Source: Vulcanimicrobiota bacterium (lineage in GTDB: Bacteria > Vulcanimicrobiota > Xenobia > Xenobiales > JADMJV01). Taken from it: a stretch of 64,000 nt of DNA. Location: positions 128,001-192,000 of the forward strand of contig JBFWNU010000008.1 in NCBI GenBank assembly GCA_050250895.1. Reading direction: 5' to 3'. Shown in pieces: positions 1-64,000 of this stretch; position 1 is the first letter of the stretch; every line of letters begins with the position of its first letter. The notes below the pieces were generated by a model, which did not search any database, was not told the DNA's origin, and saw only the letters and a list, made by a program, of their open reading frames with translations. A program made the position numbers and the translations under genes.

Positions 1-772
1 ATACATAGTGGCGGTCGCGGTGCCATTTGACCAGGTCACTCTGGTGCTGCAACGACCAGACATGCTCGGCCACGGCCTCGATGAACTCCACCACGTTCGC
101 GGTGGCGCCCAGCCCGAGATGGAGCCCGAGCTGGAGTCCGAAGGTGGTGCGTACCACCGGCTTGTTGACCATTACATCCACGCCTGAGAGTTCGAGCAGG
201 CTCATGGTGGCTTGGAGCGGGCTGACTGCCTGCGACTGGTTGATGGCCCGCAAATGGGGATAGCGGTCCGAGGTCAGCAGTTCGAGGTGGGTGTTGGTCA
301 TGGCCAACCCGGCCGCCGGAAACTTCTCGACGTAGGCATAGAGGGTCTGGCCGAAGTGTTCGGGTGAGGCGCTCACCAGTTGGCGGGCCAGGGGGTCCAT
401 GCGCGGCGTGTTCTGAAAACGAGCAAATCCCCGCCCGAGGCCGCTGAAGGAAGAGAGGATGGTCTCGACAACGCGGCCGTGGTTGGAGCCTTCAAAGTCG
501 TCGAGAACGGCCACCATGGCGTAGGGATTGTAGTCTCCCACCAGTTGGGCCTGGGTGGCCTGGCTCATCACCCAGTCCTGGGTGTCAAAAACGCAAGCAT
601 CGGGTGATTGAAAGAAGTTCAGGAAGGCATAAGTGTCGTCGTCGGGGTCGCAGTGGACGTTACCGTTCTGGAAGACGTTGGTGAGGTCCGAACCGAGGGA
701 TTCGGTTTCTTCGCTTGACCAGCTCGGACTGATGGCCCAGCTTCTTTGGTTGGGGTGGGTTGGCGTGCTCAC
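1..772 (-). CDS. Partial CDS running off the window start; subtilisin (S8)-like protein
   Basis: Absent from the ORF track because its stop is outside the window. Manual translation from GTG at 772 is open to position 1 and includes MVAVLDDFEGSNHGRVVETIL, resembling the S8 Asp and His motifs. TACCAT lies 6 nt upstream of the GTG. Confidence 0.6.
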   Translation of the reverse strand, partial: MSTPTHPNQRSWAISPSWSSEETESLGSDLTNVFQNGNVHCDPDDDTYAFLNFFQSPDACVFDTQDWVMSQATQAQLVGDYNPYAMVAVLDDFEGSNHGRVVETILSSFSGLGRGFARFQNTPRMDPLARQLVSASPEHFGQTLYAYVEKFPAAGLAMTNTHLELLTSDRYPHLRAINQSQAVSPLQATMSLLELSGVDVMVNKPVVRTTFGLQLGLHLGLGATANVVEFIEAVAEHVWSLQHQSDLVKWHRDRHYV

Positions 773-896
773 AATCCCATGGTAGAGAATTGCAATCTCG
801 ATTTTCCCTCGAGTGGACGAAAATTGTTGAAAACATGTGAGAGAAATGTGAACAGCTTTCGGTAGGAGGTGTCCCTTCGGCCAAGAAGCGGCCGGC

Positions 897-2132
897 ATGA
901 AAGTCCTGGTTATCGGCTCGGGGGGCCGCGAGCACGCACTGGCCCATACTTTGTCGCATTCTCCTTCGGTGGAGTTGGTGGATGTCAGCCCCGGCAACGG
1001 CGGCACCTGGTGGGACGCCGGTGGGCGGGCCGCCTGCCGCAGTCTGGCCGAGGCTGACCCGAAGCAATACGATCTGGTGGTCATCGGGCCCGAGGCGCCG
1101 CTGGCTGATGGGCTGGCCGATCGTCTGTTAGAGGCCGGAGTGCCGGTCTTCGGGCCCACCCGGGCGGCCGCCCGCATCGAGACCTCGAAGCGGTTCGCCA
1201 AAGAGCTGATGCGCTCGCTCGACGTGCCCACTGCCGACTTCGTGGTCTGTGAGACCTACCAGCAGGCCCGGGCCGAACTCGAGCGGTTCGGCGCGCCAGT
1301 GGTGATCAAGGCGGATGGATTGGCAGCCGGAAAGGGCGTGGGGGTGTTCGAACAGATGGGACCGGCCCAAGAGTTCTTGCACTCGTTGATGGATAGCGAG
1401 AAATTTGGCCAGGCCGGGCAGACGGTGTTGCTCGAAGAGCGGTTGGAGGGTCCCGAGCTTTCGGTGCTGGCCTTCTGCGACGGCAAGAAGGCCGTGCAGA
1501 TGCCCGCCGCTCGCGACCACAAACGCCTCGAAGAGGGTGACCGTGGGCCGAACACCGGTGGCATGGGAGCTTTCTCGCCGGTGCCCGGTGTCGACGTCGA
1601 GTTGCTGGCCCAGGTCCAGGAGGAGATTTTCGACCCGGTCATGGCCGCCTTGGCCGCTCGAGGCTGTCCCTTCGTGGGAGTGCTCTATGCCGGGCTCATT
1701 CTGACCGCGTCTGGCCCCAAGGTTCTCGAGTTCAACTGTCGCTTCGGCGATCCCGAGACCCAGGTGGTATTGCCCTTGTTCGAGGGCGACCTGGCCCGAT
1801 TGATGCTGGCCTGCACTCGCGGCAAGCTCGACCCCACCCTGTTGCGCTGGAGCAAGGACACGTGCGCGGCCGTGGTCATGGCTTCGGCCGGCTATCCGGA
1901 GTCGGCCCAGAAGGGAGTGCCCATCCAGTTGCCCGAGGAGGGCCTGATCTTCCACGCCGGCACGGCCAGGGGCCCCGAGGGGCTGGTGACGGCCGGCGGT
2001 AGGGTTCTGGCTGCGGTGGGGCGAGGTCAGGATCTGGGCCAGGCTCTAGAGGCGGCCTACGCGCTGGTCGAGCAAGTCCATTTCGAAGGCGCCGTCTATC
2101 GCAAGGACATTGGCAAGGTCGCAGTTTCTTGA
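897..2132 (+). CDS. purD: Phosphoribosylamine--glycine ligase
   Basis: MKVLVIGSGGREHALA N-terminus, VIKADGLAAGKGV, GPNTGGMGA, EFNCRFGDPETQ. Confidence 0.97.
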   Translation: MKVLVIGSGGREHALAHTLSHSPSVELVDVSPGNGGTWWDAGGRAACRSLAEADPKQYDLVVIGPEAPLADGLADRLLEAGVPVFGPTRAAARIETSKRFAKELMRSLDVPTADFVVCETYQQARAELERFGAPVVIKADGLAAGKGVGVFEQMGPAQEFLHSLMDSEKFGQAGQTVLLEERLEGPELSVLAFCDGKKAVQMPAARDHKRLEEGDRGPNTGGMGAFSPVPGVDVELLAQVQEEIFDPVMAALAARGCPFVGVLYAGLILTASGPKVLEFNCRFGDPETQVVLPLFEGDLARLMLACTRGKLDPTLLRWSKDTCAAVVMASAGYPESAQKGVPIQLPEEGLIFHAGTARGPEGLVTAGGRVLAAVGRGQDLGQALEAAYALVEQVHFEGAVYRKDIGKVAVS

Positions 2133-3139
2133 GCCAGGCTTATCGTCAAGCCGGCGTCGATCTCGAGGCCGGGGCCCGGGCCGTGGCCTCGATGGCCGAG
2201 GTCGTTTCAGCCACCTATACCGACGAGGTCCTGTCCAAAGTTGGCAGTTTCGGGGGTCTTTTTGACGCGGGCCGGTTGGCCGGCCTCAAAGACCCGGTGC
2301 TGGTCGCTTCCACCGATGGGGTAGGGACCAAGGTCAAAGTGGCTCAGGCCATGGGCCGCTGGGACTCGATCGGACGCGACCTGGTCCACCATTGCATCAA
2401 CGACATCCTGGTCCAGGGCGCCCGCCCCCTCTTCTTTTTGGATTTTCTCGGCTGTGAGAAGCTGGTACCCGAGCAAGCGGCGGCAGTGGTCGGGGGAGTT
2501 GCGCGAGCCTGTGGCGACTATGGATGCCCGCTGTTGGGTGGCGAGACGGCCGAGATGGCCGATGTCTATCGAGAGGGCCAGCTCGAACTGGTGGGTACGA
2601 TTGTAGGGGTGGTTCCCCGGGCCGAGATCATCGATGGCTCTCGCTTGAGCGAAGGAGATGCCCTGCTCGCCTGGCCGTCATCCGGCTTGCACACCAACGG
2701 CTACACCCTGGCCCGCAAAGTGCTGGCCGACCTTGATTGGAACGAGCCCAACGACCAGCTGGGCTGCTCGATCGGGCAAGCGCTGTTGGCCGTGCATCGT
2801 TGCTATCTCGATTCGGCCGAGATCGCCCTCGAAGCCGGCATCGACCTCAAGGGGCTCGCCCACATCACGGGGGGTGGGATCCCGGGCAATCTCAGCCGCA
2901 TCATGCCTGAGGGTTTGACGGCCGAGGTTGATCTGAGCAAGGTCGTGGCGCCGCCGATCTTTGACCTGATCGCCGAAAAGGGTTCCCTCGAGCGCCAGGA
3001 CATGCTGGCGGCTTTCAACCTGGGGGTCGGGATGATCGCGGTGGTGCCGGCCGAGCAAGCGCGCCGGGCCCGCGAAGTGGTGCCCGAACTAATTCCGGTC
3101 GGGCAGGTGGTGGCCGGCACCGAGATGATCGTGCGTTGA
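2129..3139 (+). CDS. purM: AIR synthase (phosphoribosylformylglycinamidine cyclo-ligase)
   Basis: YRQAGVD, STDGVGTK, GGETAEM, SSGLHTNGY, AHITGGG; 4-nt overlap with purD. Confidence 0.96.
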   Translation: MSQAYRQAGVDLEAGARAVASMAEVVSATYTDEVLSKVGSFGGLFDAGRLAGLKDPVLVASTDGVGTKVKVAQAMGRWDSIGRDLVHHCINDILVQGARPLFFLDFLGCEKLVPEQAAAVVGGVARACGDYGCPLLGGETAEMADVYREGQLELVGTIVGVVPRAEIIDGSRLSEGDALLAWPSSGLHTNGYTLARKVLADLDWNEPNDQLGCSIGQALLAVHRCYLDSAEIALEAGIDLKGLAHITGGGIPGNLSRIMPEGLTAEVDLSKVVAPPIFDLIAEKGSLERQDMLAAFNLGVGMIAVVPAEQARRAREVVPELIPVGQVVAGTEMIVR

Positions 3140-3693
3140 AGCGCCTGGTGGTGCTGGTTTCAGGCTCGGGCAGCAATCTTCAGGCTTTGCTTGATAGCCA
3201 GTCAGAGTTAGAAGCCAGGGTGGTGCTGGTGGTCTCGAATCGGCCGGGTGTGCGCGCCCTACAAAGGGCTGCCGAGGCCGGGGTCGAGACCTGTGTGCTC
3301 GAGGCCGAGCCCGACCGTGCTGCCTATGACTGCAAACTCGCCGCCCGCGTGGCCCAGGCCGCGCCCGACCTGGTGGTATTGGCTGGCTTCATGCGCATTC
3401 TTGGGGACCGGTTTCTGGAGCGGTTCCCGGGCCGCGTGATCAATCTTCACCCCGCCCTGCCAGGTCACTATCCCGGTCTGGACGCCATCGGGCGGGCCTT
3501 TCGGGACGGCCGGTCCGAGACCGGCTGCATGGTGCACTATGTGGTGCCTGAGGTCGATGCCGGTCCGGTGATCGCCAGCGAGAAAGTCGCGATCCATGCT
3601 CAAGACACCCTGGAGAGTCTGACCGAGCGGATGCATCAGGTCGAGCATGCCTTGCTGGTTCGAGCCGTGGCCCTCGCCCTGCGCCATGGCTGA
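3136..3693 (+). CDS. purN: Phosphoribosylglycinamide formyltransferase
   Basis: VLVSGSGSNLQAL, LAGFMRIL, INLHPALP, VDAGP. Confidence 0.96.
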   Translation: MKRLVVLVSGSGSNLQALLDSQSELEARVVLVVSNRPGVRALQRAAEAGVETCVLEAEPDRAAYDCKLAARVAQAAPDLVVLAGFMRILGDRFLERFPGRVINLHPALPGHYPGLDAIGRAFRDGRSETGCMVHYVVPEVDAGPVIASEKVAIHAQDTLESLTERMHQVEHALLVRAVALALRHG

Positions 3694-4345
3694 GAGCTGG
3701 GACCCCCAGGTTCAGCGTGCCGGCCTGCGCGGCTTTGCCCGCATTCGGGCCGTGTTATGGGAGCGTTCGCTGGGCTTTTACGAATGGTTCTGCCTCGGCC
3801 GCTTCGACTGGTGGTGGAAGCTGCGCCGGGCCATGCGGCTGGCTTTTCGCGATTGTGACCCTATCGAGCTGGCCAATCGCTATTATCCAGAGCTGGTCTA
3901 TGGCGAAACGCCGCCGGTCACTATCTATAGCCTGCTCGGTTCGCTCGAACTGCCGCTTGCTTTACGGTTGGTGGACCTTGGCTGCGGCTGTGGGTGGGTC
4001 AGTCTGACCGCCGCCTCGATGGGCTATGCGGCGGTGGGTGTCGACCTGGTCCCCGAATACCTGGAACGAGCCCGCCAGGTAGCCACCCGGCTGGATTTGC
4101 CGGCCGAATTCGTGAAGGCTGACCTGACCCGCCTGGACTTGCCCGAGGGCGACCTCTATTGGGTGTCGGCTACGGCTCTGCCGGAGCCGGTCAAAGCTCA
4201 CCTGGCCCAGGCCCTCTCGTCCCGGCCGGCGGGCACGCTGGCGGTGTGCCAGGATTGGTCCCCCGGTCCACCGCTGGAGCGCATCTGGCAGGTGCGGTTG
4301 CCGGTCAGCTTCGGCATTTCTACCTTCGAGGTGTGGCGCGTCTAG
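3686..4345 (+). CDS. Class I SAM-dependent methyltransferase
   Basis: YGET and VDLGCGCG SAM-binding motif; ATG at 3686 overlaps the purN end. Confidence 0.75.
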   Translation: MAESWDPQVQRAGLRGFARIRAVLWERSLGFYEWFCLGRFDWWWKLRRAMRLAFRDCDPIELANRYYPELVYGETPPVTIYSLLGSLELPLALRLVDLGCGCGWVSLTAASMGYAAVGVDLVPEYLERARQVATRLDLPAEFVKADLTRLDLPEGDLYWVSATALPEPVKAHLAQALSSRPAGTLAVCQDWSPGPPLERIWQVRLPVSFGISTFEVWRV

Positions 4346-5856
4346 TGGCGAAATCGCCGCTGGCCGGTGAACGCCATGGCGATTCCCAGGCGATCGCAGG
4401 CTTCGATCACTTCGGGGTCGCGCAGCGAGCCGCCGGGCTGGACGATGTAGCCGACTCCCGCGGCGGCCGCCGCCTCGATGTTGTCGGCGAACGGAAAGAA
4501 GGCGTCCGAGGCCAACACCGCTCCTTCTAGGCTGGTGCCGTTGGCCCGCCGCAAAGCGATTTCGACGGCGTCCACGCGATTGGGCTGGCCACCGCCCAGG
4601 CCCAACGTGACCAGGCCCCCCGGGGCGGCTGCGGCCAGGGCGATGGCATTGGACTTCAGGCAGCCGGCCGCGGTCATGGCAAAGTCGGCCAGGGGGCCCA
4701 GACTGTCAGGAAAGGGCTTGCGAGTGACCGTTTCTAGCTTGAAGGCGTCGGGCCGGTCAGGTTGCTGCAAAAGGACTCGTCCCTGACGACCCACCCACTG
4801 GTGGCTGAAGGCGGCCGGCACCTTCCCCTCCGGGGGCATCACCACCAAGAGGCGAAGATTGCCTTTGGCGGCTAGCGTCGCGAGCGCCTCGGGCGAGAAG
4901 GCCGGGGCCGCGATGACCTCCACAAAACGCCCTTCGAAGGCGGCGGCGGCCGTCTGATCGACCTCGCTCGAGAAGGCCACCACCGAGCCGAAGGCACTCT
5001 TGGAGTCGGCTTCCCAGGCCAGTTCGAAGGCCTGGGCGGCGGTGGCGGCCTGGGCCAATCCGCAGGGAGCCGCATGCTTGACCACGCAGCAACGAATCGA
5101 CCCCGGCTCGAGCGGCATGAGAGCCGCCTCCAGGTCGAGCAGATTGTTGTAGGAGAGTTCTTTGCCTTGCAACTGAGTGAAGGCCGGGGGCTGTCCGGCC
5201 AGGCGATAGCTGGCCGCCCCTTGATGAGGATTCTCGCCATAGCGCAGGGTTTGTTCGCGCTCGAGCGGGATGCTCAACTGGGCGGGGAAGGGGTCGGGCT
5301 CGAGCGCGGCCGCAATCTGAGCGTCGTAGCTGGCGGTGTGAGCGAAGGCCAGATTGCGCAGGCGGGTGCGCGTAGCCGCCGTAACGGGTTGTTCAGCCAG
5401 CACCTGGGCGTAGTCCTGGGGGCGACAGAGCACCACTACATTGTCGCTGTTCTTGGCTGCTGCCCTCAGCAAGGTAGGGCCGCCAACATCGATCTGCTCC
5501 ACCCATTCTTGCTGATCCGAGCTGGACTGATAGGTCTGGGCGAAGGGATAGAGGTTGACCACCACCAGGTCGATGGGAGGGATATCAAGACGAGCCGCGT
5601 CCTGGTCGTCGATGCCTCGACGATAGAGGATACCGCCGTGAACCCTGGGGTGGAGTGTCTTGATTCGTCCCCCGAACGATTCGGGGAAGCCGGTGTATTC
5701 TTCGATGTCGGTCACTGCGACCCCGAACCCGCGCAGCGCTTTGGCCGTGCCACCGGTGGACAACACCTGAGGGGGCGGGTTCTGGGCCAGCAGGGCGGCT
5801 GCCAGAAGGTCGAGACTCGTCTTGTCTGATACGGAAATCAGCGCGCGTGCGAACAT
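4342..5856 (-). CDS. purH: Bifunctional AICAR transformylase/IMP cyclohydrolase
   Basis: RALISVSDK, GRIKTLHP, LRYGENPHQ, ASDAFFPF, QPGGSLRD, FTGQRRFRH; start placed at ATG 5856. Confidence 0.95.
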   Translation of the reverse strand: MFARALISVSDKTSLDLLAAALLAQNPPPQVLSTGGTAKALRGFGVAVTDIEEYTGFPESFGGRIKTLHPRVHGGILYRRGIDDQDAARLDIPPIDLVVVNLYPFAQTYQSSSDQQEWVEQIDVGGPTLLRAAAKNSDNVVVLCRPQDYAQVLAEQPVTAATRTRLRNLAFAHTASYDAQIAAALEPDPFPAQLSIPLEREQTLRYGENPHQGAASYRLAGQPPAFTQLQGKELSYNNLLDLEAALMPLEPGSIRCCVVKHAAPCGLAQAATAAQAFELAWEADSKSAFGSVVAFSSEVDQTAAAAFEGRFVEVIAAPAFSPEALATLAAKGNLRLLVVMPPEGKVPAAFSHQWVGRQGRVLLQQPDRPDAFKLETVTRKPFPDSLGPLADFAMTAAGCLKSNAIALAAAAPGGLVTLGLGGGQPNRVDAVEIALRRANGTSLEGAVLASDAFFPFADNIEAAAAAGVGYIVQPGGSLRDPEVIEACDRLGIAMAFTGQRRFRH

Positions 5857-5969
5857 CGGGCCGCCTTCTGGCCCCAGTGGGGTGATCCTTCCGGGGGTTT
5901 TACCTGGCGGCAAGGAATCGAGGGGGTTCTCCAAAGTCTGGTCCAAACTGCTGGCCCTATCATGAGAGT

Positions 5970-6599
5970 ATGAGGATTCCAGGTTTTGACCCCGCCCGCC
6001 GCGCTAAACGACTGGCCGCTCGAGAGCAGGTCCGCCAACTGGCCCAGGACGAGTTTCAATACAGCCGCCCCAAGATGGTGGGTGCCTGGGCCGCCGCCGG
6101 TGCCGCCAGTGCGGCCGCTGGAGTCGGGATCGGGCAGGCCTGGAAGGCCCTGGCTCTGCCGACCAACTTTGGGCCGGCGGGAATGATGATCGGGGGGGCG
6201 CTGGGGGCAGCGGCCACTTACTGGGCCCTGGGCGACAAGACCGATAGGACCGTGCGACTCGGGGTCTCGGCCGCGGTCGGGGTGGCCTCGGCGGTGGCCT
6301 GGCACAGTCTCGGTTTGGCCGGGTTACAAGAAGGAATGGGTATGGCCGTGGGTGGGGCCATCGGCGCCTATGTCGGCGCCAAATCGGCGCCCGAGGGCTC
6401 GTCCTGGTGGGAGCACGCGGCCGCGGCCACCTATGGCGTCGGCATCTGCCACGTGGCCGGCATCGTGGGAGCCACCGGCAGTGTGGCCGGCATGGTGGGC
6501 GCGTCGCTGTTTCCGGTGTTGACCGGCGCCTCGGGTTATCTGCTGAGCGGGGTCAATATCCGCGGTAAGGTGCGGGAACTGATGCACTCAGCGCACTAG
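5970..6599 (+). CDS. Hypothetical Gly/Ala-rich membrane protein
   Basis: 209-aa ORF with several hydrophobic GxxxG-rich helices; TATCAT 6 nt upstream of ATG. Confidence 0.65.
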   Translation: MRIPGFDPARRAKRLAAREQVRQLAQDEFQYSRPKMVGAWAAAGAASAAAGVGIGQAWKALALPTNFGPAGMMIGGALGAAATYWALGDKTDRTVRLGVSAAVGVASAVAWHSLGLAGLQEGMGMAVGGAIGAYVGAKSAPEGSSWWEHAAAATYGVGICHVAGIVGATGSVAGMVGASLFPVLTGASGYLLSGVNIRGKVRELMHSAH

Positions 6600-7547
6600 T
6601 TCCAGTTGCCCCTCCAGGTCGTCTAGCTCGCGGCGCCAGAAGCCGTGCGACTCGACATCGGGATAGAGTCGAAAGAAGGCCGGGTCCTTGCGTCGCTTGG
6701 CCACCCAGGCGGCATGGCGAACGAACTTGAGGGCCCGGAGCGGTTCGATCAGTTCCAGTTCTTTGCGGTCGAAGGCTCGATGGCGCTGATAGCTGTCGAG
6801 AAAGACCTCGCGCAGGGCCAGCGCGTCGTTGTCGCGCCCGGGCAACAGCATCCATAGATCTTGCACCGCCGGTCCGGTGGTAGTGTCATCGAAGTCGACA
6901 AAACTCGGACCCAGGCTCGACCACAAAATGTTGCCCCGGTGCAGATCGCCGTGTAGACGCAATTGCTGGTGCCGGTTGAAGCGATCCTTTAGCCGAGAGC
7001 AGAGGGTTTGGACCCGCTCTTGATAGCGCTGCCAGATGGGTCCGGGCACGACCTTCTCGCGGGCCAGCTCCTGCAGGCTTTTGAGGCCCCAGTCCGCCGG
7101 GCCGACGCTAGGCCGGCGGCGATGGCGTCCTCGAGCACCGACTTGATGCAGGCGCGCCACCAGGCCGCCCAACAGGTCGGCGTGCTCGAAGTCGACCTCA
7201 TCAGGCATACGCCCCAGGTGGTGAGGAAAGATGGTGAAAAAGATGCCCTCCACCTGACCCACGGTGGCCCCGTTCTCGAGCTCGACCGGCGGGCGCACCG
7301 GCAGGTCGGCCTCGAACAACTCGTCCATGAAGTCGTGCTCTTCCTCGAGGGCGGCCCGGCTCCAGCGGCCGGGGCGATAAAACTTACCTACCCAGCGTTC
7401 CCCCTCCAAGTCTTCCACCCCCACCACCCGATTCTCCATCGAGTTGAGCCAGCGCAGGGTGGGGGTGAGCTCGAGTCCGGCCTGGGCAAAGGCCTGGTGG
7501 ATCCGGTCCGGGGTGAGATTGTAGAAATACTCGGTGCTGGTGGCCAT
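6588..7547 (-). CDS. srkA: Stress-response Ser/Thr kinase, SrkA/RdoA family
   Basis: LNSMENRV, KFYRPGRWS, EEHDF, RLHGDLHRGNILW, VDFDD, GPAVQDLWML. Confidence 0.9.
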   Translation of the reverse strand: MATSTEYFYNLTPDRIHQAFAQAGLELTPTLRWLNSMENRVVGVEDLEGERWVGKFYRPGRWSRAALEEEHDFMDELFEADLPVRPPVELENGATVGQVEGIFFTIFPHHLGRMPDEVDFEHADLLGGLVARLHQVGARGRHRRRPSVGPADWGLKSLQELAREKVVPGPIWQRYQERVQTLCSRLKDRFNRHQQLRLHGDLHRGNILWSSLGPSFVDFDDTTTGPAVQDLWMLLPGRDNDALALREVFLDSYQRHRAFDRKELELIEPLRALKFVRHAAWVAKRRKDPAFFRLYPDVESHGFWRRELDDLEGQLELVR

Positions 7548-7605
7548 GGGCGGCCCTTCCTCTAGCTTCAGGGAAAGCCTGCCGGGTCCGGCGAAACCGG
7601 TTCGG

Positions 7606-8652
7606 ATGCGCGAAGAGCTAGCCAGGCTACTGGGGCAACTCGAGGGCGATACTGCTCGAGTCCGGGGTCGTTTCACCTTTGACCCGGTGGTCGGCTTACG
7701 CCGGTTGGCCCAGGACCGCTTTCGCCAGCCCGAGAGCTATCTGTTGGCGCTGGTCCAGGCAGCCGTGGCGGCCGGGGCCCGTCGCTTTGAGCTCGAGCGT
7801 CATCCCCTCTACGCCTGCGCCTGTTGGGATGGAGACAGCAGTCGCCTGGAGCCGCTCGCGACCTGTCTGCGGTCACTGACGGCCGAACATTTGCTGTTCT
7901 GGCCTATGGTGGGCGCGGCCGCCAGCGGGGCCTCGAGAGTGTTATTACAGACCCGGGCCCAGTCTCAGGCTCTTTTGATCGAGCCCGGCCGGTTGGAGAT
8001 GGTCGAATTGCCAAGCCGCCGTCCCGAGTTGGGCTGGAGCCATCGACTGCTGTTGTCATTTGCGGCCGGTCGAGGCTTCCGTAAGGTTCCCACCGAGTTG
8101 TCGGTGCTGCGCGAGCGGTGCCTTTTCGCGCCGCTTCGGCTCAGCTGCAACGGCTCGCCGCTCGAGCCCGAAGTCGGGAAGCCGGGCCGTAGCTGGCCCT
8201 GGAAGGCCCGGCCCGGAGTGCTGCTGGAGTGGGTCTATCCGGGTTGGGGACTGTATCTGCCAGCCGTCAAAGGGCAGCTGCGCGAGCTGCGCCCCGAGGG
8301 CCCGGGCTCGGCCCGGGTCGCTTTGCCGCCCCAGGGCACCCGCAGCTACGGAGCCTGGCTGGCCCTCGAGAGCGACCTGTCACCGGGCCTGGAGTGTCGG
8401 GTCGTCCACCAGGGCGTGGTGGTTGCGCGTACCCTCCTGGCGGCGCGGCTGGGCGGTCTGGCTGTGTGCTCGAGCGAGGGGATGGAGCTCGAGGCGTCGG
8501 GTCTGCGCCTGGTGGACCAGCGCTGGCCAGCCACGGTGACTGTCTTCGAGACGGAGCTCGAACGCCTGATCGAGCGGGCCCGGGGCCTCGGAGACAGCCT
8601 GCCTCTAAGCCCGGCCGGCCGGCGCCGGCTTCAGGCTGAGGCCGGCCAGTAG
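7606..8652 (+). CDS. Hypothetical protein with possible degenerate GHKL/HtpG-like N-terminal region
   Basis: RGRFTFD...YLLALVQAAVAAGA resembles the HtpG/GHKL N-box region without the conserved Asn; the rest is unrecognised. Confidence 0.5.
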   Translation: MREELARLLGQLEGDTARVRGRFTFDPVVGLRRLAQDRFRQPESYLLALVQAAVAAGARRFELERHPLYACACWDGDSSRLEPLATCLRSLTAEHLLFWPMVGAAASGASRVLLQTRAQSQALLIEPGRLEMVELPSRRPELGWSHRLLLSFAAGRGFRKVPTELSVLRERCLFAPLRLSCNGSPLEPEVGKPGRSWPWKARPGVLLEWVYPGWGLYLPAVKGQLRELRPEGPGSARVALPPQGTRSYGAWLALESDLSPGLECRVVHQGVVVARTLLAARLGGLAVCSSEGMELEASGLRLVDQRWPATVTVFETELERLIERARGLGDSLPLSPAGRRRLQAEAGQ

Positions 8653-11600
8653 CATGGCCGTCAGGCCCGCGGTGGACGGAAAGCCTCCCTGGCTGCCTAG
8701 CTCGACCAGGCCCGTGCGCAAATCGACGGTCATTTCCAGCACGGCATCGTAGAGACGCACGACCCAGGCGGGGGTCGTGGCCTGGCTGCTGACTCGGACC
8801 GGATGCAGTGACCCATCGGGGGCGCGAAACAGGTGCAGCCCGCTTTCGGCGGCCAGCAAGCGGTGGCAGAGCAAGCCTTCGATAGCCAGGCCCCGGGCGG
8901 CGGGTCGAGCCTCCAGAGCCATGTTTTCGGCCAGGCTTTCGAAGCAGGTTTTGAGGCCTGTGCCCCATTCGGGATCGCCCAGGGCGGTGAACTGCAGGCT
9001 CAATCGGGTAGGGGAGGGCGCGGCCAGTTCCGCCGCCGTGTGGAGTAGCAGTGCCCAATCGGCCAGCACCGGGCTAGGCTTGGCTTCGGGTCGCTCGGCG
9101 CAGGCGGTCGCCAGCCTCTGCAGCTCCTGGGTCAGCGAACCCGCCAGTAACCCCAGCCAGAGTGGTTCGGGGGCCATGACCAGGCGCGGGCCGCTGTCGC
9201 GCCGACGGGTCTTGCGCTCAGTATTGCGCAAGCTGGCCCGCAGACGCCGGGCTTCATCGCGGGCAGCGAAGTAGGCTAGTTCGGCGTGGCTGGGCTCTTC
9301 TCCGATGGTGGTGGGAGCGGCCGGGTTGATCACCTCGGCCTCAAGCATTTCGAGCTGGCGCGTCAGTTCGGGGAGTTCCGGGCGGGGACCGCGCTGGTCG
9401 CGCACCCGGGGGCAGGCCGCCAGGGGCTCGAGTTCCACCGTGATCGGGCTGCCCGCTCGTAAGCGCAGCAGAGTCGGGGTTTCGGGCGGGACCGAGGCGA
9501 GCAGGGCAGCCAGCGGGGCGGTGATGTGACGCTCGACCTCACGCTTGAGGGCTCGCGCTCCTAGTTCGGGGTGATAACCGGTCTCCACAATCTTGTCGAG
9601 GGCCTGGGGGTCCACCGCCAGGATGCACTGGCGGCGCACCAGGCCGGCGCGGTGGAAGAGGTTCTCGATGAGCCCGCTGGCCAATTCTCGAACCTCGTCT
9701 CGCGGAAGGCGTGCGAAGGGTACGATACGGTCCAGGCGATTGACGAACTCGGGGGCGAAAAAGGCCCCGACGGCTTTGCGGTAAGCCAGGGATTCCTCGT
9801 GATCGCGACTGCGAATGCCGAAGGCTCTTCCGACCTCCTGGGCCCCGACATTGGAGGTGAGAATTACCAGGCACTGGCTGAAATCGGCCGTGCGGCCCAG
9901 GGCATCGGTGAGGCGCGCGTCCCCGAGTAATCCGAGCAGCAGGTTGAACACATCGGGGTGGGCCTTTTCGATTTCGTCGAGCAGCAGCACGCAGAACGGT
10001 TGGCGTCGGACGGCTGCAGCCAGCAAGCCCTCGGGATGGCGCTCGTCGCCAACCAGCCGGGCCACCGCGTCGGGCTGGAGAAACTCGTTCATGTCGAAGC
10101 GGACCATGCGGTCTGGGGCGCCGAAAAGGTATTCCGCCAGGAGGCGCGCGCAGTGGGTTTTGCCCACGCCGGTGGGGCCGACGAAGAGAAGGTTGGCCAG
10201 GGGGCGCCCCGGTTCGCAGAGGCCGGCTTTGAGCACGGTGACGGTGTCCACCAGCGCCTTCAGAGCCTCGGGCTGGCCCGCCAGCCGGGCGACAAAGTGG
10301 GCCTCGAGCTCGGCGGGGTCGAGGTCCTGGCGCTCGTCGAGGATGGCCGAGGCCAGACCGGTCTGGGCGCTAAACTGCTCGAGCACCCGGGTCCGGCCGA
10401 TGCGCTCGCCTTTATAGGTTGTGCCGCACTGGCGCAGCAGACGCACGGCCTTGCCCGGAAAGCACAGCCAGGGTAGGTGGCGATTCCCGAGTTCGCGCGC
10501 CGTCTCGAAGGCCTCGAGTTCGAACTGGCAGTCGAACTCTCGCTCGAGTTGACGCGCTTGCGAGAGCAGCACGCCCAGGGTGACGGTGGGGTTGGTCTCT
10601 TCGAGGTGAACCGTCTGGAACTGATCGCACAACCCCCGGTCGCGCTCTTGCAGGCGGGACCAGGCGGATGGGGTCATCTCGGCCAGGACTCGGACCGAGC
10701 GCCGTTCGATGTAGGGGCGCAGCACATCGATCACCGAGAGTTCGCAGTCGCGACTCTGGCCCGCCCGGTAGAGCCCCGGAAAGTCGTCAAAATAGAGCAC
10801 CAGCTCACCCTTCTGAGCGTGCTCTAAAATAGCCAGCAGGCGCCGCTCCCATTGGCCCAGATAAGACATGCCCGAGATCAAGCGTTGGGGGCCGAGCAGC
10901 CAAAGGCGGCGGCTTCGTGGGTCCTGATGGAGCTGCCTGCGGGCTAGTTCATGGATGAGAGCCGTCTTGCCAACCAGGGGGCCTCCCAACACCACCACCG
11001 GGGCGTGGCTTTCCAGCGCCTGTTCCAATTGCTGGCTCTGGGGTCCGCGACCGTCGCAGGGCGAGAGAGCATCGGGATAGAGGTCTTCCAGGCAGCGACC
11101 AACTCGCTCGAGTTCAGCCATGCCGGTGCCAACCCGTGCTTCTTCGAGCAAGGCCTGGCCATCGTGGGCAGCCTCGTCGAGCCGGTTGCGATCCGGCTCG
11201 AGTTCGAGTTCCAGGCTGGTGAGCCAGGCTCGCCCCGCCAGACTGACCTCCTCGGGAGAGGGTTTGGGCTGGCGACGAAAATAGTCGACCAGAAACCGCG
11301 CGAGCTCGCTTTTGATGTCTTCGGGTCGGGCAACCTCGAACCAAACCTGGGGCAGGGCCGGCAGATGGACGAGCCAGCGCTCGAACTGGCGAAAAAAGAT
11401 CACCAGCAGGCGACAATGAGCCGTTCGTTTGGCCAGGGGAAAGGTCACCTCGAGCAGTTTCTCGCGCAGAGGCGGGCTGAACAGATGCTCGGCTAACTCG
11501 TCCTGGCGAGGCAGTTGGCTGATCTCCTCGAGCTCTTTGCGCACTGACCCGGCCAGGCGGTGCAGGACCCGTTCAAGCCGCTGCCCGCGTTCTCGCAGAT

Positions 11601-11682
11601 GGGGGGCAAAAAGCATGCGCAGTTGGAAGTACGGGTATTCTCGACTCGCCCCTTCGACGTAAACTGGCAGAGAAAAGCGCAT
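8605..11682 (-). CDS. ClpA/B-like double AAA+ ATPase with release-factor-like C-terminus (paralog 1)
   Basis: Walker A GGPLVGKT and GPTGVGKT, RFDMNEF, LLLDEIEKAH, GARALKR; C-terminal LAAESGLH and VVRLYD..VDLRTG. Confidence 0.85.
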   Translation of the reverse strand: MRFSLPVYVEGASREYPYFQLRMLFAPHLRERGQRLERVLHRLAGSVRKELEEISQLPRQDELAEHLFSPPLREKLLEVTFPLAKRTAHCRLLVIFFRQFERWLVHLPALPQVWFEVARPEDIKSELARFLVDYFRRQPKPSPEEVSLAGRAWLTSLELELEPDRNRLDEAAHDGQALLEEARVGTGMAELERVGRCLEDLYPDALSPCDGRGPQSQQLEQALESHAPVVVLGGPLVGKTALIHELARRQLHQDPRSRRLWLLGPQRLISGMSYLGQWERRLLAILEHAQKGELVLYFDDFPGLYRAGQSRDCELSVIDVLRPYIERRSVRVLAEMTPSAWSRLQERDRGLCDQFQTVHLEETNPTVTLGVLLSQARQLEREFDCQFELEAFETARELGNRHLPWLCFPGKAVRLLRQCGTTYKGERIGRTRVLEQFSAQTGLASAILDERQDLDPAELEAHFVARLAGQPEALKALVDTVTVLKAGLCEPGRPLANLLFVGPTGVGKTHCARLLAEYLFGAPDRMVRFDMNEFLQPDAVARLVGDERHPEGLLAAAVRRQPFCVLLLDEIEKAHPDVFNLLLGLLGDARLTDALGRTADFSQCLVILTSNVGAQEVGRAFGIRSRDHEESLAYRKAVGAFFAPEFVNRLDRIVPFARLPRDEVRELASGLIENLFHRAGLVRRQCILAVDPQALDKIVETGYHPELGARALKREVERHITAPLAALLASVPPETPTLLRLRAGSPITVELEPLAACPRVRDQRGPRPELPELTRQLEMLEAEVINPAAPTTIGEEPSHAELAYFAARDEARRLRASLRNTERKTRRRDSGPRLVMAPEPLWLGLLAGSLTQELQRLATACAERPEAKPSPVLADWALLLHTAAELAAPSPTRLSLQFTALGDPEWGTGLKTCFESLAENMALEARPAARGLAIEGLLCHRLLAAESGLHLFRAPDGSLHPVRVSSQATTPAWVVRLYDAVLEMTVDLRTGLVELGSQGGFPSTAGLTAMLLAGLSLKPAPAGRA

Positions 11683-11737
11683 TGACCATCGTTCCTGGCT
11701 TTCGGGTCGGCCTCCTGGTTAGTCCAACCCTGGGAGG

Positions 11738-11766
11738 ATGCAAGTCTTGTGTCGGTCTGCTACAAT
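11738..11766 (+). promoter_or_regulatory. Putative sigma70 promoter of the pilin-like cassette
   Basis: ATGCAA-17 nt-TACAAT with extended -10 TG; GGAGG RBS downstream. Confidence 0.45.
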
Positions 11767-11789
11767 AGGACGTTGGAGGGATTTGTTCT

Positions 11790-12203
11790 TTGGTCAAAGC
11801 TCGCTCACGACGCGGATTCAACCTGCTAGAGGTCACGCTGGCGGCCTTTATCTTCAGCATCGTGTCGATCGCGTTTGCCCAGGTATGGGTCTATCACACC
11901 CGTGCCATGGAAAAGACCCGCCACTACCTGGTGGCTTCCCACCTGGCCCAGAGCCTCATCGAGGGCAAGATGGCTCTGGGTTATGCCGGAGTGGACACCG
12001 GCGTCGAAACCGACTTTGCCGAGATGCGCACCCGCGTTCAGGGCACCGATATCACGGTTCGCTACGATTACACCGTCACCATCACCGAGATGGATCCCAG
12101 TCTGGCCGACAAGAAGCGCGCCGTCGAAGTGTTGGTCAAGTGGCACGATAGCACCAACCGAGGGGAGGTGCGGCTTGAGACGATTCTCGGCAGCGCGATC
12201 TAG
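11790..12203 (+). CDS. Type IV pilin-like protein (PilV/pseudopilin-like)
   Basis: Prepilin cleavage motif RRG|FNLLEV followed by a hydrophobic helix. Confidence 0.8.
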   Translation: MVKARSRRGFNLLEVTLAAFIFSIVSIAFAQVWVYHTRAMEKTRHYLVASHLAQSLIEGKMALGYAGVDTGVETDFAEMRTRVQGTDITVRYDYTVTITEMDPSLADKKRAVEVLVKWHDSTNRGEVRLETILGSAI

Positions 12204-12804
12204 ACCGCGCGGTACCACTCTCATCGAGTTGGCGGTGGCTACCTGCATCGTCGGGCTTTTGATGATCGAGATTTGGGGCATGATGCACTACGGGGCGCGT
12301 TACATGAAGCGCTCCAACGAGACTCTCGAGTTGCAGATCTCCACCTTGAAGGCACTCAGTTGGATGTCGCGTGAACTGGCCGAGAGTAGCCCCATCAGCG
12401 TGCGTAACGAGACCGACGGCAGTTACCCCACGAAAGGGCTGGTGTTCGGCGTGCCCCGCGACGAGAACGGCAACCTTGTTCCCGACGCCAACGGCCGTTT
12501 GCGGTGGATGGCTCTGGTCAGCTACTACATCGATGATACTCCGGGTCAACGGCCACGCCTGATGCGCGCGGTCGAACCCTGGCCTGCCGGCCCCTCGGCC
12601 CCTATCAACCCGATCCCCCCCAGCCAGGGGGCAGATCATTTTCGAACTTCAGCCGCCATCATCAACCGTCGCGTCGTGGCCGTGGGCGTCACCGACCTGA
12701 TCGTCACGCCCAGCGGCGATAGCCTTCGCGTCGAAATGATGACCGAGAACGAGACCAAAGATACGGCCATCGAGTCGATGACCGTTCTGGATCTCAGGAA
12801 CTGA
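12175..12804 (+). CDS. Type IV pilin-like protein (PilW/GspJ-like)
   Basis: RG|TTLIEL prepilin motif plus hydrophobic helix; TTG start at 12175 with GGAGG upstream (the track ORF from 11875 is over-extended). Confidence 0.75.
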   Translation: MRRFSAARSRPRGTTLIELAVATCIVGLLMIEIWGMMHYGARYMKRSNETLELQISTLKALSWMSRELAESSPISVRNETDGSYPTKGLVFGVPRDENGNLVPDANGRLRWMALVSYYIDDTPGQRPRLMRAVEPWPAGPSAPINPIPPSQGADHFRTSAAIINRRVVAVGVTDLIVTPSGDSLRVEMMTENETKDTAIESMTVLDLRN

Positions 12805-12811
12805 GGAGAAC

Positions 12812-14360
<1,549 letters not shown>

Positions 14361-14371
<11 letters not shown>

Positions 14372-17300
14372 GCACGTGGGCCTCGGCCCTCTGTAAATAG
14401 ACCTGTTCGATCCAGGCCCCCACTACGGGGGCCGGATTTTTTCCCGACCAGCTGGTCTGCTTCCCCAGGCGAAAGTCTTCCGCTATGCCTTTGGAGTAGT
14501 CGTAGTGGCGGCGTTTGGCGGCCAGAAACCGGGTGCGCCGAGCGCGCACTTCTTCGGCCGGGTGATAACCCGAGATCTCTCCCTCGCTCACCTCGACCAG
14601 GCAGTGGTGACCTCCGTCGAAGGTGTGCAATCCGGTCTCGGGCTCCAGACGGGCGAAGACGCCGGGACCCTCCAGGCAGCAGATGGCTCCCAGGCATTCC
14701 TGCGGCAACTCGCCACGGTACGGAAAGGCCAACAGTTCGGCCTGCTCGTCGGGTTGGCTCACCCACTGGCCAGCCACGCAGGCGAACCCGCCGGGCTTCC
14801 AGGGATGGGCCGGCGCGAACACCGCGTAGCACTGGCTCAGCAGTCCGGGCAATTCGGTGTAGAGAGCCAGCAGACGACGAACCATGGGGGTGCTGGCCGC
14901 GAAAATTCCGACAGTGGCCTGATCGGGGCGATCAAAGTGCAACGAATAGAGCGCGAGCAAGAGCCCTTGCGCCTGCTCGTCGAGTTGCTTCAGCAACTCG
15001 GGAGCCTCGGGGCCTTCGACCAGATATTGCTCTTCCACCGCTTCGGCCTGAGCTAGAGCTGAGCTCAGGCGCTTCCACAATGCCTTGCGAGCCGGCAACC
15101 TGGAGAGCCAGCGGAGCTGGTCGGGGTCAGCATGCCCGGCTGGGGAGGCTTGAGACTCGAGCCGCTCGAGTTGGGTAATCTCGTTTTCGAGTTCTAGGGC
15201 TGAGACCGAGCCTTTGAGTCGATCCAGGCGTCGTCGCCGTTGGGCCGCCTGTTCCAACCGTTCGCCGGCCCGAGTGCGGGTCGCTCGCGCTTCGAGTTTG
15301 ACCTCGAGTCCCACCACCCTGGGTTTGCCCTGGCATAGACTGCGAGCCAGGGGGACGACCACCTCGTCGTGCACCACCCGCTTGAGGTGGCGGGCGCCAA
15401 AGGCGGCATCGTAGCCAAGCTGGCTTAGTCTGGTCAACAGAGCCGGACTGGGGGTCAGGCGAGCCCTCTGGGTGGCCAGCCCGTGACGTTGCTCGAGGCG
15501 ACCGACTTCGCGGGCGGCTAGCCGTTGGATATCGGCGGGCTCGAGCGGCGCGAACGGAATGACACGGTCGATCCGGTTGAACAACTCAGGGCGAAAACTC
15601 TTGCGGGCCGACTCGACGAAATGAGCGTCGCCAGTTGGGGCCACCTGGCGCAGGCCCATTCCGGACTGGCGAAACGAGTCCACCCCCAGATTGGACGTCA
15701 TGATCACCACGGTATTGCTGAAGTCGGCGGTGCGGCCGGCGGCGTCGCTCACCCGTCCTTCCCCCAGAATTCCCAGTAGCAGATCGAACAGGCTGGGATC
15801 GGCCTTCTCGAGCTCGTCGAAAAGCACCACCGAGAACGGCCGGCCTCGCACGGCCGAGGTCAGCGCGCCCGCTCCGTCTGGACCCCGGATCAGGCGTTCC
15901 ACCGCCCAGGGGTCTGAATACTCGCTCATGTCGAACCGCACCACGCGCGAGGCATCCGAGAAGAGAAAGCCAGCCAGAGTGCGAGCCATCTCGGTCTTGC
16001 CCACCCCAGAGGGTCCCACGAAGAGAAGGCTCACGATGGGTCGCCCGACTCGGGTGACGCCAGATTTCGCCCGGGTAATGGCATCGGTCACCATCGAGGC
16101 GGCCAGGGGTTGGCCGAGAACTCGTGAGGCGAAGTAGTCCAGGGTCTCGTCGGGATGGTAGCGCTCGGTCGGTGAGACCAAAAAGAGCGGCAAGCCGGTC
16201 TCTTGCGAGAAAGTCTGACACACCGTTTCTTCGGTGATTTTCTGGCTGCCGCCCTCGAGCAACCCTCGCAGAAATCGCAGCGGTCTGCCCGGATAGGCCG
16301 AATAGGTGGCAAAGCGCCGGTGGAGACGGTCGATGCATTCGAGCGCTTCGAGTTCGATGGTGTCCTCGCTTCCGGCCCACTCTACTGCGGTCTTGAGCAG
16401 GATCGATTGGCCGGCGCCGGCGCCGGGAGCCTCCATCTCAAAAAGCGAGAAAGCAGCCAGCAGGTGCGGAGCACGCTCTTCGAGGTTGCGCAACTGCTCG
16501 GGGTCGCACTCACAGATAGCGCTCAGTCGGCCGCGGGCCATGGCCGGGCGAAGGTATTCAGCCATCCCCTCCGGAGTGGACGCCGACCGTCCGGCCTCCA
16601 GGAGGTGGGTCAGCGCTCCAAGATGGACTACCGCCTTCTGGTTGGCGGCCGCTTCGATCAGGCGCTGGCAGTTCTGCTGCCACATTCCGAAGCCTTCGGC
16701 CCCAGCCAAAAGGCGAGAACCGGTGGTTTCATAGAACGGTGTTGCGCCGAGCTGAAGGCTCGCTTTGCGCCGCACCAACTCGCGCACCAGGGCCGTCTTG
16801 CCGCAACCCGGGGGCCCGCATAGGAGAACGCTCTTGCAGCCCGGCTCGAGCCACTCCGCCAGCTTCTCCACCAGCTCATCGAACTCATAGGCCCTGGGCA
16901 TCTGGTCGGGCTTGAGGGCGGTGGCCAACTCTTGAAGGGGATTCTCCTCGGTCACCTGGCCGGGTTCGCAGGCGATCTCCAGCCGTCGAAATTCGAACGG
17001 TCCGCAAGGCAGGCTCACCAGTCCTCCCAGGTTGGCCAACAGGCCTCGACGTCGCAGCTCTTGCTCGATGCTCTGGGCTACGAATTCGGCCGGCTCCTGG
17101 GTTTTTGGCGCCAGCAGTTCAAGGTCTAGAGCGGGCACGCAGGCTCCCCACAGACCGGCACCCTGGGGCCACCGCAGGTAGTCGAATGCCAGCTCGACGG
17201 CGCGGCTAAAGCCCGCGGGTTCGGCCGGCCGGGCCTGGACCACCACGCGCTCCTGGACCCAGTGTTCAGGTTCGGCCAGGTTGTGATGGTGTTGTTCGGG

Positions 17301-17459
17301 CACGCCGGCCAGCAGGTGGCCCAACCCTTCTTCGAGTCGCTGCAACACCTCTTCTGGTTGTTCTGCCAGGGCTGAAAACTCGGGAAAGAACAGCGCCTGG
17401 CCCAGCCAGCCCTCGGGGCCCGCTGGACGCAGCCACACCAGCACCGGCAGCGTGCTCAA
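14361..17459 (-). CDS. ClpA/B-like double AAA+ ATPase with release-factor-like C-terminus (paralog 2)
   Basis: GPPGCGKT with degenerate Walker B (VVHLGA), GPSGVGKT, RFDMSEY, VLFDELEKAD, RPELFNRID; C-terminal EGPGVFARLEPETGLH and RRHYDY..EDFRLG. Confidence 0.85.
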
Positions 17460-18505
17460 CGATAGGCCTGATAGGCCAGCCTGGCCACCTGGGCGATGAG
17501 GCGGTCGGCCTTGGATTCGCCCCGGACCTGGCGGGTGAATCCGACCACGATGAGATAATCGCCCGAGGGTAGCTCGATGATGCCGGCGTCATTACGAATT
17601 CCGGCCAGCGTGCCGGTCTTGTGATAGATCGGCACACTTGCGTCGAGCAGGCTGGGAATGCGAGTGTGGTATTTCTGGCCGGCCATCACGTCCAGGCAGT
17701 AGGCGGTCTGGGTGGGGTCGAGCAGTTCGCCGGCCACCAATTTGGCCAGCAGCCAGCCCATATCCTCAGGCGAAGCCAGGTTGTCCATGGCGGCGGCTAC
17801 CGCAGCGTCTTCTTGATCGCTTTGGGCTGAGGAACCGTCTTCGATGGCCTGGAATTGCTTCAAGCTGAGGGTTTTCGATTTTTCGAACACGGTCTCGGCA
17901 AGCTGATGACGCTGTGGCTGGCTCATCGCCAGCCAGCGGCGGGCTATAGCCATGGGCCCCAACCCACTCAAGCCTGGGGCACGACCCAGTGAAAGAAGCC
18001 AGGCGGTGCGGTTATTCATGAAGATATCGCTATGAGTCAGACCCAGACCCGTCATCATCTGATTGACGCTGTCGTGGCCGATGTGATTGAAGAGCATGTC
18101 GGTAGCCGTGTTGTCCGAGATGCTCATCATCAAGCGCATACATCTGTCCAAGGACACGGTGGTGCCGTTGCGGCTGTGCTGCAACTGGCCGCTTCCGATG
18201 CATTTCTCGGCCTCGTTGATAGTAAAGCTCGTGGTGCGGCTCAGGCTACCGGCCTGGATCCGGCGGGCCACCTCGATCATGATGGGCACCTTGAACACGC
18301 TGGCCAGTGGGAAGGGGGTCGTGCCGTTGAGGCTGACCATCTCTCCGCTAGCGGGATGGATGATGGCGATGCCGGCCTCGAGCTGACCCCGGTGCTGGTT
18401 GACCAGGTAACGGACATCATTATCGAGCTTTTTGCGCCGGGCCTCGTCGGCCCAACCGGGCAGGCAGGCGAGCATCAGAAGCAGGGCGAGCAGTTTTCTT
18501 TTCAT
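17456..18505 (-). CDS. Secreted serine hydrolase of class A beta-lactamase/PBP-A fold
   Basis: Signal peptide; SVFK (SxxK), SDN and KTG motifs. Confidence 0.85.
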   Translation of the reverse strand: MKRKLLALLLMLACLPGWADEARRKKLDNDVRYLVNQHRGQLEAGIAIIHPASGEMVSLNGTTPFPLASVFKVPIMIEVARRIQAGSLSRTTSFTINEAEKCIGSGQLQHSRNGTTVSLDRCMRLMMSISDNTATDMLFNHIGHDSVNQMMTGLGLTHSDIFMNNRTAWLLSLGRAPGLSGLGPMAIARRWLAMSQPQRHQLAETVFEKSKTLSLKQFQAIEDGSSAQSDQEDAAVAAAMDNLASPEDMGWLLAKLVAGELLDPTQTAYCLDVMAGQKYHTRIPSLLDASVPIYHKTGTLAGIRNDAGIIELPSGDYLIVVGFTRQVRGESKADRLIAQVARLAYQAYR

Positions 18506-19527
18506 TGGGATTCCTCAAGAGCGGCGTTTTGCAAGTTTAACCGGGACAGCATTCCCCGGGTCGCGATCCGCAGTAGCGGATTGCACAGGGCCAGAGGCAA
18601 CGACCACAGCAGCATGGCATAGACCCAGCGCCGGCTGACCTTGACCACCCGGCCGGGCTCGAGCCAATCAGGACGCGCCGCCAGCCGATTCAGGGTAGCC
18701 AGTCCGATTAGGACCGGCCACAGGGTGGCCAGTCGCAGCCGCAGGCATCGCGGCGGGATGGCCAGCAGGTAGGCCACCGCGTCGGCATAGTAGTTCGACG
18801 CTCGACCCAGCCATTTCGAGAGCACCGGGGCGGCCCGACGTGAGTTGCCGGGCAACAACAGGTCGGACGGCACCAGGCCTCGACCGGCCAGCTCGTCGAG
18901 GGGCAGGTAACAGCGCCCGTTGCGAAGGTCTCGGGGCAGATCGCGCAACACATTGGTCAGCTGCAGAGCCTTGCCGAAGCGGATGCCCAGCGGCTCCATC
19001 ACCTCGGGGTCCCAATTGGCCAGGGCGACGCTGTGACGCCGGCTGACCACTGTCCAGAACTCGCCCACGCAGCCCGCCACCAGATAGATGTAGCGCTCGA
19101 GGTCCCTCTCGTCGGCCAGGGCTAACAGACTGTCGGCTTGGAACCGCTCGAGGTCGAACTCCATCCCCGTGATCAAGGTCTCGACCACCCGCCGCACTGC
19201 CAGGCGATCGCGCCTGGGCAGCTGGTCGTAGAGCGAAAAGGCTTCGGGCAGAGCCTCGAGCAGAGCCCCCTCGGCCTGGTCGGCGGGCCGAACGGCAGCC
19301 ACCCGATATTCGGTGCCGGGTTGGGCCAGTCGGGCCTTGAGCCGAGCCAGTTCGGGGCCGCGCTCGCCCGGCTTCACAGCGGCGGTGTCGGCCATCGTGT
19401 CGGCCGCTCGGGCCAGTAAATAGGCCAATCCAACCACTTCGCGCATTCCGGCCGGCAACACCCTGATGGTGAGATAGAAGGCTCGCGAAACCGACCGCAG
19501 GATGTCGGTCAGAAGAGGCTGACTCAA
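18502..19527 (-). CDS. Squalene/phytoene synthase family protein
   Basis: LRSVSRAF, YLLARAADT, YIYLVAGCVGEFWT, ALQLTNVLRD..DLRNGRCYLP. Confidence 0.88.
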   Translation of the reverse strand: MSQPLLTDILRSVSRAFYLTIRVLPAGMREVVGLAYLLARAADTMADTAAVKPGERGPELARLKARLAQPGTEYRVAAVRPADQAEGALLEALPEAFSLYDQLPRRDRLAVRRVVETLITGMEFDLERFQADSLLALADERDLERYIYLVAGCVGEFWTVVSRRHSVALANWDPEVMEPLGIRFGKALQLTNVLRDLPRDLRNGRCYLPLDELAGRGLVPSDLLLPGNSRRAAPVLSKWLGRASNYYADAVAYLLAIPPRCLRLRLATLWPVLIGLATLNRLAARPDWLEPGRVVKVSRRWVYAMLLWSLPLALCNPLLRIATRGMLSRLNLQNAALEESQ

Positions 19528-20168
19528 AGTGGCGCTCCCAAAAGTTCGAGCACGCCGCGATAGTCCCCGCGCAGGCGCTGCCGAGCCCAGTCCGAGGGAG
19601 TCAAGCCATGGCGATCCTTGGCCTGGGGCGAGGCGCCCGCCGCCAACAGCAGCTTGACCTCACCCGTGAGCCCCTCGGCGGCCGCCTGGTGGAGCGGAGT
19701 GCGCCCCTCGTGGTCGGGCTGGTGCACATCGGCCCCGGCTGCGAGCAAGCGCCGGGTGATCCCGAGATGGCGGCGCTCGACCGAGGCCAGCAACGGGGTC
19801 ACGCCGTCCCGGTCACGAGTGTCGAGCCTGGCCCCTCGCGTTACCAGCATTTCTAGGATGGTCAGATGACCACCAGCGGCGGCCGCAAACACGGCCGTGT
19901 TGCCTTGGGGAGTGGCGGCCTCGAGTTCGCTGCCCAGCTCGATCAGCAGCATCACCATCTCGGGACGGTTCATCGCCGCGGCCCGGTAAAGGGGACGTAT
20001 CCCCCGACCCAGGTCGGAGTTGACCAGCGATGGATCTTGCTCGGCCATCCGGCGGACCTCGCTTAGATCCCCTTCGTGAAGGGCCTTGAAAAATTCGACT
20101 TTGGGGTCCTGGGCGAGGGCTTGTCCGAGCAAGCTACAAACCATGACGAACACGAGTGGCCAGCGCAT
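19524..20168 (-). CDS. Secreted ankyrin-repeat protein
   Basis: Signal peptide followed by repeated GxTPL..A ankyrin motifs. Confidence 0.85.
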   Translation of the reverse strand: MRWPLVFVMVCSLLGQALAQDPKVEFFKALHEGDLSEVRRMAEQDPSLVNSDLGRGIRPLYRAAAMNRPEMVMLLIELGSELEAATPQGNTAVFAAAAGGHLTILEMLVTRGARLDTRDRDGVTPLLASVERRHLGITRRLLAAGADVHQPDHEGRTPLHQAAAEGLTGEVKLLLAAGASPQAKDRHGLTPSDWARQRLRGDYRGVLELLGAPL

Positions 20169-20219
20169 GTTGCGGGCTTCGGCGAGGGGGAACTCACTCC
20201 TAGCGGAGAATCAGTCAGG

Positions 20220-21164
20220 GTGGAAAAGATCCTGGATCGGATTCTAGCCTTCTCGGGAATCGCTTTGTTGGTGGCGGTTCTGCTGGCCTGGTTCGTGACG
20301 CCGATCCTGTTTGGCTCCACCGCCAACGAAAGCGATCAACCGGCCATCGTCTCGAGCCGTAAGCCTGGGGTGGAGGAGTCGCGTCGTCAACTGCCCGGCT
20401 CGGTGGTTAAAGTGGCTTCTCGCAAGCCAGGGGGCAAGACCCGGGTTAACCCAGACGATCCCCCCATTCCCAATCGCAAGCCCACCCGACCGGCTCCTCG
20501 CCCCAGTCCGACCCCGGCCGCTACGCCCGTGGCCAATCCCTTACCTCAGCGCAAGCCCAGCCACCCCATCGGCCATCCCGACGTGGCTCCGCCGCCGCCG
20601 CTGCCCGAGGGCAAGGTCCCGACGCTGGCCTGGGTGCTCGACGATCTGAACGCCTATCAAGAGCCCGGTCTCAACCGTCCTATCGCCTCTCGTTTGCAAG
20701 CCGGCGATCAGGTGAGGTTCATCGAGAACCGGGATGATTGGGACCGGGTCATTCTAGACGGCCGAGGTGAAGCCTGGCTGCCAGCCAATCATCTGGCCTT
20801 CGAACGCCCTAAGATTGCCGGCCCCAGCGCCGGTCAGAGCGTGGTCGAGTGCGTGCAGGGATACTTCCAGTCGCTCGACCAGCGAGACTTTCCGGCCGCC
20901 TATTCGATGTTGGCCTCGGCCCGTCAGCAAGAGTGGCCCTATGAGAACTTCACCTCGAACTATACTAGTTTATCCGGAGCCGAATGCCGGGTCGAGCGAA
21001 TCGAGAGTCAGGGGCCGGCCGAGGCGCTGGTATCGGTCAGGGTTCGACTCAACGACTTCGAAGGGCAAAGGCTCTACACCGGTACGGCCTCGCTGGTGAA
21101 TGAGGGAGGCCGGTGGTTAATTCGAGGGTTGGCCCTGACGCCCGAGGCCACTCAGGTCGAGTGA
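20220..21164 (+). CDS. Membrane-anchored protein with Pro-rich linker, SH3-like and NTF2-like domains
   Basis: N-terminal TM helix, Pro-rich stretch, LNAYQEPG...WDRV..GEAWL (SH3b-like), YFQSLDQRDFPAAYSML..GRWLI (NTF2-like). Confidence 0.6.
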   Translation: MEKILDRILAFSGIALLVAVLLAWFVTPILFGSTANESDQPAIVSSRKPGVEESRRQLPGSVVKVASRKPGGKTRVNPDDPPIPNRKPTRPAPRPSPTPAATPVANPLPQRKPSHPIGHPDVAPPPPLPEGKVPTLAWVLDDLNAYQEPGLNRPIASRLQAGDQVRFIENRDDWDRVILDGRGEAWLPANHLAFERPKIAGPSAGQSVVECVQGYFQSLDQRDFPAAYSMLASARQQEWPYENFTSNYTSLSGAECRVERIESQGPAEALVSVRVRLNDFEGQRLYTGTASLVNEGGRWLIRGLALTPEATQVE

Positions 21165-21243
21165 GGCAGGGAAGCCAGACCCTTTCGTCATAAATAGTAA
21201 GTTAGAGGGATCGGCCGCGGGCCGATCCGGACAGGAGGAGCCA

Positions 21244-21819
21244 TTGGCTAGAGATCGTCAAGCAATCGAGGCAAGATTTCGTTCGGGAAGTCGGTGGTTT
21301 TTGATCATCGCAGCCCTTTCCGCCCTGGCCAGTCTGGCCTTCTATCAAGGCATCGCCTGGAAGGCTCTGGGCATGGTCAGTCTGGCTACGCCTCTGGTGC
21401 TGGACACGGCTGTCAAGACCATCGGAGGACGCTGGCTCTGGGCCGAAGACCTCCAATACTACTGCCTGCTGCTGAGCCTGGCCCTGGCGGCGGTGTTCTT
21501 GTTGATCGGCGTGCTGACCAGTTACGCCTCGCACACGGGAGCCTTTCTCAAACTCGACCGAGTCTTCGGCATCTTCGCCCGCCTCGGCGGCGCCTTCGGT
21601 ATGGCCCATCTGGTCGGATCGCGCCTGATCTACTTCGTCGGAGTGGTCCTTTACGTGGCCGACGGCCTGTTGGCTTTTTGCCTGGAGTTCTTCCTGCGGA
21701 ATATCTTAACCGACCTCAGGGTGTTAGTGCTTACCAATCTGGGATTCCACTGCTTTGTTCTCGTATTTTTGATGTATGGTCTCGCCTCGGGCTTTGAAAA
21801 AGAGAACAAGCCAGAATAA
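21244..21819 (+). CDS. Hypothetical membrane protein
   Basis: Four hydrophobic segments; AGGAGG RBS upstream. Confidence 0.65.
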   Translation: MARDRQAIEARFRSGSRWFLIIAALSALASLAFYQGIAWKALGMVSLATPLVLDTAVKTIGGRWLWAEDLQYYCLLLSLALAAVFLLIGVLTSYASHTGAFLKLDRVFGIFARLGGAFGMAHLVGSRLIYFVGVVLYVADGLLAFCLEFFLRNILTDLRVLVLTNLGFHCFVLVFLMYGLASGFEKENKPE

Positions 21820-21859
21820 TCTTCAAAGGACCTGACGCCATAATACCGAACTGGTAGAA

Positions 21860-23833
21860 ATGGACCATGCCAGTCCGTATCCTGTAGACCATTCCACCGA
21901 TAGCGGAGGCGACGGTGCCATCGAGTCGGTGTGGGCCATGCTGCTGGCCGGCTGCGGCGCGGTGCTGGTGGGCGCCGACCTGGGCGGAGCCGTCCAATTG
22001 GTCAGACTCGGGTCGAGCGACCTGGGCTACAAGATGCTCGGGCTCATCTTCGGCGCCAGTCTGTTGGCCGGAGGCATCGGGTTCGGAATAGCTCGCTTCG
22101 TCCTGAAACTAGAAGGCAAGCGCGTGCTGCCACCCGCTTTCATCGCGGCCGGGTTGGTAGGGGGCGCACTTCCGTTTCTCTTTCTCTGGGCGCGGCAGGC
22201 CCTTCGCTACGCCATGGGCCTGGGAGCCGCCGCCGGGGTCGGGGTGTCGGTGCTGGCGCTCAGTGGGCGCGCCATCCGCGATGCTCAGCGCCTGAGGGTG
22301 CAGCAACGGGCTCAAAATCTTACCGAAGATGCCTGGACCGAGCACGCCATGGGCGAGGTCGAGAAGGCCGAAGCACTGCTGGTCGAGGCGCTCAGTCTGT
22401 GCGAGAAGAAGCTCGGTCCTCGCAACCTCTTCACCCTGGTCACCCTCCACTCTCTGGCCAACCTCTATCGCGTCCATCAGCAGTATGACCTGGCCGAGAA
22501 GCACTACGATCGAGCTCTGCCGCTCTATGCCGAGATCGTCAAGAACACGCCTAGCGCCCAGCCGACCTGCGTCTATCACGTGGCTCTCAATCGGTTCGGC
22601 CAGAAGAAGTTTCGCGAGGCCATCGCCACCGCCCGCCAGTCGATCGAGATGCGAGCCGATCGCGGAGTCGGCAATCCGGTCGAAGAGGCCGACTGCTACA
22701 CTCTCATGGCCCGAGCCGAGGTCGAATTAGGCGACGACGAGGCCGCGATTCCGCTCTTCAGCAAGGCTCTCGACCTTCAGAACGAGCGTCTTCCTAACAA
22801 TCACCCCCTTGTATTGGGTTTGCTGGGAGCGCTCTCGGGCTGCTACATGCGTCTCAATCGGTTTCACGAGACCGAGGGCTATCTCGAGCATCTCGTCGAG
22901 CAGATCGAGACGTCGGAACAGCCCGACTACGAGTTGATGGTAGAAGCTCTGCTGGATCTTGGTCGAGTGCGCACGGTGCAGAACAAGGTCGTCGAAGCCA
23001 TGCCGCTCTACCGCCGCGGCCTGCGCTTCTTGCAGCATCAGGTCGGGCCCAACGACCGCCTGCTGCAGAAGATTCTCGAGGGTTTTCAGTCGTTGCTGAA
23101 CCTGCAAAAGGGTGAGGCAGAAGGGGTGATTGACCTGCTGGTCCTATTTCGCGGTGAGCGTGAGCAGATTCGCAAGCTGCTCGAGGAGCGCCCGGGCTGG
23201 GCCGACAGCCGCGACCGAACCGGCTGGGGACCGTTGCAGTGGGCCATCTTCATGGGACGCGAAGACATCGCCAGCTGGCTACTACGCAAAGGAGCCTCGA
23301 CCGAGTTCGACTCGGAAGACGCCCTGGGGCCGTTGCACGTGGCGGCCGCCTGGGGTCGCCGCCAGTCCCTGATGGATTTGCTCTCGGCCGGTTGTGAGGT
23401 CAACGCCCGCGGGCCGGCCGGCTGGACGCCCATCTTCTGGGCTTGCCACATGGGACGAGGACGCATCGTGGACCTGTTGCTCAAGCGCAACGTCGAGGTC
23501 AATCTGCGAGACGACCTGGGCTGGAGCCCGCTCCACGTAGCCGCCGCTGGAGGACACTCCGACTGCGCGGTGGCCTTGCTTTCGGCCAACGCCCGCGTCA
23601 ACGCCAAGGAGAAGACCAAAGGCCAGACGCCGATGCATCTGGCCGCGCTACGCTCGCATATGAAGATGGTCGAGGTTCTGATGCTCAACGGTGGCGACGT
23701 GACCATGCAAGACCAGGACGGCAAGAGCTCCATGGATGTGGCTGGCGAGCGAGGCAATCGTCTCATGGTTCGATTCATGAACAAGTTCTTGACGGGCCGC
23801 GGCAAGTGGGAGGGCACCCCCAACGCAGACTAG
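21860..23833 (+). CDS. Membrane protein with TPR and ankyrin repeats
   Basis: N-terminal TM helices, kinesin-light-chain-like TPRs (LHSLANLY..AEKHY.RAL), C-terminal GWTP/GQTPMHLA ankyrin repeats. Confidence 0.8.
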   Translation: MDHASPYPVDHSTDSGGDGAIESVWAMLLAGCGAVLVGADLGGAVQLVRLGSSDLGYKMLGLIFGASLLAGGIGFGIARFVLKLEGKRVLPPAFIAAGLVGGALPFLFLWARQALRYAMGLGAAAGVGVSVLALSGRAIRDAQRLRVQQRAQNLTEDAWTEHAMGEVEKAEALLVEALSLCEKKLGPRNLFTLVTLHSLANLYRVHQQYDLAEKHYDRALPLYAEIVKNTPSAQPTCVYHVALNRFGQKKFREAIATARQSIEMRADRGVGNPVEEADCYTLMARAEVELGDDEAAIPLFSKALDLQNERLPNNHPLVLGLLGALSGCYMRLNRFHETEGYLEHLVEQIETSEQPDYELMVEALLDLGRVRTVQNKVVEAMPLYRRGLRFLQHQVGPNDRLLQKILEGFQSLLNLQKGEAEGVIDLLVLFRGEREQIRKLLEERPGWADSRDRTGWGPLQWAIFMGREDIASWLLRKGASTEFDSEDALGPLHVAAAWGRRQSLMDLLSAGCEVNARGPAGWTPIFWACHMGRGRIVDLLLKRNVEVNLRDDLGWSPLHVAAAGGHSDCAVALLSANARVNAKEKTKGQTPMHLAALRSHMKMVEVLMLNGGDVTMQDQDGKSSMDVAGERGNRLMVRFMNKFLTGRGKWEGTPNAD

Positions 23834-23883
23834 TTCTTCTTGCCCTAGCAGGGTGGCGGCCGGCGGGCGATAAGTGATCGAAG

Positions 23884-24669
23884 ATGCGGCTCGCAATTTG
23901 CCTTCTGACCTGGTTGCTATTGGCCATCCCGGCGCTGGCCCAGCGCAGCTACGACAACGACGATATCGAGCAGATGAAGTGGCACTATGAAGGTCGGCCC
24001 AAGGCCAGGGCCAGGGCTCACGGCAAGCTGCCTCGTCGTCTGCTCGAGCGCGAGTACGTCGAGCCCAAGCTCAAAGATTGGTTGCTTCCCTACCAGACCT
24101 GGGAGCAGGAATACAGCGCTTATTTCAAGCGGCACTATGGCGACTCACGGCTGACCTTCAAGCCGGAGATGATCGTCATGCACTACACCGTGATTCCCAG
24201 CGCTCGTTCGGTCTGGAACAGTTTTGCTCGCGGAGCCAATATGTCCGCCGGCGATCGGGGCACGGTTTGGGGCCATGTTTCGGTGCAACTGATGATCGAT
24301 ACCGATGGCACCATTTATCGCCTGTTACCCCTCGATCGACGCTGCACGGGCGCCTACGGCGTCAACCACAAGGCTCTCTCTATCGAGATGGTGGCCCGCG
24401 ACGAGAGCGAATTGCTCGGCCGTGACGAGCAGGTCTTCGCGTCCTTTTGCCTGGTGCGCTGGTTGATGGACGAGTACGACATCCCGGCCTCGAAGGTGGT
24501 GGCTCACTATGAAGTCAGCCAGGGCAAGTCGGTAGTGCCGGAATACACCGATTTTGCCGACGCGAGCTGGCCCGACCGCTATCCGCCCGCAAGTGCCAGG
24601 ACCGACCCTGGACCGACCTACATGAAGTGGCTTCGCAGCTATCTTCGCAAGACGGCAACAACCCGTTAA
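23884..24669 (+). CDS. N-acetylmuramoyl-L-alanine amidase (Amidase_2 family)
   Basis: Signal peptide; IVMHYT, IDTDGTIYRL, SIEMV, VVAH, TDPG. Confidence 0.8.
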   Translation: MRLAICLLTWLLLAIPALAQRSYDNDDIEQMKWHYEGRPKARARAHGKLPRRLLEREYVEPKLKDWLLPYQTWEQEYSAYFKRHYGDSRLTFKPEMIVMHYTVIPSARSVWNSFARGANMSAGDRGTVWGHVSVQLMIDTDGTIYRLLPLDRRCTGAYGVNHKALSIEMVARDESELLGRDEQVFASFCLVRWLMDEYDIPASKVVAHYEVSQGKSVVPEYTDFADASWPDRYPPASARTDPGPTYMKWLRSYLRKTATTR

Positions 24670-24749
24670 CCTGGCGTTCACAGCCTCCCAATAGACTCGC
24701 ACCCGGAACACCCCAACCGGAGGCCACATTGAAAGTCGCCAGCTTTGCT

Positions 24750-25874
24750 ATGCCCATCTCGCGCCGCCCGGCCGCACCCGAGCGGTCTGACGAGCAGCCC
24801 CAGCCCAGGCCGACCAGCCTGGGAGAGACCGTCTACGACTCGGTCGAGACGGTGCTCAACACCTATCGCGCCATGCCGCAGTTTCTCTACCCGAGCGTCT
24901 ACGGTACCGCTGCCGAGCGCAGCCTCATCATGAATACGCTCGACTCCTTGCCCCTCAAGGATGTGGGCTCGACCGTCACCATCACCATGAAAGACACTCT
25001 GGGTTCAGCCAACCTGCTGGGGGTGAATCGTCCGGCCCTGGGCTCGATCGCCATCAACCGCACCGGCTACGGCATGAGCGACCCGGCCGAGGTGGTCGAA
25101 ACCCTGGTGCACGAGCTGGGCCACAGTAAGGATTATCCGGGGCGCATCCCCAGCATTCTCACCGGAGGCCACTCTGGTAGCGGACCCTTCGGCAGCCCTC
25201 CCTATGTTTCTCGTTACGCCGGCACAGCGGCCGCCGAGGACTTTGCCGAGAGCTATGCCACCTATCGCCTGGATCCCGATCGTTTGAGAGAGGTCGCGCC
25301 CGAAAAATACGCCGTTTTCGAGAAGCTCAACCAGAAGAATTTCATCGAGTCGTTTCTCGACCAGCCCGCCTTTCGTGAGACGGGCAAACTGGTGGGCGAG
25401 TCGTTGGGCAAAGTGCCCTATCTGCGCTGGGGGCTATCTTTTGCCAGTCAGATCTCGATGGTCAATCTGGCCGCCAGCGGTGTGCAGGACGTCTTCTCGG
25501 GACATGCCGTGCGGGGAGGTCTGGCGACCGGCGCGGCAGCGGCCCTGGCCTTTAGTCACGCTCATCCGCTGCTGGGTCCGGCCGCGATGACCCTGCTCGG
25601 GGCCCATCGCGGCCTGCAGATGGCCGAGTCACGCGGAGCCGGCGCTGCCGGCCAGGCACTGGCGTCGGTGGGCGCGGGTACCGGCGGACTCGTGGGCGGC
25701 TATGTGGCTCCCCTGGGTCTAACACTGGTGGGTCACTCGCTAGCCGGCCCCGTGGGCGGGGCTGTCGGCCTGGCGGTGGGCGCCCTGGCCGGACAGGCGC
25801 TGGGTACCGAACTGGGAGGTCGGGCCGGCCTGGCTCTGGGAGCCAGCATCGATCAGGCCATGGCCAAAAGCTAG
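24750..25874 (+). CDS. Zinc metallopeptidase-like protein with C-terminal glycine zipper
   Basis: TLVHELGH (HExxH) plus VSRYA....EDFAES; GxxxG-rich hydrophobic C-terminus. Confidence 0.7.
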   Translation: MPISRRPAAPERSDEQPQPRPTSLGETVYDSVETVLNTYRAMPQFLYPSVYGTAAERSLIMNTLDSLPLKDVGSTVTITMKDTLGSANLLGVNRPALGSIAINRTGYGMSDPAEVVETLVHELGHSKDYPGRIPSILTGGHSGSGPFGSPPYVSRYAGTAAAEDFAESYATYRLDPDRLREVAPEKYAVFEKLNQKNFIESFLDQPAFRETGKLVGESLGKVPYLRWGLSFASQISMVNLAASGVQDVFSGHAVRGGLATGAAAALAFSHAHPLLGPAAMTLLGAHRGLQMAESRGAGAAGQALASVGAGTGGLVGGYVAPLGLTLVGHSLAGPVGGAVGLAVGALAGQALGTELGGRAGLALGASIDQAMAKS

Positions 25875-26893
25875 CCGGCCGCGATCACCCGGTTGCGGCC
25901 ACTCTCTTTGGCGCGATAGAGAGCCTCATCAGCCACCTCTACCAGTCGGGCCGGATCGTCGGCTTGCTGAGGATAGCTGGCCACTCCCAGCGAGATGGTC
26001 ACGTCGCCGGGTTGGCCGGCCCGCAGGGGAAAGACGAAGCTCTCGATCGCCCGTCGAAACTCCTCCGCCTTGCGCCGGGCTCGGTCCAGTTTGGTGCGGC
26101 TCAGCACGATCACGAACTCTTCGCCGCCGTAGCGGGCCAAGAATTGACCTCGGCCCAACTGAGACTCGAGCAACCGCGCCGCTTCGATGAGCACCCGGTC
26201 GCCGGCCTGGTGCCCGTGGGTATCGTTGATGCGCTTGAAGAAGTCAATGTCGAGAATGATCAAACTCAGATAGGGCTGGCGCTTCATCCAGGCGGCCAGG
26301 GTGTCCTGAAAATAGCCCCGATTGTAGCAGTTGGTGAGAGGCTCACGCTTGTTCTGCTCGCGCAGTTGCTCGTTGACCTCGCGCAGTTGTCGCGTCTTCT
26401 TCTCGACTAACCGTTCCAGTTTCTGGTTGTGTTCTTGGAGGCGGGCCGCCAGTTTGCGCTCGCGCTCGAGGGCGGTACGAGCCCGGAAACTGATCGTCTC
26501 GACCAGTTCCATTGCCAGCGACGGCTGGTTGTGCAGCAAGTTCTTGAGCTGCATCTTGTTGAGACTGAAAGCTTTGACGCGAGTGACGGCCTGGGCCGAG
26601 GCGGTGCGAGTTACCCCCTGGAACAGAGCGATCTCGCCAATGAAGTCATTGGTTCCGCGCACGGCGATGGCTCGCTTGGAATCCTCGTGATAGATGCGCA
26701 GTTTGCCCGAGAGCAACACATACATCGAGTCACCCTCGTCGCCCTGACGAAAGACCACATCGCGGGGCGAAAACTCGACCACATCCCCGGCTTCGACCAG
26801 GCGCTCGACACACGCTTGGGACAACCCCGAAAAGAGCGGCACGTCGCGTAGTGCCGCCGTCAACCCCTGACTCGTCACAGAACTGCTTTCCAC
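25871..26893 (-). CDS. Diguanylate cyclase with cNMP-binding domain
   Basis: FRQGDEGD..GEIALF..RTASA (cNMP domain), coiled coil, DIDFFKRIND.HGHQAGD, RYGGEEF. Confidence 0.92.
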   Translation of the reverse strand: MESSSVTSQGLTAALRDVPLFSGLSQACVERLVEAGDVVEFSPRDVVFRQGDEGDSMYVLLSGKLRIYHEDSKRAIAVRGTNDFIGEIALFQGVTRTASAQAVTRVKAFSLNKMQLKNLLHNQPSLAMELVETISFRARTALERERKLAARLQEHNQKLERLVEKKTRQLREVNEQLREQNKREPLTNCYNRGYFQDTLAAWMKRQPYLSLIILDIDFFKRINDTHGHQAGDRVLIEAARLLESQLGRGQFLARYGGEEFVIVLSRTKLDRARRKAEEFRRAIESFVFPLRAGQPGDVTISLGVASYPQQADDPARLVEVADEALYRAKESGRNRVIAAG

Positions 26894-26939
26894 CTATGTC
26901 GGGAAGGAACCTTTGCCTACGCTGCGAGAAACGCATGGG

Positions 26940-27896
26940 ATGCGCCGCAATCTCGGTCTGTTCGCTTTGTTGCTGTGGCTTAGCCTGGCTGCTCAAGCCC
27001 GTGACTGGCAGGCGGTCGAGTCGTTTGCCTACCAACTGCAAGGCTGTGATCTCCAACAGCTGGGACGGTCGGATTTTGACCTGCTGGTGATGGACTATTC
27101 CCGGGACGGGCACGCCCAGAATCGCTATCGCGCGCAAGAAGTGGCCTCGTTGCGCCAGGGCAGGCTGGTGCTCGCCTATCTAAGCATCGGTGAGGCCGAG
27201 GAGTATCGCTTCTATTGGAAGCCCGACTTTCGGCCGGGCAATCCGGCCTGGCTGTTGCCTCCCAACCCCAACTGGCCGGATAATTACAAAGTCCGCTACT
27301 GGGACCCCGAGTGGCAGGCCATCATGCTGGCCTATGTCGACCAGATTCTCGAAGCGGGCTTCGACGGACTCTATCTCGATCTGGTCGATTCTTATCAGTA
27401 TTTTCCCGCTCGACCCCAGGCGCGCCAGGAGATGATCGACTTCGTCTCTCGATTGGCCCATCACGCCCGCGCCAGAGGGGGCGAAGATTTTGGCATCTTT
27501 CCCCAGAACGCCGAAGAGTTGCTGGAAGACGCGGCCTATCTCGACCTGATTACCGGCATCGGCAAAGAGAGTACCTATTTTGGCTATCCCACTGACGAAG
27601 TGGCCTCGGACCCGGCGTGGACGGCCGAAGTCGAGCAACGCCTGGATCGGGCCGTCGCCGCCGGCAAACTGGTGCTCAATGTCGACTACACCAGCCGCGT
27701 CGACCAGGCCCGTCAAGCCACCAGGCGGGCCCGCGCCCGCGGCTATCGTGAGTTCATCGCGGTGCGAGAGCTCGACCAGATTCAGCTGGCTCTCAACCCC
27801 GTCCCCGAGACCGGCCCGGTTTGGCTGCTCGCCCTCGGCTTATTCCTCTTGGGGCTGGCCGGCTGGCTGGTCAGCAAGAAGCTGGGCCGCCGTTAG
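26940..27896 (+). CDS. GH114/TM1410-like endo-alpha-1,4-polygalactosaminidase with C-terminal anchor
   Basis: Signal peptide, FAYQLQ, AYLSIGEAEEYRFYW, GFDGLYLD, PQNA; C-terminal VPETG, TM helix and KKLGRR. Confidence 0.85.
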   Translation: MRRNLGLFALLLWLSLAAQARDWQAVESFAYQLQGCDLQQLGRSDFDLLVMDYSRDGHAQNRYRAQEVASLRQGRLVLAYLSIGEAEEYRFYWKPDFRPGNPAWLLPPNPNWPDNYKVRYWDPEWQAIMLAYVDQILEAGFDGLYLDLVDSYQYFPARPQARQEMIDFVSRLAHHARARGGEDFGIFPQNAEELLEDAAYLDLITGIGKESTYFGYPTDEVASDPAWTAEVEQRLDRAVAAGKLVLNVDYTSRVDQARQATRRARARGYREFIAVRELDQIQLALNPVPETGPVWLLALGLFLLGLAGWLVSKKLGRR

Positions 27897-28665
27897 CCCC
27901 TTCCAACTCGCGAAGCCTTTGCTCGAGGGCGGCTCGCTGTCGCTCGGAATCGGCCAAAGCAGACTCCGCTGCGGCTCGGGCGGACTCGGCCTCGGCTCGG
28001 GCGGACTCGGCCTCGGCTCGGGCCGACTCGGCCTCGGCCAGGGCAGACTCGGACTCGGCTCGGGCCGACTCGGCCTCGGCTCGACCCGACTCTGCTCGAT
28101 CCGCCCGCTCTGATGCTTTGGGCAACAAGGTGTTGGTGGCGGGATCGAGCAGGCGCAGTTGGTCATCGACGACCACCAGTTCAAGGCCTAGCGTCTCGAG
28201 CCGGAAACGGCCGACTACGGGCAGATAGTTCTCGTCCCGAAGCCGATACAACCGCAGCCGCGGCTCGAGATACTCTTCGCGGGGATCAAAGAGCACGTAT
28301 TCTTTCACGCCAAGAAAGGCATAAAGGCCCCTCTTGCTGCCCAGATCCTCAGACCGGGTCGAGGTCGAGGTGAACTCGAAGACGATGTCGGGGGCCTTCC
28401 CTTCGCGCCACACCAGATAGTTTTTGCGTCTGCCGGCCGGGATGCCGAGGGTCACCAGCACATCGGGCGAGACGTGACGATGGCGATCCCCTTCCTGATA
28501 GAAGAGCAACAGGTTGCCCGACACATAGACATCGGGATGCTCACGAAAGTACCACTGGAGCGTCTCGATGAGGTCGACCATCTGGTCGCGGTGCACATCC
28601 GTTTCAGCCATGGGCTGGCCGTCGCTGGTGGGATAGTCGCAGTCTTGCAGGGACATGTCTAACAT
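27871..28665 (-). CDS. Uma2-family (DUF820) endonuclease-like protein with heptad-repeat tail
   Basis: YPTSDGQPMAETDVH, SPDV, APDIVFEFTS.ST, GVKEYVLFDP. Confidence 0.88.
   Translation of the reverse strand: MLDMSLQDCDYPTSDGQPMAETDVHRDQMVDLIETLQWYFREHPDVYVSGNLLLFYQEGDRHRHVSPDVLVTLGIPAGRRKNYLVWREGKAPDIVFEFTSTSTRSEDLGSKRGLYAFLGVKEYVLFDPREEYLEPRLRLYRLRDENYLPVVGRFRLETLGLELVVVDDQLRLLDPATNTLLPKASERADRAESGRAEAESARAESESALAEAESARAEAESARAEAESARAAAESALADSERQRAALEQRLRELEGANGGPASC
27959..28090 (-). repeat. About six 21-bp tandem repeats encoding AESARAE heptads
   Basis: gcggactcggcctcggctcgg-like units read directly. Confidence 0.85.
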
Positions 28666-29022
28666 GGGTAGTCTCCATCTTCTGGATCGCTGCTCCTCGT
28701 TCCTGGATGGGCCGACGCAGAGCGGCCGCTCGGGAACAGTCTAGCCTCTGGCCGGCGAACGAAGTTCGGGGTAGCGGCGAACCTGGCTTGAAGATTCTGT
28801 GAGACTTTCGGTAAGGGCTACAGACTGCGGGCCATCTCGGCGCTGCTCAAGAGTTGTCGGCTCTCGGACCCTGGTCCCGGGTGTCAGGACTCAACGGTTC
28901 AGCGGTGCAGGCAAGCAGCAGCTCTCGGTTTGTGGCCAAAAGTTCACCAAGAATTAACCTCTTCACGCCCCCGCCTGAGAGAATGTCAGTTTAATTCCGT
29001 CTGGTTTCTGGGGGGCACGAGG

Positions 29023-30333
29023 TTGCCGAGCGAGCGCGACCTACATAAAGACTACAAGACCAAGGCCTTTCTCGAGCTGGCGCGTCGCTCGGTCTCGGGC
29101 AGTTGGGCCTATCTGCTGGTAGTCCTCGCCACCGGCCTGATGACCGACTATCCCAGCCGCTTTCCTCGCCTCTTCGGATTGGTGGCGGCCGCCATGATCG
29201 TGGTGATCGCGGCCCGGCTGTTGCTCTTCAAAGGTCTTAAGACAGGCTTTGCCCACCGCCCTGAAGTGTGGCGGTTTCGCCTGCGAGCGGCCATTCTGGC
29301 CACGCCTCTGGTGTGGGGATTTTTTCTGGCCGCCACCACCCACCTCTATCTGCGCGAGTGGACCTGCGCGCTGGTGGTCATCCTGACCGTGGGAATGGCG
29401 GCGGGAGCCACCACCGCCTTTAGCCCCGACCTGAGCTTGCATCGCAATTTTCAGATGCTCTTGTGGACCCCCACCATCGTGGTGAACGCCCTGGGCCTGG
29501 GCTCGAGCTACGCTCTGGCCGCCCTGGCTCTGCTGTTCACCGGCTACCTGCTGTGGCAGGGCCGAGAGCACTCCCGCCAGTATTGGCGCTCGGTCAAGAC
29601 CCGCCAGCGGCTGGCGCGCCAGACGATGGAGCTAGAGAACCATCAGCGCATCAAAGACGAGTTTTTGGCCGTCATCACTCACGATCTGCGCAACTCCTTG
29701 CAGAGCTTTCTGCTCTTCACCAGCACCCTCAAGCACCGCACCCAAGACCCGGTGGTGCGTGAGATGGGCGAGCATATGCGCGAAACCGGCAGCTATATGA
29801 AAGAGCTGCTCGATGACTTGCACGATCTGGCTCGCCTCGGCATGAAGGCCCTCAAGATGAAGGCCGAGGAGGTCAATCTGGTGGCGGTGGTCGAGCGGGT
29901 GCTGGCTGAGCAGAACGAACCGGCCGGTGAGAGCAGTATTCATCTGCGGCTGTCAAGCCCGGAACGCGAGCTGAGCCTGATGGCCGACGAAGTGCGGCTC
30001 CGCCAGATTCTGGCCAATCTGGTCTCGAATGCCATTAAATACAACCGTCCCGGTGGGTGGGTCGAAGTGCGCACCCGAGCCGAAGGCGAGCAGGTCGTGG
30101 TCGAGGTCGAAGACTCTGGCATCGGCATTCAGCCCGAAGATCACGACCGCGTCTTCGAGCTGTTTAGCCGGGTCGAGGGTGGCACCGTTGAGGGCAGCGG
30201 CCTGGGCCTGGCCATCACCCGACAGCTGGTCGAGCTGCATGAGGGCTCGCTCGAACTCGAGAGTCAGCCGGACAAGGGAAGCGTCTTTCGCGTTCGCCTG
30301 CCCCGCAGCGGTCCGGCCGCTCTAGCTTGCTGA
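29023..30333 (+). CDS. Membrane sensor histidine kinase
   Basis: Multiple TM helices, THDLRNSL H-box, NLVSNAIKY, DSGIGI, GSGLGL; start uncertain. Confidence 0.9.
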   Translation: MPSERDLHKDYKTKAFLELARRSVSGSWAYLLVVLATGLMTDYPSRFPRLFGLVAAAMIVVIAARLLLFKGLKTGFAHRPEVWRFRLRAAILATPLVWGFFLAATTHLYLREWTCALVVILTVGMAAGATTAFSPDLSLHRNFQMLLWTPTIVVNALGLGSSYALAALALLFTGYLLWQGREHSRQYWRSVKTRQRLARQTMELENHQRIKDEFLAVITHDLRNSLQSFLLFTSTLKHRTQDPVVREMGEHMRETGSYMKELLDDLHDLARLGMKALKMKAEEVNLVAVVERVLAEQNEPAGESSIHLRLSSPERELSLMADEVRLRQILANLVSNAIKYNRPGGWVEVRTRAEGEQVVVEVEDSGIGIQPEDHDRVFELFSRVEGGTVEGSGLGLAITRQLVELHEGSLELESQPDKGSVFRVRLPRSGPAALAC

Positions 30334-30366
30334 AGGAACGCCCGGAGCGCTGACTAAGAGGCAACG

Positions 30367-31344
30367 GTGCTGGATCTTCAATGGCTCAGGGAATTCCACT
30401 TCGGCCGCCGCCCCTGGGGACAACTGTTCATTGCGCGGGTGTTGTTAGAACTCGATTTTCGACGTAGCCACACCCACATCGTGCTGGAGGGAGCCGAGAA
30501 TCTGCCCTCGGATGGCGGCGCCTTTCTAGCCATGAATCATACCGACCGGTTCAACTACATGCCGTTCATGTATAAGCTCGACCGGCTGAGCTTGCCTCCC
30601 GCCGCGCCGTGGGTGAAGGGCAAGTACTACCAGAAGCGCTGGCTGGGGCGTATCCTCAACCTGTGCGACTGCATCCCCGTCCCCTCGCGCGGTTTCATCA
30701 TCTCCCTCGACTTCAAGCGCGTAAGCGGCCACGCTCCCAGTGCCGAACAATACCGGCTTTTGCGGGATCTGGTCGACGGCCAACTCGACCCCAGTGACTT
30801 GCCCGATGACACCCGTCTGCGCGCCTTCATCACCTCGGTGGAGGGAGAGGCGCAAAAGCCGTTTCTGGAATATTTCCATGACCTCTTTGCCCGCATGGCC
30901 GAGCAAGTCGTGCGCATCAATCGCGAGGCCCTGGAGCGCGGCTACATGCCGCTGGTCTTTCCGCAGGGAACTCGTTCGCGCCGGCTGTCGCGAGGCTACA
31001 CCGGTCTGGCGCAGGTGGCCGGCCACGTCGGGGCCAGTATCATCCCCGTGGGGGTCAGTGGAGCCGACCGTCTCTATCCCGACAGCAAGCCATTCTCGCG
31101 TGGGGGCACCGTCATCTATCGGGTAGGTCAGCCGCTTCGGCCTGATGGCCCGGAACTTGCGCCCTTTCGGGTCGAAACACCCTACGTGCCGCTCTCGTTA
31201 GAGGCCGGCCGAAACCATCAGGCCAAGTTCGAGGGCCAAACCGAGGTGGTGATGGATGCCATCAACCAGTTGCTCGAGCCCGACTATCAGTACAGCGACG
31301 ATCGGGCCTCGGACGGAGTTAGCGGCGTGCGGCGCTTTCTCTGA
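30367..31344 (+). CDS. PlsC-like acyltransferase
   Basis: MNHTDRFN (variant of HxxxxD), VFPQGTRS, IIPVGVSG. Confidence 0.75.
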   Translation: MLDLQWLREFHFGRRPWGQLFIARVLLELDFRRSHTHIVLEGAENLPSDGGAFLAMNHTDRFNYMPFMYKLDRLSLPPAAPWVKGKYYQKRWLGRILNLCDCIPVPSRGFIISLDFKRVSGHAPSAEQYRLLRDLVDGQLDPSDLPDDTRLRAFITSVEGEAQKPFLEYFHDLFARMAEQVVRINREALERGYMPLVFPQGTRSRRLSRGYTGLAQVAGHVGASIIPVGVSGADRLYPDSKPFSRGGTVIYRVGQPLRPDGPELAPFRVETPYVPLSLEAGRNHQAKFEGQTEVVMDAINQLLEPDYQYSDDRASDGVSGVRRFL

Positions 31345-32398
31345 GACGCTCGACGGTATCCTCCAGACGGGCCATCTGTTGCTCGAGCGAACGAGCGAGC
31401 GCGAATTGGGCGCGGGCTCGTTCGAGGTTGTGGTCGGGCCGGTGGACCTTGAAATACGTGTCGCCTTCAAGATGGTCGGTGAGAAAGCGGACCCCGATCT
31501 CAAGCGTGATGACCCAGCCAGACAAAGCCAACAGCTGGATTTCGGCGGGCGTGAGCACGTCGTGAACCTGCTCGAGATAACCCTCGGTCAGAGCCGAAAA
31601 GAGCGCATGGTCGACGGTTAGAAGCGAAAGGTTGGTCTCGTCCTCGGCGGCCAGGCAGGTGGTCGTGCGCACCATGTCGCCAAAGTCGAACAAGGCCAGT
31701 CCCGGCATGACGGTGTCGAGGTCGATGACACAAACCGCTTCATCGGTGATCGAATCGAGCAGAACGTTGTTGATTTTGGTGTCGTTGTGGGTGATGCGCT
31801 CAGGCAAGCCAGCCTCGATGAGGCGCCCCGCCCGCTCTTGCCGCTCGCCCACAAAGTCGATTTCGGGCCCGGCACCGGCCTTGCGCCCGCGCGGGTTGGC
31901 CTCGACGGCCGCCAGCAGCCGTTCGATTCGCCTGGGAGTGTGGTGAAAGTCGGGCAGAGTCTCGTGTAGTCTAGGTCCGGGCAGGTCGGCCACCGCCTTG
32001 ACGAAGCCGCCGAACGCCTTGCCCACCTGGAAGGCCTGGCGCGGAGACTGCGGTTGGTCGACGGTGCGGGTACCTTCGAAAAAGGGCGACAGCCGCCAGA
32101 ATCCCCCCTGGTCGCAGAGCGCGAAGGGATGGCCGTCGGGAGTGCGCAGCACTTCGGGGGCGCTATGACCCTTGGCGCACAGGTGGTCACAAACCCGCAC
32201 CATATTGTCCATCAGCGAATGCGGATCGGGGAAGATGTTGGTGTTCAAACGCTGCAAGATGTAGCGCCTGGAGTCGATGGTGACCAGATAGGTCTGATTG
32301 ATATGGCCGCTTCCGAAAGGCTCGCCACACTTGAGTTCTTCGGATGGGAAGAAGTGATTGCAGACCGAAAAGAGAGAACTGGTCAGTTCCAGAGACAT
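31319..32398 (-). CDS. APH-family phosphotransferase (N-acetylhexosamine 1-kinase-like)
   Basis: GSGHINQTY, YILQRLN, RITHNDTKINN, VIDLDTVMPG, DFGD. Confidence 0.85.
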   Translation of the reverse strand: MSLELTSSLFSVCNHFFPSEELKCGEPFGSGHINQTYLVTIDSRRYILQRLNTNIFPDPHSLMDNMVRVCDHLCAKGHSAPEVLRTPDGHPFALCDQGGFWRLSPFFEGTRTVDQPQSPRQAFQVGKAFGGFVKAVADLPGPRLHETLPDFHHTPRRIERLLAAVEANPRGRKAGAGPEIDFVGERQERAGRLIEAGLPERITHNDTKINNVLLDSITDEAVCVIDLDTVMPGLALFDFGDMVRTTTCLAAEDETNLSLLTVDHALFSALTEGYLEQVHDVLTPAEIQLLALSGWVITLEIGVRFLTDHLEGDTYFKVHRPDHNLERARAQFALARSLEQQMARLEDTVERLRESAARR

Positions 32399-33273
32399 TG
32401 GGGATAGACTCCATCGTTCACTAGATTCGAGATGCCGGCCGCCACCACCGGCTTGTCTTCGGGATAGGTCACCCCAAACCAGCGGTCGGGGCTGGTGCGG
32501 ACATGGACGCTGGCTTGCTTTTCGCCGATGAGCCGGTCGACCACGCTGGGGATGTAGAATTCGGACTTTTCCTCCTGGCCTCGAGCGGCCAGAAACTCCT
32601 GGAACTGGCGGTCGAGGTGCGCAAACAGGCCTGGATGAAAGCCCCACAGGTTCATGCTGACCGTCTCGTCGCCGCTGAGATGGACCGTCTCGTCGCCTTC
32701 CGAGCGAGCGGCCTCGCCCTCGCGAAAGATCTTGGGATGCTCGACCACCGATTCGAGCAGGTCTTGCCGACAGCTGCACACGCCGCGCGAGACGTAGCCG
32801 TGCTCGCTGAGGGTATTGCGCAAGACGAAGCCCACCATCGAATAGCGGTCGGGCTGGGCCGACTGCAACTCTTCTGCGATCATGCGAAAAGCGTTAGGAC
32901 CGTAGAAATCATCGGCGTTGATGGCCGCGAAGGGGGTGGTGACCTCGTCTTTGGCCACTAGAATGGCGTGACCCGTTCCCCACGGCTTGGTCCGCCCTTG
33001 CGGCGGGCTGAAGGGGGAGGGGAGGGCGTCGAGTTCTTGATAGGCATAACCGATCTCGATCTTGCCCTCGAGACGGGAGGCGATCTGTTGCTTGAAGTCG
33101 TTCTCGATACTCTTGCGAATCACGAAGACTACCCGGCCAAAGCCGGCGCGCAAAGCGTCAAAGACCGAATACTCGAGGATGATCTCGCCGTTGGGGCCGA
33201 CCGGTTCGACCTGCTTGAGGCCACCGTAGCGGCTGCCGATGCCGGCCGCCAGCACAAGAAGCGTTGGTTGCAT
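32383..33273 (-). CDS. Sugar-phosphate nucleotidyltransferase
   Basis: LAAGIGSRYGGLKQ, KPWGTGHA, INADDFYG, WFGVTY. Confidence 0.88.
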   Translation of the reverse strand: MQPTLLVLAAGIGSRYGGLKQVEPVGPNGEIILEYSVFDALRAGFGRVVFVIRKSIENDFKQQIASRLEGKIEIGYAYQELDALPSPFSPPQGRTKPWGTGHAILVAKDEVTTPFAAINADDFYGPNAFRMIAEELQSAQPDRYSMVGFVLRNTLSEHGYVSRGVCSCRQDLLESVVEHPKIFREGEAARSEGDETVHLSGDETVSMNLWGFHPGLFAHLDRQFQEFLAARGQEEKSEFYIPSVVDRLIGEKQASVHVRTSPDRWFGVTYPEDKPVVAAGISNLVNDGVYPQCLWN

Positions 33274-33289
33274 GGCGGTGGCTTCTGGC

Positions 33290-34198
33290 TTAGCCGCCCT
33301 CTGCCCTCCGCCCAAAGAACTCTAACTCTTCCACGGTGCGGGGCCAGTCCTTTTTGAGCAGTCTCGAGAGCGAGCGGTCGGCCAACAGGCGGCCCTCGGT
33401 TTGGCATTGCGGACAGTAGTTGGTCTCGTTGTCGGCGTAGCGGATGCGGGCCACCGAAGTGCCGCAAACCGGGCACGGCTCTTGATAGCGGCCGTGCACC
33501 ATCATTTCGGGCCGGAAGGCAGTCACTTTCTCGGGAAAACCGTCGCCCACTTCCTGACGAAATCGCTCGACCCACTCGAGCAGCACCGTCCGGGTCGAGT
33601 GGTAGAGGCGCTCGATCTCGTCCGGGGCGAGTTTCTGGCTGAGCTTGAGCGGTGACAGGCGGGCGTGGTGCAAGATCTCATCGGAGTAGGCGTTACCGAT
33701 GCCCGAGAAGAGCCGCGGATCGGTTAGCGCCCGGCGCAGAGTGTGGTTATGGGCGGTCAACTGTTGGCTGAAGTCCGCCAGACTGGCTTCGAGCACCTCG
33801 AGGCCTCCCGGGTCGTGCCCGGCCAGGGCCGCGTCGCCTCGCACCAGATGCAGGCGAGCGCGGCGTTTCTTGGCCGCCTCGGTGAGCAGCAACCGGCCGG
33901 TATCAAAGTCGAAGGCTACCAGGCCGTTGCGTCCCAGTTTGGCCTGGCTGCCCCGCCAGCGCAGACGACCGGCGATCATCAGGTGGATGATGACGAAGAT
34001 GTCGTTGTCGAGCCCCAGGACGATGCGCTTGCCCAGGCGGCGGACCGACGTCACCCGGTGGCCCACGGCCTCAGCCACCGGTGGGTCGACCGAGCGCAGG
34101 ATGAAGGGATCCACCAGTTGGATGGCTTCCAGGCTATGGCCCATGACTCTGGGCTCGAGGCAGGCCACGTAAGTCACGATATCGGGCAATTCAGGCAT
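33290..34198 (-). CDS. mutM: Formamidopyrimidine-DNA glycosylase (Fpg/Nei)
   Basis: MPELPD N-terminus, HLMIAGRL, GIGNAYSDEIL (H2TH), CPVC...CPQCQ zinc finger. Confidence 0.9.
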   Translation of the reverse strand: MPELPDIVTYVACLEPRVMGHSLEAIQLVDPFILRSVDPPVAEAVGHRVTSVRRLGKRIVLGLDNDIFVIIHLMIAGRLRWRGSQAKLGRNGLVAFDFDTGRLLLTEAAKKRRARLHLVRGDAALAGHDPGGLEVLEASLADFSQQLTAHNHTLRRALTDPRLFSGIGNAYSDEILHHARLSPLKLSQKLAPDEIERLYHSTRTVLLEWVERFRQEVGDGFPEKVTAFRPEMMVHGRYQEPCPVCGTSVARIRYADNETNYCPQCQTEGRLLADRSLSRLLKKDWPRTVEELEFFGRRAEGG

Positions 34199-34232
34199 AC
34201 TCGACGCTTCGGCGAGGAGGCTCGCGACCTTC

Positions 34233-34418
34233 TTAGCGGCGTCGGGTTTTTGCGGACGGTTTACGCGGCTGCTGCCCCTGCCGGGTGGTCAGCAATCCCA
34301 CCGGCAGGACCTCGGGGGCGGGCGTGGGCGTGGTGGGCAGCTTTTTCTTGGGTTTGGGAGCGATGGTGGGACGCTCGGACGAGCACGCGACTCCGTCGGC
34401 CAGGACCTGGTATTGCAT
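34233..34418 (-). CDS. Possible small basic Pro/Lys/Arg-rich protein
   Basis: 61-aa ORF between a consensus promoter and fpg; no recognisable family. Confidence 0.35.
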   Translation of the reverse strand: MQYQVLADGVACSSERPTIAPKPKKKLPTTPTPAPEVLPVGLLTTRQGQQPRKPSAKTRRR

Positions 34419-34441
34419 CGTTCTCGTAATCATCCAGGCTC

Positions 34442-34470
34442 AGGATAACAGCTGTCACTTATTCTGTCAA
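34442..34470 (-). promoter_or_regulatory. sigma70 promoter
   Basis: Minus strand TTGACA-17 nt-TATCCT with extended -10 TG. Confidence 0.65.
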
Positions 34471-34500
34471 CAGTTTTCGTGTCAGACTGTCAAAGAAGGG

Positions 34501-34776
34501 GAGACGGCGCTGACGCGCGGAGATTTCGGCCTGACGGCCGACGGGGAGCGCCGACTTCGTCGGCGGGAGGGAGCCGGCGCTGGCGCGCGGAGATTTCGGC
34601 CTGCGGCCGACAGGGAGCGCCGACTTCGTCGGCGGGTGAGGAGCCGGCGCTGACGCGCGGAGATTTCGGCCTGCGGCCGACAGGGAGAGCGGCTGACGCC
34701 GCTGGAAGGAGCCGGCGCTGCGCGCGGAGATTTCGGCCTGCGGCCGACAGGGAGCGCCGACTTCGTCGGCGGGTGA
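34501..34776. repeat. Four ~70-bp tandem units, each with three mini-palindromes (left arm of element C)
   Basis: gagccggcgctgacgcgcggagatttcggcctgcggccgacagggagcgccgacttcgtcggcggg repeated. Confidence 0.9.
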
Positions 34777-34780
34777 CCTT

Positions 34781-35077
34781 TTCCCGAACTGAGCGACAGC
34801 TCAGTTCGCTCCTTCCCGGCCCGAAGGGCCGCTCCTTATCCCTCGAGCGAAGCAAGAGCTCCTTCTCCCGAACTGAGCGACAGCTCAGTTCGCTCCTCTC
34901 CCGGCCCGAAGGGCCGCTCCTTATCCCTCGAGCGAAGCAAGAGCTCCTTCTCCCGACTGAGCGACAGCTCAGTCGCTCCTCTCCCGGCCCGAAGGGCCGC
35001 TCCTTATCCCTCGAGCGAAGCAAGAGCTCCTTCTCCCGAACTGAGCGACAGCTCAGTTCGCTCCTCTCCCGCGAGGG
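34781..35077. repeat. About 3.5 ~85-bp tandem units of TCCC-hairpin-GCTCC modules (right arm of element C)
   Basis: cccgaactgagcgacagctcagttcgctcc..cccggcccgaagggccgctcc..ccctcgagcgaagcaagagctcc repeated. Confidence 0.9.
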
Positions 35078-36982
35078 CTAGACGGCTTGTTCAAAGGTGA
35101 TCGAGGCGGCTGACTGGTGGAACTCTTCCTGGCGTCGTTCGAGTTCGCTAGCCAGTTTCTCGAGCAGAGCCCGTTTCTGGTCGAGCTGGTTCTCTTGTTG
35201 TTCGAGGGTGACTACGTAGCGGGTGCGCAGACGACCCTCGTCGTGGGAAGGGCCCAGGCTCGACAGATTGGCCCGCAGGCGTTCCTGGTCGGCGGTGATG
35301 GTCTCGATCTCTTGACGGGTACGTTCTTGCTTTTGGTTGAGCTTGGTCAAGCTCTGGGCCAGTTGCATCAACTCTCGCAAGACCGGTTGCTGATCAGGCT
35401 CGATGTAGCCCCGCTCGATATAGACCTCGAGTTTGTCCGAGGTAAGATGGGCCAGTCTGACCACCTGGGATTGGGGGATGCGCTCGCTGATGGTGAACTC
35501 GGTGGTCGCGTTCGGTTGGAGCTTGACTTCGAAGCGGTAGCGGTCGACCGCCTTCGTGATAGGGGAGGGGGTTTTGTAGAGTTCGGCTCCCGAGCGGATG
35601 GGATGTTCCAGGATGCAGGTCTTGGCCCGGCCGTCCTTATTGAGGAAGCGGTGCAATCGGTGCTCCAAGAAGGCATAGTGCAGATGCAGTACCCCCTCCG
35701 AGGCCACCACCAGGTGGACATCCTCTTGCTTGTGCTGGGTCTCGCAGTCGACTTCGCAACCGAGGTCGACGGCATAGGGAATCAGGCGCACCTCGTCGGG
35801 GTGCAAAAGTGTGAGCATGGCCTCCCCGGCGTAGGTATCACCGTCATAGACCACGCACGGTCCGCCCTCGAGGGTGAGCCCGGTCGTGTTGGTGAATTCC
35901 AGGGCGGCAAAGGGATTGCGGGCCCTCTCCAGACGGTTGTAGAGGGTCACCCGACGCCCCTGGCCCGACTGGCTGACGATGGGGACCAGGGCGGATTGGT
36001 TGCGACGCACCGTGACCGGGTGCTCGAGCTTGTATTCGAAGAGTTCGCCCAGGCTCTGGGTCTGCACTTCCGGCGTGGGAGCCCCGCCGCCGCCTCGCTG
36101 TTCTCGCATCATCATTCCATCGAGCATGGCAGCCGAAGGCTTGCAAGCGATTCGAACGGCCTTATCCCGCGGGCTGGCTTCGTCTTCTTCTATCTCGACG
36201 GTCTCTCGCTGAACGTAGCGTGGTGAGTAGAGATCGTGCACGAACGACACGGGCAGACCGGCCACCAGCGACAGCTCGACATCTTCCCAGTCTTCATCGT
36301 GGGTGTTGTCGATCAGCGCCCAGCCTTGCAAAAAGGGTTGATCGCTCTCCTCCTCGGGCAGCGCCACTCGATAAGAGGTTTTCCAAACCGGGCATTCTAC
36401 CACATAGCTCAGCTGGATCTTGCGTTGGCCCTTGCCCCGAGCGTGGACCGACAGGGTCTTGGCGTCGCGCTTGGTGGCGGCCACCAGGGTTTCGAAGTAG
36501 AATTCGAGGTCTTTGCGGATATGGGGGTCGAGAAATTGTAGCTCACTGCACTCGGCCAGGTCGACGGTGTGCAGACGCCCCTCCTGATCGAGCAGGCTCA
36601 ACAGCTGGGCCTCGGTGACGCCGTCAGCCGAGCGGGTGGGCTGGGTCTGCACCCCTACCACCCGGCCGGCCAGTTGGCGCGTGCCCGCCTTCAGCTCGAG
36701 GCGGGCCCCGCGGATCTGGCCCAGCAAAGCTGCCCCGCCGCCCTTGGCGGGAATGTCGATAGCCACTTCTTGCAGCAGCTTTTCGACCGGCTTCTGAGCG
36801 TCATACGAGACCGAGTGGATGGTGCCACCGTCAAGGTCATAGAGGGTCAGCGACTTGAGCACGTCGTTCATCTCGAACGAGCGAAAGGTCAGCTTGAGTT
36901 CGTGATCCCCCTTCACCGGCTCGATTCTCTCGAAGTAGCCCACTCCGTGTTTGTACAGCACGACTCGCTTGATTCCGGCCAT
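35078..36982 (-). CDS. DUF4139-domain protein
   Basis: IKRVVLYKHGVGYFER, NDVLKSL, PVWKTSYR, LQGWALIDN, GELFEY. Confidence 0.8.
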   Translation of the reverse strand: MAGIKRVVLYKHGVGYFERIEPVKGDHELKLTFRSFEMNDVLKSLTLYDLDGGTIHSVSYDAQKPVEKLLQEVAIDIPAKGGGAALLGQIRGARLELKAGTRQLAGRVVGVQTQPTRSADGVTEAQLLSLLDQEGRLHTVDLAECSELQFLDPHIRKDLEFYFETLVAATKRDAKTLSVHARGKGQRKIQLSYVVECPVWKTSYRVALPEEESDQPFLQGWALIDNTHDEDWEDVELSLVAGLPVSFVHDLYSPRYVQRETVEIEEDEASPRDKAVRIACKPSAAMLDGMMMREQRGGGGAPTPEVQTQSLGELFEYKLEHPVTVRRNQSALVPIVSQSGQGRRVTLYNRLERARNPFAALEFTNTTGLTLEGGPCVVYDGDTYAGEAMLTLLHPDEVRLIPYAVDLGCEVDCETQHKQEDVHLVVASEGVLHLHYAFLEHRLHRFLNKDGRAKTCILEHPIRSGAELYKTPSPITKAVDRYRFEVKLQPNATTEFTISERIPQSQVVRLAHLTSDKLEVYIERGYIEPDQQPVLRELMQLAQSLTKLNQKQERTRQEIETITADQERLRANLSSLGPSHDEGRLRTRYVVTLEQQENQLDQKRALLEKLASELERRQEEFHQSAASITFEQAV

Positions 36983-38432
36983 CGGTCCCTCCTGATGCGG
37001 CCTCCCTTCTGGTTTTGGCCAGCTTGCCCTGCCGGGAGCGCGCCCGGGAAAGGTTCCACGACTGCCAGGCGTCGGTGGGCCGGCGGTCGAGGATGCGTCC
37101 CGCGATCAAGCCGGCGGCCTGGCGGACCTCGGGATCAGGGTCGGCGGTGGCCTTTTCGAGGAGCGGGATGGCGTCGGTGGAAAGCCGTCCTAGATATTCG
37201 ATGTCGATGGTTTTTTGGCCGTGACGCAAGCGATCGAGGTGAGTCGAGACCACCAGCGAGTCGACGCGCACCGAGCCCACCAGGGCCAGCACTGCCATGG
37301 CCGCGACGACCTGACGCGCTACGACCCAGGCAAAGGGCTTGCGGCTCAGACTGGCGACCAGGATGACAGCCAGCAGGAGGCACATCGTGACGACCCCAGC
37401 CGCGGCATAGAATCGCAGGACGCTCAATCCGAACTCCTGGATGTACAGCTGCAGCCGGAAGATGGCCGACCCGGCCAGGCCGAAGGTCTGGGCCACCAGC
37501 AAGGCTACCAGGGCCAGCGGCCAGCCGGGTCTGGGGCCACGATAGGACCAGCGGTACGCCAGTCCGGCCACCACGAAGACCAGAATGGTGCAGGTGGCTA
37601 GCTCGAAGAAGCCGTGGCGGGCATAGTCGGCGTAGTTGAGATTCCAGGCGGCCAGGTGCTCGACCCCGCCGAAGAGATAGTGGGCCTGAACCGCCAGAAA
37701 GGCACCGAACAAGAGGTTAAGGCTGGCCAGGGCGGTCGAGACTTCGACTTCGTCGCGGGCGTTGTCGGGTTCTAGCGGCGCCTCGACCGGTTCAAGGCGG
37801 AAAGCCAGCAGGCGAAATAGGCCCATGCAGGCCAGCGTGAACAGGACGATTCGAACAACAGTGGTCCAGCTTTGGCCAAAGCCCAGTTGGAGTAGTTGGG
37901 TGAGGCGGCTCCCAAAGATGGGGTCGGCCGAGGCCAGCAGCCAGGTGAAGATGGCCAGAAGAGGGGCGGCCATCAGCAGACCGCGCCCCACCTTGCCCAT
38001 GGCCTGGCCGCCGTCGGGTCCGGGTTTGGGCAGGTCCTGGGCGGCCAACACAGTGTCGACCACCCAGCGTCCGGGGATGAGGTCATAGGGGTTGGGCATC
38101 AGGCGGGCCAGTCCTTCGAACGGGCTGTGGCCGGCCAATCGCCAGTGAGCCGCCATGACCATTCCGATTCCGGCCAGCACCGGTCCCCAGTGGCGCACGA
38201 CCTCGGAATCGAGACTCAGGATGCTCAGGCTAAACGAGAGGGGAGCAAGCCAGAGCCCGGCCGTCCACAAAGGTGCCTTTCTTTCGAGTCGGACCCGGAA
38301 GGTCTCGACCGCCGCCAGAAAGGCCAGGCAGAATACCAGCCACCCCAAGCCGGGCACCTGTCCGACCAGGGAGATTTCCACCACAGCGGCCACCAGAAGG
38401 GCTAGCCAAAAGGCAAACGGGGGAAGTTTCAT
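36837..38432 (-). CDS. DUF4153/DUF4173 membrane protein
   Basis: LLASADPIF, QAHYLFGG, YADYARHGFFEL, YIQEFGLS, YLGRLSTDA, WQSWNLS; GGAGG RBS. Confidence 0.85.
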   Translation of the reverse strand: MKLPPFAFWLALLVAAVVEISLVGQVPGLGWLVFCLAFLAAVETFRVRLERKAPLWTAGLWLAPLSFSLSILSLDSEVVRHWGPVLAGIGMVMAAHWRLAGHSPFEGLARLMPNPYDLIPGRWVVDTVLAAQDLPKPGPDGGQAMGKVGRGLLMAAPLLAIFTWLLASADPIFGSRLTQLLQLGFGQSWTTVVRIVLFTLACMGLFRLLAFRLEPVEAPLEPDNARDEVEVSTALASLNLLFGAFLAVQAHYLFGGVEHLAAWNLNYADYARHGFFELATCTILVFVVAGLAYRWSYRGPRPGWPLALVALLVAQTFGLAGSAIFRLQLYIQEFGLSVLRFYAAAGVVTMCLLLAVILVASLSRKPFAWVVARQVVAAMAVLALVGSVRVDSLVVSTHLDRLRHGQKTIDIEYLGRLSTDAIPLLEKATADPDPEVRQAAGLIAGRILDRRPTDAWQSWNLSRARSRQGKLAKTRREAASGGTDGRNQASRAVQTRSGLLRENRAGEGGSRTQADLSLVRDERRAQVADPL

Positions 38433-38458
38433 AGAGCCTCCTTTGACTTGTCGAGATG

Positions 38459-38490
38459 ATTGTATCAAAAAATACTTTGCAATGCAAAGT
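38459..38490 (-). promoter_or_regulatory. sigma70 promoter with overlapping palindromic operator
   Basis: Minus strand TTGCAT-17 nt-TACAAT; inverted repeat ACTTTGC-AAT-GCAAAGT at 38474-38490. Confidence 0.6.
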
Positions 38491-38526
38491 GTTAGGAGTA
38501 GGAATCTTGATGGCGAATCCGGCCGA

Positions 38527-40215
38527 ATGAAAAGAATGGTCGCCCGCGCCGCCCGTCAGATCGAGTCGGCTTTCGGTCTCTATGAGCATCAGTTTCACCG
38601 CATTACCCTGCGAGCCCAGGAGCGATTCGAGCAACGCGATTGGACCGGCGCGCAGCAGGACGGTCTCGAGCGCCTGGACGTTTATTCGAGCGTGGTAGAC
38701 AGGCTGGTCGAGAGCTTGCGAGAACTGATGGGCGACCATCTCACCTCGAAGAATTCTTGGCGTCAGATCAAGGATGCCTACCGGCTCCAGTTGGAGGAAA
38801 GAGCCAACCGCGAGTTGGCCGAAACCTTCTACAACTCGGCCACCCGTCGCATCTTCTCTACGGTCGGAGTGGATCCGCGCATCGAGTTCGTGAGGGGAAA
38901 GGGCCCGCTACCCAAGGACTTCCGCTCGGTTACTCGTCGCTATCCTCAGACCGAGACGCTCGAACGGCGGATGCGTCGCATCGTGGCCGATGCCTCCATC
39001 AGCTTGAACTGGCGGGGCCGGACGCAGCAGGCCGATCAGTTGGCTGAGCGTATTCGAACTCGCCTGGGCAATACACCGGTCGACATTGAAATGTTGGCCA
39101 TGACCTTCTATCGCAACAAAGGGGCCTATCTCGTCGGCCGACTGCAGGGCGCCGGAATCACGCTCCCCCTGGTGTTGGCGCTGGTCAATCCTGACGGTGA
39201 GATGACGGTGGACGCTCTGATTCTCGAGGAGGACGAACTGTCCAAGCTGCTCAGCTTCGCTCGCTCCTATTTTCGCGTAGCCACCACCAATGTGGGTCCG
39301 GTGGTGGGTTTCCTCAAGTCGCTGTTGCCCAAGAAGCCGGTAGCCGAGCTCTACATCTCGCTCGGCTATGACAAACAGGGTAAAACCGAGCTCTTTCGCG
39401 ATTTCGTTCGCCACCTCAGTCGGTCCGATGACCGCTTCGTGGTCGCCCGGGGCGAGCGCGGCATGGTGATGGCGGTCTTCACCTTGCCCTCGTATGATGT
39501 GGTCTTCAAGGTGATCAAAGACCGTTTTGCCTACCCCAAGCGAACCACACGCCGAGAAGTGATGCAAAAATACCGGCTCGTCTTCAAGCACGATCGGGTG
39601 GGTCGGCTGGTGGATGCCCAGGAGTTCGAGCACCTCACCTTCTCGCGGGACCGCTTCGAGCCGGCGCTCCTTGAAGAGTTACTGCGGGCAGCCGCCCAGA
39701 CGATCGAAGTCAAAGGCGAACTGGTGACGCTGCATCATGCCTATACCGAGCGGCGCCTGACCCCACTCGACATCTACCTACGCGAGACCCCCACCCCGAT
39801 CGCCAAAGAAGCGGTACTCGACTATGGCAACTGCGTGCGCGAACTGGCCCTGGCGGGCATCTTTCCCGGCGATATGTTCTTGAAGAACTTTGGGGTCACG
39901 CGCCACGGCCGCGTGGTCTTCTACGATTATGACGAGCTGTGTTTTGTGGACGAGTGTCGCTTTCGCGAGTTGCCAGATGATGATGACGACCTTTATGCCG
40001 GGCCGACCTTCTACGTCGGGCCCAACGATGTCTTTCCCGGAGAGTTTCCGCGTTTTCTCGGGCTCTCGGGCGAACTCCGCCAGACCTTCCACGAGGCGCA
40101 TGGCGACCTCTTCACGGTGGGCTTCTGGCAGCGCTGCCAGCAAGGTCGAACGCCCACGGACCTCTACCCCTATTCAGCCGATTGCCGCCTGCCGGACCCT
40201 TCACTGACGGCCTGA
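38527..40215 (+). CDS. aceK: Isocitrate dehydrogenase kinase/phosphatase
   Basis: ELAETFYNS, FYRNKGAYLVG, GMVMAVFTLPSYDVVFKVIKD, KHDRVGRL.DAQEF, IFPGDMFLKNFGV. Confidence 0.93.
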   Translation: MKRMVARAARQIESAFGLYEHQFHRITLRAQERFEQRDWTGAQQDGLERLDVYSSVVDRLVESLRELMGDHLTSKNSWRQIKDAYRLQLEERANRELAETFYNSATRRIFSTVGVDPRIEFVRGKGPLPKDFRSVTRRYPQTETLERRMRRIVADASISLNWRGRTQQADQLAERIRTRLGNTPVDIEMLAMTFYRNKGAYLVGRLQGAGITLPLVLALVNPDGEMTVDALILEEDELSKLLSFARSYFRVATTNVGPVVGFLKSLLPKKPVAELYISLGYDKQGKTELFRDFVRHLSRSDDRFVVARGERGMVMAVFTLPSYDVVFKVIKDRFAYPKRTTRREVMQKYRLVFKHDRVGRLVDAQEFEHLTFSRDRFEPALLEELLRAAAQTIEVKGELVTLHHAYTERRLTPLDIYLRETPTPIAKEAVLDYGNCVRELALAGIFPGDMFLKNFGVTRHGRVVFYDYDELCFVDECRFRELPDDDDDLYAGPTFYVGPNDVFPGEFPRFLGLSGELRQTFHEAHGDLFTVGFWQRCQQGRTPTDLYPYSADCRLPDPSLTA

Positions 40216-40246
40216 GCTGCCGATACCAACGTCGAGGTGAAGAGTA

Positions 40247-41647
40247 GTGAGATTTGCAATCTGGGGAGACCCTCGGCTCGGGGCTGCCCTCGAGCGTCAT
40301 GGCCCAATTTATCTCGACAGCCTGGACCAGGTCCCGTTGGACAAGACCGAAGTGCTACTCGTGTTGCCTCCCAATCGTCTGATTCGGCGGCCCGAGGGGC
40401 CTCGGCACGTGGTTAGCCTGGGGCGCCGGCCGTCGCCTGTCGGGGGGGTAGTGAGCCTGGTGACCGAGCGGCCGGGGCCTGAACTGGACGCGTTGCTGAC
40501 CGCTTTGCTCGGTTCGGAAACAGACCAGGCCCAGGACCTGCTCGCTCGCGTGGGCCACGAGATTCGTTCTCCGATGGCGATCATCGCCATGGCCTGTCAG
40601 TTAGCCCGCAGCCCCGATCTAGATAGCGAACAGCGCATCGCGCACCTGGGCTATATCGAAGAGGCTTCCAACGTGATCCAGACCTTGATCAACGACATCC
40701 TGGACTTTTCGAAGCTCGACCAGAATCGGGTCACACTGACCGAGGTCCCCTTTGACCTGCACAGCCTGGTCGAGAGCGTGGCTTATAGCCATGCTCTGCT
40801 GGTGACCAACAAGAATCTAGAGGTCTCTCATCGGATCGATCCGCAGGTCCCTCGCCAGGTCCTGGGAGACCCCGGACGTCTTCGTCAGATTCTGACCAAT
40901 CTGACCGGCAATGCCGTCAAGTTCACTTCGCAGGGCGAGGTTCGCATCGAGGTTGGGCGTCAGGGCGAATGCCTGCGCTTTTCGGTGCGTGACACCGGGA
41001 TCGGGATCGAGCCTGAGGCCCAGGAGAAGATCTTTGCTCCCTATGTTCAGGCCAACAAGTCGATCCTGGCGGAGTTCGGCGGGACCGGTCTGGGCCTGAG
41101 CATCACCCGCATGCTGGTCGAGAAGATGGGGGGCCGGGTCGGGGTAACGAGCGAGCCGGGCCGGGGCAGCACCTTCTCCTTCGCTATCCAGTTGGCCGGG
41201 GTCGAAGAGACGGTGCTGGTCGCTTCTCGGCGTTCTCTGGCCGAGACCAGGCTGTTGCTGGTGGGTCGAAGCTTTCCGGCCCAGTGGCTGGCGGCGCTCG
41301 AAGGATGGGGAGTCCACTATCGGCAGGTCTGGCGGAAAGAGCAGATTCGTCGCCATCTGAGCGAGGGCTGGGAGGTGGTGATGTTCGACCTCGAGATGGG
41401 AGGCTTTCCCTTCCTCGAAGGTTTGGTCAAGACTTGCCAGCCGGAGAGGCTCGTCGTGACCACCGCCGCCGGTCAACGTGGAGATGCCGGTCGCTGTGAA
41501 CAGATGGGGGGCAAGGCCTATCTTACCAGGCCTTTGAGCGAGCGCGAACTGCAGACGGCTCTGCAGCTGGTTCTGGATGCTCGCCTGCCGGGCTTGATCA
41601 CGCGCCACACCCTGCGCGAACTGGCCCAACCCAGTCTGGCAAACTAG
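40247..41647 (+). CDS. Hybrid histidine kinase with degenerate receiver domain
   Basis: GHEIRSPM, GDPGRLRQIL.NL.GNAVKFT, DTGIGI, GGTGLGL; C-terminal receiver-like segment. Confidence 0.88.
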   Translation: MRFAIWGDPRLGAALERHGPIYLDSLDQVPLDKTEVLLVLPPNRLIRRPEGPRHVVSLGRRPSPVGGVVSLVTERPGPELDALLTALLGSETDQAQDLLARVGHEIRSPMAIIAMACQLARSPDLDSEQRIAHLGYIEEASNVIQTLINDILDFSKLDQNRVTLTEVPFDLHSLVESVAYSHALLVTNKNLEVSHRIDPQVPRQVLGDPGRLRQILTNLTGNAVKFTSQGEVRIEVGRQGECLRFSVRDTGIGIEPEAQEKIFAPYVQANKSILAEFGGTGLGLSITRMLVEKMGGRVGVTSEPGRGSTFSFAIQLAGVEETVLVASRRSLAETRLLLVGRSFPAQWLAALEGWGVHYRQVWRKEQIRRHLSEGWEVVMFDLEMGGFPFLEGLVKTCQPERLVVTTAAGQRGDAGRCEQMGGKAYLTRPLSERELQTALQLVLDARLPGLITRHTLRELAQPSLAN

Positions 41648-41651
41648 AAAT

Positions 41652-42236
41652 CTATTTGACCCCTCGAATCAGGCCCATGAATTCGTTGCGGGTGGACTGA
41701 TTCTGGCGAAAGGTTCCGTGCATGGCGCTGGTGATGGTTGACGAGCCCTGCTTTTCGACGCCACGCATCATCATGCATAGATGATTGGCCTCCATCACGA
41801 CGGCTACGCCCAGTGGTTCGAGATGCTCGAGCAGGCAGTCGGCGATCTGTTGGGTCAGCCGTTCTTGAACCTGTAACCGTCGGGAAAAGACCTCGACGAT
41901 GCGAGCGATCTTCGACAGCCCTACGATCTTGCGGTCGGGGATATAACCGACATGGGCCGTGCCGATGAAAGGCAGCATGTGATGCTCGCACAGACTGTAG
42001 AACTCGATGCCTCGAACCAGGACGATCTCCTGACTCTCGGCCTCGAACAAAGCGTCACCGATAATGTCGGCCGGATTCTCGCTGTAGCCTTTGGTGAGGA
42101 AGGCCAGGGCCGAGGCCATCCGGGCAGGGGTCTTGATCAGACCCTCGCGTTCGGGGTTCTCACCCAGTTCCAGCAGCAGGCCGCGAGTCAGCCCCTCGAG
42201 GCGCTCGTTACCGGTTTCGGCATCGTCGTAAAGCAT
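41652..42236 (-). CDS. folE: GTP cyclohydrolase I
   Basis: [36 protein letters not shown]. Confidence 0.97.
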
Positions 42237-42715
42237 TACTGGTCGACCACCGTCGGGGTGACCACCACTCCGTCCTCGTCGGCATAGAGGTGGGCCCCCG
42301 GGCTGAACTCCACGCCAGCCATGCGCACCACCACCTCACGCTGCCCCTCGCCGCGCTTGACACTCTTGCGCGGCATGCTAGCCAGGGCCTTGATGCCCAC
42401 TGCGATGCCTTTCAGGATTCGGGTGTCTCGCACTGCCCCGAAGATGACCAGGCCGGCCCAGCCGTTCTGCTGGGCCAGTCCAGCCAGGCGATCGCCGAGC
42501 AGGGCGCAGCGCAGCGAACCCCCCCCGTCAACCACCAGCACCCGTCCCTGACCGGGCTCGCTCACGGCCTCGGCTATCAACGAGTTGTCCTCGTGGCATT
42601 TGATCGTCGAGATGGGCCCACAAAAGGCGGCCACACCGCCATAATCGTGGAAAATAGGGTAGGCTACCTGGAACTCGCGGTTCTCCTGGTCACACAGATC
42701 TGCAGTGGCAATCAT
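42236..42715 (-). CDS. rraA: RraA/MenG family protein
   Basis: [35 protein letters not shown]. Confidence 0.9.
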
Positions 42716-42823
42716 GAGCGAGCCTTCTCTTGCTCGCCAGGGGTCCCTGCCAACGCAACTCGTTTGCAACCCGCGGGGAGGAGGATGGCTGCCAATGGGC
42801 AACTTCAACGGCCAGGAGGGCTT

Positions 42824-44395
42824 ATGGCAGAAGTGAAGATCGTGGGGGCGATGGAGGCCGGCTTCGAGGAGATCCTTACCCCTGAAGCGGTGGCCTTCGT
42901 AGCCGGACTGGCTCGAGAGTTCGCCGAGCGACGCCGCCAACTGCTAGAAGCTCGACAAGAGGTTCAGAAGGCTCTCGACGACGGCCTGGTGTTAGACTTT
43001 CCCGGTGAGACCGCCCAGGTGCGCGCTGGCGACTGGAAGGTGGCGGCCATTCCCGCCGACTTGCAGGACCGTCGCGTCGAGATCACCGGTCCGGTGGACC
43101 GCAAGATGGTCATCAATGCGCTCAACTCGGGGGCCCAGGTGTTCATGGCCGATTTTGAAGACTCGAACTCGCCCACCTGGTCCAACAATCTTCACGGCCA
43201 ACTCAATCTGCGCGATGCCGCTCGAGGCACCATTGCTTTCACCAGCCCGGAAGGCAAGCGGTACCAGCTCGCCGAGCAGCGGGCCGTGCTCATGGTGCGC
43301 CCCCGCGGTTGGCATCTGGTCGAGAAGGGTTTCGAGGTCGACGGCCAACCGATCTCCGGCTCATTGTTCGATTTCGGCCTCTACTTTTTCCATAACGCCA
43401 GGACTTTGCTCGAGAACGGTACGGGGCCCTACTTCTATCTGCCCAAGCTCGAACACTATCTCGAGGCCCGTCTCTGGAACGACGTCTTCGTCCACGCCCA
43501 GAAGGCCCTCGGCATTCCTCCAGGCAGTATCCGGGCCACCGTGCTCATCGAGACCATCACGGCCGCCTTCCAGATGGACGAGATCCTGTATGAGTTGCGC
43601 GACCACTCGGCCGGTCTCAACTGCGGCCGCTGGGACTACATCTTCAGTTTCATCAAGAAGCACCGCTGGCGGGCCGATTTCGTCGTGCCCAATCGAGCTC
43701 AGGTCGGCATGACGGCTCACTTCCTCCACTCCTACGTCGAGCTGTTGATCCAGACGTGCCATCGCCGCGGCATTCACGCCATGGGCGGCATGGCCGCTCA
43801 GATCCCCATCAAGAACGACCCGGCCGCCAATCAGGCCGCCCTCGACAAAGTGCGCCAGGACAAGTTGCGTGAAGTCAAGGCCGGCCACGACGGCACCTGG
43901 GTCGCTCACCCCGGTCTCATACCGGTAGCCCGCGAGGTCTTCGACGCGCACATGCCCGCGGCCAATCAGATCGACAACAAGCGCGAAGAGGTTTCGGTCA
44001 CGGCCGCCGACCTCTTGAAAGTACCGCCGGGCACCATCACCGAAGAGGGCGTGCGTCTCAACCTGGATGTGGGCGTCCAATATCTCGAAGCCTGGTTGGG
44101 CGGCAACGGCTGTGTGCCGATATACAACCTGATGGAGGACGCCGCCACCGCCGAGATCTCACGCAGTCAGGTGTGGCAGTGGCTGCGCCACAAAGCTCGC
44201 CTCGAGGACGGCCGCGAGGTGACGCCCGACCTGGTCAAAGAGTTGCTCGGGTCTATCTTAGACGGATTCAAAGAACAGTCCCCGCAGCGTTTTGCCCAGG
44301 GGCACTATGAATTAGCCGCGAAGCTGTTCCTGGAGATGATGTTATCCGACAACTTCTCCGAGTTCCTGACGCTAGTGGCCTACGAATATATCTAG
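42824..44395 (+). CDS. aceB: Malate synthase A
   Basis: [53 protein letters not shown]; AGGAGG RBS. Confidence 0.96.
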
Positions 44396-44415
44396 AAAGG
44401 CGCTATTCAAGCGAG

Positions 44416-45696
44416 ATGAGTAAGCAAGAATTTATCCGAAACCTGGAAGCCCGCTGGCAAAGCGAGGCTCGCTGGAAAGGCATCCAGCGCCCCTATTCGG
44501 CCGAGGACGTCTGGCGTTTGCGCGGCTCGTTCGAGATCGAATACACCCTGGCCAAGATGGGTGCCGACCGACTCTGGAAGTTACTCCATAGCGAAGACTA
44601 CGTCAATGTGCTTTCGGCCGTGACCGGCAATCAGGCCATCCAGGAAGTGCAGGCCGGCCTGAAGGCCATTTATGTCAGTGGCTGGCAGGTGGCTGGCGAT
44701 ATGAACAACGCCATGCACATGTACCCGGACCAAAGCCTCTATCCCAGCAACAGTGTGCCCTTCCTGATCCGCCGCATCAACAATTCGCTGATGCGGGCCG
44801 ACCAGATCCACCACCTGGGTGGCGACACCTCGGTTCACTGGATGGCTCCCATCGTAGCCGACGCTGAAGCTGGTTTCGGTGGTCCCTTGCACGCCTTCGA
44901 GATCATGAAGGATATGATCGAAAATGGCGTAGCCGGTGTGCACTTTGAAGACCAGTTGGCCTCGGTCAAAAAATGCGGCCACCTGGGCGGCAAGGTGCTG
45001 GTGCCCACCCGCGAATTCGTGACCAAGCTCGTGGCTGCTCGCCTGGCCGCCGACGTCTGCGGCGTGGACACCATTCTCATTGCTCGCACGGATGCCGATA
45101 GCGCCGGTCTGCTAACCTCGGATGTCGACCCCTACGACCACGACTATATCACCAGTCAAGAGCGCACTCACGAGGGCTTCTTCCCAGTCAAGCCCGGAGT
45201 CGAGCAGGCCATCGCTCGCGGCCTGGCCTATGCTCCCTTCGCCGACCTGCTGTGGATGGAGACCTCGCACCCTGACCTCGGTCAGGCCCAGCAGTTCGCT
45301 GACGCCATCCACGCCAAATTCCCCGGGAAGATGCTGGCCTATAACTGCTCGCCGTCGTTCAACTGGCGCCTCAAGCTCTCTGAAGCCGAGTGCGAAGCCT
45401 TCCAGCGCGAGATCGGCAAGATGGGCTACAAGTTCCAGTTCGTCACTCTGTCGGCGTTCCACCAGCTCAACTACGGCATGTTCCGTCTGGCCCAGGGCTA
45501 CAAGGCCCGCGGCATGGCTGCCTACGCCGAGCTGCAGACGGCCGAGTTCGAAGCCGAGAAAGACGGCTACGAAGCCATTCGCCACCAACAGTTTGTGGGT
45601 ACCGGATATTTCGACGCCGTCACCGAGGTGGCCACCGGTGGCCAATCCTCGACCACGGCCATGGCCGGTTCGACCGAGGCCGAACAGTTTCACTAG
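44416..45696 (+). CDS. aceA: Isocitrate lyase
   Basis: [11 protein letters not shown] catalytic signature, [20 protein letters not shown]. Confidence 0.97.
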
Positions 45697-46161
45697 GCGC
45701 TCGCTTCGCTCGCGCCGGGGAGCTGCGACGGCTTTGCCGTCGAGAAAGGAGCTGCGACGGCTTTGCCGTCGAGAAAGGAGCGCCGGCTGCGCCGTCGAGA
45801 GGGGAGCCGGGCTGCGCCCGGAGATGGGAGCGCTGGCTTCGCTTGCGCTCGCCAGCGAGGACGGCTTCGCCGTCGGCAGCCAGGCCCTTCGTGGCCGAAG
45901 GCCATCGAAGGTTTGCGGCCGCAGGCCGCCTATCTAATCCCTCGAAACGAGCGACAGCGAGTTTCGCTCCTATCTCGGAGCTTGCTCCGCTCCCATCTCA
46001 AGCCGAAGGCTGCTCCTTTCTCGGCCACGCAGTGGCCGCTTCCTTCTCGCGAGCAACGCGAGCGTCGGCTCCTTTCTCAGCCACGCAGTGGCCGCTCCCT
46101 TCTCGCGAGCGTAGCGAGCGTTGCTCCTTTTCTCGGCCACGCAGTGGCCGCTCCCTACTCG
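45697..46161. repeat. Branched palindromic element A: GGAGC-hairpin-GAGA array facing a TCTC-hairpin-GCTCC array
   Basis: About 5 left and 8 right modules around a central tatctaatcc; includes a 29-bp tandem at 45719-45776. Confidence 0.85.
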
Positions 46162-46536
46162 CTACTGGGCCTGAGGTTCTGCCAAGAGTCTGCGACTCAG
46201 GCCTGTCAAGATGCGTCGCATCTCGGCGATGCAGCCCATCACTTGCTTGAGGTCTTCGGGACGCAGATACTCGAGCTTCAAGCTAATCAGAAACAGAGTT
46301 TCCACCTCGGCCAGACTTCCCCGCGCGACTCCCACATGGTAAGCGAAGGTGCGAACGGATTCGCGCGCCTGCCCCTCGGCGAGGTTGGCGACGATGGAGA
46401 CACTAGCTCGACGAAGTTGGCTTGTCAGGCCAAACTGTTCATTGCTCGGGAGGCGGCTTGTCAGTCGATAGACGAGCGGAACGAATTCCATTCCCTTTTG
46501 CCAGGCTGCGAGTTGTTTGTATGGTAAATGATGCAT
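46162..46536 (-). CDS. Four-helix-bundle protein (23S rRNA IVP/Avd-like)
   Basis: YKQLAAWQK, P.NEQFGLTSQLRRASVSIVANLAEG, ARGSLAEVET family signature. Confidence 0.9.
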   Translation of the reverse strand: MHHLPYKQLAAWQKGMEFVPLVYRLTSRLPSNEQFGLTSQLRRASVSIVANLAEGQARESVRTFAYHVGVARGSLAEVETLFLISLKLEYLRPEDLKQVMGCIAEMRRILTGLSRRLLAEPQAQ

Positions 46537-46585
46537 CGAGGCTTCTTCGACCCGACGTTTGCCGCTCCCGTCGAACGAATGTCCA

Positions 46586-47008
46586 GAGCGACGGCTTTGC
46601 CGAGGATCGCCGGCTGCGCCGTCGAGACAGGAGCGCTCGCTGCGCTCGCGAGATGGGAGCGCTGGCTTCGCTTGCGCTCGCCAGCGAGGAGGGAGCGCCG
46701 GCTGCGCCGTCGAGACAGGAGCCGGGCTGCGCCCGGAGATGGGAGCACTGGCCTCGCTTGCGCTCGCCAGCGAGGACGGCTTCGCCGTCGAAGGTTTGCG
46801 GCCGCAGGCCGCCTATCTAATCCCTCGAAACGAGCGACAGCGAGTTTCGCTCCCATCTCGGAGCTCTGCTCCGGTCCCATCTCCGGCCGAAGGCCGGCTC
46901 CTTTCTCGGCCACGCAGTGGCCGCTCCCTTCTCGCGAGCGTAGCGAGCGTTGCTCCTTTCTCGGCCACGCAGTGGCCGCTCCCCTTCTCGCGAGCGTAGC
47001 GAGCGAAC
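46586..47008. repeat. Branched palindromic element B, a direct-orientation relative of element A
   Basis: Shares long near-identical blocks with A (46692 onward matches 45777 onward; centre 46814 matches 45931). Confidence 0.85.
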
Positions 47009-47089
47009 ATGGCCCGAACGGGTGATTGGCAGGCCAGGGTGCCTCCCGTATGCTTGAAAGCAAATCTACCCTTGGGAGGCGCATTTCCT

Positions 47090-48322
47090 ATGGAAAGCGG
47101 ACACATCGCCTGGATGCTCTTGAGCACAGCGCTGGTGTTGTTGATGACGCCCGGTCTGGCCTTTTTCTACGGCGGGCTGGTGCGGTCCAAGAACACCCTT
47201 AACACCATGATGATGAGCTTCGCGGCGCTGGGTGTCATCGGGATTACCTGGGCGTTGGTCGGCTACAGTCTGGCCTTCGGTGGGGCCGGAAAGTGGCTCG
47301 GCGGAGGCGCCCATCTGCTCTTGCAGGGCGTTGACCTGCAAGCAAAAGGCTCCATTCCGCACCTATTGTTCATGGCTTTCCAGGGAACCTTCGCGGTGAT
47401 CACCGCAGCTCTCATTTCGGGCGCCATTGTGGGCAGGATGCGGTTTGCCCCGTACCTGGCCTTCATCACGCTGTGGAGTCTGCTGGTTTATGCTCCGCTT
47501 TGCCACTGGGTATGGGGTGAAGGTGGCTGGTTGGCCGGCCTGGGAGCCCTCGATTTCGCGGGCGGCACGGTGGTTCACATCAACGCCGGTGTAGCCGCTC
47601 TGGTATTGGCGCTGGTGTTGGGCCCCCGCAGCGAGCACGGGCGCCTGGCCATGCTCGCTCACAACGTTCCCTTCGTGATTCTCGGTTCGGCTATGCTGTG
47701 GTTCGGATGGTTCGGTTTCAACGGCGGCAGCGCCCTCGAGGCCAACGAACAGGGCGTGCTGGCTTTCGTCAACACCATGCTGGCTCCGATGGCAACCCTG
47801 GTGGTCTGGATGCTCACCGACCTGGTGCGTGATCACCGCGCCAATGCGGTGGGGGCGGCCACGGCGGTGGTGGTCGGATTGGTGGCCATTACCCCGGCGG
47901 CCGGGTTCGTGTCGCCTCTGTCAGCCATCCTGATCGGCGCTATTGCAACCTTCCCCAGCTATATTGCTATCCAGATGAAGCACAAATGGGCCCTCGATGA
48001 CTCGCTCGATGTGTTCGCTGGCCACGGGCTCGGTGGTATCGTAGGGGCAATGCTGACCGGTGTTTTTGCTAACTCGGCGTGGGGCGGCTCGGCGATGGGC
48101 GGGTTTACCCAGGTCGGCATCCAGTTCGCGGCCGTGCTGGCTGCCGCGGCTTACAGCGCTATCGCGTCGTTTGCCCTGATCAAGCTGGTAGGGGCCTTCA
48201 TGGCCTTGCGTCCTCAGGTTCAGGAAGAGGGTCTGGGACTCGACATCTCTCAGCACGGCGAAGAGGCCTACTCGACCGGCGAGGGCGCTATTCTCATTCT
48301 CTCTCGGAAAAAGGCCGGTTAG
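47090..48322 (+). CDS. amtB: Ammonium transporter
   Basis: LMTPGLAFFYGGLVR, DFAGGTVVHINAG, WFGWFGFNGGS, DDSLDVFAGHG. Confidence 0.96.
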   Translation: MESGHIAWMLLSTALVLLMTPGLAFFYGGLVRSKNTLNTMMMSFAALGVIGITWALVGYSLAFGGAGKWLGGGAHLLLQGVDLQAKGSIPHLLFMAFQGTFAVITAALISGAIVGRMRFAPYLAFITLWSLLVYAPLCHWVWGEGGWLAGLGALDFAGGTVVHINAGVAALVLALVLGPRSEHGRLAMLAHNVPFVILGSAMLWFGWFGFNGGSALEANEQGVLAFVNTMLAPMATLVVWMLTDLVRDHRANAVGAATAVVVGLVAITPAAGFVSPLSAILIGAIATFPSYIAIQMKHKWALDDSLDVFAGHGLGGIVGAMLTGVFANSAWGGSAMGGFTQVGIQFAAVLAAAAYSAIASFALIKLVGAFMALRPQVQEEGLGLDISQHGEEAYSTGEGAILILSRKKAG

Positions 48323-48328
48323 GAATCT

Positions 48329-48685
48329 ATGAAGATGATTGTCGCAATAATCCGACCCGAGCAGTTGCCAGATGTCATGGAGGCGCTGTTCGAGGCTAAG
48401 GTGAGGGGGATCACGGTCAGCCGGGTCCAGGGCCATGGTGGCGAGACCGAACATGTCGAGACCTACCGCGGCAGCAGTGTGCGCGTGGGTCTGCACGAGA
48501 AGATCAAACTCGAGATCGGCGTTTCGGAGAGTTTCGTCGAGCCAACGGTCCAGGCTATTCTCAAGGCCGCACGCACAGGCCAGGTCGGAGATGGAAAGAT
48601 CTTCGTCTTGCCGGTCGAGCGGGTCTATCGCATCCGAACCGGGGAAGAGGACGAAGCAGCCGTGACTCCGGTTCCTGTTTGTTAA
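48329..48685 (+). CDS. glnK: PII nitrogen regulatory protein
   Basis: MKMIVAIIRP, T-loop YRG, TGQVGDGKIFV, RIRTGE; directly downstream of amtB. Confidence 0.9.
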   Translation: MKMIVAIIRPEQLPDVMEALFEAKVRGITVSRVQGHGGETEHVETYRGSSVRVGLHEKIKLEIGVSESFVEPTVQAILKAARTGQVGDGKIFVLPVERVYRIRTGEEDEAAVTPVPVC

Positions 48686-48815
48686 CGGGATAGGCCTTTT
48701 TGTCAACATTTCGACGCCCTGTTCGAAGCTACGAACAGGAGTCTAGACAGCTCATGTCATTTTGGAATAGTCTCAACTCGCTCAGCTCGATTCTAGCGAA
48801 TTTGGAACGGCCAAA

Positions 48816-49382
48816 ATGTCAGCGATTCAACTGGAACGGCGCCGCGTTCGGCGTCTGAACGACTCTCGGGAAGCTCATCTTTATATCGAAAATCGGCGCT
48901 ATCCCTGTCGCCTGCTGGATTGGAGCCGACTGGGAGCCCGCCTGGCGGTGGACCGTCAAGTAGCGTGCGGACAGCGAGTTGGCATTACCGGCATCCCGGG
49001 ACAGTCACGATTCGCCGGTCGTCGTCTGGCTGGTCGTATCGCCTGGGCGGCGCCACAGGAGGTGGGTCTGGTGTTTGACGATCTGAGCGAAAAGATCAAA
49101 GTGACGCTGTTTAGTCCTTTCAGCTTGCGTCCTCGTGGCTCGGCCACTCTGATCGAACTGAGCGAACAGCGCATGGCACTGGTCAGCAACCACGCCTTCC
49201 AGCTGGGTGATTGCCCGCGGGTGGTGCTGGGACCGATGCCCGGGGCTGAACTGCTCGAGGTCATAGGTCGCGTCGAAGGCTGTCTGCGCCAGTCACGTCA
49301 GACCTGGCTCTATCACTTGAGCCTGGGCCGTTTGCCCGTGGGCAAGCTCGAACGCCTCCATCTCTATCGCTCGATGCTGTAG
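48816..49382 (+). CDS. PilZ-domain protein, probably tandem domains
   Basis: ERRRVRR (RxxxR) and DWSRLG (DxSxxG); second ELSEQR repeat. Confidence 0.7.
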   Translation: MSAIQLERRRVRRLNDSREAHLYIENRRYPCRLLDWSRLGARLAVDRQVACGQRVGITGIPGQSRFAGRRLAGRIAWAAPQEVGLVFDDLSEKIKVTLFSPFSLRPRGSATLIELSEQRMALVSNHAFQLGDCPRVVLGPMPGAELLEVIGRVEGCLRQSRQTWLYHLSLGRLPVGKLERLHLYRSML

Positions 49383-50563
49383 CGTTTTTCTTCCAGCAGT
49401 CGCTGTTGGCGTCGAGCCTCCTGGGGTTGGCCTGTGACCTGATACAGGCGGCTCAACTGCTCGTGTACATCCAGGCTGCTGTAGCGGTCTTCCAGCAGCG
49501 CCAGAGCCCGTTGGAGCGCCTCTTCCGCCCGGTCGGGCTGACCGTCGTGCCAACACGAGATGCCGAGCCGAAAGAGGATCTCTCCGCGTTCGGGCTCGAG
49601 TTCAAGCACCTGTTCAAAGCTCTCGATGGATTTGGAGTAAGAGCCGGTTTCCATCTGGCTTTCTCCCAGCAAGGCCAAGAGGCGGGCTCGCTCGAGGGGG
49701 CTGAGCGCCTCCCCCAGCAACGACGCGAGCTCTTCGCCGGCTTCATAATGGCGCTCCAGTCGCGAGAGGGCCAGGCTGCGGAGGTAGCGCTCGTTGAGCG
49801 TGCAAGGTGGCTCCAGCAGTTCCATGGCCTCGGCCGGCTGGTTTCGTGCCAACCAGCGAGCAGCCAGATCGGCTCTGGTGGCCTCGGGGGTCGGGTCGGG
49901 CAATTCGCGTCCGGTCAGTTGAAGGGCCAGAAAGGTCCCGAGGTGGGCTTTGTCGGCCGGTGTATAGCCTCCCCGAACCGAAGTGGCTACCGTCACCACG
50001 TCAGGGCGATAAAGGCTCAGGCGGTTGGCGACCACGGCCGGGCTCTGCCAGAGTCGGTCATCCTCCAGGCCGATGAAGTAGTCGACATCGATATCGATGG
50101 CCAGCGGAGCCCCCAGAGGCGGCAGTCGTTCCAGGGTGCAGACGGTCAGTCGTCGCCCGCAGAGCCTTCCTTCCACCCGGCCGTTCGCGGCGCGCAGGCT
50201 GGCGTAGTCCTCCAGTTGCACATCCAGCCAAAGATGCAGTTCCGTTCTCAGCCAGGCTAGCAGGTCGGGGTCGGGCAGCCACTCGGGAACGACCCAGATC
50301 AGGTGGCCAACCGTGCCGTCGTGCAGGGCCGGGTAGAGAAAGTTGCCGCAATGCAGTCCCGACCAGGGGCGCTCGGGCGAGCTGCGAAAACGATGGAGTT
50401 CGTGGGGGGGGCAGTCAACCAGCGAAGCCAGGGTCGAGGGGGCCAGGGTCTCGTCGGCTACGTCCAGGTGGGCATCCAGGTGCAGGCAGGTCAACCCCTT
50501 CAGGCCTGCCTCTCGCCAGCAGAGGAACGCTTCGCTGTGGTCGTCCATCAACCGCGCTATCAC
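49364..50563 (-). CDS. UPF0489-like (arginase/deacetylase fold) protein with TPR tail
   Basis: DDHSEAF, LHLDAHLD, IDIDVDYF, GGYTP; C-terminal TPRs; start uncertain. Confidence 0.7.
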   Translation of the reverse strand: MIARLMDDHSEAFLCWREAGLKGLTCLHLDAHLDVADETLAPSTLASLVDCPPHELHRFRSSPERPWSGLHCGNFLYPALHDGTVGHLIWVVPEWLPDPDLLAWLRTELHLWLDVQLEDYASLRAANGRVEGRLCGRRLTVCTLERLPPLGAPLAIDIDVDYFIGLEDDRLWQSPAVVANRLSLYRPDVVTVATSVRGGYTPADKAHLGTFLALQLTGRELPDPTPEATRADLAARWLARNQPAEAMELLEPPCTLNERYLRSLALSRLERHYEAGEELASLLGEALSPLERARLLALLGESQMETGSYSKSIESFEQVLELEPERGEILFRLGISCWHDGQPDRAEEALQRALALLEDRYSSLDVHEQLSRLYQVTGQPQEARRQQRLLEEKRYSIER

Positions 50564-50639
50564 GGTAGGAGACTTTCGCAGGGGGCTGGTTGGCTGCCTG
50601 CTGCCAGGATGGTCGGCCCCGGGCTCGAATGCAGGTTCG

Positions 50640-51776
50640 GTGATCTCTCTCGGACTACTGTTGCATGTCTACCAGCCTCCTGATCGCTTCGACGACTTAC
50701 TTCATCGCGTCGTGAGAGAATCGCATCGACCCCTGTTGAGGCTGCTGCAAGGTCGGCCCGATGCCCGCGTAAGTCTGAATCTCAACTGGTGCCTGACCGA
50801 GAAGTGGCTCGAGAAAGGCTTTGAAGATTGTGTCGAGAGCCTGGACAGCCTGCTGCGCTGGGAGCGGGTCGAGCTGACCGGGTCGGCCGCCTACCACCCT
50901 ATTCTCCCCTTGATTCCACGCCACGAGATTCGGCGCCAGATCTCCTACAACTCAGAGCGCCACCAAGAGGTTTTCTCGAACTGGAAGCCACAGGGGTTCT
51001 TTCCGCCCGAGCTGGCCTTTGGACACGAGCTGCCCCCGGTGCTGGTGGATCTGGGTTTCGAGTGGTGTCTGGCCGACGACATTCCCTACACTTGTCTGCA
51101 TGACGTGCCACCATTCGACTTCGTACCCGTTTGTGCCGATTTGCCGGTGTTGCTTCGGTCGAGCCTGTGGAGCAAGACCTTCGAGGCCTGTGCGCGTCAC
51201 GGCGCCGATGGCAAAGCGCTGGTTCGCAAGTTGGTCGAGGACCTCAATGGTTGGTTTGACGGCAAGGACGGTTACGTCATCATCGCCCTTGAGGCCGACG
51301 CGTTGGGAGAACATCGCTCAGGGTCGCTCGACCGCTGTCTGCTAGGCTTTCTTGACGAGTTGGCCAAGCAGTCCGACCAGATCCAACTGCGTCACGTGGG
51401 GGAGATCGCCAGCGAGTTTCCGCACCAGCCATCGGACATCCCCCCGGGGTCCTGGTCGACCACGGTCGAGGATTTCTGGGCCGGCGAGTTCTTCCCCCTC
51501 TGGCAGAGTCGCTATAACAATGCCCACAAGCTGCTCTGGGAACTCACCGATCTGGCGGTGTCGAGCGTGGCTCGGCTCCAGACCAAGCTTGATCGCAGCC
51601 TCAACTCCGGCACTTTCTGGTGGGCCACCCGCGAAACGGGCGAGCTACCGGCCAGCACCTCGCGTGGCATGAAAATGCTGCTCGACGTCATCGCCACTGC
51701 CGCTCCCGACAACATGAACAGGGCTCTGGACCTGATGGCGCAGCTCGATACCCTCTTCGAAGATCAGGCCTCTTGA
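50640..51776 (+). CDS. Glycoside hydrolase family 57-like protein
   Basis: LHVYQP, ELTGSAAYHPILPLIP, GFFPPELA, GSW; GTG start at 50640 inferred. Confidence 0.75.
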   Translation: MISLGLLLHVYQPPDRFDDLLHRVVRESHRPLLRLLQGRPDARVSLNLNWCLTEKWLEKGFEDCVESLDSLLRWERVELTGSAAYHPILPLIPRHEIRRQISYNSERHQEVFSNWKPQGFFPPELAFGHELPPVLVDLGFEWCLADDIPYTCLHDVPPFDFVPVCADLPVLLRSSLWSKTFEACARHGADGKALVRKLVEDLNGWFDGKDGYVIIALEADALGEHRSGSLDRCLLGFLDELAKQSDQIQLRHVGEIASEFPHQPSDIPPGSWSTTVEDFWAGEFFPLWQSRYNNAHKLLWELTDLAVSSVARLQTKLDRSLNSGTFWWATRETGELPASTSRGMKMLLDVIATAAPDNMNRALDLMAQLDTLFEDQAS

Positions 51777-51785
51777 GGGTCGAAT

Positions 51786-51814
51786 TTGACCCGTATTACC
51801 GATTATGATAGAAT
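51786..51814 (+). promoter_or_regulatory. sigma70 promoter P1 of rpoB
   Basis: TTGACC-17 nt-TAGAAT with extended -10 TG. Confidence 0.65.
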
Positions 51815-51844
51815 AGAGGTCTCCGAAGACGTTCTGTCATCCTA

Positions 51845-51873
51845 TTGACACGCTTTCCCCCATTCGCTAGAAT
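51845..51873 (+). promoter_or_regulatory. sigma70 promoter P2 of rpoB
   Basis: TTGACA-17 nt-TAGAAT. Confidence 0.75.
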
Positions 51874-52096
51874 GTCATTTACGTTTAAACGTGGCGTATC
51901 ATGCGCTGCTGCATAACTAAGAACGCTCTTCGTTGCTCACCAACTCAGTTAGATAAGCTAAGATCGCAAAGCCGGTTGAATTTTGTATCCGTGCTTTGCT
52001 TATTCGCGTTTTAAGGGGGGTCTCAGGTGGGTAAGAAGGCATTCGCTATCGTTGCGTGAGTTAGGCTTTTTAAGGTTTTAGGAGGAAAACAGCTCC

Positions 52097-55000
52097 ATGT
52101 CGATGCTCCGACAAGTCAACCCCGAGACTGGACGAATCTCGTTTCAAAAGATTCCCAAAGTCCTCGATCTTCCGTATCTGATCGACCTCCAGCGGTCCAG
52201 CTACGAAGAATTCCTGGCCGAAGGCATTCATGAGACCTTCCAGGATATTTCGCCGGTCGAAGATTTCACCGGCAATCTGGTGCTGGAATTTCTCGAGCAC
52301 ACCCTCGAGGCTCCCACTTATACGGTGGAGGAGTGTCGTGACCGCGACGCCACCTATGCCCGTCCGCTTAAGGTGAGGGTCCGCCTGATCACCAAAGAGG
52401 GCGGCGAGATCAAAGAGGTCAAAGAGCAAGACATCTTTATGGGCGATTTCCCCTGCATGACCGAAAAGGGGACGTTCGTCATCAACGGCGCCGAGCGCGT
52501 CATCGTCAGCCAGTTGGTGCGTTCGCCGGGTATCTACTTCGATCAAGAGATCGATCTGACCGGTAAGAAGAGCTACAGCGCAACCCTCATCCCTAACCGG
52601 GGTGCCTGGCTCGAGTTTGTCACCACCACGGACGACATCATCAACGTGAGCATCGACAAAGCCAGAAAACTCCCGGCCACCGTGCTGTTGCGGGCCATCG
52701 GCTTTGGCACCGACGACGAGATCAGAGCCCTCTTCAATAACGAGGCCATGCTCGAGCCGACGCTCGAAAAAGATCCCTCGACCAGCACCGAAGAGGCCCT
52801 CATCGAGATCTATCGCAAGCAGCGTCCGGGCGACCCGCCTTCGGTCGAGAGCGCCAGCGCTCTCTTGACCAACCTGTTCTTCTCGTCCAAGCGCTACAAC
52901 CTGGCCAAGGTCGGCCGCTACAAGCTGTCGCGCAAACTCGGCCAGATGGTGGTCTGCGAAGAGACCGGCGTGATCGTCAAGCCGGGCACCATTCAGGACC
53001 CCGAGTCGGGGGCGGTCATTCGCTATCCCCAGACGCTGGCCAAAGAAGACCTGGTGGCCACCGTCCGCTTCTTGCTGGCGCTGATGAAGCAGCAAGCTCT
53101 GGAGCGGCCTCCCGAGGGGTATAACCCCGAAGGCGGCATCGAGCTCTTCGAAGAGCGCGGCCTCACCTTCCTTAAGCCTATCGACGACCTGCACTACCCG
53201 GTGCCGGTTCGGGTCGACGACATCGACCATCTTGGCAACCGTCGTATCCGGGCGGTGGGCGAACTCTTGCGCAATCAATTCCGGGTCGGCCTGCTGCGAC
53301 TCGAGCGGGTGGTTCGCGAGCGTATGACGGTGCAAGACCTCGAGACGGTAACCCCCCAGGCGCTGATCAACATTCGCCCGGTGGTAGCTGCCATCAAAGA
53401 GTTCTTCGGGTCGAGCCAACTGTCCCAGTTCATGGACCAGACCAACTCGCTGGCCGAGTTGACCCACAAGCGTCGCTTGTCGGCGCTGGGCCCCGGTGGT
53501 CTGTCGCGCGAGCGCGCGGGCTTTGAGGTCCGCGACGTGCACTACAGTCACTACGGCCGCATCTGTCCGATTGAAACCCCTGAGGGTCCGAACATCGGTC
53601 TGATCGGTTCGCTGGCGACCTATTCGCGCGTGAACCACTTCGGCTTCATGGAGACCCCTTATCGCCGGGTCGAGCTGCGCGCGACCGATGTCATCAAGAA
53701 CAAGAAGGGCAAACAGCTCTACAAGACCGGTGACATCGTACCGCGAGCCGAGGTCGCCGAACTGCAACTGCAGGGTGTCGACACTCCGGTCATCGTGCAG
53801 GTGACCGACCAGATCGACTATCTCTCGGCCGACGAAGAAGACGGTTACGTCATCGCTCAGGCCAATACCCGCCTCGACGAGCGTTGGAGAATGACCGACG
53901 AGCGCGTGGTGGTGCGGGCCAAGCACGAGACCCAGATCGTGCCCCGTGAGATGGTCGACTACATGGATATCTCGCCCAAGCAGATCGTGTCGGTGGCGAC
54001 GGCTCTCATCCCGTTCCTCGAGCACGACGACGCCAACCGCGCCTTGATGGGAGCGAACATGCAGCGTCAAGCCGTGCCGTTGGTCCAGCCCGAGGCTCCC
54101 TTCGTGGGCACCGGGGTGGAATACCGCGCCGCCAAAGACTCGGGCGCCCTGCTGGTGTCTAAAGTCGACGGCGTGATCAGTTCGGTTTCGGCCGACGAGA
54201 TCAAGCTCAAGTCAGACGAGGGCAAGAACATCACCCACGTCCTGCACAAGTTCAAGCGTTCCAATGCCGGTACCTGCATCAACCAGCGTCCGGCCGTGTT
54301 CCCCGGTCAGCGCATCGAGGAAGGCACGGTGCTGGCTGACGGCGCATCGTCGGTCAACGGCGAGCTGGCTCTGGGCCGCAATGTGCTGGTCGCCTTTATG
54401 CCCTGGGAGGGTTACAACTACGAGGACGCCATCCTGATCTCGGAAGAGCTCGTGCGCGACGACGTCTTTACCTCGATTCACATCGAGGAATACGAGTGTG
54501 AGGCTCGCGACACCAAGCTGGGTGCCGAAGAGATCACGCGTGACATTCCTAACGTCGGCGAGGAGGCCCTCAAAGACCTCGACGAGCGCGGCATCATCCG
54601 CATCGGCGCCGAGGTTCGCACCGAGGACATCCTGGTTGGCAAAGTGACTCCGAAGGGCGAAACCGAGCTGACCGCCGAAGAGCGCCTGCTGCGGGCTATC
54701 TTCGGTGAGAAAGCTCGCGACGTTCGCGACACCTCGCTCAAGGTGCCTCACGGTGGCAAAGGCAAGGTGATCGACGTCAAAGTGTTCTCGCGCGAGAACA
54801 CGGACGAACTCTCGCCCGGCGTCAACCAGTTGGTGCGCGTCTATGTGGCCCAGAAGAGAAAGATTCTTCAGGGCGACAAGATGGCCGGCCGACACGGCAA
54901 CAAGGGTGTGATCGCGAAGGTCCTACCCATCACGGATATGCCGTATCTGCCCGACGGGACTCCGGTTCAGATCGTGCTCAACCCGCTGGGCGTGCCCTCG

Positions 55001-56059
55001 CGTATGAACATCGGTCAGATCCTCGAGACCCACCTGGGTGCGGCCGCCAGCCGTCTCATCGGTCCCGATGGCAAGAAGATGCGGGTCGAATGTCCCGTGT
55101 TCGACTCGGCCAAAGAGCCCGAGATCGACGAACTGATGAAGCTGGCCAACCTGCGCCATAGCCTCAGCCTGAAAGGCTTCGAGTTCTCGACCAACGAGAT
55201 CGACTACATCCTCTCGGAAGAGACCGTCGAAGACCGAGTGCTCTACTTCCTCAACAGCTTCGACGATGTCGTCATCACCCGCGCCGAGGTGGCCGAGATG
55301 GTGGCCGAAGGTCCAGCCAACAAGTTGGATGCTCGAGTCAAGAAGTTCCTCAAAGCCGAGCTCGATGGCAGCGATGCCGAGATGCCCGACGATGACGAGA
55401 TCGCCGAGATCGTCACTGAGGCCGACATGGTGGCCCGCATCAAGAAGGTTACCGCGCGCCACCCGCAGCGGCCCGACGATGCGACCTGCGAGAAGCTGGC
55501 CAAATATGTGCAGGCTTATCGCACCATCCCTTCCGACTACAAGAACGTGCTCTTCGATGGCCGCACGGGCGAACCTTACGACCGTCGTATCACGGTGGGT
55601 CAGATCTATATGTTGAAGCTGGCCCACCTGGTCGATGACAAGATTCACGCACGCTCGACCGGTCCCTACAGTCTCATCACCCAGCAGCCGTTGGGCGGTA
55701 AGGCTCAGTTCGGCGGTCAGCGTTTCGGAGAGATGGAAGTCTGGGCCCTCGAGGCCTACGGCGCCGCCTATACGCTGCAAGAGCTGTTGACCGTCAAGTC
55801 CGACGATGTCATCGGTCGTGTCAAGACCTACGAAGCCATCGTCAAGGGCGAGAACGTGCTCGAGCCCGGTGTGCCCGAGTCGTTCAAAGTGCTCATCAAA
55901 GAGCTGCAGAGCCTGTGTCTCGATGTCAAGGTCAAGTCGTTCGACCGGACCGGTGATCTACGCGAAGTGGAGATCAAGGCGGTGGAGGAATCCGACGTCA
56001 AGACCACCGCTCGCGAGCTGGGCCTCGATCTCAGCCAGGAAGCTCTCAGCAGCCTGTAA
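52097..56059 (+). CDS. rpoB: DNA-directed RNA polymerase beta subunit
   Basis: [66 protein letters not shown]; AGGAGG RBS. Confidence 0.99.
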
Positions 56060-56080
56060 GAGAGATTTGGTCGCCAAATG

Positions 56081-56111
56081 GGAGCCAGTTTACAAAACTG
56101 GCTCCTTTTTT
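56081..56111 (+). terminator. Rho-independent terminator after rpoB
   Basis: Perfect 11-bp stem GGAGCCAGTTT-ACA-AAACTGGCTCC followed by T6. Confidence 0.9.
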
Positions 56112-56190
56112 CATGCTTTGGCAACATGATTAACATTCTGTTTACTGAGTTTTCGCACCCATCCGGGTCTGGAGCCGCTACAATGGAAAG

Positions 56191-56424
56191 GTGGTTACGT
56201 ATGGTCAGAAGCAGCCTATTCGCCGTGTCTTTAACGACACCAACCCGGCCGTAAAGGCCCCTGGACTCAACACGATTGACGGGGCCTATCTGCATGAGGT
56301 GCGCCGGCTGCGCCTGCGCCGTCGGTTTGCTTTGCTCGAAGGCGACCGCGTCGACCAGCTCTATGCCACCACTCGCAATACCGAAAGCTGGAGCCGGGTC
56401 GTCCAGCACCTGACGGCGGGCTAG
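56191..56424 (+). CDS. Small hypothetical protein, probably leaderless
   Basis: 77-aa ORF; TACAAT 6 nt upstream of GTG. Confidence 0.5.
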   Translation: MVTYGQKQPIRRVFNDTNPAVKAPGLNTIDGAYLHEVRRLRLRRRFALLEGDRVDQLYATTRNTESWSRVVQHLTAG

Positions 56425-56490
56425 TCCAGCAGGGGAAGCGGTCTGCGGAAGGAACCTTCTGGTCTATTCGCCTTTGAAGGAGTTCGCCCC

Positions 56491-56757
56491 ATGGGTAGAG
56501 CGCTGGGATTGATCGAAACGATCGGGTTCGTTACTGCCGTCGAGGCCGCCGACGCGGCCCACAAAGCCGCCCATGTCCACATGATCCGCAAGTACGAGAA
56601 TGCTGAAGCGGGTCTCATCACCATTCAGCTCCGCGGTGAACTGGCCGCCGTTCAGGCCGCGGTTGACGCTGGCGCCCAGGCCGCCCGGCGCATCGGCCAA
56701 CTGGTTTCGGCGCTCGTCATACCCAACCCCGACGACGATCTGGACGAATTCTTCTAA
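56491..56757 (+). CDS. BMC-H microcompartment shell protein
   Basis: ALGLIET.G...AVEAADAAHKAA.V, RGELAAVQAAVDAG, VIPNP; GAAGGAG RBS. Confidence 0.9.
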   Translation: MGRALGLIETIGFVTAVEAADAAHKAAHVHMIRKYENAEAGLITIQLRGELAAVQAAVDAGAQAARRIGQLVSALVIPNPDDDLDEFF

Positions 56758-56933
56758 ACTGCCGCGCCTGGTTAGAGGCACGAATTACGGGGGCGAGGGA
56801 TGGACCGCTGCCGTAAACGTGCAGAGATTGTGCGTGCCTTCTTTAACTGCATCCTTTGGGATGCCCGCTCGGAATTCTAACGATCCACCTGCCGCGACTC
56901 AGCCACCCCTAGGATGAACTAGGAGGTCCGCCT

Positions 56934-58349
56934 ATGAGTCTCTTTTTTAAACAGTTCCGACGTCCCGGTCTGGCCCAACTCGCCTATCTCGTGGGTGACA
57001 AAAGCAAGGGATTGGCCGCTATTGTCGATCCATGCCGGGATGTGAGGGACTATCTCGAAACCGCCCGCCAGGCCGGTCTTCGCATAACTCACGCCATCGA
57101 GACACATATCCACGCGGATTTCGTGTCCGGAACCCGCGAAGTGCGTGAGGCCGTCGGCGCCCGGGTGGTCGGGGGCAAGAGTGATGACTATTCTTTCGAG
57201 CTTGACCAATTCAGCGAAGGGGACGCGATCGAACTGGGCGGAGTGCGCCTGCAAGCCATCCATACGCCGGGGCACACTCCCGAGCATCTCTCCTACCTGC
57301 TGTTCGACCGTAGTCAGGGAGACGAGCCGATCGCCGTCTTCACCGGGGACACTCTCTTTAATCTCGATGTCGGGCGCCCTGATCTGGTCGGCGACGATGG
57401 GGGAGTCGAAAACGCCCGGGCTCTCTACGGCTCGCTTTTCGATAAGTTGCTGCCGCTGGGGGACCGAGTCGAAGTCTATCCCGGGCACGGCGCAGGCTCG
57501 GCCTGTGGCAAGTCGATCGGGGGCAGAGACCAGACGACCATCGGCACCGAGCGACGATTTAACGAGGCTTTGAAAGAGCGGAGTCGAGCCGACTTTGTAG
57601 AGTGGCTGACCGCCGATCTTCCCGAGCCGCCCAGCCACTATCGCCGTCTCAAGAAGGTGAACGCGGCGGGAGCGGCCCTGGCAGGCCCCTGTCCGGCGGC
57701 CCCTCAGCCTCTTACCCCCGAAGAGTTCCAGGCCCTGATGAGGCAGGAGGGAACGGTCATTCTCGACACGCGCTCGATGCTGGCTTTTGGGGGTGGACAC
57801 ATCCCCGCAGCCCTGAATATTCCGTTGTTGCCGCAATTCGTCAGCTGGGCGGGCCAGATGATCGACCCCCAGAGCAAGCTTTTGCTGGTGGTAGAGAACG
57901 TGCGCGACCTGTTGACGCTTCGGGAGCACCTCTTCCGCATCGGCCTCGACAACCTGGCCGGCTATCTGCACGGCGGGATGGCTTCATGGCAGGAGCAGGC
58001 TCGGCCGCTGGCCTCGGTAGAGCAGTGGACGGTCCAGGAACTGGACCGTCGTCGCCAGGAGAGCATTACCATTCTCGACGTTCGCTCTCCTCAGGAGTGG
58101 CATCACGGAAGGATCCCCGGGGCGGTTCATCAGTTCATCGCGCATCTGGAAGAGAATCTCGACGTTTTGGAGCGAGCCCGGCCGATTGCGGTCTATTGCG
58201 GCACCGGCTACCGTGCCTCGATCGGTGCGAGTATCCTCAAGCGAAATGGATTTGACCGCGTGATCAACATTCCCGGCTCCTGGAAGGCCTGGCGTGCGGC
58301 CGACCTGCCTGTCGAGTCGCGGGAGCGCAAGCTAACCGGCAAGAAATAG
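56934..58349 (+). CDS. MBL-fold persulfide dioxygenase fused to rhodanese domains (CstB/Blh-like)
   Basis: ETHIHADF, HTPGHTPEH, TGDTLF..DVGRPDL, YPGHGAGSACG; two rhodanese domains, the second with YCGTGYRA. Confidence 0.9.
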   Translation: MSLFFKQFRRPGLAQLAYLVGDKSKGLAAIVDPCRDVRDYLETARQAGLRITHAIETHIHADFVSGTREVREAVGARVVGGKSDDYSFELDQFSEGDAIELGGVRLQAIHTPGHTPEHLSYLLFDRSQGDEPIAVFTGDTLFNLDVGRPDLVGDDGGVENARALYGSLFDKLLPLGDRVEVYPGHGAGSACGKSIGGRDQTTIGTERRFNEALKERSRADFVEWLTADLPEPPSHYRRLKKVNAAGAALAGPCPAAPQPLTPEEFQALMRQEGTVILDTRSMLAFGGGHIPAALNIPLLPQFVSWAGQMIDPQSKLLLVVENVRDLLTLREHLFRIGLDNLAGYLHGGMASWQEQARPLASVEQWTVQELDRRRQESITILDVRSPQEWHHGRIPGAVHQFIAHLEENLDVLERARPIAVYCGTGYRASIGASILKRNGFDRVINIPGSWKAWRAADLPVESRERKLTGKK

Positions 58350-58352
58350 GAG

Positions 58353-58841
58353 GTGTGTTTGGCACTTACATCCCAGCCCTGGCCGTGGTGGTTTTCTGGA
58401 ATTGTCCTGGGGCTAATCGTCCCCCTGCTTTATCTCTTCGGGGGCAAGTGGTTCGGCATTTCGACCAGCTTTCAGCAACTGGGCGCCCTCTGCTCACCCC
58501 ACAGCCAACTCGAATATTTCAAGAATCACGATCGAAGCAAGCACATGTGGACCCTGGTCTTCGTAGGGGGTATCGTCTTCGGCTCGTTTCTGGCCAACAG
58601 CCAACTGATTTCTCCGCCGCTGCAGCTGTTGCCACCGGGCGCGGCCACCTGGGCGGGTGGGTGCAAGCTTTTGACGGGCGGCTTCCTGGTGGGATTTGGT
58701 GCTCGCTATGCGGGTGGATGTACCTCGGGACATTCGATCACGGGTATCGCTAACCTGAACGCCCCCAGTCTGCTGGCGACCTGTTGTTTTTTTGCGGGCG
58801 GATTAGCGGTGACCTGGCTGACCGGTTGGGTGGGTTTCTGA
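58353..58841 (+). CDS. YeeE/YedE sulfur-transport family protein
   Basis: GGFLVGFGARYAGGCTSGHSITG. Confidence 0.88.
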   Translation: MCLALTSQPWPWWFSGIVLGLIVPLLYLFGGKWFGISTSFQQLGALCSPHSQLEYFKNHDRSKHMWTLVFVGGIVFGSFLANSQLISPPLQLLPPGAATWAGGCKLLTGGFLVGFGARYAGGCTSGHSITGIANLNAPSLLATCCFFAGGLAVTWLTGWVGF

Positions 58842-59275
58842 TGGCTCGACCAAAAGAACATTTCCTCAGCCTGGTCAACATCTTTTCCTCAGGGGCGCTG
58901 CTCGGGATTGTCTTTCTGAAGTCCGAGGTGGCCAACTGGCAGCGCATCCACGACATGTTCCTCTTTCGCGAGCCCAGGATGTTTCTGATCATCGGCACTG
59001 CGATTCTGGTCGCCATGGCCACGATCCGGCTGGCCCAACGATGGGACCTCAGGAATCTTGAGGGGCGACGGATAGAATACAAGCCCAAGCCCTTCCAACT
59101 CGGAGTCGTCTTCGGTGGACTACTGTTCGGAGCCGGCTGGGCTCTCACCGGAGCCTGTCCTGGACCGATCTACGCCCAGATCGGGTCCGGTGAGCCGATG
59201 GCTCTGGCGACCTTTGCGGGTGCCATGCTCGGGGTTTATACCTACGCCTGGCTCAAGCCCAGATTGCCCCAGTGA
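58841..59275 (+). CDS. YeeE/YedE partner membrane protein
   Basis: GGLLFGAGWALTGACPGP; start overlaps the upstream stop (TGATG). Confidence 0.85.
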   Translation: MARPKEHFLSLVNIFSSGALLGIVFLKSEVANWQRIHDMFLFREPRMFLIIGTAILVAMATIRLAQRWDLRNLEGRRIEYKPKPFQLGVVFGGLLFGAGWALTGACPGPIYAQIGSGEPMALATFAGAMLGVYTYAWLKPRLPQ

Positions 59276-59432
59276 ACCGACTTCGAGAAGATGTTGCTAA
59301 ATCCTAAACGCGAGTCAACAGTTTTGTAACATGACGTTTACGTTCTGTTTACAAACTCGCTTCGCCAGACAACTCACCTCCAAGTGGGTCATGACATACT
59401 ATGGATGTCAGACGACAGGAGGTAGCCAGGTC

Positions 59433-59805
59433 AATGGTTCGATGGAAGAGTCACAGCAACCAGCAAGATCGCCGCTCACGTTATCGAGTGCGGGTTGACC
59501 TGGCCGCCTGGTATCGCGATCAGGGCGGGTCCTTTAAGCGACTGCGCCTGGCCGACCTCGGCAGTGATGGGGCCCAGGTAGCCGCCGCCGACCAGCTCGA
59601 AGTCGGCTCGAACATCGACGTAACCGTTCGCCTCGAAGGCGGCCGCTATCTCTCGCTTCGTGGCGTGGTTCGGTGGCAGGGTTGGCCGGTAGCCGGTATC
59701 CAGTTCGAGCAGACTCCCGACGCCGAGCGCCTGGGCAACTGGCTACGCTGCTCGCCGCGGGCGGCCATGGCCGACGAAAGCCGTCGCCTCGCCCGCCTGG
59801 CTTAG
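59433..59805 (+). CDS. PilZ-domain protein
   Basis: DRRSRYR, DLGSDG, GVVRW, GIQF; AGGAGG RBS; start approximate. Confidence 0.7.
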
Positions 59806-59941
59806 GGCCTGGCAGGAAATAACTCGTGCCTTCGGGGCGCCGATCCATCCCCTGTGGCTGCGTTGCGCTTCCCTTACATATTGCCCTATGCGCGGTCAGA
59901 CGCGCCTTGCCACAGGGGCGCCTCGACACCCGGACAGACCC
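59805..59941. mobile_element. Putative 137-bp MITE
   Basis: Imperfect terminal inverted repeats GGGCCTGGC / GACAGACCC, TTA on both flanks, internal perfect IR CCCCTGTGGC (59849-59858) / GCCACAGGGG (59909-59918). Confidence 0.55.
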
Positions 59942-60418
59942 TTAGGCCTTCAAGGCAGCCAGGACCTCGTTGAAAATCCGCATCTGGCTGCAGCGGGCGC
60001 CGGCCATGGCTCCCCCTACCTGATGGGTGCTCTCGGTTTCGTAGGCTAGCCGCATTTTGTAGAGCGTGCTCAACTCGTCTTTTAGCTGCCGGTCGTATTC
60101 TCCCACCGCCTGGCGCAGGGGCTCCGGTTTGAATTCTAGAGTGGTGGCGTTGTAATTCTTACTGGCCAGGTCATAGATTCGATCGTGGGCGGCCCGCAAC
60201 TCGACCGGGCGTGCACTGCCATCGAGCACGTGGTTCATGGCTTCCTGATTCTTCAGCCAGGCAGGCTTTTGAGGCAAGGGAATGACGGCGTTGGGCAGGT
60301 GCATCAGCCAGCGGCCGTCCGGGGCTTCGGTGATCTCATAGTCGGGTCGAAAGCGGGTTTCGGGCGGGGCCACGGCGCGAGCCACCGGCACGGGCGTGAA
60401 GAGTGAACGGACGAGCAT
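59942..60418 (-). CDS. Hypothetical protein, probably leaderless
   Basis: 158-aa ORF; TAGACT 6 nt upstream of ATG. Confidence 0.6.
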   Translation of the reverse strand: MLVRSLFTPVPVARAVAPPETRFRPDYEITEAPDGRWLMHLPNAVIPLPQKPAWLKNQEAMNHVLDGSARPVELRAAHDRIYDLASKNYNATTLEFKPEPLRQAVGEYDRQLKDELSTLYKMRLAYETESTHQVGGAMAGARCSQMRIFNEVLAALKA

Positions 60419-60658
60419 GAGGCCAGTCTAGAAGCCCGCTCTGAAACTAGACTGAACAGCGCGCGCGAAGGTTGGCCACTCGTCGGTCAAGGGATTTTCC
60501 AGGCCGGCTGGCTAGGCTAGTGGTGAGGTCAGTGCGTCGGACTGGAACTGTTAACAAATTTCAGCCTCAGCTGAGAACTAGAATAGCAACCTGGTTTAGA
60601 CTGCTTCCAGGGGTTGGCCGATCACGGCTGCACTACCTAGTATGATCGAGGAGTCGGA

Positions 60659-61669
60659 ATGTTTATAGCCAGGTCGGGCGCTCAGCCCCTAACCTTCCAC
60701 CGCGCTGCCCAGGGAAGCAGCAACTCTCTGGTTCGAGACGCCCCGCCTCGAGAAGCGCCTGGCGACGAGGTTCTTTCAGCCAGGATGCCAGCGGCGGCTC
60801 CCAGGTATGCACCCAATCGTCGCTTGCCCGGAGGCGTTCGCGGACTCGCCCTGGCGGGGATGGCGGCGGGCGTCCTGGGAGTAGCGGTGTTGGCGGGTTG
60901 CCAACCGGCCCAGCAGGACCCGGTTCAGGTGGCTCAAGAGCACAAGCTCGAGCAACTCGAGGCGCAGGGCTATCATTTTCGTACCTACAGCCGAAGTTTT
61001 GGACTTGACGATTTCATCTTCCACAGCGGAGGCACGGTCCGCGCCACTCGACTTGACGCGGCCGAGACCCTGACCCGGCTCAATGAGAAGGCTGCGCTTT
61101 ATGTGGCGACCCCCAGCGGGCTAAACGAACGGGTGTGGGACTGGGGTAGTCTCGACGAGGTGGTGGAGTTCGAACAGGGCGGCGAGGTTTTTGGCATGAG
61201 TCCATCCGATCAGGCGTTGGTCAAGTCCCTGGCCTCCGAGCGGTTGCTCATCGAGCGCGACGGCTACATCAACCGTCCATTGTCCGCTTTCGAATCGCTG
61301 CGAAGGCTGGGTCAGGGAGGGGGCGTGGAACTCGCTGAAACGACCCGGCTCCACACCATGGCCGATTTGCGTCTGGCGACCACCCTTTTTCACGACCAGG
61401 GCGAGGCGCCTGTCGATCCGCAGGTCGTCCAAGCGCTCCGGGACCTGGGCGCCAACGGGCGAATCCGCCTCAACTCCTACGATCAGAACGCTAGCCGAGA
61501 CCTGTTCGCGGCCCACCAGCGGTTGGCCAAGAACGAACCCTTTGGCGTGGTGATCACAATCGGCAGCTACGGGCAGTCGCAAGTCGAGAAGGTCGACTCT
61601 TTCGAGCAACTCGAAGAGGTCCACTTGCGGCTTCAGCAAGCCGGCCAATTGCCCCAGCAATGGCGTTAG
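60659..61669 (+). CDS. Hypothetical protein, possible lipoprotein
   Basis: GAGGAG RBS; hydrophobic stretch ending in a LAGC lipobox-like motif. Confidence 0.6.
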
Positions 61670-64000
61670 TCGCCGTGGAACCAGTCCTGGCACGAGCAGA
61701 TGAGGTTGCGGTCGCCCTTGACGTTGTCGACCCGGCCCACCGGTGGCCAGAACTTGTGCTCCCTGGTCCAGGGGGCCGGATAGGCGGCCTGCTCGCGGCT
61801 ATAGCCGTGGTCCCACTGGTCTGAGGCGATCTCGAGAGCCGTGTGGGGAGCCGACTTGAGCGGGTTGTCGAGACGGTCGGCCCGACCTTCGGCGATGTCG
61901 CGGATCTCTTGGCGGATGACGATCATGGCCTCGCAGAAGCGGTCGAGTTCATCGCGCGACTCGCTCTCGGTGGGCTCGATCATCAAAGTGCCGGGCACGG
62001 GCCAGGACATGGTGGGGGCGTGAAAGCCAAAGTCCATCAGGCGCTTGGCGATATCCTCGACCTCGATGCCGGCCTCGTGCTTGAAAGGCCGCACGTCCAC
62101 GATGCACTCGTGGGCCACCCGGTCGTTGCGGCCGGTGTAGAGAATCGAGTAGTGCTCTTTAAGGCGATTGGCGATGTAGTTGGCGTTGAGGATGGCTACT
62201 TCGGTGGCCCGGCGCAGACCGGTCTTGCCCATCAAAGCGATGTAGGTGTAGGTGATAGGCAGCACCAGCGGGCTGCCCCAGGGGGCCGCCGACACCGGTC
62301 CGATAGCCTTCTTGCCACCGGTCTTCACGCAAGGGTGACCGGGCAAGAAATCGACCAGATGCGGGGCCACGCAAACCGGTCCCATGCCAGGGCCGCCGCC
62401 GCCGTGAGGAATGCAGAAGGTCTTGTGCAGGTTGAGGTGGCAGACGTCGGCTCCGAATTGGCCGGGGCGACACCAGCCCACCAGAGCGTTCATGTTGGCT
62501 CCGTCGAGATAGACCTGACCGCCGTGCTGGTGCACGATCTTGCAAACCTCGGGCAGGGTCTCTTCGAAGACCCCGTGCGTGCTCGGATAGGTGACCATCA
62601 GGGCGGCCAGACGAGCCTCGTGCTGAGTAGCTTTGGCCCGCAAGTCGTCAAGATCGATGTTGCCCTGGTGGTCGCAGGCCACGGCCACGGTTTCGAGGCC
62701 GGCCAGAGCGGCACTGGCCGGGTTGGTGCCGTGGGCCGACACAGGGATCAGGACCACCTTGCGATCGTCGTCGCCGCGGCTGTGGTGGTAGGCGCGAATG
62801 AGCAGCAGACCGGCGTATTCACCCTGGGAGCCAGCATTGGGTTGCAGCGAGACCCCGGCAAAGCCCGTGATCTGGGCCAGCCAGCCTTCGAGTTCGGTAA
62901 TCATGGTCTGGTAGCCCTGGGCCTGCGAGACGGGGGCAAAGGGATGGATATCGGCCAGGGCTGGCCAGGTGATGGGCATCATCTCGGCCGTGCCGTTGAG
63001 CTTCATGGTGCAAGAGCCGAGCGCAATCATGGAGGTGGTCAGCGACAAGTCGCGCGATTCGAGCCGGCGCATGTAGCGAAGCAGTTCGGTCTCGGAGCGA
63101 TAGCGAGCGAAGTTGGGATGGGTCATGTAGTCGCTCTGGCGGGTCAGGGCCTCCGGCAGCTTGACCTCGCGCGGGGCGGGCAACTCGCCCTGGTAGCCGA
63201 ATAAACCCAGCAGGGTGGATAGTTCGGCCTCGGTAACCCTCTCGTCGAGGGTGATGCCGACTTCGCCGTTGTCGAAGTAGCGCAGGTTGAGGCGGGCCTC
63301 TTCGGCTCGGGACCGTAACTGGTCGGTCGAAAGTCCCTTGAGGGCCACCCGGACGGTGTCGAAGAAGCGGTCATGGACGATTTTGTGGCCGGCCTTCTCG
63401 AGTCCGGCTGCCAGCGTAGCCGCCGCCTGATGGATATAGTCGGCGATGGCCCGCATGCCTTCGGGACCGTGATAGACGCCATAGAAGCTCGCTACCACCG
63501 CCGGCAGGACCTGGGCGGTGCAGATGTTACTGGTGGCTTTGTCGCGACGAATGTGCTGCTCCCGCGTCTGCAGAGCCAGGCGCAGGGCCGGATTACCGCG
63601 CCGGTCAGTGGACAGACCGACGATGCGTCCGGGAATCTGGCGTTTGTAGATGCCGGTACTGGACATGAAGGCGGCGTGAGGGCCGCCGTAACCGAGCGGC
63701 ATGCCCAGGCGTTGGCTCGAGCCGACACAGATGTCGGCCCCCAGTTCGCCAGGAGCCCTCAGACGGGTGAGAGCCAGCAGATCGGTGGCCACGGCCACCA
63801 CCGCCTGGTGCTCTTTGGCCTGGGCTATCAGGCTGGCCAGTTCGGGGATGGCTCCGTCGGTGGTGGGGTAGGCCAGCAGGCAGCCGAAGACCTCGGGCCC
63901 GTATTCGAAGTTGTTTGGCTTGGCGACTTTGACCGTGATCTCGAGCGGCAGAGCCCGGCTCTCGACCACCGCGATGACCTGCGGGTGGCAGTCGGCATCG
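61666..64000 (-). CDS. gcvP: Glycine dehydrogenase (P protein), 5' part outside the window
   Basis: [62 protein letters not shown]. Confidence 0.96.

Follow-up and report, generated by a model that had tools for sequence, protein, structure and literature searches.

A PF05635 four-helix-bundle gene between two direct copies of a fold-back element repeated throughout a Vulcanimicrobiota genome

The window analysed here, a stretch of 64,000 nucleotides from a Vulcanimicrobiota bacterium, carries a 1,312-bp insertion (45697-47008) between the isocitrate lyase gene aceA and the ammonium transporter gene amtB. A short leader and a gene coding for a small four-helix-bundle protein make up its central part and are framed by two elements, A and B, that lie in direct orientation (Table 1). 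An earlier note on this DNA, made from the sequence alone, had described the same arrangement and proved accurate on this point: the PF05635 and TIGR02436 models pass for the 124-aa gene, PF00463 and PF00909 identify the two neighbours, and alignment of A, located 3' of the gene, with B, located upstream, returned the near-identical blocks and the 32-nt segment of A that it had reported. Element A begins at the base right after the stop codon of aceA, whose product shares 89% amino acid identity with that of G001, the only same-genus genome of our comparison. On the other side, the likely start of amtB is the tabulated ATG; the longest open reading frame runs from 47009, and the alignment with the G001 amtB begins at residue 27 of this long frame. 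A promoter scan returned a sigma-70-like match at 47026-47054, outside the insert, and none on the strand of the PF05635 gene.

Table 1. Features of the insertion, its neighbours and a further element in the window.
Feature	Coordinates	Strand	Remarks
Gene-less element, second sub-family (the one flanking the C2 gene)	34495..35075	.	Linkers GGGAnnGGAGC / GCTCCnnnCCC
aceA (isocitrate lyase), left neighbour	44416..45696	+	PF00463, E 4.8e-101
Element A	45697..46161	.	3' of the four-helix-bundle gene; RNA fold z -7.68
32-nt segment in A, missing from B	45873..45904	.	A/B alignment
PF05635/TIGR02436 four-helix-bundle gene, 124 aa	46162..46536	-	Family models
5' leader	46537..46585	-	TGGACAnnCGTTCGACGGGA motif, small stem TTCGAC...GTCGAA, then GAAGAAG
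Element B	46586..47008	.	Upstream of the gene; right end coincides with that of the insertion; RNA fold z -9.12
amtB (ammonium transporter), right neighbour	47090..48322	+	PF00909, E 2.4e-115

The comparison of aceA-amtB in related genomes that the earlier note had proposed revealed an empty site. In G001 the spacer measures 164 nt and holds neither the gene nor an element. On the right side, the junction ATGGCCCG..CGGG is kept between the insert-bearing locus and G001, and the insert, whose ends are GCGCTCGCTTCGCTCGC ... GCGAGCGTAGCGAGCG, replaces 28 nt of the G001 site that contain a T-run and resemble a terminator. No target-site duplication was identified at the insert. It is to be noted that repeats may be under-assembled in G001 because its assembly consists of 640 contigs.

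Read on the plus strand, the elements obey one grammar: modules of a small hairpin and GAGAnnGGAGC lead to an asymmetric core, which is followed by modules of GCTCCnnTCTC and a hairpin, each module joining a hairpin to an 11-mer over 26-29 nt. The core of element A is CTATCTAATCCC..., with the hairpin CGAAACGAGCGACAGCGAGTTTCG. Positions 45769-46120 of A and 46684-47005 of B are identical at 301 of 319 aligned bases; module content differs over the left ~100 alignment columns, and the right end of A has one module more than B. Both elements fold far beyond shuffled sequences (z -7.7 for A and -9.1 for B, none of 100 shuffles equalling either), in line with the branched palindrome seen by the earlier note. 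The palindromic character is nevertheless restricted, in that only the 11-nt linkers of the arms are complementary, their pairing is imperfect, the small hairpins of the two arms differ, and the arms of A are unequal, with eight modules against four. Since the arms are partly complementary and unequal in module number, the oriented arrays of words may be more important than the branched palindrome. The arrays up- and downstream of the gene are also complementary to each other (46093-46125 versus 46629-46661, 33 nt at 88%), and the long stem they could form is interrupted by the hairpins. A scan of window positions 45000-47600 with the Rfam covariance models returned no match at E <= 1, including to the Gut-1 motif (RF01706; Weinberg et al. 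2010), introduced as a candidate non-coding RNA of gut metagenomes in the consulted section of PMC2864571.

The gene product scores 109.5 bits against PF05635 (E 1.2e-31, cut-off 33.8) and 103.3 bits against TIGR02436 (cut-off 24). It is homologous to the solved pentamer XCC0516 of X. campestris (E 4e-24), whose entry 2GSC has five chains, as well as to 2RLD, and by homology to these two structures it is predicted to form a pentameric ring of four-helix bundles. At the level of its codons the gene is under purifying selection; all six differences listed between it and a related strain are synonymous. Its divergence from that strain (8 of 467 bases) is lower than that of aceA and amtB together (48 of 696; Fisher p 3e-5), which fits recent spread or conversion. 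The PADLOC anti-phage defence HMMs gave no family at E <= 0.01 for this protein or for its two paralogues described below. The motif, stem and purine-rich tract of the leader recur at each of the genome's three PF05635 genes. A one-mismatch copy of the motif lies upstream of an unrelated 471-aa ORF (C1:2716982), so that the motif may be a 5' element of general occurrence; this copy counters the idea of a cassette-specific leader motif.

The 9.5-Mb genome to which the window belongs (G000; 9,497,728 bases, 99.6% complete) has three PF05635 genes on as many contigs (C8, C6 and C2), the C6 and C2 paralogues likewise scoring above the family cut-offs. All three are laid out as element, leader, gene, element, with both elements direct, and all three lie between protein-coding regions, none in an rRNA gene. 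The search for further four-helix-bundle genes that the earlier note had called for therefore yielded sandwiched copies only. The three proteins are divergent, at 55-57% identity. As the C8 and C6 copies have one arm family in common while their proteins are 55% identical, protein and word do not appear to have tightly co-evolved. On contig C9, a DUF433 gene paired with a DUF5615 (PIN-like) gene is sandwiched likewise, as the only one of five DUF433 genes; the layout is thus not exclusive to PF05635.

A and B flank the gene as the earlier note had it, but they are not a private pair: G000 has ~123 element loci, mostly gene-less and together spanning 30,537 bases, with about 40 gene-less copies for each PF05635 gene. 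Arrays of at least three linkers number 56 in G000 and 0 in the reversed genome, and of the 284 linker-spacer-linker units, 137 contain a stem of 5 bp or more without mismatch (5 in the shuffled control), 26 distinct stems being represented. The elements usually begin within a few bases after a stop codon; according to a crude ORF/GC3 caller, a gene end faces 82 of 118 loci, at a median gap of 6.5 nt, as compared to 45 of 300 random segments. The R-type modules have terminator-like scores. The gene-less copies resemble MITEs in being short, terminally inverted, multi-copy and non-coding, with an empty site in G001. The earlier note had found no transposase or reverse transcriptase in the window, and this could be extended to the genome for the two families covered by our mobility-enzyme scan: neither RVT_1 (PF00078) nor the RAYT-type Y1_Tnp (PF01797) has any match in the whole of G000, Y1_Tnp being detected by the same search in 6 of 14 control genomes.

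Among 41 related genomes including G000, which are not independent samples, PF05635 is present in three and intact only in G000 and G018; the gene is missing from G001 and from 38 of the 40 relatives. The module pattern has 285 matches in G000 (control 1), one in G021 and none in the other 39 relatives, and element B DNA occurs in G000 only. Because the patterns were derived from genomes rich in them, their absence from relatives reflects recency and not a lack of other repeat families. G018 has two PF05635 genes, one of them with plain heptamer arms (GGGAGAT / ATCTCCC), and GAGAnnGGAGC carries the same GGGAG word as these arms. Three tandem GGGAGNN units are matched 374 times in G018 (control 0), while none of the remaining 40 genomes has more than one match. 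Among the G018 matches are gene-less hairpins composed of a purine arm, a core and a pyrimidine arm that directly follow stop codons. In the Tepidiformaceae genome G041, a single PF05635 gene lies inside hairpin-plus-linker arms (TGAGTGGAGC / GCTCCACTCA), the modules of which recur at five gene-less places (12 matches, control 0). Across many phyla, 42 of 76 evaluable loci have inverted arms at z >= 6, with a period of 7 or 14 in 38 of the 42. The small selfish unit proposed by the earlier note is supported by the empty site in G001, the presence of PF05635 in three of 41 genomes, the sandwiching of all three copies and the lineage-specific amplification of the cassette arm word, by hundreds, in both G000 and G018. 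Scatter of the element without enrichment beside such genes, together with conserved synteny, had been named as evidence against that unit; we observed a scattered element that is strongly enriched beside them and a gene that is not syntenically conserved.

Several known systems share part of this organisation. REP/BIME elements of Proteobacteria, which form REPINs with their RAYT partner, are intergenic palindromes joined by conserved linkers, lineage-specific and present in dozens to hundreds of copies per genome; they are found at gene 3' ends and have one associated protein gene flanked by repeats. The elements described here are similarly linker-joined intergenic mosaics of palindromes, lineage-specific and located at gene 3' ends, with a repeat-flanked protein gene. 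Their unit grammar is however different, the partner protein is a small helical bundle without known catalytic site, and G000 has no Y1 (IS200/IS605-type) transposase; the lack of any Y1_Tnp match in the genome rules out membership of the REP/RAYT class. Integron attC cassettes are promoter-poor small ORFs between direct imperfect palindromes that fold as single strands, and their circular intermediate is a natural route to an ORF between two direct palindromes. The present insert likewise places a small promoter-poor ORF between direct fold-backs, and differs in that its elements are far longer than attC, modular and mostly gene-less.

The closest parallel is found in the intervening sequences (IVS) of 23S rRNA genes of Coxiella burnetii and Leptospira, with their S23p ORF. 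As set out in the section of PMC4990558 available to us, the C. burnetii IVS contains a PF05635-family ORF, GACAGAT heptamers and complementary ends cut by RNase III, and ORF-bearing IVS, patchily distributed, are regarded as selfish insertions. The window locus has in common with them the protein family, the complementary arms and the short words beside the ORF. It departs from them in lying outside rRNA genes, in arms made of hairpin plus 11-mer modules instead of plain repeats, and in its ~120 gene-less copies. RNase III excision is a feature of IVS; a look-up of sequencing runs listed no RNA run with the window locus. Unlike canonical cassettes, in which the gene sits inside one fold-back, the gene here lies between two complete direct ones. 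G-rich heptamers, GGGAATC in Xanthomonas and GGGGA(C/T)T in Nostoc, form genome-wide intergenic arrays described without a protein partner, about 70 of the GGGAATC arrays being convergent inverted pairs, according to the available portion of PMC4692102, where '23S', 'S23' and 'four-helix' do not occur and no link to PF05635/S23p is made. The arrays described here also consist of G-rich words, in this case separated by hairpins. The PF05635 pentamer XCC0516 and the GGGAATC repeats both come from Xanthomonas. A literature search that covered few subscription journals returned no publication in which PF05635/S23p genes are connected with repeat families spread through a genome.

We propose, with an even chance of being right, that the insert is an elaborated ORF cassette of the IVS type, probably selfish, with gene-less derivatives, a recombination-moved gene and a word-binding protein. 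As in 23S rRNA IVS, a PF05635 gene has on its two sides complementary arrays in which a short purine-rich word is repeated, elaborated here by a small G+C-rich hairpin between successive copies of the word. The fold-back (arm, core, arm), mostly gene-less, has multiplied to ~123 loci in a MITE- or REP/BIME-like manner, and a gene-plus-element unit would have recombined with a resident gene-less element, through a circle or through unequal crossing-over between tandem elements, placing the gene between two direct copies. Recombination between elements is probably how the gene moves, and the same process acting on the two direct copies could later excise it. The PF05635 protein, the sole one consistently tied to the repeats, probably binds the repeated word, presumably where RNA or DNA is single-stranded; once the hairpins fold out, the 11-mers would stand side by side as in a plain heptamer array. 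It cannot be called the engine of the spread, since gene-less copies outnumber the genes by ~40:1 and it has no known catalytic activity. The elements themselves are probably RNA 3'-end structures tolerated by the host. On this reading, what sets this genome apart from the known ORF-bearing IVS cassettes is the hairpin elaboration of the arms and the mostly gene-less amplification.

The same repeats could instead be a host-tolerated REP/BIME-like family of separate origin, a possible but somewhat unlikely explanation, in which the elements are 3'-end hairpins serving as terminators or RNA stabilisers and the protein does nothing for them. PF05635 cassettes and other small mobile modules, toxin-antitoxin pairs for instance, would land in such a family or recombine with it, either because the arms have the common GGGAG word or because hairpins are preferred targets. 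This would suit the excess of element loci faced by gene ends, the terminator-like R-type modules, the loss of a terminator-like T-run to the insert, the sandwiched DUF433 and PIN-like pair and the vast excess of gene-less copies. It does not explain why intact PF05635 and word amplification coincide in the same two of 41 genomes (285 and 374 matches versus at most one elsewhere), nor the combination of gene-bearing and gene-less arms in G041, and G000 has no RAYT-type transposase to spread a family of this kind. Domestication for regulation, which we consider quite unlikely, would make the protein a TRAP-like pentamer that binds in trans the RNA of ~120 3'-UTR elements, controls mRNA decay or termination, and autoregulates through its own flanking elements. 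The ring-shaped homologue 2GSC, the purifying selection on the gene, the leader stem and purine-rich tract conserved in all three copies and the oriented arrays of conserved words adjoining many gene ends are all compatible with such a role. The absence of the gene from G001 and 38 of 40 relatives is a poor fit to a core regulator, and the three paralogues look, by their divergence, like separate acquisitions.

Very improbable, in our opinion, is an accessory protein of a diversity-generating retroelement (DGR) or another reverse-transcriptase system, with the structured elements as template RNAs. Avd is a four-helix-bundle pentamer homologous to PF05635 proteins, and no other Pfam family resembles it as much as PF05635 does, as stated in the part of PMC10053308 at our disposal. 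The relation to Avd put forward in the earlier note amounts to no more than a distant family resemblance, with a homologous bundle and presumed nucleic-acid binding; the match to the Avd model NF033474 (E 1.9e-4) stops at 21.7 bits where the cut-off is 80, and G000 has neither a reverse transcriptase of the RVT_1 family nor an evident pair of template and variable repeats. The sub-cut-off score and the absence of RVT_1 bring the DGR/Avd reading close to refutation. Repeat-rich regions are prone to assembly errors, and one array on contig C1 contains a run of N; it is equally hard to credit that mis-joined repeats created a sandwich absent from the cell, since the layout is identical at three loci on three contigs and its joints recur in independent assemblies. 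In contigs of four metagenome DNA runs compared with the locus, the aceA 3' end is joined to element A modules (X1 and X2) and the gene to the B-side core (X1, X2 and X3, from two studies). Module number varies between strains (joints 45697->45755 and 46603->45886), and a related strain has the 32-nt segment in its B-side element (joint 46603->45886; runs X1, X2 and X3). The contigs of the four runs contain no aceA-amtB joint without the insert, no assignable single-element allele and no circle junction; the excised circle that the earlier note suggested looking for was thus not seen in those covering the locus. Another joint, 45875->46690, was attributed to other repeat copies because its depth exceeds that of the locus and its shorter side is just 33 nt long.

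Proteins of the TIGR02436/PF05635 family occur very commonly in the various phyla of bacteria, and we know of no function assigned to PF05635 since it was first encountered within rRNA intervening sequences; to our knowledge, short tandem heptamer repeats and REP-like mosaics lack an explanation just as much in most lineages. The locus connects this enigmatic family of proteins with an enigmatic type of repeat, present in more than 100 copies in one bacterium, and offers a natural comparison, the arm word having exploded twice, as plain heptamers in G018 and as hairpin-interrupted 11-mers in G000. Because intact genes and word amplification coincide in two of 41 genomes and the sister site is empty, the link between protein and repeat is directly testable. 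If the cassette reading that we prefer is correct, such cassettes can give rise to a repeat family of the BIME type with no RAYT transposase involved. A wider and rather doubtful extension would have PF05635 pentamers serve as trans-acting partner for an entire class of short-word repeats in prokaryotes, comprising GGGAGAT in G018, GGGAATC in Xanthomonas, the cyanobacterial heptamers and the hairpin-interrupted arrays. The arm word of an acquired gene would then be copied genome-wide without transposase or reverse transcriptase, possibly because single-stranded fold-backs stabilised by the protein provoke template switching or recombination. Were this true, the mobile system would be of a new kind, and a role would have been found for one of the largest 'unknown' protein families. 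Additionally, a search of metagenomes for three consecutive linkers returned at least 119 stretches, 80 of them examined, and most of these matches look like chance or coding repeats. Among the 80, a PF05635 relative was present only at L147, and two or more hairpin units only in L167, a low-G+C contig with four 30-nt units of hairpin plus linker.

The interval singled out in the earlier note, in which a 124-residue four-helix-bundle gene stands with an element on either side between aceA and amtB, was borne out by open reading frames and Pfam scans, which gave the gene order folE, RraA-like gene, aceB, aceA, insert, amtB, P-II gene and PilZ gene. Element A begins on the base right after the aceA stop codon, and element B is followed by amtB and then the P-II gene.

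Features of the insert, its left neighbour and a further element in the window
Feature	Position	Strand	Family or remark
gene-less element	34495-35075 (approx.)		second sub-family
aceA	44416-45696		PF00463; stop TAG
element A	45697-46161
A-only segment	45873-45904		32 nt
four-helix-bundle gene, 124 aa	46162-46536	minus	PF05635, E 1.2e-31
leader, 49 nt	46537-46585
element B	46586-47008

The aceA gene was present in 11 of the 21 genomes searched and, among the 1.5-kb downstream stretches fetched, was followed by amtB only in the source genome (G000) and in G001, the one other genome of the same genus. In G001 the site is empty: 164 nt separate the aceA stop from the amtB ATG, with neither gene nor element between them. 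The right junction, ATGGCCCG(T/A)(T/A)CGGG, is common to both genomes, and 1,312 bp in G000 stand in place of 28 nt of G001 that include a T-run. We conclude that the 1,312-bp segment between aceA and amtB is an insertion; its outermost ends are inverted (GCGCTCGCTTCGCTCGC ... GCGAGCGTAGCGAGCG). A sigma-70-like consensus match (TTGGCA, 17 nt, TATGCT; 47026-47054) lies barely outside its right end, with the likely amtB start 36 nt further downstream, and amtB therefore may have retained a promoter of its own.

A search of the source genome for further four-helix-bundle genes with the PF05635 model gave exactly three, on contigs C8, C6 and C2, all of them sandwiched between elements. Elements and their 100-nt margins amount to about 0.6% of the genome, by arithmetic from the merged loci, so that three genes out of three abutting elements is far beyond chance even when intergenic DNA alone is counted. 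In gene orientation, the three loci have an identical layout: n modules of [small hairpin + GAGAnnGGAGC], a core with several hairpins (GAAACTCGCTGTCGCTCGTTTC, GAGGGATTAGATAG, GCGGCCTGCGGCCGC and others), m modules of [GCTCCnnTCTC + hairpin], a leader (TGGACAnnCGTTCGACGGGA ... GTCGAAGAAG), the gene and then a second copy of the three-part element. The elements around the C2 gene are of a second sub-family, whose linkers read GGGAAAAGGAGC / GCTCCTTTTCCC. A search for the core hairpin throughout the genome gave 14 copies, 5 of them flanking PF05635 genes. The sandwich layout is not exclusive to these genes, as a toxin-antitoxin-like pair (DUF433 and DUF5615/PIN-like; C9:188816-190911) also lies between two direct multi-copy mosaic elements, a placement found for one of the five DUF433 genes of G000. 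Searches for Y1 transposase and RVT_1 reverse transcriptase returned no match in the whole genome.

Elements A and B had been described as direct repeats sharing long near-identical blocks, and 301 of 319 aligned bases are indeed identical between 45769-46120 of A and 46684-47005 of B; the alignment likewise upheld the difference in module number and the 32-nt insertion in A. Both fold as RNA far better than shuffled sequences (z -7.7 and -9.1), and no Rfam family matched the insert region. Complementarity between the two arms of an element is confined to the 11-nt linkers, since left-arm and right-arm hairpins differ, and full pairing of the arms would yield a chain of four-way junctions. Such a chain is the branched palindrome of the earlier note. 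Pairing is imperfect, and the arms have unequal numbers of modules (8 and 4 in element A). Either strand reads as a purine-word array, a core and a pyrimidine-word array, and orientation is thus set only by the core and the particular hairpins. The array immediately upstream of the gene is complementary to the one immediately downstream, so that a stem with the gene in its loop can be drawn, as for an intervening sequence (IVS).

Across the 9.50-Mb assembly of G000 (17 contigs), 82 loci resemble A or B and 62 resemble the sequences flanking the C2 gene, 37 of the latter being new, which gives a merged family of 123 loci and 30.5 kb. Arrays with at least three linkers number 56, against none in the reversed genome. 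A perfect stem of at least 5 bp is found in 137 of 284 linker-spacer-linker units as compared to 5 after shuffling and, with 26 different stem sequences among the units, hairpin potential is kept while sequence varies. A gene end, called with a crude ORF/GC3 caller, faces 82 of 118 element loci at a median gap of 6.5 nt, versus 45 of 300 random segments. The gene-less element of the window lies between two long ORFs and consists of composite ~60-nt modules with GGGAnnGGAGC linkers, followed by GCTCCnnnCCC + hairpin modules. At C1:519805-520160, 14 nearly identical 26-nt modules (GAGAAGGGAGC + CTTCGCTGCGCTCAG) form an array in which a run of N interrupts the assembly, and a different internal repeat occupies ~750 nt beside it (C1:520288-521007).

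Homologues of the gene were detected in 2 of 41 genomes by protein query and in 3 by the family model, namely G000 (three genes) and its relatives G018 (two) and G030 (three fragments, one carrying four stops). DNA of element B was found in G000 only. The linker-N10-24-linker pattern occurs 285 times in G000 (control 1), once in G021 and never in the 39 other relatives. One of the two G018 genes, 47% identical to the window gene, is preceded by an arm of plain GGGAGAT heptamers and followed by one of ATCTCCC heptamers, and the word GGGAG is common to these heptamers and to the G000 linker GAGATGGGAGC. A search for three GGGAGNN units gave 374 matches in G018 (control 0), no more than one in any of the other 40 genomes and none in G000; gene-less copies in G018 comprise purine heptamers, about 75 nt and pyrimidine heptamers, and lie immediately after a stop codon. 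Both genomes with intact genes have thus amplified the arm word of a cassette hundreds of times, in two different styles. As both patterns were derived from G000 and G018 themselves, and the counts leave room for other repeat kinds in other genomes, the comparison shows lineage-specific amplification. The second G018 gene (C21:86215-89565) lies on the same strand as two flanking ORFs, which we take by eye to be hisF and hisH; it begins directly at the stop of the preceding ORF, and GTTGAGA repeats are present on the downstream side only. In the 2.4-Mb relative G030, decayed or truncated copies on C174 and C166 lie in A+T-rich DNA with AATTAGT / CAATTAA-type heptamer arms and, upstream, a tandemly repeated ~120-nt unit.

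A scan with one genome per species gave 80 loci across many phyla, with identity capped at 50%. Of the 76 evaluable loci, 42 carry inverted arms no further than 200 nt from the gene (z at least 6), 38 of them with a period of 7 or 14 and 33 with a purine-rich upstream arm. A Tepidiformaceae locus (Chloroflexota) has hairpin + linker arms, TGAGTGGAGC / GCTCCACTCA, with terminal unit GCTCGCTTCGCTCGC and the gene inside the fold-back; G000 is therefore not alone in its modular arms. The Tepidiformaceae genome holds one PF05635 gene, with the same modules recurring at five sites that lack a gene. G000 alone has a complete fold-back on each side of the gene, and amplification on such a scale. The same grammar was also seen in an unrelated organism, on a low-G+C contig from an activated-sludge metagenome (L167:440-590), where four tandem 30-nt units (hairpin CACGC..GCGTG + pyrimidine-rich linker, GCTCCCTCCTCCATCCT) stand at a gene end, with no four-helix-bundle gene within the 2 kb of contig examined.

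None of the RNA runs searched contains the locus. A related strain was found at the locus in contigs from four DNA metagenome runs of three studies, in sludge and wastewater. Here aceA is joined to an element A with two fewer modules (runs X1 and X2), and the B-side element lacks left modules and carries the 32-nt segment (X1, X2 and X3). With contigs assigned to one strain on similar depth alone, 48 of 696 bases differ from G000 in aceA and amtB versus 8 of 467 for the four-helix-bundle gene (Fisher p 3e-5), and divergence is about four times lower in the gene (1.7% over 46165-46536 versus 6.9%; X1-X3, X6). All six gene differences listed are synonymous third positions, so the protein is under purifying selection. 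The cassette is also either younger than its surroundings or homogenised relative to them, and its lower divergence hints at a recent exchange or conversion.

The protein and the solved pentamer XCC0516 (2GSC; E 4e-24) are members of one family. The curated Avd model rejected it as Avd, and it matched no known defence protein. PF05635 has been tied to rRNA IVSs (available text of PMC4990558 and bioRxiv 10.1101/2024.02.27.582315), to Avd (available text of PMC10053308) and to cas neighbourhoods (PMC3936711). Among described systems, the ORF-bearing IVS of 23S rRNA comes closest; in Coxiella, according to PMC4990558, its complementary ends are cut by RNase III and GACAGAT heptamers precede the ORF. 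We read the locus as a cassette of the IVS kind outside rRNA, with elaborated arms, whose gene-less form would have behaved like a MITE or BIME family. Recombination of a gene-plus-element unit with a resident element would be expected to produce the element-gene-element layout; no recombination intermediate of the cassette was seen. From the repeated co-occurrence and the ring architecture, we infer that the protein is a putative binder of the repeated word. Folding out of the hairpins would bring the 11-mers next to one another, much as in a plain heptamer array, and this arrangement would favour a single-stranded ligand.

Heptamer repeats of Xanthomonas and Nostoc are described without a protein partner in the available portion of PMC4692102, and no paper in the searchable literature connects the PF05635 family with genome-wide repeat families. 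New here are arms interrupted by hairpins, a placement between two direct fold-backs for three gene copies out of three, a BIME-like burst without RAYT and the paired natural comparison of G000 with G018.

The leader motif of the three PF05635 genes (TGGACAnnCGTTCGAC.GGA, stem, GTCGAAG) has a one-mismatch copy at C1:2716982 (-), preceding a 471-aa ORF that presumably encodes a ComM/YifB-type ATPase. Two weaker copies lie at C1:3787984 and C1:2965364, and the motif may represent a 5' regulatory or promoter element of a general kind.
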